The translations under genes and the position numbers were made by a program. 64,000 nucleotides of DNA from the human T2T-CHM13v2.0 reference genome, Homo sapiens. Shown in pieces: positions 1-64,000 of this stretch (its first letter is position 1; each line of letters begins with the position of its first letter). The stretch lies in NCBI RefSeq assembly GCF_009914755.1, contig NC_060926.1. One strand, written 5' to 3'. Below the pieces are notes generated by a model, which worked only from the letters and a program-made list of their open reading frames with translations, was not told the DNA's origin and made no database searches.

Positions 1-59
1 CCTTATAGATTCACAATTATTAATTTTTCCCGTCTTTATATTCAGATATATGAGAAATC

Positions 60-1950
60 TATTTTTGCCTATGTCAATGACATATTTAGCAGTTTAAAAA
101 AGCAGTATGAAAAAAGCAGAAAATATTCTGGAAAGAAAGACAAAACATAAACATAGAAGGCAAATCAGTGGTTGGAGGCAGAATATTGTGTGTGGAGAGG
201 GAGGTTTTTCACAAATGGGAGCATGAGGAAACTTTTGGGATGATGAAATGTTCTTTATGTCAACTGTGTGTGGTAGGAGACAGAGTACTCTATGAATTGC
301 CTAAACCCACAAAACTGTACCCGATAGAGATGGAATTTTACAGTCTGTAAATTTTACAAAGTAAATAACCAGAATGAAGGAAAAATTCAAAATGGAATAC
401 GAACTATAACAAATAAATCTACTACTTATAATTAATATAACCACATTGAAGGCATTGGGAAAAGAAAAATTAACCTAAATAAATTTGGGGAATGATATTT
501 TGCTATTACATCATAAGGCAAAAGACAAAAGGACTATACACAATTACTGTAGTCTAGTCAGTATTTTTTTTTTTACCCACGGGTAAACTCACAGGTTTGC
601 AAATCTGAAACTACTTTCAGAAAATACTATGGTTGAATACTATCCACTATTGTGGATAATGAGGGCAGTTTTTTCACTGTCATAGATTGAGGTTACATAA
701 GAAGACTAGAAGGAATCCTATGGTGTGGACTAAAATTGAGGAATTAGCATGAGCACACAGCTTTTCAAAATATATACAGTTGACCCTCCACATCCATGAA
801 TTCCACATCTATGGATTCAACCAATCATAGATGGAAAATATTCAGGAAAAAATGTACTGAACATATACAGACTTTCAAATTGTCATTATTTCCTACACAA
901 GAAACCAGAGCTCATTGGAAGAGTCATTGATTCAAGGGATGGAACAGACAAAAGCAAAATGTGGAAAATTTTGTGATCCCAGAATATAAGGAGGTTTGGA
1001 AGGCAGGATGTAGGGAAGGAAGACTGAATTACATAGGAACCACGCTGAAAGAGCTCTCCCTGACCAAAGCTGAAACAATTTGAATAATAAAATAAATGAC
1101 CATATTACTGGAATAAAACCCAAAGAGTAAATAGCTTTTATACTGACATAATTAATTGTAACAAATAAATAAAGACAAGAGAAGAGACAGCTCTTCATTA
1201 AAGAGGAATTTCAATATGTAACCATTAAAGGAATATAGAAAATAATAATTCCAGTTTGAATACCGAAGTAATAATTTTCCCATTCAAGGTTCACTGGTGG
1301 TTTTTAAAATTAGTTAGTGTAAGTTTGAGGCAAAACAAGATATTTGCATAGTCTCAAAATATCTTTCTCAAAATGTGCCTTAATGGCACAGGGAAAAATA
1401 GTAACTATAGAATTAAAAAAAAAAACAAACCATCAGGTACAACCTAAACCAAGTGATCAAGGTTAACATCACCAGTAATACCATATTTTGATATCATGTA
1501 TCTACTGATTTGACACACTGAAGGGTACAGGGATCTTAAGATGTTATATTTTTGAGAAAAAAATCATTACCTTAAGGGAATCATAAAGAAACACAAATCA
1601 AGGGACATTCTACCAAGTGATTGATCAGTACTCATCCAAGTGTCGAGATCATAAAAATAAGTGGAGACTGAGGAACTATTACAACTTGGGAAAGACTAAG
1701 AAGACATGACAACTATATGCAATTTGAGGCTCCAGATTCAATCTTGTAACAGGAAAATAATAATAGCAGAAAAATTGGTAATATCCAAAAAGGGTCTGAG
1801 GTTTAGTTAATAGTAGACTATAAATATTAAATGCTTAATTTTAATAATTGAACTATGGTTATGTATGATGTTAACATTAGAAGAAGCAGGGTGGAGATAT
1901 GTAAGAAAACTATGCATTAAGATTATTTCAACAATAAAAAGCTTTTAAAA
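60..1950 (+). mobile_element. Old L1 3' end (L1MD/L1MC-type), interrupted by a MER2 fragment
   Basis: Typical L1M 3'UTR phrases: 'aaatcagtggttgg...gaggaaacttttgggatgatgaaatgttc', 'aaccagagctcattggaag', 'aaccaagtgatcaaggttaacatcaccagtaat'. Boundaries approximate. Confidence 0.75.
776..900 (-). mobile_element. MER2 fragment (TcMar-Tigger DNA transposon end)
   Basis: TA followed by 'cagttgaccctccacatccatgaattccacatctatggattcaaccaa...tgtactgaacatatacagac', matching the reverse complement of the MER2 terminus. Confidence 0.8.
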
Positions 1951-2599
1951 TGAAGAAGTGCTTTCTGAGTCAGAGATTCTCTATGTACATGGCTAAACCC
2001 AGCATCAGAGTTTATACTTTTCTCAACAGGTTAGTGGAGGTTTTAAGAAATCACACACAAATTATCGTCATCCTTATATCCCTTAATCCCTATTTTTTTC
2101 CTAAAGTAGTGCCCAGAAAGTATTTTTCGTTGGGCACATCAACCATATTCAAGAAATTATAGCCAGTAGTTCAGTTTAATGCTCCCAAACCGGAAATAAA
2201 AAATGGGTCAGAGACTGTCACTGGCTTCCTCTGCCTCACTCTCATTGCCTGTCTACATTCCTCTGATAATTTCTTACAACTTCTTTTCTGGTCTTCAAAA
2301 ATGTATTTCTAAATCTCTTTTGTGAATGCAAGGATGAGAATATACCCAGTAAGAAAGGTTTAGTCCATGAATTGATAGAATAATAAGAAATCTGAGGAAA
2401 GTATTACAAGAGCCATAGAGTCATGCTGAATCCCAGTGCATCTAAAGCTTAACAATCCAAGAAAGTATAGAAAACTCCAACTAGTGTCTCAGTCTTGTTC
2501 AGAAAATAGAATAGGTGTATGGGCTTGAGAGTTCTGGTGTTGTAATAACCTAAAACGCATCCTTCCATCCCATTGTTCAAGTATTCATACCTCTTACCT

Positions 2600-3210
2600 A
2601 AAGTGCTATCATTACTTCCTACCTGTTCTGCATTTTATTCAGCCTGTCTTCCCTGTAATCAGTTCACACACACATTGCAGTTGGCATGTTTCCAAATGCT
2701 TCAAATGCTTCTTGTTATTAAAATGAAAACAAAATTGTCTAACATACTCTATAAGCCTCTGCATAGTTTGGCCTCATTTTCCTCACCACACACAATCTCA
2801 CACCATTTGAGCTTCACTGTTCATCTTTCAGTCACTTGAATCTACCCTTCTTTCTCCCACCCTAGTCTTTAAATATATTTCTTCTACCTGGAATGCTCTT
2901 TCCTCTGTCTTAATACTTACTAATTTTTCATTCTTCAAATTTAGTTCCTTTATTCAGGGAAAACTTTCTTAACCTCCTTGATAAAACCAAATCTATGTGT
3001 AAGAAATTCTAAATACCACGAACCTCTATGTCAGTATGATTAAAACTCCTTTATGTTTACATTGCTTTGCCCCATCATCTGAATGATGTCCATTTTCTTT
3101 AAAAACCTCTGAGGGCTCTGAGGTCAAGGATCATGTGAGTTGTTGCTCTGTCACTGGCACAGCACCTGACACAGCACACATCATCAACTCACATGAAGGA
3201 ATGAATAATA
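2600..3210 (+). mobile_element. L2 3' fragment
   Basis: 'ctacctggaatgctctttcctc', 'ggcacagcacctgacacagc', ends in 'gaaggaatgaat'. Confidence 0.65.
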
Positions 3211-3559
3211 TCATTGAGGAGAAAGTGCCCATTGTTTCTTCTATGCTGCTCATCCCAATATGCATTTCCCTTTCACACTCCACTAGAAAAAGTAGAATTA
3301 GGTAAATTTGTCAGCCACCAATATGATTTCCCACTATTAAGAATATCCTCGAAACAATTCCTTTCCTAGGCAAGGAACGACCTCCTTACCAAATTCTGCT
3401 ATTGGCTAATAGGTACTAGTACTTTCTGTTGTAGACAGGGTAATAGATACCTTATCATAGGCCATTCATGTTTATACAAATCCTCTTTCTGTAATCACTT
3501 TCTTTAGACAGGATTGGAGGCATGGCATGCAGTTGGAGGTGTTATGGACCATCCATTAT

Positions 3560-3700
3560 ATCTGCAATAAAAGTTTTGCCTTTGACCTCAGTTAGCCAAC
3601 TGTGAGATCTTAGTAGGTCATGCCACTTCTCTGAGGTTTCATGGTCTCATCTTTTATAAGAAGTGGTTGGTCTACATAGTGTCACAGATCTTCACCAAAA
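3560..3700 (+). mobile_element. MIR fragment
   Basis: MIR core 'ctgtgagatcttagtaggtcatgccacttctctgaggtttcatggtctcatct'. Confidence 0.55.
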
Positions 3701-4039
3701 TATTCTGTGCCAGATGCTAATGAGCTGTAAGAAATTGTCAGTAAGTTGTTTGTCCCTCAAAACACTGTAATTAGACTGCTAAATCATTCACTGTAAAGCA
3801 CTTGGGGCTTTATAAAAAAAGAACTATTCTAGTAATGCAAAGTAGTTCTGAGGTTGTAAAGATTTTATTATTATTGTAAAAGTGAAAGCGCTGGTTTAGA
3901 GACTATTGGTATATATCCTAACATAAAAACAAAACTGAATTTTGAAATAAAATTATTTCAATAATATAAAATTTTATTACTTGTTTACTTATTATCCTAT
4001 CAAAAGTATCTCTCATTTGTTGATGGTTACAACATTATT

Positions 4040-4300
4040 CCATAACCACAAATATAGAGCCTACCATATACCAGTTATTATGATGGACACTAGGAATTCA
4101 CAAAGGAATGAGGCTTTTCCTCTGCACTCAGAGCTAACTTATAAGCTAATAAAGACAAATCAGCATATTATACATGCTGATTCAGGTAAGCATATAGTAT
4201 TATGAAAGCATGTAGGAGCAGAAAACAGCACAAGTTCAGAAGTTAGTAAAGTTCAACGAAGGCTTTTCACAAGAATTGATATCAAATTGCATTCTTAATA
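4040..4300 (-). mobile_element. L2 fragment
   Basis: 'atatagagcctaccatataccag...ttcctctgcactcagagctaac'. Confidence 0.5.
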
Positions 4301-5419
4301 ACAAGCCAGATTCTGATCCATAGTTTTTGTTTTCCAGATCCACTTTTATGTCTTCATCCATTTGGGGAAAAATTACATAGATATGAGAGAATTTTACATT
4401 CAGCTGACAATAATTACTATACAAATAATTCTAGAGTATAATCTATGTTCTCATTGATGTCACAAATAATGAGGACAGAGAGCTGAAATATAAAATGAAG
4501 AAACATAGAACATGTCACTAATGAAAAAGTTGATAACTAGAACACTAATTTCTGTATATATAAACCGTTGTGGGTACTAGAAGATTTCTATGATTATTTA
4601 GGGTATCTTAAGCCATGGTGAGTAAAACAAGAAAGAATTCTCAATGGATGCTCACCAGTCAATAATAGAAAGTGGAAGGTGTGTGTGCAAATGCTCCTCT
4701 TTGCCATAGTGAGATGATGCCGTGTTACATGACATAAGCAAGCTCCCATTAATTAATGACTCAGATATTTTTAATCCACAAAAGTGTGAAATGTCTCAAT
4801 ATTTCATTAGCCTTTGGGGTTGGTGGGAAAGAGATTAAGAAATAGGTAGAAAAGTTGATTTCCTTCTATACAGCATCTCAAAAGGCATGACATTATCATT
4901 CTCATGGATACAAGGGAAGAATTGATATCAATATTTAAACAACAGATATATGACTTCTTATTCTTATCTGAATGAAATCTGACTATGAGATATATACTTT
5001 ATTAAAGCAATTACTCAGATTTAACCATTGATAATTTGCCTAAAAATAATTTTCTTATGTTGGCTTTTTCCTTATATCATTTCTGCAAGTAATATTTTTA
5101 ACTCTCCTGCATAAAAATGCATGAAAAATATAAAATAAACTCAGAAATTAAAGAAGTAGTAATGATGTGCAAATGAATGTTACCTGTCACCCACCCCACC
5201 TTCTTCTGCTTAAGGAAGGGATTGCTACTCAGTTATGGCATTATTTATTGAACCCTGATACGGTCTAAATACTTTCAACATAAAAGTGTATCATCAATTG
5301 ATAATAATTGGTAAAAACGATCATTTTTTATTCTTGGTCAAGTTGGGGTTAAATGGCATATACTGGAGAAGAAAATTCCCCTTTGCATAGTGTTTTTCTA
5401 AATGGCTTCAATTAAATTA

Positions 5420-5750
5420 ACCATCAAACAAATACTTCACAGGAACCTTATAACAGTTCTGATACTAAGCTAAGCCCCAGGGATTACAGAACACTCAAGA
5501 GATATAAATCTAGTTTGAGACAGAAGATAACCTTCGTGGAATAATTAGAAAGAACTAAGTGCTATGTGGGGCACATATTACTAAACTTATATTCAGAAAG
5601 AGTAATCAGTTGGGCTAAATGGATCCAAAAAGACATCAGGAAAATGGTGGAGCTTCAATAAGCCATGTAAACAAGATAGGCTTCAGAAGATGTTCAAATG
5701 TGAAAAACGTGTGAACATGTTAAAACAAAGCCATATTACTAAAATACAGG
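5420..5750 (-). mobile_element. L2 fragment
   Basis: 'gatactaagctaagccccagggattacag...gacatcaggaaaatggtggagcttc'. Confidence 0.4.
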
Positions 5751-6392
5751 GCAACTCTAAGAAATCCTTTCACTCAAGAAGGGGCAAAAATTGGTCTTAA
5801 GAAGCTTCCTGTGATTTCTACTGCCAAGTAACATTGCATAAGGCTCATTTGCAGAACCAAAATGAAAGAAGGCTCAAAGATTTTTTATAGACATGTAAAT
5901 CAAATTTAAGATTAATATCTTTTAGGAAGAGCCTCCTAACAAGGCTGTAATGAATGTTTACAAAAAATGTAAAAAAATGCCTATTTATAAAAAGAACACT
6001 AGCTTTACGGCAATTTCTAAAAAGTGTGTTTGGAAAAATCCCAAAACCAAATTTATCAGACAGATTGCTTATATGCTAAGAGAATTTGTACAATAATGTT
6101 ATATAATACAGAATATGGCAAAGCTTTATTTTTATTTTTAGTTAGAGAACAGTAAAGAAAAACAAAAGCCCAATAACAAACACTAGATGAAACCAACAAC
6201 TTATTGAAAAAGACAAGTTTACCTATTCAGTGCCTTCAGTTTTCTATTTCTGAACACACTTATTACTCTGAATCCATAAATGGCAGGTGGAGAATAAAAG
6301 GAAAAAGAAGAAAATCTACTCTATGCCTGGCATTTTGTGTAACACTTTAAACGTACTTTCTTGTTTCATTGTAAGGTTAAAGATATATTTTG

Positions 6393-7105
6393 TGTCTTAG
6401 TCCATTTGTGTTGCTATAAAGGAATACCCAAAGCTGAGTAATTTATAAATAGAGGTTTATTTGGCTTATGGTTCTGCAGTCTATACAAGAAGCATGGCAC
6501 CAGCATTTCTTCTGGTGAGGGCCTCAGGCTGCTTCCACTCATGGCAGAAAGCGAAAAAGAGCTGGTGTATACAGAGTTCACATAGAGAGAAAAAGAAAAA
6601 GAGCTGCTAGGGAAGTACCAGAATCTTGGCAGGGTCTCACTCTATCCCCTAGGCTGGAGTCCAATGGTGTGTTCTCAGCTCACTGCAACCTCCACCTCCC
6701 AGGTTCAAGCAATTCCCCTGCCTCAGCCTCCTGAGTAGCTGGGACTACAGGAGTGGGTCACCAGGCCTGGCTAATTTTTAGTAGAGACGGGGTTTCACCA
6801 TGTTGGCCAGGCTGGTCTCGAACTGCTGACCTCAAGTGATCCACATGCCTCTGCCTCCCAAAGTGCTGGGATGACAGGTGTGAGCCACTGTGCCCAGCTG
6901 GAAGTACCAGACTCTTAACCAGCTTTTCAGAGATCTAATAGAGCAAGAAGAACTCACTCATTATCGCTAAGACAAGGACAGCACCTAGCCATTCATGACG
7001 GATCCACCCCCATGACTCAAGCATCTCCCATTGGGCTCCATTTCCAACCCTGGGAATCAAATTTCAACATGAGATTTGGAGGGGTCAAATATTCAAACCA
7101 TCGCA
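6393..7105 (-). mobile_element. MST-family MaLR solo LTR (MSTC/MSTB-like), split by an Alu
   Basis: Starts 'tgtcttagtccatttgtgttgctataaaggaatac', ends 'caaatttcaacatgagatttggaggggtcaaatattcaaaccatcgca'. Confidence 0.85.
6628..6899 (-). mobile_element. AluS (Sx/Sz-like), without poly(A) tail
   Basis: Alu dimer; TSD ggaagtaccaga[a/c]tctt at 6611-6627 and 6900-6916. Confidence 0.95.
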
Positions 7106-7469
7106 ATTCTACAGTAAGTGAAATTGAAATTTTACAATGTTAATTATGTAAAATCCACTTTTTTTTATTATATCCTAGGTGAGCTATCTGAAAATTTAAA
7201 TTTAGCACTTCACAAGGTTTGAATAGGATGAAATTCACAGGCAAAGCACCATCCCAGCTACTAACAAATGATAACTCCTACTTTGGCAGCCAGCACCAGC
7301 ATAATGATAATAGTTGGCAGGGAGATACTGCAAAGAGAAGACAGAAAAGGGGTCACAAACAAGTAGCAGCTTAGAAAAAATGAAAAGTTTGTTAAACATG
7401 CACCAATAAACTTTGGAAGGTTATATAATATTCCTGAAAAGTAGAAGTCTGTGGCATTAACCATTCCTA

Positions 7470-7685
7470 ACATTTCAGGCTAGCTTTGCCATATACTAGT
7501 TGTTTTCATTGGGCAAGGTAATTAACCTCTGTCAATCTTAATGTTCTTATTCATAAAACACATAAAATAAAAATAAGTATCAGCAACCTCAGAGGGTTAG
7601 TATGAGAATTAAAGGAGATAACTCTTATAAAGCTACCAGCATAGTGTTTAATATGTAAGCACCTCTTAATAAACATTAGTTATCC
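7470..7685 (+). mobile_element. MIR
   Basis: 'ttgggcaaggtaattaacctctg...acctcagagggttagtatgagaattaaaggagataac'. Confidence 0.75.
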
Positions 7686-7739
7686 CTCCTTCTTGTTACA
7701 TGGTGTAAGGAAGTTAAAGTAGTGTAACAGAAATATTTT

Positions 7740-7925
7740 TTAAAGATTAGATACCTGAATTCTTTTCCACGTTTAATCACTGATTTGCTGTGTATCATGT
7801 TTTGTGCTGTACAAAATGGGAATTGTAGTATTCCCCTTCTATATCTCAGGGGGTCATTATGGAGATTAAAATTGGAAAGCATCCAGTAGATAAGTGCTTT
7901 GAAAGTATAAAGAGCTACACTGATA
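7740..7925 (+). mobile_element. MIR/MIR3 fragment
   Basis: 'aaaatgggaattgtagtattcc...tctcaggggtcattatggagattaaa...gtgctttgaaag'. Confidence 0.55.
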
Positions 7926-10206
7926 TATAGGGCTATAACAATGTAAAGTTTGAGGATCATTTTCACTTTATGGTTTTGGCAGATTAATTTTAACAAATAT
8001 AAAACAATTGCGATTTTCATTCACTCTTTCTGTTCCCTTATCTGTAGGAGCTCTTCCACAATTATACAGTTGGAATCACTCATTCGATTTTGTGGCCAGT
8101 ACAAACTTCTTAAATTAAAAAAGTATAAATAAAGGAAATAATTTGTTTCAAAGGCATTGGATTTGTTTTTTGTAATATGTTATCAATAATGACCAAAGTC
8201 CATGTGCCCAAACAGATCACCAAACTCTGATCCCATCTGGTGATCAGCATGTAGTCCAGCAAAACCACTAGTCATTTGATACATTCATGGTCTTGTCTCC
8301 CTTTTGCACCCATGATAGACATAAGTAGTTCATTACAGTATTCCTACAGAGTGTAAATGCAGCCTCAAGAGGCCTCTTATGATGCACTCGTGGCAGCAAC
8401 TCCTCAGCAACTTCAATATGCACAGAACTTTTAACTTTATTTTCTAGAACACAGCTAATGCCTTTGGAGGTCTTGATAGAATCTTAAGCAAGGAGTTTCA
8501 GGAGAGAAGCCCTCAAATATTAAACATAAAATAAACAATTAGCACTTGCCCCCTCTTTCCTAATTAATATTACCAAGCCAATTATATACTCTGTATCATC
8601 CCCTTTGGAAAGAATGTTCAGGGAGAAATACCTGATTACTAATGTGAAAGGAGTTTTGCCTAAATGATGTTGTTCCTGGAGAGGGGACAAATAGGTTACA
8701 CTTGGTATCATTAGAAATGAAACTGACAATGAAATATTGTAAAAGTCTGACATCATCAGTATTCCCTTCTTTCAAACAAAAAATCTCAGGAATGTCCTTG
8801 TCATTTCAGTTCAGCGTGAAATGCTTTTACAGGATATTATCTGTTTCTGAATATTACCTTTCTAGCTCCTTAGTGGTGTACAGAAAGCTCAATGTGCCTT
8901 GAAATAGACTTTGCACAGACAATATTTTGGTGAAAAGGGGAAACATTGGGCATATATGCCATAGGCATTTATTGGATGCAAATACCTCAAAAAAAAACTA
9001 TACCAAGTGCAATCATATACAAGCATGAAAGAGGGACATAAACAGGCCTTCTGGGTAAATGAGTGAGCAGAAAAGCTGGGTCCAGACGAAGGAGAGCAAG
9101 GGAAACTTTGGGGTTAGAACATAAAGAGGATCTCAAGCATGATATAAGTGGTGAATGGGTGAAAGTATCATAGCACCCAGTTTGAGATTTTGTCCATGGC
9201 TGGCATGGTCCAAATTTATAATTTCTCTGAAAATTTTTTCCAAAGAATATGATAGCTATTGAAATTAATAACTATGTAACAGATTTTAATCAGAGCCAAA
9301 TAAATTACACAAGGATTATTCACATCTGCCACAGGTTAGTTTTAGATGGTATTTGGAAAAAAAAATGATACCATATGTAGTCTGGTTTTATTCTTCCTTC
9401 TGTAATTAACCAGTGCTAATATGGAATAAAAACATGATGCTTGTAGGAATCTCTAATGAACCTGCAATTAATCAGCAAAGGATATCACAAAAGTTATCAA
9501 AACAAGAACTAAATATATTAGGTGGAAATAAAATTAAACATTAGGGTTTCATGTAAATGAAATCACCATCAAGCTAGTCCAAATAATTGCTTTACTAATA
9601 ACTCTTGTTTCCTCCACAGAAGTCAGATTTGTTATCCCTTGCAACTACCATTACAGTAAAAAGGGGTCTGTAAGCAATAATAATATCTTATATTTTATTT
9701 TCTGCAAAGCTGATGAAATTTATCAATATCAAATATAGAAACACTTTCCTGGCCATCAAAGTGGGAAAGAGGTTCGGAAGTTTATTTGTGTTTATGTGAA
9801 TATATGTGTATATATGCAACTCATAAGTATTTTGCCATGTAAGCTTACAGTTAAAGAATTACTTCCTTCTGACACATCTTTCATCTTTAGGATTTCCAAA
9901 CCAAGAAGAAGTCTGGTTTCTGTTTATATATGCAAGAATATAACTAGGCAGAAATATTCAATAAGAAAATAACTCAGTAAATGTTCTAAGAAATGATAAG
10001 ATACAGGAAAAACTACATAACATAATATTAGAAGACTATTTCTTTAGAAGCCTCAAATAGCCAGACCATTTAAATTTTTAGGTTTGAAATGGAAAAAGCA
10101 TGCAGACAAAATTATTAGTAGGAAAGAATAAATTTATGTCTCTTATTTTTTTCTGATACTTTATTCATAGGACCAGCAATGCTAGAATTTAAAGGTGATT
10201 TAATCT

Positions 10207-10443
10207 GGCCGGGGGTTGTGGCTCACACCTGTAATCCCAGCACTTTGGGAGGCCAAGGCAGGCAGATCATGAGGTCAAGAGATCGAGACCATCCTGGCCA
10301 ACATGGTGAAACTCCGCCTCTACTAAAAATACAAAAATTAGCTGGGTGTGGTGGCACATGCCTGTAGTCACAGCTACTCAGGAGGCTGAGGCAGGAGAAT
10401 CAGGCAACAGAGCAAGATTCCATCTCAAAAAAAAAAAAAAAAA
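10207..10443 (+). mobile_element. AluSc with an internal deletion in the right arm
   Basis: Sc diagnostic 'gaggtcaagagatcgagaccatcctggccaacatgg'; TSD aaaggtgatttaatc; 'ggagaatc' joined directly to 'aggcaacagagc'. Confidence 0.95.
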
Positions 10444-12726
10444 GGTGATTTAATCCATATATCCTGTTAAGTTAATCTTAAACCTTGGCTTTCTCACAGA
10501 AACTGTGTAGGTGATATGTGTCACAGCTAAGCTCTGGCACACTAATTAATTAAATTGTCATCCTGAGCTTTACCCACAAGCCCATCTTTTCACACATTGC
10601 TTCAGGACATAAATCTTTAGAGAACTCTGAACACATATTTTTATTTTGTGTATAGTAACATACTTCTTCATCTTCCAGCTCTGAAGACAGAGGGGAAAAA
10701 TTAAAAATATATTGCTGTATCCCCAGAATGATAGTTTCAGTTTGATGTCACATCCCCTTTGATTATAAGAAAAGATTTTTACAAGTAGTTTTTATAGTCA
10801 CAGCAATATTTGCCAAACCTCTTACCATCTGTGCCTCTCGAGGAAAATTTAGAAATGTAAGGCTGGTTAAATATTAGAAAATATATTAATGAAATTCAGC
10901 ACATAAGGTAGATTAATGTGGAGAATTATGTGATTGCCAAAATTAATGCAGGAAGAAAACACATGCAAAATCCAACGTCGGTTGAATGTTCAACATTCAA
11001 CATCCAGTTTTATATTTCATGGTCATTTACTATATGCTAGTTAATCTTTCAAGTGCTGAAAAAATACCAATGAGCAAAATAGACAATTAAAAATTTCTAC
11101 CTTCTGGAGCTTACATTCTCAATTAAAAATAAAAATAAGCAAACAAAATAAACCCTATTAGCAACCTATAAAGAAGAAAGAAGTTTCTATACTACCTAAA
11201 GGATATTTACTAAGAACTACTAAAAGCCCAATAATTAGTTTGAATGCTGAAAATATTTTCTTTAAAAACAGAAAAAAGATAATGAAGTCCACTAACACTA
11301 TTTCTATTTCACACTATACAGAATCTCCAAATCAGTCCAATAAGGCAAGAATAAAAAACAAAGCTATAAAAAAACAGAGAAAGAAAAAAAATCTGTCAGT
11401 ATCCTCAGATGATATGTATGTAGAAAATTCAAAAGAAACCATTTACCACAACTAAAATTAGAATTTTATGGGGACAAAAGCAATAAACAAAACTCAATTA
11501 CATTTCTATACATCAATTATAAACATTTAGAAAATAAAATTCAAAGAGACTATTTTAATTGCATTAAAAATGCAAAGTAACTGTGAATAAATCTAAATAT
11601 GTACAAGATCTTATAGACTATCATAATTTGTATTAAAATATACAATGGAAGATTTATATTGATAAATATATATGTATTTATGTGTAGTGTTTAAGTAATT
11701 AAAGTTTTACTAGTCTAAACATTTCTTTCCTTCTAAATGAAAACATTTAATGCCATTTGAATGTGAATCTCAATATGTTTTTGGGTGGATAGGTAAGGAG
11801 ACTTGGCAAGATGTATCTAAAATTTGTATAGAAGAGAAAGAAACAGATCAGCTAACACACTGTTGGAGAATCAAGACCAGATAGGAAAATTTGCTAATTA
11901 TTATTATAATTTATGGTTATTAATTTTGTTATTAGCATAGGAATAGACAAATAGATCAAGGTAACAAAAGGGAGCTCAATAAAAAACACACATATATATG
12001 GAAAGTTGAATTTGATAGGCTTGATATTTCAGATCCCCTAAGAAACAAATGACTTGGGTAACTGGTTATCTATACAGATATGTAGGTAGACAGATAGCTA
12101 TAGATGAATAGATATTGTCATGGATATGTACAATTTAATTAAGAAGTCAGTTTTGGAATTCATATTTATATCACAACAGGATTCTTAATGAGACATTGGT
12201 AATAAATCATAAAGTAAAATATTGATGAATGATAAATTTGGTTTATTTAATATAAAGAATTTATAATCATGAAATGACACCAAATGAAATGGATGAAAAT
12301 AAAATTTAAAATGAAAATACAGGCCACAAACCAGGGACAATAGTTGCAACACATATTATTGACCATTCGTTAGCACCCAGAAAACATAGAGAATTCTGAG
12401 GAATTATTTAGAACAAAAATACAGGAAAATGGACAAAATAAACAAGCAGAAATGTAAAATGTTGAGAAGAATGCTAAGCTCCCATGACAGATAATGAGTA
12501 TTAGTAGAAATTAAAAATGTTTTAAAAATTCAGCCAATAGAGAAAGGCTATTGCAGTATTTAGTAATGTTATTTGCATGCTTAAAATTGTCCTAACCATC
12601 CTACTTCATCAGAAATGCTCTAGATGAACTTGAACACATGCAGTAGGAGACATGTAAAAGACTCATTATGGCAGCATTTTCACACAAACAAAAAAACTGA
12701 AAATTAAACAAATGAATAAATGCAAT

Positions 12727-13341
12727 TGTTAACCAGATACAATCTCTTGCGTGTGAGTTGTCCAGGTGCCTGGCATGTTGAACAAAGAATTGAACAAAAC
12801 ACACAAACAAAGCAAAAAAAGAATGAGACAGTGAAAGCAGAGGTTTACTGAAGTGAGAATACACTCCACAGGGTGCAAGCAGTGGAACAAGTGGCTCAAG
12901 AGCCCTGGTTGCAAAATTTTCTGTTGTTTAAGTACCTTTTAGAGGTTTCCTATTGGTTATCCTCCTATGTGAATGAAGATTTGGCCTGTGGCCAATTAGA
13001 GGCCAAAGTGGATTGGCCCCTGGCCAACCAGAGGTTGGAGTGAGTCCACTGGCCTTATGAAGATGAAGGAACAGCCTGCTTGGCCCACGGCAAACCAAAG
13101 GCTGGAGTGTATTGGCACCTTACACAAATGAAGGAGTGGCCCACCTTGGCCCATGGCCAATCAGAGGAACTTTACATTTTTCATTTGTGAGGCAGTGGAA
13201 GGTGGGGATTGTAGGAGTAGTAGCCTCTCATCCTTTGTTACTTGGGTGTGGAAAGGTGGGATTTTCCTTTTGATCAGTCCTAGGAAGTCAGCATGAATTG
13301 GCCTTAGGTTCCCCACCTCCAGAGCTTATTCTCCTGCCTCA
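12727..13341 (-). mobile_element. MER51-family ERV1 solo LTR
   Basis: Minus strand starts TGAGGCAGGAGAATAAGCTCTGGAGGTGGGGAACCTAAGGCC; TG...CA ends; 4-bp TSD caat at 12723-12726 and 13342-13345. Confidence 0.9.
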
Positions 13342-13591
13342 CAATGGACGAGTAAATTATGATGCATTCAGACAATAGAATATGATAAAGCAGTAAAAAT
13401 GAATAAACTGTAGCTACATTTATTGATATGGACAGATCCCAAATTTAATATGGATTTTGAATATTATACTAAAACTAATTAATGAATGTTTCATTAATTT
13501 GGATTTCAAATTAATTGGAATTTATGTATTATTTAGAGATACATCAATTAAGTTTAAAGAGTAGTAAAATAACAAAAATTCAGGTCAGTGG

Positions 13592-14105
13592 TGTTGAGAG
13601 ACAATCTCTATGCATCTAGCTTGTTTCTGCACATCTTCTGAAAATAAGCACTGACAACTTTTGTTCTGAAATGTATTTTCAAGGATGTCGGTGTAGACAA
13701 CAGCCTTGAACGATAGAGTATCTCCCTCTGGGGAAGAGGAATATTCTGCTTGGTATCAAGAATGATAAAGATTGTCCTCCTCTGGGGCAAAGACCAGGAA
13801 GATCTTCTTGCAGTCCCCTCAAAATATTGTGGTTTTCTAACCTGGAGTTACTCAAGTGAAAGGCAAACCCTCCGTACATAAAATTTCTCTCCAGTATTCA
13901 CATCATCTTCATGGGACTTAAGGAACAGGTCAACAGGTCGAGGAATGGAAATATGAAATTTATGCTGTCTACTCTGGCATAAGTAATACAGACCTTTGCC
14001 TCTGTCCTAGGAATGCTGTGTCTTCTACCAGCATCCACAAAACTATGATAGGCTAATTAAGCTTGCAGGCAGACTAACATCTCTGACCCTTCAGAGTTCT
14101 TGACA
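13592..14105 (+). mobile_element. LTR40-like ERVL solo LTR
   Basis: 'tgttgagagacaatctcta...gacccttcagagttcttgaca'; near-identical 5-bp TSD agtgg/aatgg. Confidence 0.75.
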
Positions 14106-16187
14106 AATGGAAAAGTCTAGTAGGAAATAGAAGAATGCAATTATGAGTCTCACATGTAGGACTTCTTTTTGGGGGAAATGTTTCATTTATTGCCTTGGGT
14201 GGTAAATTCACATAAATATATGTACATTATTGTAAAATGCATAACATAAAGAAAGGCAACTAAATGAAAATTAAAATTATTAATAACCCAGTTTCATTAG
14301 AATTATTGCCGCAAATATTTTAAAGTCAAATAATTCCATGGCCTTTCTTTCAGAAAAAAAAATATTTTTTATATATGCTTTAAATAAAGTTATTATTTTA
14401 CTTTCATATCGATTTAAATAATATTTTAGGTGTCTATTTTTCATCTTTAAATATATTGCTTTTTATATTATAGTTCTTAATGATTGTAGATTGTTATATG
14501 GATTTACCATAATTTATTTATTTAGTGAATTTTCTATTGTTGAACACATATTTGGTTTTGTCTTTCATCCATGGCTTCTAATTCATTCAATGAAATTCAT
14601 ACTAAAGTAGCCTCCTCCATGTGCAGCTGCAGAGATGTACACCAGTTCTGGGAATGCGTTAACACATAGCATTAAATATAGCTCAATGGTGACTCATAGT
14701 ATAATAACACAGGTCAGGGAATGCTGGGTACTAGAGAGTTTAAATATAACTGCTCTAATGACAACAGTCTCCATTGCAAAGAACATATTTGGAAAGAAAT
14801 TCTCGATGGAATGAATATATATTGTTTTACTCCTAAGAGGATGATGATAGATATGTATGACAAGTATGGTGTCTATACACATCATTCATACTTTGATGTA
14901 TCACTTCCTTTGGCACATGGGATATTCATGTGTCCAAGCAAAGCAAGAACAAGACAAATCATTGGGAGGACATGGAATGAAGCTTTATATTTTTTGAGCA
15001 AGGAATACACTTTGGGTTTAATTTTGACATGTTGAGAAAAAGAAGAGTGACAGGTTTTTTGTTTGTTTGTTTTAATGGAAGAACTGATAATTGGCAAGCT
15101 CCTTGGAGAACTGCTAGATGCTATTAACTATGGAAAATCAACCTTACATTAGTTGTAATCAGAGAATGGTGTGAATGTATACAACTATTGGATATTTTAA
15201 TACATTTACACAGGTAGAATTTAATCTCCTGTTGTTCATAACAGATGACTTTTGGGGGCAGGAAACATGGGACAGACCAGTAAGCAAAGAAGTTATAAGT
15301 TGAAATTTTTCTCATTTTAATGACACTGGTTATTTCTCTCAATTAATTCTACAAAGTCTAGTTATAATAGTATGATTACTAGTAGAGATACAAGTGATTT
15401 ATTGAAAATATTTAGAGCCAGATATGTTACAAGTATGTGGAATTCTTCATATTTTAAACAGGAAATATGGTGCATAGATCTTATATTATATAATATCCAC
15501 AATAGTATTGACACAGCACTCCATAATCAAACTCTGTAATATAGCTGTAGTGAAACATATGAAGGTTCACTAAACTCTACTCTAAAGAGAAATAAAGACT
15601 ATAAAGAACCACATATCTTTCATTTCAAGTTTTGCTATCAAATGTATTTGCTGCAAATTTTGGTTTATGGGGCTTTTTAGGATTTTGGAATTATCTATGA
15701 AGCGGTGTATTTCAGTGTGCTATGACACAAATTAGCACAGCATAGCACAACAGAGTATATAATTCTTTTCAAATATTGAATAATTAATATCATATATGAT
15801 AGTTGCAAACATCTCAAATATGATCAGTGTCAAAAATATTTATGTGCCATTTGGATCTTTATTTTACATACTATGTAAGACACATTACATTATATTATAT
15901 TATATTTACATACTATATAAGACACATTACAAAATATCAGATAAGATATATGCATCTGCATGCTATTAAGTTGAAAGTGGCCATGTTTACAATTTAGTAA
16001 CATTATATCTTAATATATATTTAACTATACAAAACATGTTACTTCTGGCTCCAGAAAATGAAGAAAACTTAGCAAGTTATGGTTTATACTGCTACTTATT
16101 TTCTGTGCTTAATTTCTGGAAGCCAGAACATATTCATGGATAAAAACAACATGCTAGGGAACTCATACACAGAAAACTATGTCCTGA

Positions 16188-16401
16188 AGCAGGTTGTGGT
16201 GTTGCATGCCTGCAGACTCAGCTATTTGGGAGACCAAAGTGGAACAACTGCTTGAGCCCAGGAGTTCCAGGCTGTAGTGTGCATAATTCCAACTGTGAGT
16301 AGCTACTGCACTCCAGCCTGGGCAACATAGTGAGACCCAGTATTTTAAAAAAGTAAAAACAAAGTAAATTTAAAAATAGAAATTTTAGTCATTTTAAGCA
16401 A
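16188..16401 (+). mobile_element. FAM (fossil Alu monomer) with degenerate A-tail
   Basis: FAM-specific 'gtgtgcataattccaactgtgagtagctactgcactccagcctgggcaacatagtgagacc'; TSD agaaaactat[g/a]t[c/t]ctg at 16171 and 16402. Confidence 0.85.
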
Positions 16402-17399
16402 AGAAAACTATATTCTGTATCACTGAAACCAGCATCCTCAGATGGATGTCTAGATTGGTTAATGTCAGGCATTCTGCTGCAGGTGCTATCTTTCACTATC
16501 AGATTAGATGCTAAAACCATTGCACACAAAACCCAGATAATTTATAAAGTTGAACTTTTCTATGATGTTGCTTGATACCATAAAACACAGTAGCACTATT
16601 TTCAGCTGCAAAATCTTTCTTACCTTAAAATATTTTTTGCAAGAATTCAAGTACAATAATAATACTAGCTGCCAAAAATTATTGAGCATCGCCTATGCAT
16701 TAATCATTATTCTTGATTCTTTACTTGTAATATTAGATTTAATGCTTACTACATCTGCATGTAGAATATTATTAGTATCTACATACTATTCACAAGGGAT
16801 CTTGCCTAGAAAAGCAAAGACCTTTACCCAAGGCCGTGCAGATAAAAAGGGATATACCCAATTTGGAATGAGGTTCTGTGTGACCACAGACATTTGCTCT
16901 AGAACGCTTGATTGTTTTTATCTCTTTACTATGGTGATATTAAACCTTGGGTGTTTGTTAGTCAACAAGAGAATATCACCAAAACACATACATGATTCCT
17001 CTATTTGTTCATTTCACGGTAACTACTAGCTTTTCACAGCATTTCATATGTGTTCAGAATGATGCTAAAGGCAAATTCAATTTTTAAAATAATTTATTTG
17101 GGGTGTTATTTAAACCAGTAAAAGGAATCAACTTAAAAAGGTATTCAGAAGTATTCAAAGTGATTATTAAAGCAGTTAATAAACATCCTTTCATAAAGCA
17201 ATAAAACAGCAGGAACCTGAGGATGCTGGCTATTCACTATCTAAGCTGAATTATCAAAGCAATAAATAAAAAGTTCTGCAATAAGCAACCTCAGCAAACA
17301 AGAAATTAAGCATTTTTAAAATAGAAATAAAGAATTCTATGACAAGAGATCAAGAAGAAAGAATAAAAACTGTGGAGCTCCAAATTCTATGCTCTTCCT

Positions 17400-17580
17400 C
17401 TGTTAACTAATCCATGTAATACTTCACAGGTAGGTAAATATTAATCTCCCCAATTTGTAGGTAAGAGAACTGTGAGATTCTGTGAAATCACGTTATTTGT
17501 TCAAACCTCCAGCTTAAGTCTGCTGATAGACCAGAATCTCAAGGCAAATACCACAAGATCACACAGTGACTAAGTTCATC
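17400..17580 (-). mobile_element. MIR
   Basis: 'gtaggtaaatattaatctccccaatttgtaggtaagagaactgtgag'. Confidence 0.65.
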
Positions 17581-17769
17581 CTTTGTGTGAACAGATAATA
17601 TGAACCGAATTTTCACGGGGATTGAAATAAGTAACACAATTTTACATACATGCATACATATATACACACACATATACACAAAATCTAATTCTTAAGCATC
17701 TCAATGGGTACTACTGATATAACTGAATACATTTTTAAGAGATTTTGTGTAACTGACTTCTTCCTGTTA

Positions 17770-17802
17770 GAGAGAGGGGGGAGGAGAGAGAGAGAGAGAG
17801 AG
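17770..17802. repeat. (GA)n microsatellite
   Basis: Read directly from the sequence. Confidence 0.9.
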
Positions 17803-19139
17803 ATTGATTTAGGTGGATAAAAATAAAATGACTTGAATAAAAAACTGCTAATTATTGAAAGAACTAGAACACAGGTTTTTTATTCCTTGTCCAGAACTCC
17901 TAATTTTTTTTTCATTTGCAAGGTATCTTCAAGTTCTCATCAACTCTGTCACCAGGTCTTTATCTTCGAAATACTCTTCAGAGATTAACTAATTTCATCA
18001 GAAAAAATTGCAAAGTAATATAATATTTTGCTTTTGTACAAATATTTCAGTTTAGCAGTAACACATTTCCTCTAAATGCAAGTAAAACTCTCAATGGCAC
18101 AATATGTTTTGTTAATTTAGAAAAAATTTTCTACTTATTAGTTGGTTGTCATTGGACCAAAGGAAAACAAAAACAACAACAACAACAACAAAAATCCATC
18201 AGCACAGATCTTTGCTAATGATTTGAAAGCCTCTTGATGATATGAACACTCTGCAATTTAGGTTCATACGAAGAACGAAATGCACTGATAAATAAATAAT
18301 GGATAATAACACAGAAAATAAACTCAAGAGTTTAAAAATCATTTAATTGATTTAAAATATTCATATTGACTAGATTCCTCCATGTCCAAACATGGCATTA
18401 GTATAGAGACAAGGACACCATATCCAACTCATGTTCTATAGTTACTTTCAATCCTGCGGAAATCTTTGTCAAGAGCCTACTATGTGCTAGTATCCTTGGA
18501 AGCTTCCTTATATTTCATATTCAAAAAGAGGTAAAAGTAGAGAAAACCATATTTTGTTCACCAAGTTTCCTGAAACCTATAATTAAAAGAATGAAAATAA
18601 ATGGTAGCTTTCAGAAATCTTTGAGTATTCACCAAGTTGACTGTCCTCTTGTGATGGCATCACAAAGGGTGCTGATGAGCAGGTCTAAAGGAACAGAAAA
18701 GGTCTGGTAGATGCAATGACTGAGTAGTAGAGATAGAGACAGGGTTTGAAGAATGAATCAGGAATATGTAGTTGTGCAGACAAGAGGTTAGTTAACAAAT
18801 TGACAAATTGTTTTATGTCATGTCCATAGAAGTCAGGTTGTGTCCTGAGGGCACAGATCCAAGAGAAAAAAGAAAATGAAGACTTCAGCTATAAAAGATA
18901 AAAGTAGGTAGATTTGGTTTCTAGGCATTAGGTTGTCATTTTCATTTTTAAAATATTTTCCTTGACTATGACTACACATGAGACATAGATGACCAAAAGA
19001 AAACAAAGATTCAACTTGATTACAATCCCAGTTTGGAACAAATGAAACAATGCTCAATTATCTCATATTGGGTATGCACAATAATTTGAAGTTAGTAATG
19101 AACTCTTATACACTCTTATTTCTGAGTGTTATTACACAT

Positions 19140-19380
19140 GAGGAGTACTGAAGTTAATAGGTTGATCTCCAGACCCATTCAAGTCACAGCTGAGCTGCTT
19201 AGTAACACAGGATTTAGAGAGTTATATAACTTCTCTGAACATCACTTTCTGATTTCCAGCGTTGAAATCTCATTGGATTGCTATAAATATTAATGGGGAA
19301 AATTCAGATAAAATACAGAGCCATATAAAGCTGATAGTGAAAGCTTAATAAAAATTTAGCTCTTACTATAATTAAAATTA
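19140..19380 (+). mobile_element. MIR
   Basis: 'ttcaagtcacagctgagctgcttagtaac...agttatataacttctctgaacatcactttc'. Confidence 0.6.
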
Positions 19381-19579
19381 ATCAGTAATTGATAACGTTT
19401 ACAAGTTTGGGTTGGATTTTTTTGGACAAGACTCCAGATCCATGGAATAAATAGACAAATAATGGTTAATAAACAAGAAGAGTTTTTGATTGCATCTTTA
19501 AACAGTAACTTATAATAATTTCTCCAGGTAACTATCTACAACATAACTCATGACCCTGTTTATACCTATCAGTTTATTT

Positions 19580-19840
19580 AAAAAGTGACACAGCATAATG
19601 AAAATAGCAATTGTCTTTCTTGAAAACTGATGTACCTGAATTGGAACCCTAATCTCCTGCTACCTTAATAGTTTGACTTAATTTCTTATATCATCAGTTT
19701 TGTCAACTGCAAAATGTCAGTTACAATAATTCCTACTTAAAAGAGTCATTGTAAGGATTATGCTAGATGAAATAAATTAATATTTTCAGGAACACTTAAA
19801 ACAGCACCTGTTACATAGTGTTAATGTAAGTGGTTTTCAA
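19580..19840 (+). mobile_element. MIR
   Basis: 'tcagttttgtcaactgcaaaatg...cctacttaaaagagtcattgtaaggatta...cacttaaaacagcacctgttacatag'. Confidence 0.7.
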
Positions 19841-19930
19841 GTGAATTATGCCAACACTATTCTTACATAGATCTTATTCAAGAGAGAGAGCAAAAGCAGG
19901 AATTAGAGAGAGCAAGGCAAAACATGCAAG

Positions 19931-19939
19931 TGCACGCAC

Positions 19940-19970
<31 letters not shown>
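19931..19970. repeat. (CA)n microsatellite
   Basis: Read directly from the sequence. Confidence 0.95.
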
Positions 19971-20660
19971 GAGAATCACAATTCAGGAAACAGGACGCTA
20001 TTGTATCATTTAGATGTGTTATTAGTTTTTAAACTTCTCATGTTATTTATTGTTAAAAGGCTTTTGAGTAGGCAATATCTCTGCTAAATTACAATCACAA
20101 TAATTATGTTATTTCTTTCAAATAACAACTGATAAGTTCTCTTTTAAAAAGTGTTAAGGATAATCACAGTTAAGTCTAAGATGATGAACATCTTAGGTCA
20201 ATCAATGCTATCAATACCTTAAGATTCCTGCTTCTATTGTTTAGGATGGCAAAGATAACAGCTAAGTGGTTGCACTATTAAAATTGTAGAGTTTAGGGAC
20301 ACTGCAATTCCATTCCTCTTTGCTAGGTAGACAAAATTCAACTACAACAATTCACTTTATTAGATTCAGAATATTGAACTCAATATTCAAAACCATCTAA
20401 TATAGGGCCACAGAATTAACTATGTCTTCTCTTACAAGATCACTTAGAATTCAAATAGTAGAATAATAACAAAAATCAGAGTTAGAAAAATAACTACTTT
20501 AATATAACTGTGTATCTGGCTTGCATGGTTAGTTGTGTACAGCACAATTTTGGGGCTGTGCCTATCCTTAATTTTAGAGAAGCTTGTGATTTTCTTCAAG
20601 TAATTTTAAAGTTCAGGGAATAAACCATTTTAAGTTAGCATTTTTTTCCTCTCTACTTAC

Positions 20661-20729
20661 CTTCATGACCTAATTTAAATTCAAAATTTACTGAGGCATA
20701 CAAGAAGAGCTGTTATTTTGCATATGGGA
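20661..20729 (-). other. Candidate 69-nt non-coding or poison exon inside the inverted-repeat loop
   Basis: Acceptor ccatttcattttccag|TCCC, donor GAAG|gtaagt; stop codons in all three frames. Confidence 0.3.
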
Positions 20730-20932
20730 CTGGAAAATGAAATGGCCGTATCCCTGTTGTATGAGAAAATGAGATAAATCCAAGTTGCTTTGCATTCATA
20801 AAGTAGCAATGAGCTAAAAATCTCACAGCCAGATTCACACAGACACATTTATGCAAAAAAGTTTAAACCACATTCTACAGTAAGAAGCCACTTTGGGGAA
20901 TATTTTTTATCTATTCACCATTTTTTCAACAG

Positions 20933-20997
20933 TCTCTCTCCCTCCCTCCTTCTCTCTCTCTCTCTCCCATCCTTCTCATTCACTCTCTTTTCTTTTT
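20933..20997. repeat. (CT)-rich polypyrimidine tract
   Basis: Read directly from the sequence. Confidence 0.85.
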
Positions 20998-22176
20998 AAA
21001 ATTCCCATGACAGTTTCTAATGTTCACCTTAGACTTAACTGTGATTATCCTTAACAATTTTTAAAAGAGAACTTATCAGTTGTTATTTAAGAGAAATAAT
21101 ATAATTATTGTGATTGTAATTTAGCAGAGATATTACCTACTCAAAAGCCTTTTAACAATAAACAAAATGAGAAGTTTAAAAACTAATAACACATGTAAAT
21201 GATACACTGAGACAATATTCTGGCCAAAATATACCCCAGATTTATTACAGAAAACAAAAACAGCTTAGGGATCTGCTCTACATTTCCAGCAATTGAAAAA
21301 GAAGAGAAAAACAAGAAGAAACAGCAACAAACTGTTTACTGGATATGGGTCATGAGGGTATATGCAAACTAACAGCCTATTGCCTTCATCAGCTTCGCAA
21401 CCTTACCAAAGCTTTGGAAGGTATCAGAGCATATTCTTGGTACATATTATTCTCTCCTGCAAGACCTTGCTAAATCTCTACTTACCCTATGTGATTTAAA
21501 CATTCCACAGGAGTGGCAACATCCATACATTAATATGATTGCTTTTCTATATAAGCATGTCACTATTAAACCAGCATAATGGAGGTAAATGTGTTACATT
21601 ACTTTTCATTATTGGATTTAGTTGTGTTGGAAAATTCTTATTCTTTTATCCAGATTTTTTCTGAGTAAAAGCTTACATATTTGAGACAATAAATTGCAAC
21701 AGATACTTCTATAATCTATAGCTATGAAAAAGAATGTAAATTGTACATAAATCTCACCCTAATATTAATTTCATTCATATAATATTGAAAGCAGAAGTAG
21801 GATAATGCATCCAAAATTTAGGCCACTCTGGTAACATATTCTAATATTGCTTTTTCTTTTATATAGTCTGCAAATTTTGTTGACATGTCTTAGAGAATTC
21901 CACATAAAAATGTGGAAGGGAAAGCCACATTCCCAACAAATCCCTTCCAAAACTCTGATGAAAAGATACCTTTCTGACAAGATGCACTAAAAATTACATC
22001 ATGTAATTAGCATTTATGACTCACATGCACATCAATAATCTTCATCATTATGTTATATTTGGAGCATATCACCATTTACAAAGTTTTTATTATTCATTAA
22101 AACTTCACAAGGTGCCAGGCAGATCCAGTTAATCAATGAGTCATATAAATATATCTCCCCACCAACCCATACAGAG

Positions 22177-22207
22177 GTGCATGCGTGCGTGCATGTGTGC
22201 ACACACG

Positions 22208-22249
<42 letters not shown>

Positions 22250-22250
22250 C
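22177..22250. repeat. Compound (TG/CG)/(CA)n alternating purine-pyrimidine microsatellite
   Basis: Read directly from the sequence. Confidence 0.95.
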
Positions 22251-23582
22251 TCTTTGCTTCCTCTCTACTCTCACTGCTAATGCAGTATCTTTCTTTCCTT
22301 GGTCAATAAACTTCCAAATGATAGCTGGTTTCCAGATGTTCTCTGGTTAGCTCCTCCTCTACACTGCTACCTATATTAGTTCTCTAGAAGACAGTTTTAT
22401 AAAGATATTCTTAGTGATTCTTCTTTGGTTAAAAGACAAATCTCAATTTCTGAACAGATGAGACTTGCAAGAGTCTCTAACGACCTCCAAACTTGCTATT
22501 CGCATCTCCTGCTTCCCCTTCTCCATTCATGTGCTGGTTGCTCCAGCTAAAAGCAAACTGCTTACTATTGCCCATATTCTTTACTATTCCCACTCTTTTG
22601 GACCTGCAATGTTTAGCAGACATTATGCCATCACCCTAGAGTGATTTTTCTCATGAAAACTTACTAGGTATTACTTTTCTAGCTTATCCATAACCTTGTC
22701 TAGAGATACATGTATAAGAAAATTTCTGAGGTTTCTTTCTGAGACTCCTGGTGGAGTAAGTTGTCCCCATAAGAAGTCAAATTTTATTTGTTTTCAATTT
22801 TATACCATATTTTATATTATAGCATGACCAAATACATACTTGAGACTCCTGTCAAAAATGTAGATTTGTGGAAAGGACAGTTAATTTCCTAAGCTATAGC
22901 TACATTGACTGCTTCTGATCAGGGTGCATAATATCTATTATAAATGACATACAAAATACCATTCTTTATTCACATTTGCATTTGTTTATTCTAACATTGA
23001 GAAGAGCAATTTTACCTTCTCTTTCAAATTTTGAATGCTTTAATCTTTAATGACTTCACTAGCTGGGATTTGGTAAAAGAACAGGTTGAAAATGAGGTTT
23101 CACAAAGAACTCGTCTTTGAAAATCTTTCTGAATCTTTAATAAACTCTCAAGGTTGTTGAAAATGACCTCAGGGTCGTAAAATATTATTAGGCTTTACAA
23201 CTGCATATCTTGGGTGGGAACTAGTTGGCCAGAGCTTGGAGGGGAGATAAGTGGTTCCGTTAAATTCTCTTCTGTATAATACCTGGTGCTGCAGGGGAAC
23301 CCTGTGGGTATCTAGTAAGTATTATTTCAAGATAATGAATATATAAGGAAGCACTATGGCAGGCAAAATTTGTAATCTTACTTTGTTCTCATCCTATGTC
23401 ACAGAGAGTTCTGAGCAGCACAGTGAAACTGCTGCTTGACTGCAATGCTAGGGAAAATTCACTCAAGCATGTTCTTAGGGGTCAATTTTTAAACTATAAA
23501 ATGAAGTGTGATCAACTTTTTCAATGGCCTGTTTTTTAAAGTCCATTTGCTGTAATGATCATTGCTTAATGTTGTCTCTGTC

Positions 23583-23750
23583 TTTTCTGCTCAAAGCTTA
23601 ATTCATGGTCTGGCGGCTTTACCAACATCACCTGAGAATTCATTAGAAATCCAGAGTTTCAGATCCCACATCAGATATACTGTAGTAAAATCTGCATTTT
23701 AACAGGATCTTCAGTTGACTAAACACAGCTTAAAGTTTGAGAGGCACTAA
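23583..23750. mobile_element. MER5A (hAT-Charlie MITE)
   Basis: 'catcacctgagaattcattagaaatccagagtttcag...aatctgcattttaacaggatc...aaagtttgagaggcact'. Confidence 0.85.
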
Positions 23751-24153
23751 GCCATCAAGGAGCATAATTTTCTGGATTCTATTAGTTCGATACAACCTAA
23801 GACAATAAGACTTAGAATGTAAAATTAAAATATTATTCATTCATAACACACTAAGAAAGAAAATGTTTGCTGCCTATTTCTAGAGTGTTTTTGACCACCA
23901 AATCATATTTATCTTCATAGTCTCCTCTAATGAGTCGAGCAATTTTATATGTAGCACTTTTGATCCCATTTTGTACTTTGTATTTTAGTTATGTATGTGC
24001 AAGCTTCATTTATTAAGGAGTTATTTGAAATAATTGGATATAGGAACTTATTTTATACTTCATAGGACCTGGAAAACAAGCTTCCCAACATTCAGAAATT
24101 ATTATTATTCCATAGCATAGATCAATTCTTCACTGAAAAATAAATATTAGTTT

Positions 24154-26012
24154 AAAAACTATTTTTAAAACTATTTAAAAATTCATAAGGAACCAAAAAG
24201 TGTCTGAATAGCCAAGTAAATCCTAAGCAAAAAGGACAAAGCTGGAGGCATCACATTTTCTGACTTCAAACTACACTACAAGGCTCCAGTAACCAAAACA
24301 GCACGGTACTGGTACAAAAACAGGCATATAGACCAATGAAACAGAATAGAGAGTCCAGAAATAAGGTCAAACACCTACAACCATCTGATCTTTGACAAAG
24401 CTGACAAAAACAAGGATTGGGGAAAAGACTCCCTATTCAATAAATGCTGCTGGAATAATTGGCTAGCCATATACAGAAGAATGAATTTGGACCCTTTCTT
24501 TACACCATGTACAAAAATTAACTCAAGATGAATTAAAGACTTAAATGTAAAACCTGAAACTATAAGGCTGGGTGCTGTGGCTCACGCCTGTAATCCCAGC
24601 TCTTTGGGAGGCCGAGGCAGGTGGATCACAAGGTCAGGAGATGGAGACCATCCTGGCTTACACGGTGAAACCCTGTCTCTACTAAAAATACAAAAATTAG
24701 CTGAGCGTGGCTGCGTGCGCCAGTAGTCCCAGGTACTCGGGAGGCTGAGGCAGGAGAATCGCGTGAACCCAGGAGGCGGAGCTTGCAGTGAGAGGAGATC
24801 ACTGCCACTGCACTCCAGCCTGGGCGACAGAGTGACACTCCGTCTCAAAAAACAAGCAAACAAACAAAAAAAACCCCTGAAACTATAAAAACCATGAAAG
24901 ACAACCTAGGCAATACCATCCTGGACATAGGAAAAGGCAAAGATTTCATGACAAAAACACCAAAAGCAACCACAAAAAAAGCAAAAATTGACAAGTCGGA
25001 TCTAATTAAGCTTAAGAGCTTCTGCACAGCAGAAGAAACTATCAACAAACAGAAAATCTACAGAATAGGAGAAAATATTTACAAACTGTGTAATATTATC
25101 TGACAAAGGTCTAATGTCCAGCATCTATAAAGAACTTAAATAAATTTACAAGAGGAAAACAGCCTCATTAAAAAGTGGGCAAAGAACATGAAGAGACAGT
25201 TTTCAAAAGAATACATTCATGTGGCCAACAAGCATATGAAAAAAACTCAACATCACTGATCACTAGAGAAATGCAAATCAAAACCACAATGAGATACTAT
25301 CTCACACCAGTCAGAATGGCCATTATTAAAAAGTCAAAAAATAACAGATGCTGGTAAGGTTGCTGAGTAAAGGGAACACTTATACACTGTTGGTGGGAGA
25401 CTAAATTAGTTCAACTACTGTGGAAGACACTGTGATAATTCCTCAGAGAGCTAAAAGCAGGGCTACCATTTAACCTAACAATCCCATTACTGGGTATATA
25501 CCCAGAGGAATATAAATCATTCTACCATAAAGACACATGAACACGGATGTTCACTGCAGCACTGTTTACAATAGCAAAGACATGGAATCAACTTAAATGC
25601 CCATCAGTGACAGATTGGATAAAGAAAATGTGGTATATATACACCATGGAATACTATACAGCCATAACAAATAACAAGATTATGTCTTTTGTGGGAACAT
25701 GAATGGAGCTGGAAGCTATTTTCCTTAGAAAACTAATGCAGAAACAGAAAAACAAATACCAAGTGTTCTCACTTATACTAGGAGCTAAATGATGAGAACT
25801 CATGAACACAAAAACGGAAACAACAGGCACTGTGGTCTACTTGAGGGCTGAGGGTGGGAGGAGGAAGAGAAGCAGAAAAGATAACTATTGGGTACCAGGC
25901 TTAATACTCGTTGACGAAATAATGTGTACAACGAACCCCCTTGACACAAGTTTACTTAAGTAAAAAACCTTTACATGTACTCCCAAACGTAAAATAAAAG
26001 CTAAAAAAAAGA
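24154..26012 (+). mobile_element. 5'-truncated L1 (L1PREC2/L1PA13-16-type) with an inserted AluY
   Basis: ORF2 C-terminal peptides ([10 protein letters not shown]..., [20 protein letters not shown]) and 3'UTR; TSD aaaaataaatattagttt at 24136-24153 and 26013-26030. Confidence 0.95.
24566..24873 (+). mobile_element. AluY-like
   Basis: 'gagaccatcctggcttacacggtgaaacc', 'gcggagcttgcagtg'; TSD cctgaaactataa. Confidence 0.95.
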
Positions 26013-26300
26013 AAAAATAAATATTAGTTTATCTTCGGATATTTTACATATTATATATTATATTTTTATAATTATGTTGAGTGCTCATAAATATTATCTA
26101 AATATGTATTAGTAATATTTATAGTTTTATTAATCTGATTTATGCACATATTTTTAAAATATATATTAATTATCTACTTTATGCCAGGCTATGTTCTATA
26201 TGGTTGGGAAGCTGTGGTGAACAAGAGAGCCAAAACTTCCTCTTCTTGTGTAGATAACATTTTAGTGGGGAAAACAAAAAACAAATAAAAATCAAATTAT

Positions 26301-26601
<301 letters not shown>

Positions 26602-27204
26602 TTACTTGGCAATATTTGTTTTAGAGAAAAATAAAGCAGGAATTTTAATAAGGGATGCAGAAATAATAGAAAAGGGGATGGATGTGGTCCCACTGAGCTT
26701 TATAGGGACTAGAATGTAGGACTAAAGATAAATCTTAGATGCTCAAGTTTTTATAATGATTGATAGAAATGGGAGAAAAAAAGACATAAAGAAATTAATT
26801 TGGATAGTCTTGATACAGATAATGATGGAAGACTTATGAGTATTGGGAAGTGGTCAGAGAGAGTAGGGTCTTACTAGGATGACACAGATTTCCAAAGCCC
26901 TGTTTTCATTCTTAGCAAGATGACTGAGAGGCTAGGAATAGGTTGGTTTATCAGGCACATGCAGATTTCTAGGGTTTTATTTGAATCATATTTCTAAAAG
27001 TAGGTCTTGTCTAGGTCTCGTCTGATCCTCACTTAAACATATGATTCAGAAATTATTATCCTTAATTCATAATGAACAAACAAAAAGCCAGAGAGTAATT
27101 ATTTTTAGTTGGCAACACAGGTTTGCTAACACCAAGGCAAGCAACAGACCACACTGTCTACTGTGACATAAAATAAATAACATTTACACTGATATAAAAT
27201 TTAG

Positions 27205-28203
27205 ATTTCTCTGATGACCAGCGATGATGAGCATTTTTTCATGTGTCTGTTGGCTGCATACATGTCTTCTTTTGAAAAGTGTCTGTTCATGTCCTTTGCC
27301 CACTTTCTGATTGGGTTGTTTGATTTTTTCTTGTAAATTTGTTTAAGTTCTTTGTAGATTCTGGATATTAACCCTTTGTCACATGGGTATGTTACAAAAA
27401 TTGTCTCCCATTCTGTAGGTTGCCTGTTCACTCTGATGGTAGTTTCTTTTGCTATGTAGAAGCTTTTTAGTTTAATTAAATGTGCAAATCAAAACCACAA
27501 TGAGATACCATCTCACACCAGTTAGAATGGTGATCATTAAAAAGTCTGGAAACAGGTGCTGGAGAGAATGTGGAGAAATAGGAACGCTTTTACACTGTTG
27601 GTGGGACTGTAAACTAGTTCAACCATTGTGGAAGACAGTGTGACGATTCCTCAAGGATCTAGAACTAGAAATACCATTTGACCCAGCCATCCCATTACTG
27701 AGTATATACCCAAAGGATTATAAATCATGCTGCTATAAAGACACATGCACACGTATGTTTATTGCGGCACTATTCACAATAGCAAAGACTTGGAACCAAC
27801 CCAAATGTCCATCAATGGTAGACTGGATTAAGAAAATGTTGGCACATATACACCATGGAATACTATGCAGCCATAAAAAAGGATGAGTTCATGTCCTTTG
27901 TAGGGACATCGATGAAGCTGGAAACCATTCTGAGCAAACTATTGTGAGGACAGAAAACCAAACACTGTATGTTCTCATAGGTGGGAACTGAACAATGAGA
28001 ACACTTGGACACAGGGTGGGGAACATCACACACTGGGGCCTGTCATGGGGTAGGGGGATGGGGGAGGGATAGCATTAGGAGAAATACCTAATGTAAATGA
28101 CGAGTTAATGGGTGCAGCAAACCAACACGGCACATGTATACATATGTAACAAACCTGCACGTTGTGTACATGTACCCTAGAACTTAAAGTATAATAAAAA
28201 AAA
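27205..28203 (+). mobile_element. L1PA5-type 5'-truncated element with 5' inversion (27205-27481 minus, 27483-28203 plus)
   Basis: Minus [11 protein letters not shown]...SSSLVIRE continues as plus-strand 'tgcaaatcaaaaccacaatgagatacc'; L1PA 3'UTR; TSD approximately aaaat(t)tagatt. Confidence 0.95.
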
Positions 28204-29418
28204 TTAGATTATCACCCCAAACATATCATTAATTCACACCAGTAAAACAGAGTCAATGTAAGAAACAGAAGCATCCTTTCTGCTGCCATAGTCCATGAAC
28301 CAAAAGCTTTCTGGGTCTGCCCTCAAGGTTTTACAAGTCCATTTGTTAGAATACTATAATGATTCACGATTCCCACTCTTAGAGATCTTCCCCGGTTTGT
28401 GAGATCTAAACCAAAATCAATTTTACTGGGCAGGAATGTTAGGCAGAGGAGAAATGATAAAGTAAAGCAGAAATCCCTTGTCAGGAGAAAAGTTTGAGTT
28501 ATCTGGAGTGTCCAAAATGGCTTACTCATATACATTCACATCTTCACACTATAAATAAGTTATGCTTCTTTCCAGTGCTTTAGCTTCAAGGCAGTCAGGC
28601 CTAGTGAGATGTTAAACTGAAATGGCAGGGAGGCTAACTTAGTGTCACAAAGGAAGCAGTTCGCCTCACTATTTCTAAGTAAGGGCACTCATCCTTGAGA
28701 CCACTAGCTTCTCTGCATGAAGTAGAAGTTTCTGCTTCCTTGTACTTCTGTTCACATATCAAACATCTAAAATAGCCTCAAGTAATGAAAGCCTGGAAAG
28801 TTTTTGAAAGTGAACACATACTAGCTGGCAAATCTTGGCTTTTCATATTCTCCAGGTAAAGTGTTCAGCTTCTGCCCTCTTTAACATTGCATTGTAATGG
28901 TCATTTTCAACATTATCTTGTGTAATGGCTCTGATCCCTCAGGAATGATGGATGCGTGCCTTTCCTGTAAATGGTTTAACATCACTAATGTAAAAGGGAA
29001 TGAGGACTGTCAGTACCGGACATTGCTGAAAAGCAACTGATTATCTGGCTTTTCAGCTCCCAGTTCTATGGAAATCACCCTCAGTCAGAGAGCCATGTGG
29101 TTATTATCTGCTTCTGAGACTTTTAATATTATTCTGTGATGGCTTTGTAAGTTTCAGGTTAAATTTAAATAACATTTCAACTCCCCTAATTATTCCCAAA
29201 GCCTGCATTTATTATCTAATTCATCAATAATCATTTGTAGCCCAACTTTTATTTCAATGAAAACTACCTGGGGACCCATGGAGGAAAAAAAAATGTGGTC
29301 TATGTAATTGTATCTTATTAGGTGTATGGTTGTATAGCTGAAACCAGAAAAACATTAACAAAATAAAAATAGACCCAAGAACTTCTTCCTTTGACTTCTG
29401 CTGAGTCTTCAGAGCAAG

Positions 29419-29420
<2 letters not shown>

Positions 29421-29464
<44 letters not shown>

Positions 29465-29545
29465 ATCTATCACCTATTTATTTATATCTATCTATCTATC
29501 TGGCTATGTATCTGTGTGACTATCTATCTATATATCTTTATCTCT
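29421..29545. repeat. (TATC)n / GATA tetranucleotide STR with degenerate tail
   Basis: 11 perfect TATC units at 29421-29464. Confidence 0.95.
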
Positions 29546-30233
29546 CTATCTCCCTGTCATTTATTATCTATTTACATAAGTATTTGTCAACATTATGGAA
29601 TTGATAAAGAAAAAACTAAAATTAATAATGAAATACTAAATACCAGATATTTTGCCTACAATAATATATTCTGTGTTTACTCAGTAATCCTTTGTAATGG
29701 GAATTACCCCAATTCATAGACGCTCATTGGAGAAAGTTGCCTAAAATTAGTTGTCTGACAAACACCAGAACTGTTATTTAAATTTAGGAATTTTTAATTC
29801 AAATGTTTGCATCCTTTCTGTCATATCATTCTGCTTCAAGGCCAGGAATTTGATGGAATCCTAAACTTAGGCAGGGACATGGTTTTATTTTTCACTTGAC
29901 AGCTTCTCCAAGCAGAGGTTATCACACCTTGCTATAAGACTTTTGGAGGACAAATGGGTCAGAAATGAATGAGACAGAAGAATTCTGGCTGTAGTCATGA
30001 TGGCATCTGAACCAAGTATACTCTTATTGGTACTCATGCCTTTCCCCTTGTTGTTGAGGCCACTTGTTTTCCATGATCTCACAGAGTATATGGCAGTCTA
30101 TATTGTTGTGTTCTTTGTTCCACACTCCCACCTCTACGTATGGTATAATGGTTATTAGCATTAATTGATTTTACTTCAGTTATTTCAGTGATAGATTTCA
30201 CTGTGGTGATTTACATGCTGATGGGATCATATA

Positions 30234-30587
30234 CAGTTTGAGTATCCCTCTTCTAAAATGCTTGGGGCCAGTGCTGTTTCAATTTTTTTTTTTCGAACAT
30301 TTCCGTATACGTAATGAGAAATATTGAGAATAGGATCTAAATCTAAAGAAAAAAATTCATTTATGTTGTTCATATACACTTTATACACATAACCTGAAGG
30401 TAATCTTATACAATATTTTAAATGATTTTGTGCATGAAACAAAATTTTGACCCTGTTTTGACTGTGCCCGATGACAAAATTCACAGGTGTGAAATTTTCC
30501 ACTTGTGGAATTATGTTGGCATTCAAAAAACTGGGGATTTTGGAGAATTTCAGATTTCAAATTTTCAGATTAGGGATGTTCAGCCTT
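30234..30587 (-). mobile_element. Tigger4b (MER46B/Zombi) MITE
   Basis: TA...TA flanks; TIRs cagtttgagtatccct / agggatgttcagcctt; 'ttttgtgcatgaaacaaaattttgac'. Confidence 0.85.
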
Positions 30588-31199
30588 TACCTAAAATTAA
30601 AAAGGTGACTTCAGATCTTGAACTTTCAATTCTTCTCATTCAACCTCCAGCATCACAATCAATTGTACTTTTTCTTTTCAGAGTTAAGAATTTGAAAACA
30701 AATTTTCCATAAAATAAAACTTAATCAAATGAACAAATCATGCTTCCTAATTTTAATTATTACCAATAAAATGATGTTGAAATTAAAGTTTGAGAGATTT
30801 TCTTTTCCTTTAAGATTGGAGCTATTAAGAGAAGATAACACTTTCTAGGCATGCCTTCATTACATTAAAGATTGATTAATATCTCTACAAATTAAACCAG
30901 ATGTCATAAGACTCATAAAATGAAAGGGACATTAGAGATTGTCATTATTCACTTAAAAAGAATGAGATCCCGGCCACTTTTGTGATTAACCCAGCATTTT
31001 GTAGACAGTGCTGCAAGAGGTAACTTCCAGCCCACAATGTCTGAATTCCCACCAACATTTCTCAAAACACGTATTTGCTTCACTTCCCCCCACCCCATTT
31101 TCTTGACTTACCCATATTTTAAAAAAGCAAATTTTTATTTTGTTTTTATTTCCTACCATCATAGATCTAAAAATAGACTGAGGTGACAAGGTGCCTTAC

Positions 31200-31375
31200 A
31201 GCTGGTTTGCCCAACTGAGATACGTGCCTTGATTTTCAATGCATGGTGAAAACATCCTGCAGTCAGACACCTGCAGGCAATCAACCATACTCCTCTGCTG
31301 CACCTCAAGGCCACAGCTCCTGGCAAGCACATCACAGCAGCAGTCATCTATTGTACTGAGCAGTAAGAAGAGCAC
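31200..31375 (-). other. Candidate non-coding exon
   Basis: Acceptor ctgtcactcttcctgctcag|GTG; donor GCT|gtaagg, alternative donor TGG|gtaagt at 31112; GC-richer non-repeat island. Confidence 0.25.
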
Positions 31376-32049
31376 CTGAGCAGGAAGAGTGACAGACTCA
31401 GGAAGGGCTAGCCTCACCTTGGTTCTCAACAATACCCTGTCAGAAGTAAGGTGTTGTTTTAATGAGAATCAACAATTTCTTGATCACTTATCCTCCCAGT
31501 TTTTGCCAGCTGACTCAGATGGCCACTACCTTGCTGGGAAAAGACAGTTAAACTCCAAATCCTATAATCTAGCTTTGACACAAAAGCCTGGTTTATCTAG
31601 TATTGAAGCATCATGTAATGTAACCTTTGTATTAGAGAAAGCTTTTGAAAATGAATCCACCTTGTAAATCTATTAGGTTATTTTCTACGAGTTTATTTAT
31701 TGCCTTAGGTAAAAAAAACCAGATACATTTCTAAGATTTTAGGTAGATATACCAAGCACACTGAATCTGAAACACAATGGCATTTTTTTCTCCTATGGTC
31801 CCAAATTTTGCCTGGCTATTTTTATCATACAATAATCATATACCAAGTTTTAAAGGGCAGTAAAATTTAAAAAAAAAAAACAGTATTTTCTTATGATCTG
31901 AGCTAGTATTATCTACAATTTTTCCTTTTTTAAAATTAAGATATTGTTTAAAAAGGAATAGGTGATCAAAACAGCAAATAAACATAAAAATTCACAAAAG
32001 GAAGAAATCAACCAAATAACTCACACATAATGTCTTTGAAAATATTTGT

Positions 32050-33260
32050 ATGTATTTGTGTGTGTACATTTCTTTTATGAAGATGGAAGTATCGTGTACA
32101 AAACCTAGTTTTCCCATTTAAGAATTTATAGTGAGTATTTTTTCACATCTAAAACCATAATTTTATAGCATTTTAGAAGGCTTCAAAGTATGCCATTAAA
32201 ATGCAATAATTCATTTTGGTAATTCTCTGTTATTGGATATTTAGTTTATTTCTGAGTTTCCACTATTTTAAAGTTTATTGAATATAACATTTATCCTTGC
32301 ACAGCACAGAATAAATTGCCATGAATGAGTAGCAACTCAAAGGATATACTCACTTTACTTTCAACAATTTTATACCATCTTATACTCCTGTTACTCAAGG
32401 GCTCTTGTTTATTTGTTCACTTAAAAAAGAAAGTTTAGATGTCAACTTCATGCCAGGCACTATCCTGGGTACTGGGGCAACGGGTAAGGAAAATAGACCT
32501 AGTTGTAGCGTGTAGATGGAAACAGTCTAATTTAAGAGATAGGTGATTAATCAAATAATTATACTCTATTATGTTCTATGAAAACAGTGTAGGACAATAT
32601 AAGATCATTTAGCAGAGAGACCTTACCTAGTTAAGGGATAAGAACGTTTTCCTGAAGAACTGATGATCAAGCCAACATCTGAGGTGAATAGAAGTTAGTA
32701 TGAGAAAGGGCTACAGAGGAAGAATTCTACAAGAGGGGGCAGTCACACTTTTGCTAAGGCCTAAGATGTTTTATGTCAGGAAATATGACGACACCATTAA
32801 CTAAAAAGTTAACATCATCCCACCACTCAAAGAATTGGAGGATTGTGAAAAAAATGAGTCAGTTATGAAAAAGAAAGAAACTGTATTTTCTATTATGTTC
32901 ACATTTTTAACCCTACTACAATGTACATGATTTTTTCTTTTTTCTACTCCCTTGATTAATTGTATAATTTAGTCATTGTCATTTATAAGTTATCTGAGAA
33001 TATTCTATGCCCATTATGTTATCAATATGGATTTTTAAAATAATTTTCATATTCAAATGAGTAATTGATATAAGTATGTTGACCTTTTGTCAGCCCTTAT
33101 AAGTATTTTTCCTCTAGATTACAAACCAAAAGTACTATTTTGACATAAAGAAGTTTTATTTCATGTAGACAAATCTATTAGACATTTTCTTTTTGCTTTA
33201 TGACTTCAGTGTCATACTTAGAAAGGCCTTTTTCCTAATAAGATTACACAAACAATCCTA
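32050..33260 (-). mobile_element. Old L1M fragments with an intervening L2 (~32410-32760)
   Basis: 'ctgttattggatatttagtttatttc', 'atgccaggcactatcctgggtactgggg', 'gtgtcatacttagaaaggcctt'. Confidence 0.6.
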
Positions 33261-33879
33261 GCCTTTCTGAATTTATTGCTAGAGGGACGTTGAACTGCTC
33301 AGCGGAATTTACGCTTTTCAGAAGGAGAGTGAATCTTAGGTCATATATACTTAGGCTTTATTAGCCTTATGGTCTCATATTATAGATTATAATCTGTTTT
33401 ATTGAATGAATTATAACCACACATGTTGAAAATGGCCTTAAAACCCCCACCATGTAAGTGTATAGAAATAGCCTAGGGTTGGTGTTCACATACTGGCATA
33501 TATACTTCCATGTATAATCTACAAAAAGGGCTACACAGCCTCTTGAAGAGTAATGGGATGAGGTGTTTCTAGGCAACATACTGCTGTAAGAGATAGCATA
33601 CTGTTTTAGAATAGCAAATAAATCCCTATGGATAGAGAAGAGGGGCAGGGTATGCCAAGAGGTAGTAGAACCTGACTTTGTATGACAGTTAGGTAATTTG
33701 GACTCTAAATTTAGACTATGGAGAATGGTTGAACATTTTTAGCTGCCAAATCACATGATCAGAAGGACCAAGACGAAAATATTTTCAAAAGTAAAAAGAA
33801 CATACACATATAAGTTATTAACGTCTTAGGCACAAAATTTAGAGATGTTGATGAGCATCCATCAAAATAGCCTGACCCA

Positions 33880-35230
33880 AAAAGAATTTTAAAAATCCAC
33901 AATGTAAGTAGCAACGTTTTAATAGTTATATTTAAACACAATCTGGCTTCTAAAATTGTTATGCAAATTCTACTGTACTCATGAAAAAAATAAATGAGAA
34001 AGAACATTCAAGAGAACTCTGAAAAATAAGTTATAATAATTAAAAGTTATAATTACAAATGCATTAATACATATAGAGACCAAAGGAAAAGAAGAGAAAG
34101 GCTGGGAATAACCCAAATGCATATGGATATTTTCTAGGTAATAAAGGCAATTACCTCAAATTAGTAGAGTTAAGACGGACTTGTGAATAAATGATTTTGA
34201 GTCAACTGGGTTAGAGAATTTAGATCCATATCTCATGACATATAATCTCCAAATTAACAAAATATATGTGTAAAAAAAAACTTCACAACTGCTCAAAGAA
34301 AATATAGGTAAATAAATTTATCAACTGTAATAAGGAAGAACTTTCTAATTATGACTAAGAACCTAAAAATCATCAAATTATAAAAAGATGAAAGCAACCA
34401 TAATTACATTAAAACTTAAGGCAAAGACTATCATTGCAAAGTCAAAATAAGAATAAAAATCTTTCAAAATGCTTTGTGTCATAGAAAAAATATTAATATT
34501 CCTATATAGATAGATTTCCAAGAAATCAATAAGAAAAAGACCAATAGTTCTTAAGCAGATAAAAAGAGGTTTTAATGCACTTAAATTAAGAGAAATACAA
34601 AAATCTAAAAGATTGACCTCAGAGCCTTTTCACAGGACAATGGGGAAAATAAATTTTCATAAATTTTTGGCAAGAGTATGAAGATGAACAGCTTCTGTAA
34701 AGGAAAACTTAGTAACACCTCTCGAAATTACAAATACATCATTTATTGATTCTGCAATTCCACTCTTGGTTAACTATTCTATAGATATTCATGAACACAT
34801 GCAAAATAAGAATATAACGGTAGCCACTGCAGCATTTTTGTCTCTGCAGCATATTTACATAATCTAGAGTTTAAAATCAAACTAAAATTTAGGGTACAAC
34901 TACACACCAAAATATAATGCAGCACTTTAGAAAACAAATTATCTCTGTCCTAATAGTAAATGATCTCTAGAATGTATTCTTAAACTAAATAAAAACATTT
35001 CAGGAGAGTATGTAATACAGGTGGGAGAAAATACATATTTGTATTTCTTATAATTTGCATAAAGAAACAATGAGAGAACATATAAGAAACGAACTAAATA
35101 GGTTTATATAGGGAATGGGTACAATTGAACAAGACAAAGATTAGAACCAAGAGTTCTGGTTGTATACCTTTTTATACTGCTTTCATTTTTTACATGAATT
35201 ATTCAAAATATAAAATTAAAATAAAATGAC
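33880..35230 (+). mobile_element. Old L1ME-type fragment
   Basis: 'ttagatccatatctcatgacata', 'tgattctgcaattccactcttgg', decayed 3'UTR. Confidence 0.65.
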
Positions 35231-35536
35231 AAATAGAAATTCTATTGTACATACATATATAATTTTACAGAATACATAAACCACCAAAGTAAATAAACAG
35301 GACACAAAACAGAAAGAAGTTTTATAATTTACAAAAACAGAAAGAAGTTCTATAATTTATTTTTTATACTTACCTAAGTAAATGTTTCATAATGGAAGAA
35401 CTATAGACATTAACTATCATCATAAAATAATGTAAACAGATGCCCTCTCTATTATCTTAGTCACTAGTTTTTTGGGGTACAGTTGGATGATGAAGCATAA
35501 TATATATATTAACAATAATTTAAAAAGGCACTTCTT

Positions 35537-35834
<298 letters not shown>

Positions 35835-36005
35835 CTAAAAATTGAAAATACCTGTTCATCCTCTGCATATCACTAATTTGAGGTTCTAGGAAGTTTAATT
35901 CATTTGTATAATATTAGTATAGTAGCAATGGAAGGTGTCATTTGCTGCATAGTTTATTAAAAACACTATTGTTCCTCTGCTGTTTATTTTGGTTTCCTTT
36001 CATAC

Positions 36006-36125
36006 ACTTGATGAGCGTAGTAAAGTTCCATATAGAAAACCAACCAAGGCTAAAAGCAATACCATCATCAGTCAATTGCTACTTCTCAGGCTCAGTGTGC
36101 GGTTCCGTAGCATTCGAAGCTGTAC
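36006..36125 (-). other. Candidate 120-nt exon between inverted Alus
   Basis: Acceptor ccccattttccacag|GTAC, donor AGT|gtatga; 4 CpGs in 120 nt of an otherwise CpG-poor region; stop codons in all frames. Confidence 0.3.
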
Positions 36126-36654
36126 CTGTGGAAAATGGGGCTTTAACCTTGGAGGATAGAGCAATTGAATACTAAAATAGATTTGACTACTTTAGAAAAA
36201 GTTTCGAAAGCCTTCAAGATTCTTCTGGTAACAAAATTATTTACTCCTACAAAGCTTCAACTCTGAACTGAATGAAAATGACAGACTTGGACAGAAACCA
36301 TCAGGAAAAGGTACAGTGAAAGTATGTCCACATATAGATCGCAGACAACCACAAAGAAACAGACAATGAAACAACCATGCCTGTGACCATTATTCAGGTA
36401 GGGGTGATGGGTATTTAAGAGAGAGAAACAAATTCTGCCTAATATTACCTCTGGTTTTTTATGGAGAAAGTATTTAACGCCAAAACAAGAAAATAGAAAA
36501 CATTAAATTATTTAAATTAGCAAGAGATGACAAAGGAACAAAGTAAGAGGTGGGAACAGTAATTATTTAGTATGTATTAAAATGATACATTGAGCTTTCC
36601 AGCACAAATAGAGCTGATTGTTTGTAGGAGAGGATCGAGGTTTCAATCAAATAG

Positions 36655-36971
<317 letters not shown>

Positions 36972-37719
36972 TAAACAAGTCTTTTTTAATGGGTGGGGTA
37001 GTGATACTACAGACCTTGGCAAAGAAAACCAGTAATTTAAAGCTTGATTTACCAGCAAGTAATGGAGGCTGAAGAATTCTATAAAATAGCTGCAAGTTGC
37101 CATCTTACACAGTGGTAGGGGTTCTGATCAGCAGTTAGACTTGTCAGTTTCAGTTCATTGGACCTATATTTTGTTGTTATTGTTTGGTTGTTTCCTTGCT
37201 TGGTTGCCAGTAAAGGATCAAGGAACAACATTTCTTGGAAAAACGTTAATAAATTAGTAGTTTATAATAATTACTTTTAGCATTTTTTAAATGTTTTTAA
37301 GTGTTATTAGGCAGCTGAAGGAAGATTTTGGCATACAGTCATCATGTTAGAATTTAAAATTAAATCAATGACACTAAGGTGACAGATGGAACTTCGATTG
37401 TTCACAGTGAAGGACGTCTGTGGGTTCTCAGTGCACTGAATTTTAAATTTAGTGATTAAAAAAAACTATGAATTGAAAAGTTGTCTTGGAAATTACTCAT
37501 TTCTTTTTTTAAAGATGAATGATTACAAAACTACATGGCTTGAGTAGATTTTAAAATTCAAGGCAGTCCTAATTCATACTGGATATAAATATAAAAAGTT
37601 GAATTCTCTTTAGAATCTTAATATAAATAACAATGTACCCCACCACAGCCATCATTCTGTCTGCCATTGTGCCCCGATATTTTTAGTTCACACTGTGTGT
37701 TAAAATTAGCCCTTGTAGG

Positions 37720-37885
37720 TTTATGTGTGTGCTTACATGTTCATTGTTTCTCTTTCCCTGTAGACTAAAAGCTGCATGATGGTAAGGATCACCTATTTTT
37801 TTATTTTATTTTTTTTCTACTATTGAAGATCTAGCATAGAGTAAGTGCTCAGTAAATGTCTGTTGAACTAACAAGTTGAATAATC
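37720..37885 (+). mobile_element. L2 3' end
   Basis: 'tagactaaaagctgcatgatggtaaggatc...gtgctcagtaaatgtctgttgaac'. Confidence 0.7.
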
Positions 37886-38339
37886 AAGGAATCTAGCAAT
37901 CAAAATAGAACGTTTTTATCTTCTGTTTGGGACCAAGGTATGAGATCACATAGTTGATGATTTGCAGGCAAGCTTGCACCCAGAATTTGGTCATTAAAAT
38001 TTTTATTTTTGTCTCACTTGACAGTCTACAAACATTCTCTCATTTGTGGATTCTTCACGGTAGTATATGTATTTCCCTGGCACAAGGAAGAGCACATGGT
38101 ATACCACACCTAACAAGTTCTTTAAAGATCTTCGATATCTTTTCTAGACTCTAGACTCTTAGTTTACTATAGAACAGTTAACCGTCATCTAAAATACATG
38201 GTGAGTCTTCCAAAAAAGATTATCCTGCCAGGCCCATTGTTTTATTTTCTTTTTAAGGCTGAAATTATCACTTGACCAAGAGATGACACTAGTATGTATT
38301 TTCATACCTGAGGGAAGGTACTTTCTTTTTATATCACAT

Positions 38340-38570
38340 TTTATTTTTTATATACTACTATTTTAAAGCTCTTTACAGGCATCTTTCTAAAAACTATAAT
38401 TGTTGGCTAGGCATTACCATCAACATTCCAAAATAAGTAAATGAAGGCTCCGAGAAGTTAAATAATTTGCTTGAAGTTTCTCAGCTGGTAACTGATGGAG
38501 CTGAGATTCAAAACCAGGTCATCAAACGGTGAACAAAGCTTATGCTCTTAGCCACTATCTTAACAATTAT
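38340..38570 (-). mobile_element. MIR
   Basis: 'gaaggctccgagaagttaaataatttgcttgaagtttctcagctggtaactgatggagctgagattcaaaaccagg'. Confidence 0.8.
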
Positions 38571-39613
38571 AGCTCAGTCTAGGATGTCATTTTTGTTTCT
38601 GAGATAGGCTCGGGAGTTATATTGCAACCCAGGGTTTTCATAGAGCAGAGTGATGAACTGGCCCCATTTCATGAGGAATATAGAGAAATGGCCACAGATG
38701 GGTATTTGGCTTCACAAAAAAGTTGTGGAGAAAAAAAAGAACACCTCTGTTCTCCCTGTATGTCCTTTTGCATTATGTTTCTAATCTTAATAAAACTTCT
38801 GCCTAGAAAACAGTAATCTTGATTCAAATTGAGCAGAACTATACCAGCCTTGGCCAATAATATGACACTGTGGACATAGGGAGGTAATAGCCTCATTCAG
38901 CATAATTACAATGAAATTCACAGACACATGATCTCTAACAAGCACGTTGGCCATCCTTTCAACTAGTTCTTAGGACACTTAATGTTGGTTAACTGCTACT
39001 TGGGTGAGAGGATGTTTTAGACATCAAATCACTGCTCAGTTCTTCAGCCTAGATGTAAGAGACTCCATTTGGGTCATGCGATAGAGGTGAGTCTTTCTCT
39101 CTGCTAGCACGAATAATCTGGAATTTATATAATTGGCCAATATAAAGCACCTACCTCATAAAAGAAACTCAGTTACATAAGTCAAAAGATACAAAGGTGA
39201 GCAGCTCATTTTTAAATTTTTTAAAAAGTAGTGTTTAATTAGAAACAGAACTCATTTTCAGGATTATAATTAGAGTAGTATAGAAGGGAATAAATCTCTC
39301 CGAAATAAAAATTTCCCTAACTTGCCACCCTTGACACAGTGTCATTCCCTGAAATACAGTTAACAAGTACTTTACAGTTTTTCCAAAAAATGCTTTGGCA
39401 TGTATGTGCTGTGTATAAATATACATACATATTTATATACATATATACATATACATATATATTCAAAATAAACCTATTTTGTGTACATTAGACCAAAGTA
39501 TAATAATATAACATGATAATGTTCTGCATCATTTCTCACTTAACATATTAAACAATATATCTTTAGATACTCCAAAACAGTGCAGAGATTACAATAAAAC
39601 TAAATAGACAAAT

Positions 39614-39984
39614 TGATATGGTTTGCCTGTGTCCCCACCCAAATCTCATTTTGAATTGCAGTTCCCATAATCCCCACGTGTCATGGGAGGGAACGGGTGG
39701 AGATAATTGAATCATGGGGGTGGTTTCCACCATGCTGTTCTGATGATAGTAAGTTCTGATAAGATCTGATGGTTTTATAAGGGTTTTTCCCCTTCACTCA
39801 GCTCTCATTCTTCTCTCTCCTGCCCCCTTGTGAAGGACAAGTTCGCCTCCCCTTCCACCATAATTATAAGTTTCCTGAGGCCTCCCCAACTCCTGCAGAG
39901 CTGTGAGTCAATTAAACTTATTCCCTTTATAAATTACCCAGTCTCAGATATGTCCTTATAGCAGCATGAGAATGGACTAATACA
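39614..39984 (+). mobile_element. THE1D-type MaLR solo LTR within an old L1M(-) remnant (~39260-40230)
   Basis: 'tgatatggtttgcctgtgtccccacccaaatctc...gaatggactaataca'; TSD caaat/ccaat. Confidence 0.9.
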
Positions 39985-41494
39985 CCAATGAATGGCTATA
40001 CCAAAGAAACTTAGCCAGTTTCTACTGAAGGATATTTATGTCCTTTACAACAACACTGTAGGGAATATTCCCACTTATATCTTTGTACTCTCATACAAAA
40101 AATATCTGTATGATGAATTTCTATTAGAGGAATTACTGGGTCAAAGAGTATCTTTGTTCTAACTGGAAAAGTTATTATTAAACTGCCTACCAAATATGTT
40201 TTACCAGTTATGCTATTTATGTGCAAAAATGGTTGGCAAGCAACTACATAAAAAGCTTTTTAATAACAAAAATATGTGCATTATTAAAAATATTAAATAA
40301 CACAGAAGAGGTCACAATGAAAACAAACTTTTTTAGAACTACATTTGCAGTCCTCTCCAAAGAGGAATTAAATTTTAACTCTTTTAATTTTCTCTGTTCT
40401 AAATTATTCTGGCAAATTCCTCCATATGTCTAAATTATATTTTACTAATATCATTGACTAATTAATTTTAGATATTATGCAATTCACTCCTGCTATAGCA
40501 AATGGGAATTTGGCTCAGTCACATGATTACCAACTTCTCCTCAATTGGTTTCTTGCAACACTGAATGATTATAACAAGTGCTTTTGTAACTTTGTGCAGT
40601 ATACATAAAATCTTATTTATAGTTTCATGAAATATAGACAATTTCTCTTGAAGGCTCCCTATCAGATTGAAGACACTTCCTTCTTCCTCTCTTTCTAGCC
40701 CATCTACTGCCCATACACCGGATTTTTAATTTTATCTTCATATTAAGATACATAACATGCATATTCTATTCTGTAATTAATTTAAGCCTTCTATATTTTA
40801 TTCATAGGCTAATTTTAATGTTGAAAATTAACAAATGCTTTACATTACTGTGAATATGAACATACGGTTTACTATACAGACAAAGACTATATTAAGATTA
40901 TATTTCCTTTTGTATTGATTTTACTTTATTTTCTCTTTACTATATCGTGGTTTTTTTCTAAACTTTTGTCCTTTCTTTCTATACATTTTTGGAGTACATG
41001 ACACTTCAGTCAAAATATCCAAAAGAAAATACAAAAATAGCACATACAAATAAAAATACAAAAGCAACAATCTAGATGCCCAGGGATATTTAAATAGTGT
41101 AATTATGTGCGTGTGTGTGCATGTGTGTGTGCGTCCATGTGTGTGCAAACTATAAAATACTGTACAGAAGTCAATAATAAAATTAACCAGTCTTACACAC
41201 ATGCACATATTATTTACACAATTTATATAATACTTATGAGTAGTCACCACCCATGTCAAAGTTTAAAGCATATGCAACACCCCTCATAGCCCTTCTCATT
41301 CGATAATATCCCTCAGTATCCTCTTATCGCCTTAGACTAGCTTTGCCTGTCTTGAATTTCCAAGAATAAAATCTTGTACTATGATCATTATGCATCTAGC
41401 TACTTTTACTCATTATTATGGCCATAACATATATCTATGTTGCTACATATAACTATAGTTTGTTCTTTTTATCTGTAAGTATTATTCCACTGTT

Positions 41495-41663
41495 TTTATT
41501 TATTTATTAGTTTGTTTATTTTATCTTTTAGAGTCAGGGTCTTTTTCCGTTGCTCAGCCTGGAGTGCAGTGGCATACAGGCTTGAGCTCCTGGGCTGAAA
41601 CAATCCTCCTACCTCAATCTCCCAAAGCTCTGGGATTACGGGCCTGAGCTACTGTACTTGGCC
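41495..41663 (-). mobile_element. FLAM/FAM-type Alu monomer
   Basis: Monomer with degenerate T-tract; TSD tatt[c/t]ca[c/t]tgttttta. Confidence 0.85.
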
Positions 41664-42166
41664 TATTTCATTGTTTTTAAATTGCAGAATGTATCCACTC
41701 ACTCTGATGAAATTTTAGGTTCTTTGTAGTGTTTCCCTATCATAAATAATGCTGTTAGGAACATTCTTGTACATGTTCTTTTGTAGATGTAGGGATATTC
41801 CTGGGAGTATGATTGGTAGATTATAAATTACTTATATCTTTAGCTTACTGTAATAGATATTATCAAACTTTTATGCAAATAATCCCACCAGCTGTGTACG
41901 AAACTTCCAGTTGTTCCAGTTTCAGCTATACCTGGTATTGGCAGACTTTTTAATTTTAGCCATTCTAGTAGATGTAAAGTGTTACATTTGTGTTTTAATT
42001 TGAATTTTCCTTATAGGTAGATATTCTAAGCGTCTATTGATTATTTGTATACTCTCTGTTTTTTGCTTATTTTAAATGAGGTTGCTGACCTTTTACTTTT
42101 TGACTTATAAGAGGACTTCTACATTCTGAATATAGGTCTTTTGTTAGATAATTGTAGTCTAAATAT

Positions 42167-42535
42167 TGTATTGTTCTGCTTGCACTGCCGTAACAGAAAA
42201 CCACAGACTTGGTGGCTTAAACAACAGAAATTTATTTTCTCATGGTGCTGGAGGCTTGAAGTCTAAGGTCAAGGTGCAGGGACGCCTTGTTCCTTTCTTC
42301 CTGGCTTACAGTTGTCACCTTCTCACTAGGTGCTCACACAGTATTTTATCTGTGCAAGCACACTCTTGCTGTCCTACTTTCTACATGGATACCAGTTCTA
42401 TCATATTGGGGCTCAACCCTGATGACCACATTTAATCTTAATTTTCCCTTCAAAGACCCTGTTTCCAAGTACAGTCATATAGAGTTTAAGACTTCAATTC
42501 ACGAATTTTGGGAAGATCCAATTTTATCCATAACA
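42167..42535 (-). mobile_element. MLT1B-like MaLR solo LTR
   Basis: 'taacagaaaaccacagacttggtggcttaaacaacagaaatttatt...aaagaccctgtttccaagtacagtca...ccataaca'. Confidence 0.85.
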
Positions 42536-45182
42536 ATTATTTTCAAGTCCATGTTTTGCCTTTTTTACCCGGTTAATGGTGTCTTTAATAGGATTTCTGA
42601 ATTTTAACTAAGTTTATCATTTTTAATTATTGGTGTTATTTGTATTTTGTTTAAATAATCTTTGCCTTCCCAAATCTCCTTAAAGTATTACTCACTGTTT
42701 CTTCTAAAAGTTTTATTGTCTTACCATTCACATTTAGTCTACCATCTATATTGAATTTATTTTTTACTATAGTGTCAAGTGGAGGTTATTTGTATACATA
42801 TAAATAACCAATTAATAAAGCATTAGTTATTGAAAAGGCTATTCTTTCCCTTATAGATTCACAATATTGCCTTAGTCAAAAAATTAATTTTTTTTCTAGT
42901 TTTATACCTGTTTTATGCCATATATTAAATCAAAATAAAATTATTTTAAAAATCCATGTCTCCATTTATCATCATAGAAAAATATCCAATCTTTTGCATC
43001 AAAAGATTAAAGAGAAGACTAAAATAAACAGCATTATATCACCTATATAAATGGGAAAGTCGCTTCACTAAATAATGGCACAGATAATTCATCATTAATC
43101 ACGTTTTATGCACACATACACACGTACAAAGTAACACAAGCATTCCAAGAAAGGGATACAATTGAAACATAAGACTGACTGTATTTAAATATTCAATGTA
43201 TAGAGAAATGAGCTTAGGGTTAAAGTGTAATAAAAATCAACAATAAAATACGTAAAATAACAATATACATGATTATGATGAACTTTAAATTGAGAATGTG
43301 ATTGATACTTAGTAAATTCTGTCTTGGAGAATCCTAAGCAGAAATGATTTCTTTAAAAATTTGTATGGAATATCTAGAGTTGTTGCACATCTTAACATAT
43401 ATTAATTATACCCTCCTATGTGAGTGAAAATTTTGAGTGGGTATAGAATTGAATGTTATATAATGGTTTTCTATAGTACTGTGAGGGGATTAATCTACTG
43501 ACTTCTAGCATCTGATGTTGCAGGTAATGTGTTTATACTGGCCGGATTCTTTTTCTCTTATAGATTGTATTTCAGTTGAGTTATTTCATTTGTTTTGTTT
43601 GTTTGATTTTTGGTAACTTTTTCATTTGCTTGCTTGCTGGTTTAAGTTCTAGATGTTTTGGTTTTCAAAATGATACATCTAGAGGTGGCCTTTTTCAATA
43701 CTGTCTGGGGACTTCAATTGTCCTTTAACTCTTGAACATTATCTTATATTATATCTGTCAATACTCTTCTCAATATTCTATCTCTCTCTTGTTTCAGAAC
43801 TCAGATTTGTGATTTGGGACTTTAAGAACTGATGCAGTCTCTTTTTCTTAAACTGTGTATTTTTTTTTTTTTCTGAGTAGTGGTAAATGCTTCCTTTACC
43901 TTTCTGCTAATAACACTATCAATATCCCAAAAGCCTTTTGTTATTTGAAAACTCACACAGGGGAAATGCTTGTATTCTTTTTTGTTCCATTTTGTCTTAC
44001 TATGTTTCCTGCTGATATGACCACATTTTCTATGTAATCATAATTAAGAGAGTTAATATATGTGACTCAAATGATACAGGTTAGGCACCCAATAAGTGTT
44101 AGTTGAATTTCTGAACAAAGATATGCATACTGCATTTAACAATTCTTCATATTTTGTGTATGCATATAAACCTATTTGTCTCTAAAGTAGTTCCAAAATA
44201 ATGTTAAAGTATGTTTATCAATGTTTTACATGTATATACAGATAGAGATACACAGAGAGAGAGAATTGGTATGATTAAACGCATATATACGTACACATGC
44301 CACTAAAGGATGGTACAGTACCAGTATATAATTTCCCTGTACTTTGATTGTAATCTTATACTCAGCCAATTACAGCTAACCCAGTGGACTGTACTGTAAA
44401 CTCTCAGTCATTGGGTACCAATAATAGTCTCTGTCTACAAGCTGTTTCCCATAATATCCTATTTGAGTATATACTATAAAATATATGTGTGGCTTATTCC
44501 ATTGTGAGCTCTCATTCTGCCATGTATTCAGTGTCCTAGCAAAGACTTTGACCCATTAAGATTGACAAAGCACATAAAAAGAAACCCAGAAAGAATATTG
44601 TTCTTGATTTTCAAATGCAAATATTATAGCACTTTAAGTGAAAGAACAAAGAAGCTACAGATTAAATGAGAGCTAAGTAGGATCGTGGGAAGAAATTCAA
44701 TGTTATAAAGACGGCTATAAACTTCTCTGGAACCTAAAAGGGATGTCCAATTCTTGTGTGAATCACAGTCAGAAATAGCTTTGGCTGGCTCTCAAAAAAT
44801 AATTTTTAAAATGCAAGGATAACTGTCAATATATGAAGTCAGAAATACACCTCCAGAGAAGCCATGCATATCTTTGATTCAGTTAGTTCTCTCACTACCA
44901 GTATCCCTTCTCCATTTGCAAAGCAGAGTGTATGTGAAAAAGTCCTAGTAGAAAAGCCAAAATATACTGTACTTAATATCTAGGGCTATTATTCATGAAC
45001 TGTAAGCTTAGGCATCTGATTATTGGACATGTGCTAGGTAATATAAAGTCTTCATAATTTATATCTCTCCATGTTAATTACACACGTGCACACATACCCT
45101 GTATACCACATAGGTCTTTTTTTCTATCTGTGGATGCTATTCTATCAAGCAATTTAGCATTTAACGGAAATGTAAAAGTTGT

Positions 45183-45494
45183 GGCCGAGTGAGGTGGCTC
45201 ACGCCTCTAATCCCAGCACTTTGGGAGGCCGAGGCAGGCAGATCACGGGGTCAGGAGTTCGAGACCAGTCTGACCAACATAGTGAAACCCCATCTCTACT
45301 AAAAATACAAAAAATTAGCCGAGTGTGGTGGTGTGACCTGTAATCCCAACTACTCGAGAGGCTGAGGCAGGAGAATCACGTGAACCCAGGAGTCGGAAGT
45401 TGAAATGAGCTGAGATTGTGCCATTGCACTGCAGCCCAGACGACGGTGTGAGACTCCGTCTCAAAAAAAATAATAATAAAATAAAATAAAATAA
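45183..45494 (+). mobile_element. AluSg-like
   Basis: Full dimer; TSD aaaagttgt. Confidence 0.95.
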
Positions 45495-45689
45495 AAAGTT
45501 GTGAGCTGGATTATGCATGTGCTAATGAGCAAAGCGTAAATGCCAATGTGCTCAACTAGTAAAAAAGTATAAAGTTATAGGGATTAAATAGGGTAGAATC
45601 TATGATAATGGCAAGGGGGCACTTACAATAATAGAATTCAAAGTAATCCTAGAAATCACAGATTCCAGCGGCAAAATATTAAATATAAA

Positions 45690-46130
45690 AATGAGCAGTT
45701 TTTCTGAAGAGATGAGAAAATTAGCTAATTTTTTAAAGTCCATGTTTCACAGGAAATAAGAAGAAAATAAAAACTGGAGACAGTATAAGAATCTATGAAA
45801 GCAAGGCTGGCAAAGAAAATGAAGTTTACAGAATTGGAAAGAAATGAAAAAATAACTACTGACGAGAACTCATCAGGGAATACTTTTTGAAAAATGTGAA
45901 CATACATAAACCAGCAGGACCAAAGAAAATGGATCCTTCGGTGTTGAGGGAATTGACTAATGAACTTCCCAGAACAGTCACAATTGTAGCTGGAAAGTCA
46001 TGGAGCACTACAGAGAGCCAGAAAATTGGAAAACAACAAGAAATGTGGCATCGTTTACTGAAAATGGGGAAGCATTGTTCTATCATGTACCTCCCAAGAA
46101 GCTGAATGCCGACACTTTAAAAAACAAAGT
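45690..46130 (+). mobile_element. CR1/L3 LINE ORF2 (pre-RT) remnant
   Basis: NIHKPAGPKKMDPSVLRELTNELPRTVTIVAGKSWST resembles the CR1 motif [35 protein letters not shown]. Confidence 0.75.
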
Positions 46131-46444
46131 AGACTATTAAAGCTGCCCTACTTGTGTTCCTCCAGGGCAAGCACTTTAGTGTGTGTGGTATATGACTCAA
46201 TTTGCAGGGCAAGGGGAAACTCCATAAATAATATTTGCTGAAGAGTATAATTGAGTCACATTCAACATAACCTACTTGGCAAATCCGTGTGCTTCTCCCA
46301 CAAAATCATAGAGCAGATATATAACAGATATTAAAAGCTCCATGGTTAAACATTCTTGATATTGACAGTATAGAATAATTGAGCAAGAAAAAGGTTGATT
46401 TTTCAATGAAGATGGATAGAGGAAATGGATTTAATTTCATTTTT

Positions 46445-46720
46445 GCATAGAGCTCCCCCAGGATTAGATGGGAGACAGAACTGGATTTGAATCCGAGATC
46501 CCCCAGTTTATTTTTTGACTAAAGAAATTGATAGAATCTGAGTCGCAGGTGTTCATCTAGAAAATGTCTAACAATACAGATTATTTATGTATTTACACGT
46601 GAATTTTTTGGTAAAATAAATAAGACAGCCACCGTGAAAATTAAAATGTAATAACATGAAAACAAACCAATTACATAGAACAAAACCTGTGAAAATAGCA
46701 GGGGTTCAATACAATTTAGT
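46445..46720 (+). mobile_element. MIR
   Basis: 'gggagacagaactggatttgaatccgagatccccc...ttcatctagaaaatg'. Confidence 0.55.
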
Positions 46721-47012
46721 TTCTTTCCCTATTTCGGATATAACATCCTTCAACTCTCTTTAGCACAGCAGTTAAATTTTGAAAATTAATGGATAGGAGA
46801 TACCTAATTTCCTATATTCATATTCATTAGATTAAAACAAGGATCTCTACAGGAAAACAAATGTTTAGCCTCTTGGTAAAATATTACATAAACTTTGAAT
46901 TTGAATACGTCTTTTATTCACCATAGAGAAACCTAAATTTCTAAATGTGGGGTTTTTGTTTTTTTGTTTTTTACTTCTTTTATACTATTGGACTTGAGAG
47001 AGATTAGAAGAT

Positions 47013-49311
47013 TGTATTAGTCCGTTTTCATGCTCCTGATAAAGACATTGCCGAGACTGGGCCCAAAAAGAGGTTTAATTGGACTTACAGTTCTACATGG
47101 CTGGGGAGGCCTCAGAATCATGGTGGCAGGTGAAAGGCACTTCTTACATGGTGGTAGCAAGAGAAAATGAGAAGAAAGCAAAAGCAGAAACCCCTGATCA
47201 ACCCATCAGATCTTCTGAGACTTATTCACTATCATGATAATGGCAGGGGAAAGACCAGTCCCCCCCATGATTCAATTACCTCCCCCTGGATCCCTCCCAC
47301 AACATGTGAGAATTCTGGGAGATACAACTAAAGTTGAGATTTGGTCAGAACACAGCCAAATCATATCATTACGCCCCTGGCCCCTCCAAATCTCATGTCC
47401 TCATATTTCAAAACCAACCATGTCTTCCCAATAGTCCCACAAAGTCTTAACTCACTTCAGCATTAACCCCAAAGTCCACAGTCCAAAGTCTCATCTGAGA
47501 CAAGGCAAGTCACTTCTGCCTATCAGCCTGGAAAATCAAAAGCAAGCTAGTTACTTCTTAGACACAATGGATGTATAGGCATTGGGTACAGCTATTCCAA
47601 ACGGGAGACAATGGCCAAAACAAAGGGGTTACAGGGACCATGCAGGTCCAAAATCCAGAGGAGTAGTCACACTTTAAAGCTCCAAAATGATCTCCCTTAA
47701 CTCCAGCTCTCAAATCCAGGTTTTGCTGATACAACAGGTAAGTTCCCATGGTCTTGGGCAGCTCTGCCCCTGTGGCTTTCCAGGATACAGCCTCCCCGCT
47801 GGCTGCTTTCATGGGCTGACATTGAGTGTCTGCAGTTTTTCCAGGTGCATGATTCAAACTTTTGGTGGATCTACTATTCTGGAGTCTGGAGGATAATAGC
47901 CCTCTTCTCACAGCTCCACTAGGCAGCACCCTACTAGGGACTCTCTGTGGGGGCTCCAGCCCCACGTTTCCCTTCTGCACAGCCCTAGCAGAGGTTCTCC
48001 ATAAGGCCCCCACTCCTAAAGCAAACTTTTGCCTGGGCATCCAGGCATTTCCATACATTTTCTGAAATCTACGTGGAGGTTAACAAACCCCAATTCTTGA
48101 CTTCTATGCACCCGCAGCCTCAACATCACATGAAAGCTGCCAAGGCTTGGGGCTTCCACCCTGTGAAGCCACAGCTTGAGCTGTACATTGGCCTCTTTCA
48201 GCCATGGCTGGAGCAGCTGGGACACAGGGCACCAAGTCCCTAGGCTGCAAACAGCATGGGGACCCTGGGCCCAGCCCACTAAACCACTTTTTCCTCCTGG
48301 GCCTCCAGGCCTGCAATGGGGCTCCTGGGCCATGGAGGTCCCTGACATGGCCTGGAGACATTTTCTCCGTGGTCTTGGAGATTAACATTAGGCTCCTTGC
48401 TACTTATGCAAATTTCTGCAGCTGGCTTTAATTTCTTCCCAGAAAATGGGTTTTTCTTTTCTATCACATAGCCAGACTGCAAATTTTCTGAACTTTTATG
48501 CTCTGTTTCCCTTTTGAAACTGAATGTCTTTAAAAGTACCCAAGTCACCTCTTGAATGCTTTGCTGCTTAGAAATTTCTTTTGCCAGATACCCTAAATCA
48601 TCTATCTCAAGTTCAAAGTTCTACAGATCTCTAGGGCAGGGGCAAAATGCCACCAGTCTCTTTGCTAACACATAACAAGAGTCACCTTTGCGCCAGTTTG
48701 GGAACTGGAGTTGGGAACAAGTTCCTCATCTCCGTCTGAGACCACCTCAGCCTGGATTTTATTGTCCATATGGCTATCAGCATTTTGGGCAAAGCCATTC
48801 CACAAGTCTGTAGAAAATTCCAAACTTTCCCACATTTTCCTGCCTTCTTCTGAGCCCTTCAAACTGTTCCAACCTCTGCCTGTTACCCAGTTCCAAAGTC
48901 ACTTCCACATTTTTGGGTATCTTTTCAGCAACGCCACACTCTACTGGTACCAATTTATTGTATTAGCCCATTTTCATGCTGCTGATAAAGACATAGCCGA
49001 GACCAGGAAGAAAAAGAAGTTTAATTGAAGGTACAGTGCTACATGACGGGGGAGGCCTCAGAAACATGGTGGGAGGTGAAAGGCACTTCTTACATGGCGA
49101 TGGCAAGAGAAAATGAGAAGGAAGCAAAAGCCAAAACCCCTGATAAATCTATTAGATCTTGTAAGACTTATTCACTATCAGGAGAATAGCACAGGGAAGA
49201 CCAGCCCCCATGATTCAATTACCTCCCCCTGGGTAATTCCCACAACATGTGGGAATGCTGGGAGATACAATTCAAGTTGAGATTTGGTGGGGATATGGCC
49301 AAACCATATCA
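47013..49311 (-). mobile_element. Full-length THE1A MaLR (3' LTR 47013-47368, internal 47369-48958, 5' LTR 48959-49311)
   Basis: Two direct LTRs, polypurine tract, THE1-int ORF remnants (MYGNAWMPRQKFA...), TSD aagat/aagaa. Confidence 0.95.
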
Positions 49312-51448
49312 AAGAATAATATATTTTCATGGAAGCAGAAAAACACAATGATGGGCTGTTTATTACTGCTAAATCATTAAAATTACTGTGCAACCTTTTT
49401 TATTCTCTGTAAAAAATGTGGCAACTTAAATTTGGTCTCTTTGAAATAACGTAAAATACTTACAATTAATTTATAGCATGGATAGACTATATAGAGATGA
49501 TTGAAACTGGGTTATTTATGTGGCTCCCACACAGAAGTTGTGTTTACTATCCTCGTTTCTCCACAACTAACCTGAAATTTCTTGTTCTCTACTGTAATTT
49601 TCAATTAGTGTATTAGACACGGGAGATGGAAAGTTTGCATTTCTAATTATACAAATGTGTATTTTTTGTTGTGTTTGAGAATAAAACATTTCAACTCTCC
49701 AACAGAAATATGAATTAATATTTGGTCTTAATGAGAGCAAACCTCCAAAAGTGATTTAAAAACCCTCCCAATCAGCTATTGAGAATTGTAATAACCAATG
49801 ATTGACTGTCCCACAGTTCTGACTGTGGCAGCCACAATCCTGTAACCGAGGCTAAAGGTCATCCAATGCCTAAACATTCCTGCTAGTGAAAACCTACCAA
49901 TTTCTGATAAAATGTTTCCCAAATCCTACATATAAAAGATAAGTAATGTTCTTTGTTCAGAGATATTGTGTAATATCTCAGCACAACTCTCCATTGCTGA
50001 GCAAAAAATAAATAGGTTCTTATTTCCAACTTTGCATGGCAATTTCTTCCTTCCACATCTTTAGACAACAATCAGAAAAATCGAAATTACATCTCAAGTC
50101 ATTTGTAAACAATTTCAATGCCTTTTGAGTCATATTTTGCTATATTCTATTTATATTAACAATTTCAGAGACTGAATCAAAGAAGACTATCTCTCCTGAG
50201 AGACACAGGCAATTTTATAATGTATTTCTTGCTTAAACCTCAAAGAAATATTTTGTAGACTACTGGTGAGTTCACATCTACTTACATTCAAAAGATAATC
50301 TATAATACAATAATTATAGTTGTTTACTATTTTATAAAATGGAACAGGAAGTTAATTTGTTCAGAAAGGAGTTTTATATGTATGGTACTGCTGCATTCTT
50401 GGGTTTATCACCTAACTCTACCTGTATGAAGGTAAATACCAGCATCTAATCTCATCTTCTTAAAACTGTATATGCTAAATAGCATCGTCAATTCTCCTAA
50501 GGTAATTATGAAAGCATTTGTCATTATTCAAGCTACTAGAATATCTACATCATAAGATTTATTGTTTACTCAGCTAATTTATATAGAAACTTTTATGCTG
50601 GTGGTTGCTCCACATGATAGAAAAGCAAACACAGCCCACCAAAAAAATTCCTTTATGACATAATTATGATATTCTATTAAACTGTCTTAGTGGCACTCTG
50701 AGTCCTGGAGAACAATTTACCAATCATTAAAATATTCTAAATCCAGACTGTTCTACTTCTGTCTATCACATTCTGAGATTCTACGTGTTCTCTTAAATTG
50801 TGGTGGTGGGGGAAACTGAGACATACTGGTTTTTATGAATGGACAAATTCAAGAAAGCCCATTTGAGTCTATTACCACCCATTCCAAATAAATCAAACAG
50901 TGTCAGTTAAGGAACTGCTCCTTTAATATAAGCAAGTATTCCTTATTTCAAAATTCTGAAGACTGTTTTTTAAATGAAATGCAGTGTAGCTCTTGTTAAC
51001 AGAAGAAATATGATTCATTTAAATAATACTAGATAGGATTTTCTTTAGAAAGAAATAAAATTCTTTCTAAGAATTATGGTGAGCAACTCTTAAGGAAATG
51101 GGCCTCAGATCCCACTAGTACCATCTGCCCTATTTCCCTGCCTTCCCTAAAGAAACTAGAGCTCACTCCTCAACACTGTATCTGGGAAAACCTGGACTGC
51201 GGGAAATCTGTTCTTCTTCACCAGGCTTAGTGCAAACAGAGTTTGCAAAGCACAGAGACCAAGGGCCTGCACTGTATTCTCATGCAAAGAATAAAAGAAT
51301 TTCCTGGGGGAAGAAGTTGAGACATTTCATTGAAGGGGCTGGCAGAGAGACCAAGGCAAAATTATAAGGGTTATAATCATATACATGTAAGTATAAAGGA
51401 AACAGCCTCAAAGGATATACTCCAAAGCCTTAAACATTATAAGATCAC

Positions 51449-51748
51449 CGCCGGGCGCAGTGGCTCATGCCGGTAATCCCAGCACTTTGGGAGGCCGATG
51501 CAGGCATGTCACCTGAGATCAGGAGTTCGAGACTAGCCTGACCAACATGGAGAAACCCCATCTCTACTAAAAATACAAAATTAGCTGGGCACGGTGGCGC
51601 ATGCCTGTAATCCCAGCTACTCGGGAGGTTGAGGCAGGAGAATCATTTGAAACCAGGAGCAGAGGGTGCAGTCAGCCAAGATTGCGCCATTGCACTCCAG
51701 CCCAGGCAACAAGAGCGAAACTCTGTCTTCAAAAAAAAAAAAAAAAAA
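51449..51748 (+). mobile_element. AluSp-like
   Basis: 'cctgaccaacatggagaaacccc'; TSD attataagat[c/t]ac. Confidence 0.95.
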
Positions 51749-51959
51749 ATTATAAGATTACTTTCTCTTCAGCATGTGCTGCCCCATCTAACTTGTGTTT
51801 CAAATAAAGTGAGATCGTTAGGAAAAAAATTAAATTTTTATATATCTGTAATATGTTGATTTTGTGACCTTTCATCATTTGAGCTTTATTTTCTTTTTTG
51901 AAACATAAAATTGTTCAACTATCTGGAATATTTCTGTGAATGGCATAACAAAAAACTAT

Positions 51960-54900
51960 AGACCCCCCACCCTTATCAAAAAATATAAAAGATATTACAG
52001 ATAAAATTGAAGTCCACAACCATTCTTGCCCTGCCCATCACCAGACTCACCAACTCTCCATCTCTGAGGAGATATTACCATTCTAAAATTAAGGCATCAT
52101 ATTATGTCCATGATTTTTTACTTTTACTCTAACTATATGTAAGAGTCTGTATGTATGTGTGTGTCAACATATATTTGGATATGTTATATACATGATAATA
52201 TGATAAATATACATATACACATAAGCAGTGTGTATGTTAATTTCTTATTTTGAAAAAATATATATATTTTATAAATCCTGTAACATCTTTTTTGTTAAGA
52301 AATATATTTAGAATCTACCCCTTTTAAACAGGTAGATCTTGTATATTAATTTTAACTGATGAACAATATTTCTTTGGATGAATGTATTATATTTTCTTAT
52401 TCATTCACCTGCTATTAGATAACTATGCTATTTTCATTTTTTCCCTTTGACACAGTTCCATTAAATCCTTTAGATGTCTCCTTGTGAATATTTATGAGAT
52501 GGAATTGTTGAGTGTTATATATAAACAGCACTAACCAGTCTCTATGACTTCATCAAAATATCTTTCGTTTTTGAGATAGAGCTTATAAAATCATTGTATG
52601 AATTTATATTTGTATCAAAGTGTAAAATACTTTTTATTTGCTCTCATTTTCAATAACACTACATATTGTCAGACTTCTTGATTTTTTACAAATTTTTTTG
52701 TTAAATTATAATTGTTTTGACTTGCATGTCTTAGATTACTAACAAAGTTGAGCAGCTTGTGAATTTAATATAAATTCTCATTTTGTCTTTCCTATTCACC
52801 TGATTTGTCTATTTTTCTAAAAAATAATTCTTCTTATCGATTAACAGAAGGCTTTATTTATGTTTTGAATGGTAATTTTGTCTTAAATATATAGTTTATT
52901 TATGTACTCTCATACAGGGTTTAACAGTGAGTTTTAGTCACCTAATATTTTGTTAGCAGGTTTAATTATAATCTAATAAAATATATTTATCTTTATTTAG
53001 GATTTGTACTTATTTCTGGTATTAAAAAATACATCTATATTCATCTCTCCAATAAGAGTATTTAATTTTAGATATATCGCTTTGCTGGAGGGGAATTTCA
53101 CTTTTTATAGGTTCTAAATTACTTTACTTTTTATAAATGGTATATATCTTTCCCCCCAGCATCTTTAAAATGAAAAAATCATAGCTATTTTTAATGTTTC
53201 TTTTGCTATATTTAATATTGGGTTAATATCTCAGTGTATTTCTATTTTTTTTTACTACTATAAGGTTTCCTGCTCTATTATATGCCTAATTTTTTTAATG
53301 GAAGTGTATATTGTGTATGCTATGTTGTAATGGCTTTGGATGTTGTTAAATCTCTCTAAAGAGTTTTAAATTTTGTTAAGCAGTTTCCTTTGTTTGTTTT
53401 GTTAAGCAGTTCTTGGGTAATTTGGATTCATGCCTGGCAGATGGGTTAATTTTAGTTGCAGCCTTTCTGTTAGAGCATTGCAATATTGTAGATCTCAACT
53501 AAAAGTCCAAGCTTTGCTAGTTTTTCTGTTTTTTAGAAAAGTCTGTGCTTGTCTGTGCTCTCTGATCCTAAAAGTTATGCTCTGCTAGGCCTCTCTGACT
53601 TTCTTTGTATATGTGCTGATTGTGAGTTGGTCAAGAACTCGAGAATAGGGAGATTCCTCATGGGCACCCTATTTCTAACACCCTGTCCCTAAAGTCCCAG
53701 CTTCCTGGTAGCCCTAATTCCAGTCATTATTTTCTCTACCCAGAAAGATGGTTGCTCTCTACATAGGCTCAACTTCATGAAGCAACTTGAAAAAAATTCC
53801 TCAGAGAGAAGACTAAGGTGATTGTTGGGTTCAATTTATGGTGAATTCAAGGATTATAGGCCACTATTGATTGTGGTTCAATGGCTGCAAAGAACTGTGC
53901 TATATATTTTGACTAGATTTTATAAATTTTTACAGCAGGAAAGTGAATCCAACATCAGCTAAACAATTATGGTCAGAAATAATGGAAATATTAATTTCAC
54001 ATATATATTAAACTAAATATTTTATTGATACTTTTAATTTGTCAGTATGCATTAGTTTAACCAATATTATGTTAATTTATCCCATATTACTGTGTTTTCA
54101 TTTCTTTTAGCAATGTTTTTATTGAAAGTCTAATGGGAACAAGTTCTCACAGTTTTATTTGTTTGCTTCCTAATGTGTTGTTTAAATTTTTTTAATTTAA
54201 TTTTAGGTTTGAAGAATAATTCTCTGAGGCATTGTGACACATACTGGCAGTTATTTTCTATCATTTAAAATGTTATTTCGTTACTTTCTAGCTCACATTT
54301 TTTCATTTGAGTGTTCATATTTTCATCTTTATCTTACTCTTATACAGTATCCCATTTTTCTGACTGCTTTAAATCTTTTCTTATTATCTTTTGTATTCAA
54401 AGTCTGATTATGACATAACCTTCTGTACTTTCTTCCTAATAATCTTGTTCAAGACTCAGCAAGCTTCATAACTCTATGGCTGAAAGAGGATGTCTTCAAA
54501 TATGTGTTTGTTTTCTTTCCAATAACCCTCTTTTCTCCTTTGGGGAACTTCTATTAAATACATGTTAATCTTCTCACCATGTCATGTCTTATAGGCTTTA
54601 CTGAATTTTTCTCTTCTTTTTTTCCTTTTTTGTGTTTCATTTAAGATATATTTACTGGCCTACTTTCAGGGGATTTTTAAATATTAACACAGTCTACTGA
54701 ATTCCTAATTTTTGTATTTTTATTTTTTAAAAAATTTCATGAAATTAATTTAATTACCATATTTTTAGTTTTAGAATAGCTATTTGATTTTTTATCGGTT
54801 CTAACATTTTCTTATTTGTAGTAATTATAAATTTCTAGTCTGCCAGTGAAAAATTTGTATTGTCATTCATTAGTTTATGTCATTTTTCTCTTGATTTTGA

Positions 54901-55010
54901 CGCATTTGGTCCTGTTTCTTGTAATGCCTAATGTGTAAATTATCAATCCATAGGCTCTCAGCTTCAAATGTGCCTTTCATTGTTCTGCTTGTGATACTGA
55001 AAAATTTCTT
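51960..55010 (-). mobile_element. Old L1ME-type tract
   Basis: Antisense L1M phrases: 'ttattcattcacctgctattagat', 'ttagattactaacaaagttgagcagc', 'ctggcagttattttcta'. Boundaries approximate. Confidence 0.6.
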
Positions 55011-55076
55011 ATTTGCCAGGTGGCATAATTTTAAGCTTTTTAAGTAGAGGGCATTAAAGGTATACAAACTTCTTTC

Positions 55077-55078
55077 GC

Positions 55079-55118
<40 letters not shown>
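55077..55118. repeat. (GT)n microsatellite
   Basis: Read directly from the sequence. Confidence 0.95.
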
Positions 55119-55119
<1 letters not shown>

Positions 55120-55394
55120 TCAGCCTGCCACCCAGGCTGGAATGGGTTGCAGTGGCGTGATCTCAGCTCACTGCAACCTCTGTCTCCCCAGCTCGAGCAA
55201 CTCTTATGCCTCAGCCTCCTGAATAGCTGGGATTATAGTGCATGCCACGATGCCCGGCTAATTCTTGTTCTTTTACTACAAATGGGGTTTCACTATGTTG
55301 GCCAGGCTGATCTCGAGCTCCTGGCCTCAAGTGATCTGCCCACCTCAACCTCCCAAAGTTCTGGAATTACAGGCATGAGCCACTGTGCCTGGCC
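55119..55394 (-). mobile_element. AluJb-like
   Basis: Diverged dimer; 'ctcctggcctcaagtgatctgccc'. Confidence 0.9.
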
Positions 55395-56080
55395 TGAAAA
55401 CTGCTTACTATTTCCTCTTGAAAGGCTCCTGCAGCAAGTAGCAGCCATTAGTGCATGGAACATTTCCAAGGGCAACATTTCCTCAAACCCTCAAATTCCC
55501 AGAGAGAATCTTCCAAGTGTACTACTTGTGATAGGTGATTCCCAGTAAGCCTCATGTATGTATATAAATTTTTCCACAAAAAACTCCTCCCAGCACTCCA
55601 TTGGTTTCTTTTGGACTCCAGATACAGCATCTCCCAACTGATGGCTTTGTTTTGCACTCCAGAGGACAGACTCCTAGCTACTTTCACAGCACAGAATTTT
55701 TATGTGGTTGGCCTTCCTGAACCACCAAAGGAATGAATTCCTAAAGATGTCTACCAGTGTGATAACTCAAAATGGCTCCACTGCTTAGTGGATCATAGCA
55801 GTGTACGTTCTCAGAAGTTCTAGAGATGAGGAGTACTCTTTCAGATTTCCTTCTTAAATTTGTGCTCTGCTTTATCCCTAAGGGTAGTGATTCTCTTTAT
55901 AACTGATATCCCTCAATTTTTCAGAGTCTTCTTTCCCCTTGGTTGCTAATATACCATTACTATGATCCCCTATTTTGTTAACAACTTTTTATAATAATCT
56001 TTCCTCATTCAAATTGCTCTGCAGTTTATGAATCCTGATTGGCCCATAGTTAGGTCCTAAATCGGTACCAGGAGTGATCC

Positions 56081-56715
56081 TGTGGCAGGCCGGATCTCAT
56101 AACAACTGTTTGAGTGCTGAGTGGTTAAATTCTAAAAGCTATTTAAGAGCCAATGCCCTTATACAAAGGCTAGAATGTAACAAAAGTCCACGAAGAGTTT
56201 TGCCTAGGCCTTTCCTGGACCTTAAAGCATGACAAAATAATGAAGGAATTTTTAACAAGAACTGTTTAGGATTAAACAAGTTTTATTGGGGGTTTGAAGA
56301 GACTCCCCAGGCCTCTACAAACAAGTTTATTGGGGGTCTGAAGGAACTCCTCAAAACTCCATGATTTATCAGGAGACAAGATAAGGGTAATCAACCCAGC
56401 ACCTAGACCCATTTAGATTAAGTAAATTTACTGAGGCTCCAGAGGAAGGCCTTCAGGACGCTGACCTTAGTTATAGATTTAAGGAAGTTAATCACTTATG
56501 TCTTTAGATGAAGACACACTTAAATGCAGGCATATAGCTTAGAAGGTATAATAAGCTCTGGAAAACGTTGTAATTTTGAGCTGGTCTGGAGATTATTTCC
56601 AGGCCTTGTCCCTGTAACTGGTTACAGAAATAAAAACTCTCTTCCTCTCCAGTTCATCTGCATCTTGTTACTGGACCACGAGAAACAGCCCGACCTTCAG
56701 TTTGGTAGGGGAACA
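56081..56715 (+). mobile_element. ERV1 LTR (LTR29-like, MER4 group)
   Basis: TG...CA ends ('tgtggcaggcc...ggggaaca'), TATA-like 'tatataag', AATAAA, followed by a PBS. Confidence 0.75.
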
Positions 56716-56720
56716 AAAGT

Positions 56721-56738
56721 TGGCGAGCCAGCCAGGAG
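56721..56738 (+). promoter_or_regulatory. Primer binding site complementary to tRNA-Arg(ACG)
   Basis: TGGCGAGCCAGCCAGGAG is the reverse complement of the tRNA-Arg(ACG) 3' end (...CTCCTGGCTGGCTCGCCA, recalled sequence). Confidence 0.85.
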
Positions 56739-59700
56739 AGAATAGGATAGTGCTGCATTCAGTGGCCAGCAGCTTGCCACTAGACAATCTTCAGGAGAAT
56801 CCAGTAGCTGCTGGGTGAGATTTTCCCAGGGACCCTCCCAAGGGCTGTCCCATGTGCAAAATTACATGTCCCTTTCACTACTGGGAAGAAAGGAGATCAG
56901 AAGCAGGTGCACTTGAAGTGTGAGTTAACTGAATCCTATGCCGGGAGCCTATTGTTTCCCTCTCTGGGCTCATTAAGCCATTCGTGTGGTACTGCCAGGG
57001 TAGCAATAGGGCTGGCTCATACACCTGCTTTGCATTTCAGTTAAGGTCAGGTTTTGAGTTGCTTTTCAGTCTGTTCTGCCTGAGTGCACTCCCCCTTGTG
57101 TTTGTCTGAAATCCGTCTCCACTTGTTTGTGTTATCTGTCTTGTCCCTTTTGATACTGTGTAAACTTGAAAATGAGAAGTATTGGGTCCATTTCTGCTGA
57201 GAGACCTCTGGGAAGGAAAAAAGATTGTTTTAGGAGCTCAATGGTTAAAAGTCAGCTTAATTAAAAGCTAACATTTAAGATGTGTATGTGTGCATGTATG
57301 TGTGTGTTTGTATTTAAAAGGCCTTCATGTCTTGTTTTTGTTTATTTCTCTCCCAGGACTTTGTGTTTTGGAGCAAAAATATTTTTCTTCTCAGTTTACT
57401 GAATTCCATTTTCTTCATTAATAGCTGTTGAAACAGAAGTTGCCCCGGGGGTTTTAAGAAAAATTCCAGTTTACGTACTTAGAAATGTCTTGTTTGGCAA
57501 AAATGTTTTAAGTACACTGTAAAAGCATCACATGGTTTAGCCTTATAATAATTCTCCCTTTTAAGCAAAACAGAATTCAGTGCAGGTATCTTATAAAATG
57601 CTGTGACAGATTTCTGTAATAATATGTTTGATCTAGCATCCATCTTTAATCTACCTCTAGCACCACCAGACTTTTTATCTGTGTACCTTGAGATGTAAAT
57701 TTTGCTCTCTGATTTTTCACCTAAGAGTGGTTGCCTTCAATATGCAGATTTAAGCATATTTAGATGACAATTTCCAGGGTAAGAAACCAGCTTATCAAGA
57801 GTTTGCAAGTCTAAGAAAAAAATGACGTTTTATGAATCTATAAAATGTACTTCTATTGGCATGCCTAATACAGCTGTGTATTATGTGTCGTGTACACAGT
57901 ATCTCACTACTGAAAAAATAAAAAGAGCTCTAATTAATTGGCTTAAAGAAAATAAAAGCACTTAAATCAAATACTTTAGCAGAAAAAAGAAAAGACTGGT
58001 CAAATGCTTTTCCAAGTTTACGTGACTTAAGTAAAATATTTAATAAATTAGCTAGCTTTAAAATTATTGGTAAAGTAATATTAGAAATGTCTTAAGAATT
58101 ATAAGCATACATTTTTTTGTTTGCATTTATTGATTAAGCAATTTCATACTTATCCCAACCAAATACTATAAAGTATCAAAATTTGGCATAGAGGCTACAA
58201 AACTATAAACTCAGCCCAAAACAGAATAATCTTTGCTTATGTAACTTTTAATGAATAAAATATTAATATTGGTTTAATGAAAATAGCTACATCTTGAATT
58301 CGTTAGTAAAATACTATAAATTGTAATCATGTGGCTTGAGGCAATCCAGTCCATAGGCATGAAAAAAGTTTGTTCTGAGAAAGGACTGTTACCATCTTTG
58401 TTTCAAAGCTACACTATAAACTAAATTAATGAACAAGAATAGCTTGGAGGTTAGAAGCAAGTTCAGATCTTTTTCACTCTCTCGGTTATAATTTTGCAAT
58501 GGTGGTTTCATCACTTTAAATAAAAACTATCACCTTTTTAATAAATTATCTAGATAAATAATTAAAATAAATAATTAGGTAAATGTAATGGGATAAATAC
58601 AAACAAGCTTGTCATAATTTAGAATCTAAAGTTATATTAAACAATAGATATTTTATTATTTAGGTATTTTCCAATAAAAATATATTGAAGAAAAACATTC
58701 TTTCTAAAAATTGTGTCCTTTTTAAAGGGTAATTGATTTTTGTCTAATTCGAAGCTGATTTAAAGGTTATATATAAAACAAGGTAAAAGGAACGAGGAAA
58801 TAAGAGGGATATAAAGTTATAAAAATAAAGAGGTATTTTTGGTTTAAAAAAAAAAGCTTACAGAAAGATTTTATATAGGCAACGATCTTATATGGTAAAT
58901 TCTTGTCCTAAAGTAAAATAACTTGTTGTTTAAAAAGAGGGAATGTTTAGGACAAGTCAGAAAGTCAAAGCATGTCAGATTGTTTAAGTTGTGAAATAAT
59001 TACTAAAGGGGAATTTATGCAAGAAATGCTGTACAGCTTAAAAGTGATTAGGCCTCCTAAATGCTTCATAAAATGCTACTCCAACTCTTAATTGTACAAC
59101 TTGCCTATTTACAGCTAAGTAAGGCCTGGGACCTGTGAACTTAGATGCTGAAAAAAGTCAGACCTTATCTGCACTCCTTAATTTTACATAATTTAAATCC
59201 CAAACTTATTAAGGTTTTTACCAAAAGTAAAAGTTACCAAGAGTTGACAGTGTAATATGTATTTGAGACTACTGAAGAAACAGTTTTACATGCAAAGTGT
59301 GTAAGGAAAGTAGAATATACTTTTGGTTAAAAGATTATAAGAAGGCATGGGAATGTGTTTTTTTTTAATTTTTTTTTGCCTAAGTTAAAAGCTATAAGGA
59401 TTATTTTAAGTTACAAAGAATAAAGCTGAAGGTTTAAGCAAGTTGTGGAAGATTGATTGTAAAGAAAATTCTGTGTGTAAACATATTGGCTAAAGTTAAA
59501 GGGGTATTATTCAGTTTTTCTGTAAATTAAACATTGAAATAAAAGCACAACAGGTTTCTCTTACAGCACTAATCTGCTCTTCAACAAAAATTATAAAGGT
59601 ATAAAGGTTTATGACAATCGTAAGTTATGGTCAAACATTAAAATTGGATAAATATGTCTATAAGGCTTTATTAAGAATTAGGTTTAACATCAATAGTACA

Positions 59701-59776
59701 CTAATATAAAGATGAAATTTGGCTTATTTGGTACAAAAGTCATACAAGAAACACTGTCAAATATAAAACTGGGTTT

Positions 59777-60121
<345 letters not shown>

Positions 60122-60299
60122 TTATTAGTATATGTTCTAAAATTATGGACAACTTCTATAATTCTGATATATCTTAGTTACATTATCAGTAATCATTATA
60201 ATTGTTACATTAAATAATTGTGTGCCACAGAGGTAACAGATTTCTTTGTCAATTGTGTCTGATTTGTTTCCTTTGTTTGAATATCTGTGGTAACATCAC

Positions 60300-61902
60300 C
60301 TGGGACAGATGACTACCCTATCCTCCATTTAACTCACCAATTTAATCTTTCAGATCTCACAGAATGACTGTGAGCTATTCAGTATTTAATCTGACAATGA
60401 CTTCAATTGCAACTACTCTTCCAGATATAGCATCCTTACTGGAACAAATCAAGATGGCTCCTAGAATTTAGTGTGTAGCTGTTCACATAGTTAATGCCTT
60501 TTCCTCCTATACCATTGTTCAAGGACTATTGAAAGCAATTTGTTTTTATCTGGTGAGACCAAGAACAGACTTTCAAAGTCTTGCCCCTTGACTGTGTCAA
60601 TTCTCTTGTTCTATGCCATAATATAGTCAACAGTGGTCTTGATTTTGTCATTCCATAAAACATCATACAGGTGCTCTACATTAACCATATTACACCGATT
60701 GATTTTTGATGAGCAGGAAGTAACAAGTATTGTAAATTGTTCACTAAGACATGCAGATTTGAGAGTGCATAATAAATCATACAAAAATTTAGGATACCAC
60801 CATCTCAGTGAAGTGTTCCGCAACCTCACATCATTGTCCCCCATCTGAAGGTTTAGTGATCTAGAGCTTCTGAATATATACCTTACACTGTAAATGTTAA
60901 ACTTCTTCTCTTTATAGCACCTACCATAAAAACATGCAAACATTTGGATTTTGGAAACAACATATACCACATTTGAATATGATACTTAGATCAACACAGA
61001 GTCACATAAACAATCATCAGTTTCAAGTAAGGACAAGAGCAACAAGAGACTCAGAAATAAGTTCAGACCACACTTCAAACCACTCTACCATTTGGGTCTT
61101 ACAATCCAGAAGATTCAAATGATAATTAAAGTGTCTTTCAGCTAAACTGAAATATTATATTAAACTAGTGGACAGCAAAAATAAGAGAATCTATGACTAA
61201 GCAGTAGATCAGGCATGTCCAGATGGTACACTTAATATAAACAAGAAGGTAATTTGGACCCTTTTGATATCAAATCTTTGGCATTTCCTCCTCTTCCTCA
61301 ATCTATGTGTCCAGAGGCTTTTATGGTTTGCGTGTTCCCTAATACCCATTGACTAAGGAAGAAAAAGCTCAATCCTGGCTTAGAGATAGCTCTATGTGAC
61401 ATGCACATATTAGTCAAAAATGTATAGGTAAGGTGTCATAGACCCACTCAGAAGTAATTCTGAACAAGTGTGATATAAAATATTCTAAACAGACAAAACT
61501 TCAAGCAGTACATTGACATTTGATTGCTCACTTTGTTTGGTGTCAGAGATATTCAGAAGCGCGAATCTGCACTAATTCATGGGGAGTTATTAATTGGTTG
61601 GCTGGATGGTCAGAGACTTGGAAAATAGCAGAAGTTAAGGACTGGTGATCAAGAAATTTGTGGAAGAGGTATGGATGGACCTTTCAGAATTGGCACAGAC
61701 TGAAGAAATTTGATTTCCATGTGAATGTCTACAAAAAGTATTCCCTGTAGAGTAGGCTGTTCATAATCAGAAGGACAAAAATGACACACTCTGTGAGTAT
61801 CAAAAGGCTTTTCCCCAGCCACCCTATTGCTTGGAAAATAAATCTGTGAACAAAGTAGCCATGCTGGCAGAAATATAAGCTATTTATGGGCTCAAAACAA
61901 CG
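60300..61902 (+). pseudogene. Decayed ERVL-class pol (RT, RNase H, start of IN)
   Basis: Frame-broken matches to SPFNSP, RMTVDY, LPD.ASLLEQI, EQEV, TNSWGVINWLAGWSETW, ICGRGM, EQSSHAGR of HERVL-type Pol. Confidence 0.8.
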
Positions 61903-61904
61903 TA

Positions 61905-64000
61905 TAGGCGTGCCTAAGAGACACTGCAAGTTTGATTCTGAAGGACCACAATAAAGTGAATTTCACAATAAAGCATGACACACAATTTTTTTGGTTTCCC
62001 AGAACACATAAAACTTATGTTTAGAGTATACTGTAGTCTATTAAGTGTGCAAAGGTGTTTTGTCTAAAAACACAATGTACATACCTTAGTTAAAAATACC
62101 TTAAGACTAGGTGCAGTGGTTCACATCTGTAATCCAAACATTTCTGGAGGCTGAGGCAGAGGAATTGCTTGAGCCCAGGAGATCAAGACCACATGCCTGT
62201 GGTCCCAGCTACTCAGGAAGCTGACGTGGGCGGATCTCTTGAGGCCAGGAGGTCAAGGCTGCAGTGAGCTGTTTTTGTACCACTGCACTCCAGCCTGCAA
62301 AACAGAGAAAGATCCTGTCTCAATAAAAATAAAAATACTTTATTGCTAAAACATGCTAGCAACCTCTACAGCCTTCAATAAGTCATAATCTTTTTGTTGG
62401 TGGGGAGTTTTGCTTCAATGTGCATGACTGCTGACTGATCAGGGTGGTGGTTGCTGAAGGATGCGGTGGCTGTAGTTATTGTTTAAAATAAGGTGGATAT
62501 GAAGTTTGCTATATCTACTGACTTCTTTTCACAAAATATTGCTCTGTAGCATGTGATGCTGTATGATAGCATTTTGCTGAAGGTAAAACTTCTTTCAAAA
62601 CTAAGGTCAGTCTTCTTGAAGGCCTGCCAAGGTTATGTAATAAACTTTGTCAACTAAGTATGTGTAACTCAGTTTTGTAATAGTTCAGATATTTTGCTAT
62701 AATTTCAGCAATGTTCACAACATCTTCACCAGGTGTAGATTCCATCTCAAGAAATCACTTTCTTTGCTCATCCATAAGAAACACCTTCTCTTCCACTGAA
62801 ATTTTATCAGTCCCATCTTCAGGTCCCACTTCTAATTCTAGTTCTCTTGCTATTTTTACCATATCTGCAGTCACTTGTCCACTAAAGTTTTGAGCTCGTA
62901 AAAGTCATCTGTGAGGTTGAAACCAACTTCTTCCAAACTCCTGATGATGTTGATTTTTTGACCTCCTTCCATGGATCATGAATATTCTTACAGGCATGTA
63001 GAACAGTGAATCTTTTCCAGAAAGTTCTCAGTTGATTTTGCCCAGATTCATTAGAGAAATCACTGTCTATGGCAGCTATAGTCTTATGAAATGTATTTCT
63101 TAAATAATAAGACTTGAAATTGAAATTTGAAATTATTTCTTGTTCCATGGGCTACCAAATTTACATTGTGCTAACAAGCATGAAAGCAACATTAATCTCC
63201 TTGAATGAACATCTCCATCAGAGCTCTTGGGCAACTGGGTACATTGCCAATTGGCAGTAATATTTAAAAAATTTTTTTTTTCTGAACAGTAGGTCTCAAC
63301 AGTGTCCTTAAAATATTCATTTTACCATGCTGTAAACAGATGTACTGTCATCCAGGTTTTGCTCTTCCATTTATAAAGGTTTAACGTAATTCTTAAGGAC
63401 CCTAGGATTTTCAGAATGGCAAATAAGCACTGGCCTTACTAAAATCACCAGTTGCATTAGCTCCCAAAGACAGAGTTAACTTGTCTTTGAAGTACTGAAG
63501 CCAAACATTGACTTATCCTCTCTAGCTATGAAAGCCCTAGAAGGTATCTTTTTCCAATTTAGGGCTGTATCATCTATGTTGAAAATCTGTTGTTTAGTAT
63601 AGCCATCTTCAGCAATGATATTAGCTAGATCTTCTGGATAACTTGCTGTAGCTTCTACATCATTGCTTGCTGCTTCACCTTGCACTTTTATGTCATGGTG
63701 CGTAAAATCTCATGAACCAATCTCTTCTAGCTTCAGGCTTTTCTTTTACACCCTTCTGACCTCTGTCAGCTTCACAGAATTGAAGAGAGGATTAGGGCCT
63801 TGCTCTGAATTAGGATTTAGTTTACAGAAATGTTGTGGCTGGTTTGATCTTCTATCTAGACAACTAAAACTTTCTTCCTATTAGCAATAAGACTGTTGTA
63901 TTTTTTTTATTATCTGTGTGCTCACTGGAATAACACTTTTAATTTTCTTCAAGAACTTTTCTTTTGCATTCTACATCTTGGCTAATTGTTTGAGATAAGT
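61905..64000 (-). mobile_element. Tigger1 DNA transposon (3' part; runs off the window)
   Basis: TA plus TIR 'taggcgtgcct...gaccacaataaag'; transposase remnants [35 protein letters not shown]. Confidence 0.95.
62105..62336 (+). mobile_element. AluJ with central deletion, inside Tigger1
   Basis: J-type 'gcttgagcccagga', 'gtcaaggctgcagtgagctg'; TSD aaaaatac[c/t]tta. Confidence 0.9.

What the first reader, a model, noticed from the sequence alone, without database searches (positions are those of the whole stretch)
20002..21206. Near-perfect 179-bp inverted repeat of non-transposon sequence enclosing ~850 bp
Seen: 20002-20180 and 21028-21206 are reverse complements, ungapped, with 8 mismatches (95.5%), and extend with small gaps to about 20196/21017. 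I do not recognise the arms as Alu, L1, MIR, LTR or a transposon TIR, and they are far more similar to each other than the ends of the old MITEs in this window. Inference: a recent inverted duplication, or arms homogenised by gene conversion or selection. If transcribed it would form ~180 bp of dsRNA (ADAR or Dicer substrate, splicing clamp). In DNA it could allow recurrent inversion of the spacer by NAHR. Of the 8 mismatches, 2 are G-U on a plus transcript and 3 on a minus transcript, so there is no clear strand bias.
Basis: partly seen in the sequence, partly recalled or inferred. Interest (0 to 1): 0.85.

Follow-up and report, generated by a model that had tools for sequence, protein, structure and literature searches.

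The report
Single-locus inverted duplication in NRXN1-DT intron
A stretch of about 190 bases of ordinary unique human DNA was copied once, in reverse orientation, about 840 bases away; it is real and not a transposon, but it looks like a neutral relic of an old replication or repair accident.

Summary
Arms 20002-20184 and 21024-21206 are reverse complements over 183 ungapped bases with 9 mismatches (95.1%). The spacer is 839 bp, and a weak gapped extension reaches 20196/21017. Homology stops sharply; the flanks match no better than shuffles.

In the whole T2T genome each arm finds only itself and its partner (2 of 2 candidates). Two masked repeats of similar length gave 4232 and 5462 candidates, and the same search detected an old repeat at 72-82% identity nearby. 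I found no target-site duplication, no Pfam or Rfam match and no meaningful ORF.

My best reading is a single local inverted duplication of unique sequence. It arose by template switch or fold-back, or by a roughly 1-kb inversion with a staggered break, and has decayed neutrally since. The clock age is roughly 10-50 My, using recalled rates.

Ongoing gene conversion is unlikely. The arms are 5% diverged, mismatches are evenly spread, and the arms are AT-richer than their surroundings. NAHR is unlikely because the longest identical tract is 34 bp. A long RNA hairpin is predicted on both strands, but nothing shows it is used. Primate orthologues, Dfam, pangenome and editing data could not be checked here. 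This is an ordinary member of a catalogued class, of low interest.

The parts
20002..20184 (.). Left arm of the inverted repeat (ungapped core; weak gapped extension to 20196)
   Evidence: 183 nt, 174/183 identical to the reverse complement of 21024-21206. GC 25.1%, no CpG. Genome-wide it matches only itself and the right arm.
20185..21023 (.). Spacer, 839 bp of unique sequence
   Evidence: apart from the self-match, all 12 genome matches fall on spacer positions 730-813 (window 20914-20997, CT-rich low complexity). No Pfam match at E <= 0.01 in 10 of 10 scanned frames. No Rfam match.
21024..21206 (.). Right arm of the inverted repeat (ungapped core; weak gapped extension inward to 21017)
   Evidence: GC 24.0%, no CpG. 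Genome-wide it matches only itself and the left arm.
19933..19970 (+). (CA)19 microsatellite, 32 bp outside the left arm's outer end; possible fork-stalling or breakpoint context (inferred)
   Evidence: TRF; distances.
20933..20966 (+). (TC)17 array within a polypyrimidine tract that runs to about 20997; it ends 46 bp before position 21012, which I took as the right arm's inner boundary (the last aligned base of the gapped extension is 21017); possible breakpoint context (inferred)
   Evidence: TRF; distances; sequence read.

Best explanation
This is a one-off local inverted duplication of about 190 bp of unique, AT-rich intronic DNA. One arm is the original and the other is a copy made in a single rearrangement. 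Two mechanisms fit. The first is a replicative template switch or fold-back: the nascent strand leaves its template, copies about 190 nt of the same strand 0.8 kb away in reverse, and returns. The second is a roughly 1-kb inversion whose break on one side was staggered and filled in, giving an inversion with a one-sided inverted duplication (dupINV/INVdup type). Both give the present structure arm-spacer-inverted arm. They differ only in whether the spacer is flipped relative to the ancestor, which needs an outgroup. Since the event the two arms have diverged neutrally to 4.9% (JC 5.1%). That puts the event at roughly 10-50 My, in primate ancestors. The structure has no shown function. It lies in an intron of the lncRNA NRXN1-DT, so a transcript through it could fold into a ~180-bp imperfect duplex and be a passive ADAR substrate. 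Shown: the structure, its uniqueness in the genome, the absence of transposon marks, the mismatch pattern and the predicted fold. Inferred: the mechanism, the age and neutrality.
For: The structure is real, with sharp ends. Each arm has exactly two copies in the 3.1-Gb genome, 2 of 2 first-look candidates. Two masked repeats of similar length gave 4232 and 5462 candidates. The same tool found an old repeat at 72-82% identity 2.4 kb away, accounting for 22 of 43 listed matches in a 7.2-kb query in which the arms hit only each other. The spacer is unique except for a CT-rich tract. I read no target-site duplication of 2-9 bp at the ends. The spacer has no Pfam domain (0 of 10 frames at E <= 0.01), there is no Rfam family in the repeat, and there are no ORFs of note. 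The mismatches look neutral: 6 transitions and 3 transversions, evenly spread (KS p = 0.98), with no CpG. Two of the four arm boundaries lie 32 and 46 bp from dinucleotide microsatellites, of which the window has only 6 (naive post-hoc P = 0.0013). That fits a break or fork stall at non-B DNA. Both mechanisms are documented: staggered-break inversions with inverted duplications of unique sequence at 17 of 29 Drosophila inversions (PMC1885836, abstract and passages), and the dupINV/INVdup classes of human complex variants (PMC5338099, passages).
Against: No outgroup or population data could be consulted, so the age, the polarity (which arm is the copy), the spacer orientation and neutrality are all inferred. 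Dfam/RepeatMasker was not available. A very old or very low-copy repeat family would escape the pairwise genome search, which scores only the best candidates and skips common words (tool text). I found no clear junction microhomology, and the inner boundary is ragged. The microsatellite proximity is a post-hoc observation. The clock rates are recalled, and 9 mismatches give a wide interval: 9-47 My at 1.0-1.2e-9 per site per year, and 22-93 My at 0.5e-9.
Confidence: 0.7

Rival explanations
1. An older inverted repeat whose arms are kept alike by arm-to-arm gene conversion, as in sex-chromosome palindromes. On this reading, 95% identity understates its age.
For: The arms are only 839 bp apart, and conversion between close inverted arms is well known for large palindromes (PMC3723533 and PMC8981503, abstracts in the listing). 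Template switching between arms can also homogenise short inverted repeats (PMC8604942, abstract start in the listing).
Against: Converting palindromes hold more than 99% identity (same abstracts), whereas here it is 95.1%. The 9 mismatches are spread evenly with no conversion-tract-like clean block; the longest identical run is 34 bp (KS p = 0.98). GC-biased conversion should enrich GC, yet the arms are 24-25% GC against 33.6% in the spacer and 34.7% in the window. No decayed homology lies beyond the arms, as would be expected if a converted core sat inside an older, larger repeat.
Confidence: 0.12
2. A relic of a low-copy DNA transposon or MITE with long terminal inverted repeats, whose other copies are lost or too decayed to find.
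For: The layout, two ~190-bp terminal inverted arms around an ~840-bp core, is what a non-autonomous TIR element looks like. Dfam was not available, so family membership could not be tested directly.
Against: There are only two copies of the arm and one of the core in the genome, although the search finds repeats at 72-82% identity. I read no target-site duplication of 2-9 bp at the ends. There is no transposase remnant. The arm ends do not resemble the hAT, Tc1/mariner or piggyBac termini I know (recalled). Human DNA transposons are thought to have been inactive for about 37 My or more (recalled), which is at the old edge of the arm-divergence age.
Confidence: 0.07
3. A functional element: a selected hairpin in the NRXN1-DT pre-RNA (an editing or dsRNA-sensing substrate, small-RNA source or splicing clamp), or an invertible DNA segment.
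For: A near-complete arm-arm duplex is predicted in the MFE and centroid structures on both strands. Duplex energies are -249.6 and -256.0 kcal/mol. The site is intronic in NRXN1-DT on the plus strand (hub annotation). A survey argues that some expressed, stable intergenic inverted duplicates are functional (PMC5398296, abstract).
Against: There is no strand bias in G-U-compatible mismatches: 2 on plus and 4 on minus. Three of the 9 mismatches are transversions that break pairing on both strands. There is no Rfam match. The longest identical tract, 34 bp, is below the 50-250 bp homology quoted for recombination (PMC8755829, passages). In yeast, spacers above 1 kb and divergence sharply lower inverted-repeat activity in double-stranded DNA (PMC10164571, passages). 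No expression, editing or conservation data could be consulted.
Confidence: 0.08
4. An assembly artefact (a chimeric fold-back read).
For: None found. I considered it only because inverted duplications can arise from fold-back library artefacts (recalled).
Against: Fold-back artefacts give perfect, unspaced palindromes (recalled). Here there are 9 mismatches, indels at the inner ends and an 839-bp unique spacer.
Confidence: 0.02

Closest known systems
Non-repetitive 'inverted duplicates' of mammalian genomes (IRF surveys: Warburton et al. 2004, recalled and not held; Chen et al. 2017, PMC5398296)
   Same: It fits the working definition of two reverse-complementary arms of 10-10,000 nt separated by 0-1,000 nt (PMC5398296, section 12). 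It lies in DNA that is unique genome-wide. With 183-nt arms it falls in that paper's longest arm class (36-10,000 nt; passages).
   Different: It is much longer than the typical member: the 80th percentile of arm length there is 36 nt. I did not see whether this locus is in their lists, because I did not consult the supplements.
Inversions with inverted duplication at a breakpoint: the staggered-break model (Ranz et al. 2007, PMC1885836) and the dupINV/INVdup complex variants (Collins et al. 2017, PMC5338099)
   Same: An inverted duplication of ancestrally unique sequence brackets a segment, with no repeat family involved. That is the same present-day layout as here.
   Different: Those cases are kb- to Mb-scale and were shown by comparison with an ancestral arrangement. 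Here the segment is 0.8 kb and the ancestral orientation is unknown.
Short-range template-switch mutations and microinversions in great apes (PMC7954356, listing only; PMC8755829, passages)
   Same: A replication or repair event copies nearby sequence in reverse complement and creates or extends a hairpin-capable repeat.
   Different: The definite microinversions in PMC8755829 are 17-33 nt, with flanking repeats of 3-75 nt. This copy is about 190 nt and lies 0.8 kb from its source.
Large X/Y palindromes maintained by gene conversion
   Same: Two inverted arms of non-transposon sequence around a unique spacer.
   Different: Those have arm-to-arm identity above 99% and GC-biased conversion (abstracts); arms of many kb carrying testis genes are recalled. 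Here the arms are 183 nt, 95% identical, AT-rich and carry no gene.
Inverted Alu pairs
   Same: An intronic inverted pair able to form a long dsRNA. The window and the random sample hold several.
   Different: Alu-type arms have 53-57 copies even in my 264-kb sample, and the pairs are 85-88% alike. These arms have 2 copies and are 95% alike.

Membership tests
TIR DNA transposon / MITE | Multiple dispersed copies of the element or its termini in the genome | tested here: not met
   The arm finds 2 of 2 candidates, itself and its partner. The core is unique. Controls work.
TIR DNA transposon / MITE | Target-site duplication flanking the terminal repeats | tested here: not met
   I read the flanks and found no direct repeat of 2-9 bp at the arm ends, also not after trimming the ends by two bases. 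The outer flanks align no better than shuffles.
TIR DNA transposon / MITE | Match to a curated family (Dfam) or a transposase remnant | tested here: inconclusive
   Pfam gave 0 of 10 spacer frames at E <= 0.01; 7 of the 17 listed frames, those over the arms and flanks, were not scanned. Dfam/RepeatMasker is not available.
Non-repetitive inverted duplicate (IRF-type definition) | Two reverse-complementary arms of 10-10,000 nt with a spacer of 0-1,000 nt | tested here: met
   The arms are 183 nt and the spacer is 839 nt. The definition is in PMC5398296, section 12.
Non-repetitive inverted duplicate (IRF-type definition) | No overlap with annotated repeats | tested here: inconclusive
   The arms are unique by my genome search and are not among the hub's masked stretches. 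No RepeatMasker track was available.
Gene-conversion-maintained palindrome | Arm-to-arm identity above 99% with a GC-biased conversion signature | tested here: not met
   Identity is 95.1%. The arms are 24-25% GC against 34-35% around them.
Inversion with inverted duplication (staggered break / dupINV) | Spacer inverted relative to the ancestral arrangement, with one flank duplicated | not testable with these tools
   This needs orthologous sequence from species that lack the duplication, and none is held. The only hint is that GA-rich 19881-19911 and CT-rich 20933-20963 would share a strand if the spacer were flipped (pairs I2/I3).
NAHR-competent inverted repeat (inversion substrate) | Enough uninterrupted homology (50-250 bp quoted in PMC8755829; catalogue threshold of 200 bp in PMC11794170) | tested here: not met
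   The longest identical tract is 34 bp, and the ungapped arm is 183 bp. Thresholds come from passages.
Known structured RNA family (miRNA precursor and others) | Match to an Rfam covariance model | tested here: not met
   There is no match inside 20002-21206 at E <= 1. The two sub-threshold hits lie outside, at 21891-22055.

The most novel reading that the evidence does not exclude
The repeat is not a decaying accident but a maintained hairpin. On this reading it is shared well beyond primates or kept alike by conversion or selection, and it acts in the NRXN1-DT pre-RNA as a long dsRNA. That dsRNA could be an ADAR or dsRNA-sensor substrate or a small-RNA source, or it could loop out about 0.8 kb of intron. 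It would be a rare non-Alu, unique-sequence long hairpin in a human brain-linked lncRNA locus.
Probability: 0.05. Interest if true: 0.55.

Novelty: new member of a known kind. Interest (0 to 1): 0.2.

Why it matters
As it stands it matters little. It is one clean example of how unique human DNA acquires a hairpin-capable inverted duplicate without any transposon, probably at a microsatellite-associated break or fork stall. It would be a tidy test case for telling template-switch insertion from inversion-with-duplication once primate T2T orthologues are aligned. Only if editing, small RNAs, conservation of pairing or an orientation polymorphism were found would it gain functional interest.

Tried and rejected
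**Transposon reading: rejected as the best explanation.**
- Genome searches with each arm, with the spacer and with a 7.2-kb block gave no further copies.
- Positive controls worked.
- I found no target-site duplication, and the Pfam scan of 10 spacer frames was empty.

**Larger, older repeat with a converted core: rejected.**
- The flanks align at shuffle level.

**Known RNA family: none.**
- The Rfam scan found nothing in the repeat.

**Coding potential: none.**
- No ORFs of note were found.

**Strand skew of the spacer as a sign of inversion: uninformative.**
- All values lie within about 1.5 sd of 811-bp tiles of the window.

**Rarity estimate by sampling the genome: too small to be useful.**
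- I planned 2 Mb of random loci, but only 200 kb could be fetched.
- In 264 kb (200 kb plus the window) there are 6 inverted pairs with arms >= 100 bp, >= 85% identity and spacer <= 5 kb.
- Five of the 6 are high-copy, with 53-57 copies in the sample. Only this one is unique.
- The sample is too small to give a genome-wide rate.

**Sources that were closed or not held.**
- Warburton et al. 2004 is not held.

**Literature on this locus.**
- A search for NRXN1-DT listed 6 of 7 papers, none about this repeat by title or abstract.
- The searches were about mechanisms and catalogues. None of the listed items names this locus.
- I did not consult any supplementary tables. A listing of this repeat in the IRF, inversion or repeat-pair catalogues (PMC5398296, PMC11794170) therefore remains possible.

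Full report
**Observation**

The window holds an inverted repeat with arms 20002-20184 and 21024-21206. The arms are 183 nt, ungapped, 95% complementary and 839 nt apart. blastn (95.08% over 183) and a local alignment agree.

There are 9 mismatches. The inward extension to 20196/21017 adds only 7 matches across two small indels.

The outer boundary is sharp. The flanks beyond the arms align no better than shuffled sequence. For the inner flanks the score was 15.5 against a shuffle mean of 15.0, with 76 of 200 shuffles at least as high. For the outer flanks it was 16.5 against 16.4, with 92 of 200. The arm-arm match has E = 3.1e-76 in a search of the whole genome.

**Is it a repeat family?**

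Searched against the 3.1-Gb assembly the window comes from, the left arm yields 2 first-look candidates and 2 matches, itself and the right arm (the latter at E <= 10). The right arm gives the mirror result. The spacer matches only itself. The exception is the CT-rich stretch 20914-20997, which draws 12 short low-complexity matches.

The tool warns that it scores only the best candidates and skips very common words, so I ran controls.
- Two masked repeats of similar length, 47062-47240 and 6389-6553, gave 4232 and 5462 candidates (40 scored each), at 91-94% and 85-90% identity.
- A 7.2-kb query (17000-24200) picked up an old dispersed repeat at about 23619-23758. It accounted for 22 of 43 listed matches, at 72-82% identity. 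In the same query the arms again hit only each other (40 of 74 candidates scored).

So a family diverged to about 75% would have been seen. A much older or nearly extinct family would not, and Dfam was not available.

Other transposon and gene marks are also missing.
- I read no target-site duplication of 2-9 bp at the ends.
- Pfam found nothing in the spacer: 0 of 10 scanned stop-to-stop frames at E <= 0.01. The one weak hit was DUF3377 at E = 0.088, 13.2 bits against a cut-off of 26.5. I did not scan the 7 of 17 listed frames that lie over the arms and flanks.
- There is no Rfam match inside the repeat.
- The longest ATG ORF is 79 aa and runs through the (CA)n tract.

**Context**

The hub's table puts the site in an intron of the lncRNA NRXN1-DT on the plus strand. 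Of 13 inverted pairs in the window (>= 40 nt, within 5 kb), this is the longest and most similar. The other 12 are 78-90% complementary, and each has at least one arm in the hub's masked stretches.

In a sample of 264 kb (20 random 10-kb loci plus the window), 6 inverted pairs have arms >= 100 bp, >= 85% identity and spacer <= 5 kb. Five have 53-57 copies of the arm within the sample, which is Alu-like. Only this one has 2. Further sampling was not possible, so I cannot give a genome-wide rate.

**What the mismatches say**

- There are six transitions and three transversions, evenly spaced (KS p = 0.98).
- The longest identical run is 34 bp.
- Neither arm has a CpG.
- The arms are 25.1% and 24.0% GC, against 33.6% in the spacer and 34.7% in the window.

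This is the pattern of two copies drifting apart. It is not the pattern of arms being homogenised. Converting palindromes stay above 99% identity and gain GC (abstracts of PMC3723533 and PMC8981503, listing).

The JC distance is 0.051. With recalled neutral rates of 1.0-1.2e-9 per site per year the event is about 21-25 My old (Poisson 95% interval 9-47 My). At 0.5e-9 it is about 51 My (22-93 My). These ages assume no conversion.

**Mechanism**

Two documented routes give arm-spacer-inverted arm from unique DNA.
- (a) A template switch or fold-back during replication or break repair copies nearby sequence in reverse. Related literature: PMC8755829 (passages) and PMC7954356 (listing only).
- (b) An inversion whose break on one side is staggered and filled in leaves an inverted duplication of unique sequence. 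This was proposed for 17 of 29 Drosophila inversions (PMC1885836, abstract and passages). It corresponds to the dupINV/INVdup classes of human complex variants (PMC5338099, passages).

The two routes differ only in the ancestral orientation of the spacer, which needs an outgroup.

Two of the four arm boundaries sit next to dinucleotide arrays. (CA)19 ends 32 bp left of 20002. (TC)17, inside a polypyrimidine tract, ends 46 bp left of 21012. The window has only 6 such arrays, and the naive post-hoc probability is 0.0013. That fits a break or stalled fork at non-B DNA, but it is an inference.

There is one weak hint for route (b). The GA-rich 19881-19911 and the CT-rich 20933-20963 are 74% complementary (pairs I2/I3). 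They would lie on the same strand beside the (CA)n if the spacer were flipped. Strand skews of the spacer are uninformative.

**Consequences**

As RNA, both strands are predicted to pair the arms almost completely in the MFE and centroid structures (-408.4 and -436.7 kcal/mol for 1245 nt). The arm-arm duplexes are -249.6 and -256.0 kcal/mol. Such a duplex in an intron would be a plausible passive ADAR substrate (established knowledge, recalled). Nothing here shows that it forms or matters.

As DNA, recurrent NAHR is unlikely. The longest identical tract is 34 bp, against the 50-250 bp minimal homology quoted in PMC8755829. The arm is also below the 200-bp threshold used for recombination-substrate maps of T2T-CHM13 (PMC11794170, passages). 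In yeast, long spacers and divergence strongly reduce inverted-repeat fragility in duplex DNA, though less so in long single-stranded regions (PMC10164571, passages).

**Comparison and novelty**

The structure fits the working definition of a non-repetitive 'inverted duplicate': arms of 10-10,000 nt and a spacer of 0-1,000 nt (PMC5398296, section 12). It is at the long end of that class, where the 80th percentile of arm length is 36 nt.

Such elements have been surveyed genome-wide. Warburton et al. 2004 is recalled and not held. LIRBase requires arms above 400 nt and so would omit this one (PMC8728187, passages). I saw no paper naming this locus, and I did not consult supplementary tables.

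**Verdict**

This is a real, unique-sequence inverted duplication and a new member of a known kind. It is most likely a neutral relic. Confidence is 0.7 for that reading, and interest is 0.2. The most novel reading still open is a maintained, functional hairpin, at about 5%.

Noticed in passing
window 23619-23758: An old dispersed repeat. It accounts for 22 of the 43 listed genome matches of the 7.2-kb query, at 72-82% identity over about 60-130 bp. The family is not named, because no Dfam is available.
   Followed up: partly
window 17769-17803, 19933-19970, 20933-20966, 22200-22247: Four of the window's six dinucleotide microsatellite arrays, (AG)18, (CA)19, (TC)17 and (CA)24, crowd into 4.5 kb around the inverted repeat. 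Two lie within 50 bp of arm boundaries.
   Followed up: partly
window 19881-19911 and 20933-20963: A GA-rich tract left of the repeat and a CT-rich tract inside the spacer are 74% complementary (pairs I2/I3). This is probably low-complexity chance, but they would share a strand if the spacer were inverted.
   Followed up: no
window 21891-21970 (-) and 21993-22055 (-): Sub-threshold Rfam hits: mir-1270 at 22.8 bits (gathering score 90, E = 0.14) and SNORD113 at 21.6 bits (gathering score 36, E = 0.65). Both are at chance level.
   Followed up: no
window 35537-35777 / 36698-36937; 6712-6888 / 10218-10400; 51450-51660 / 55265-55393; 55143-55394 / 59777-60028; 25098-25244 / 27234-27384: Inverted pairs of high-copy (Alu-like) repeats at 78-90% complementarity with spacers of 0.9-4.7 kb. 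These are ordinary potential dsRNA-forming pairs.
   Followed up: partly
window 29421-29574: A long (TATC)n microsatellite with about 34 copies.
   Followed up: no
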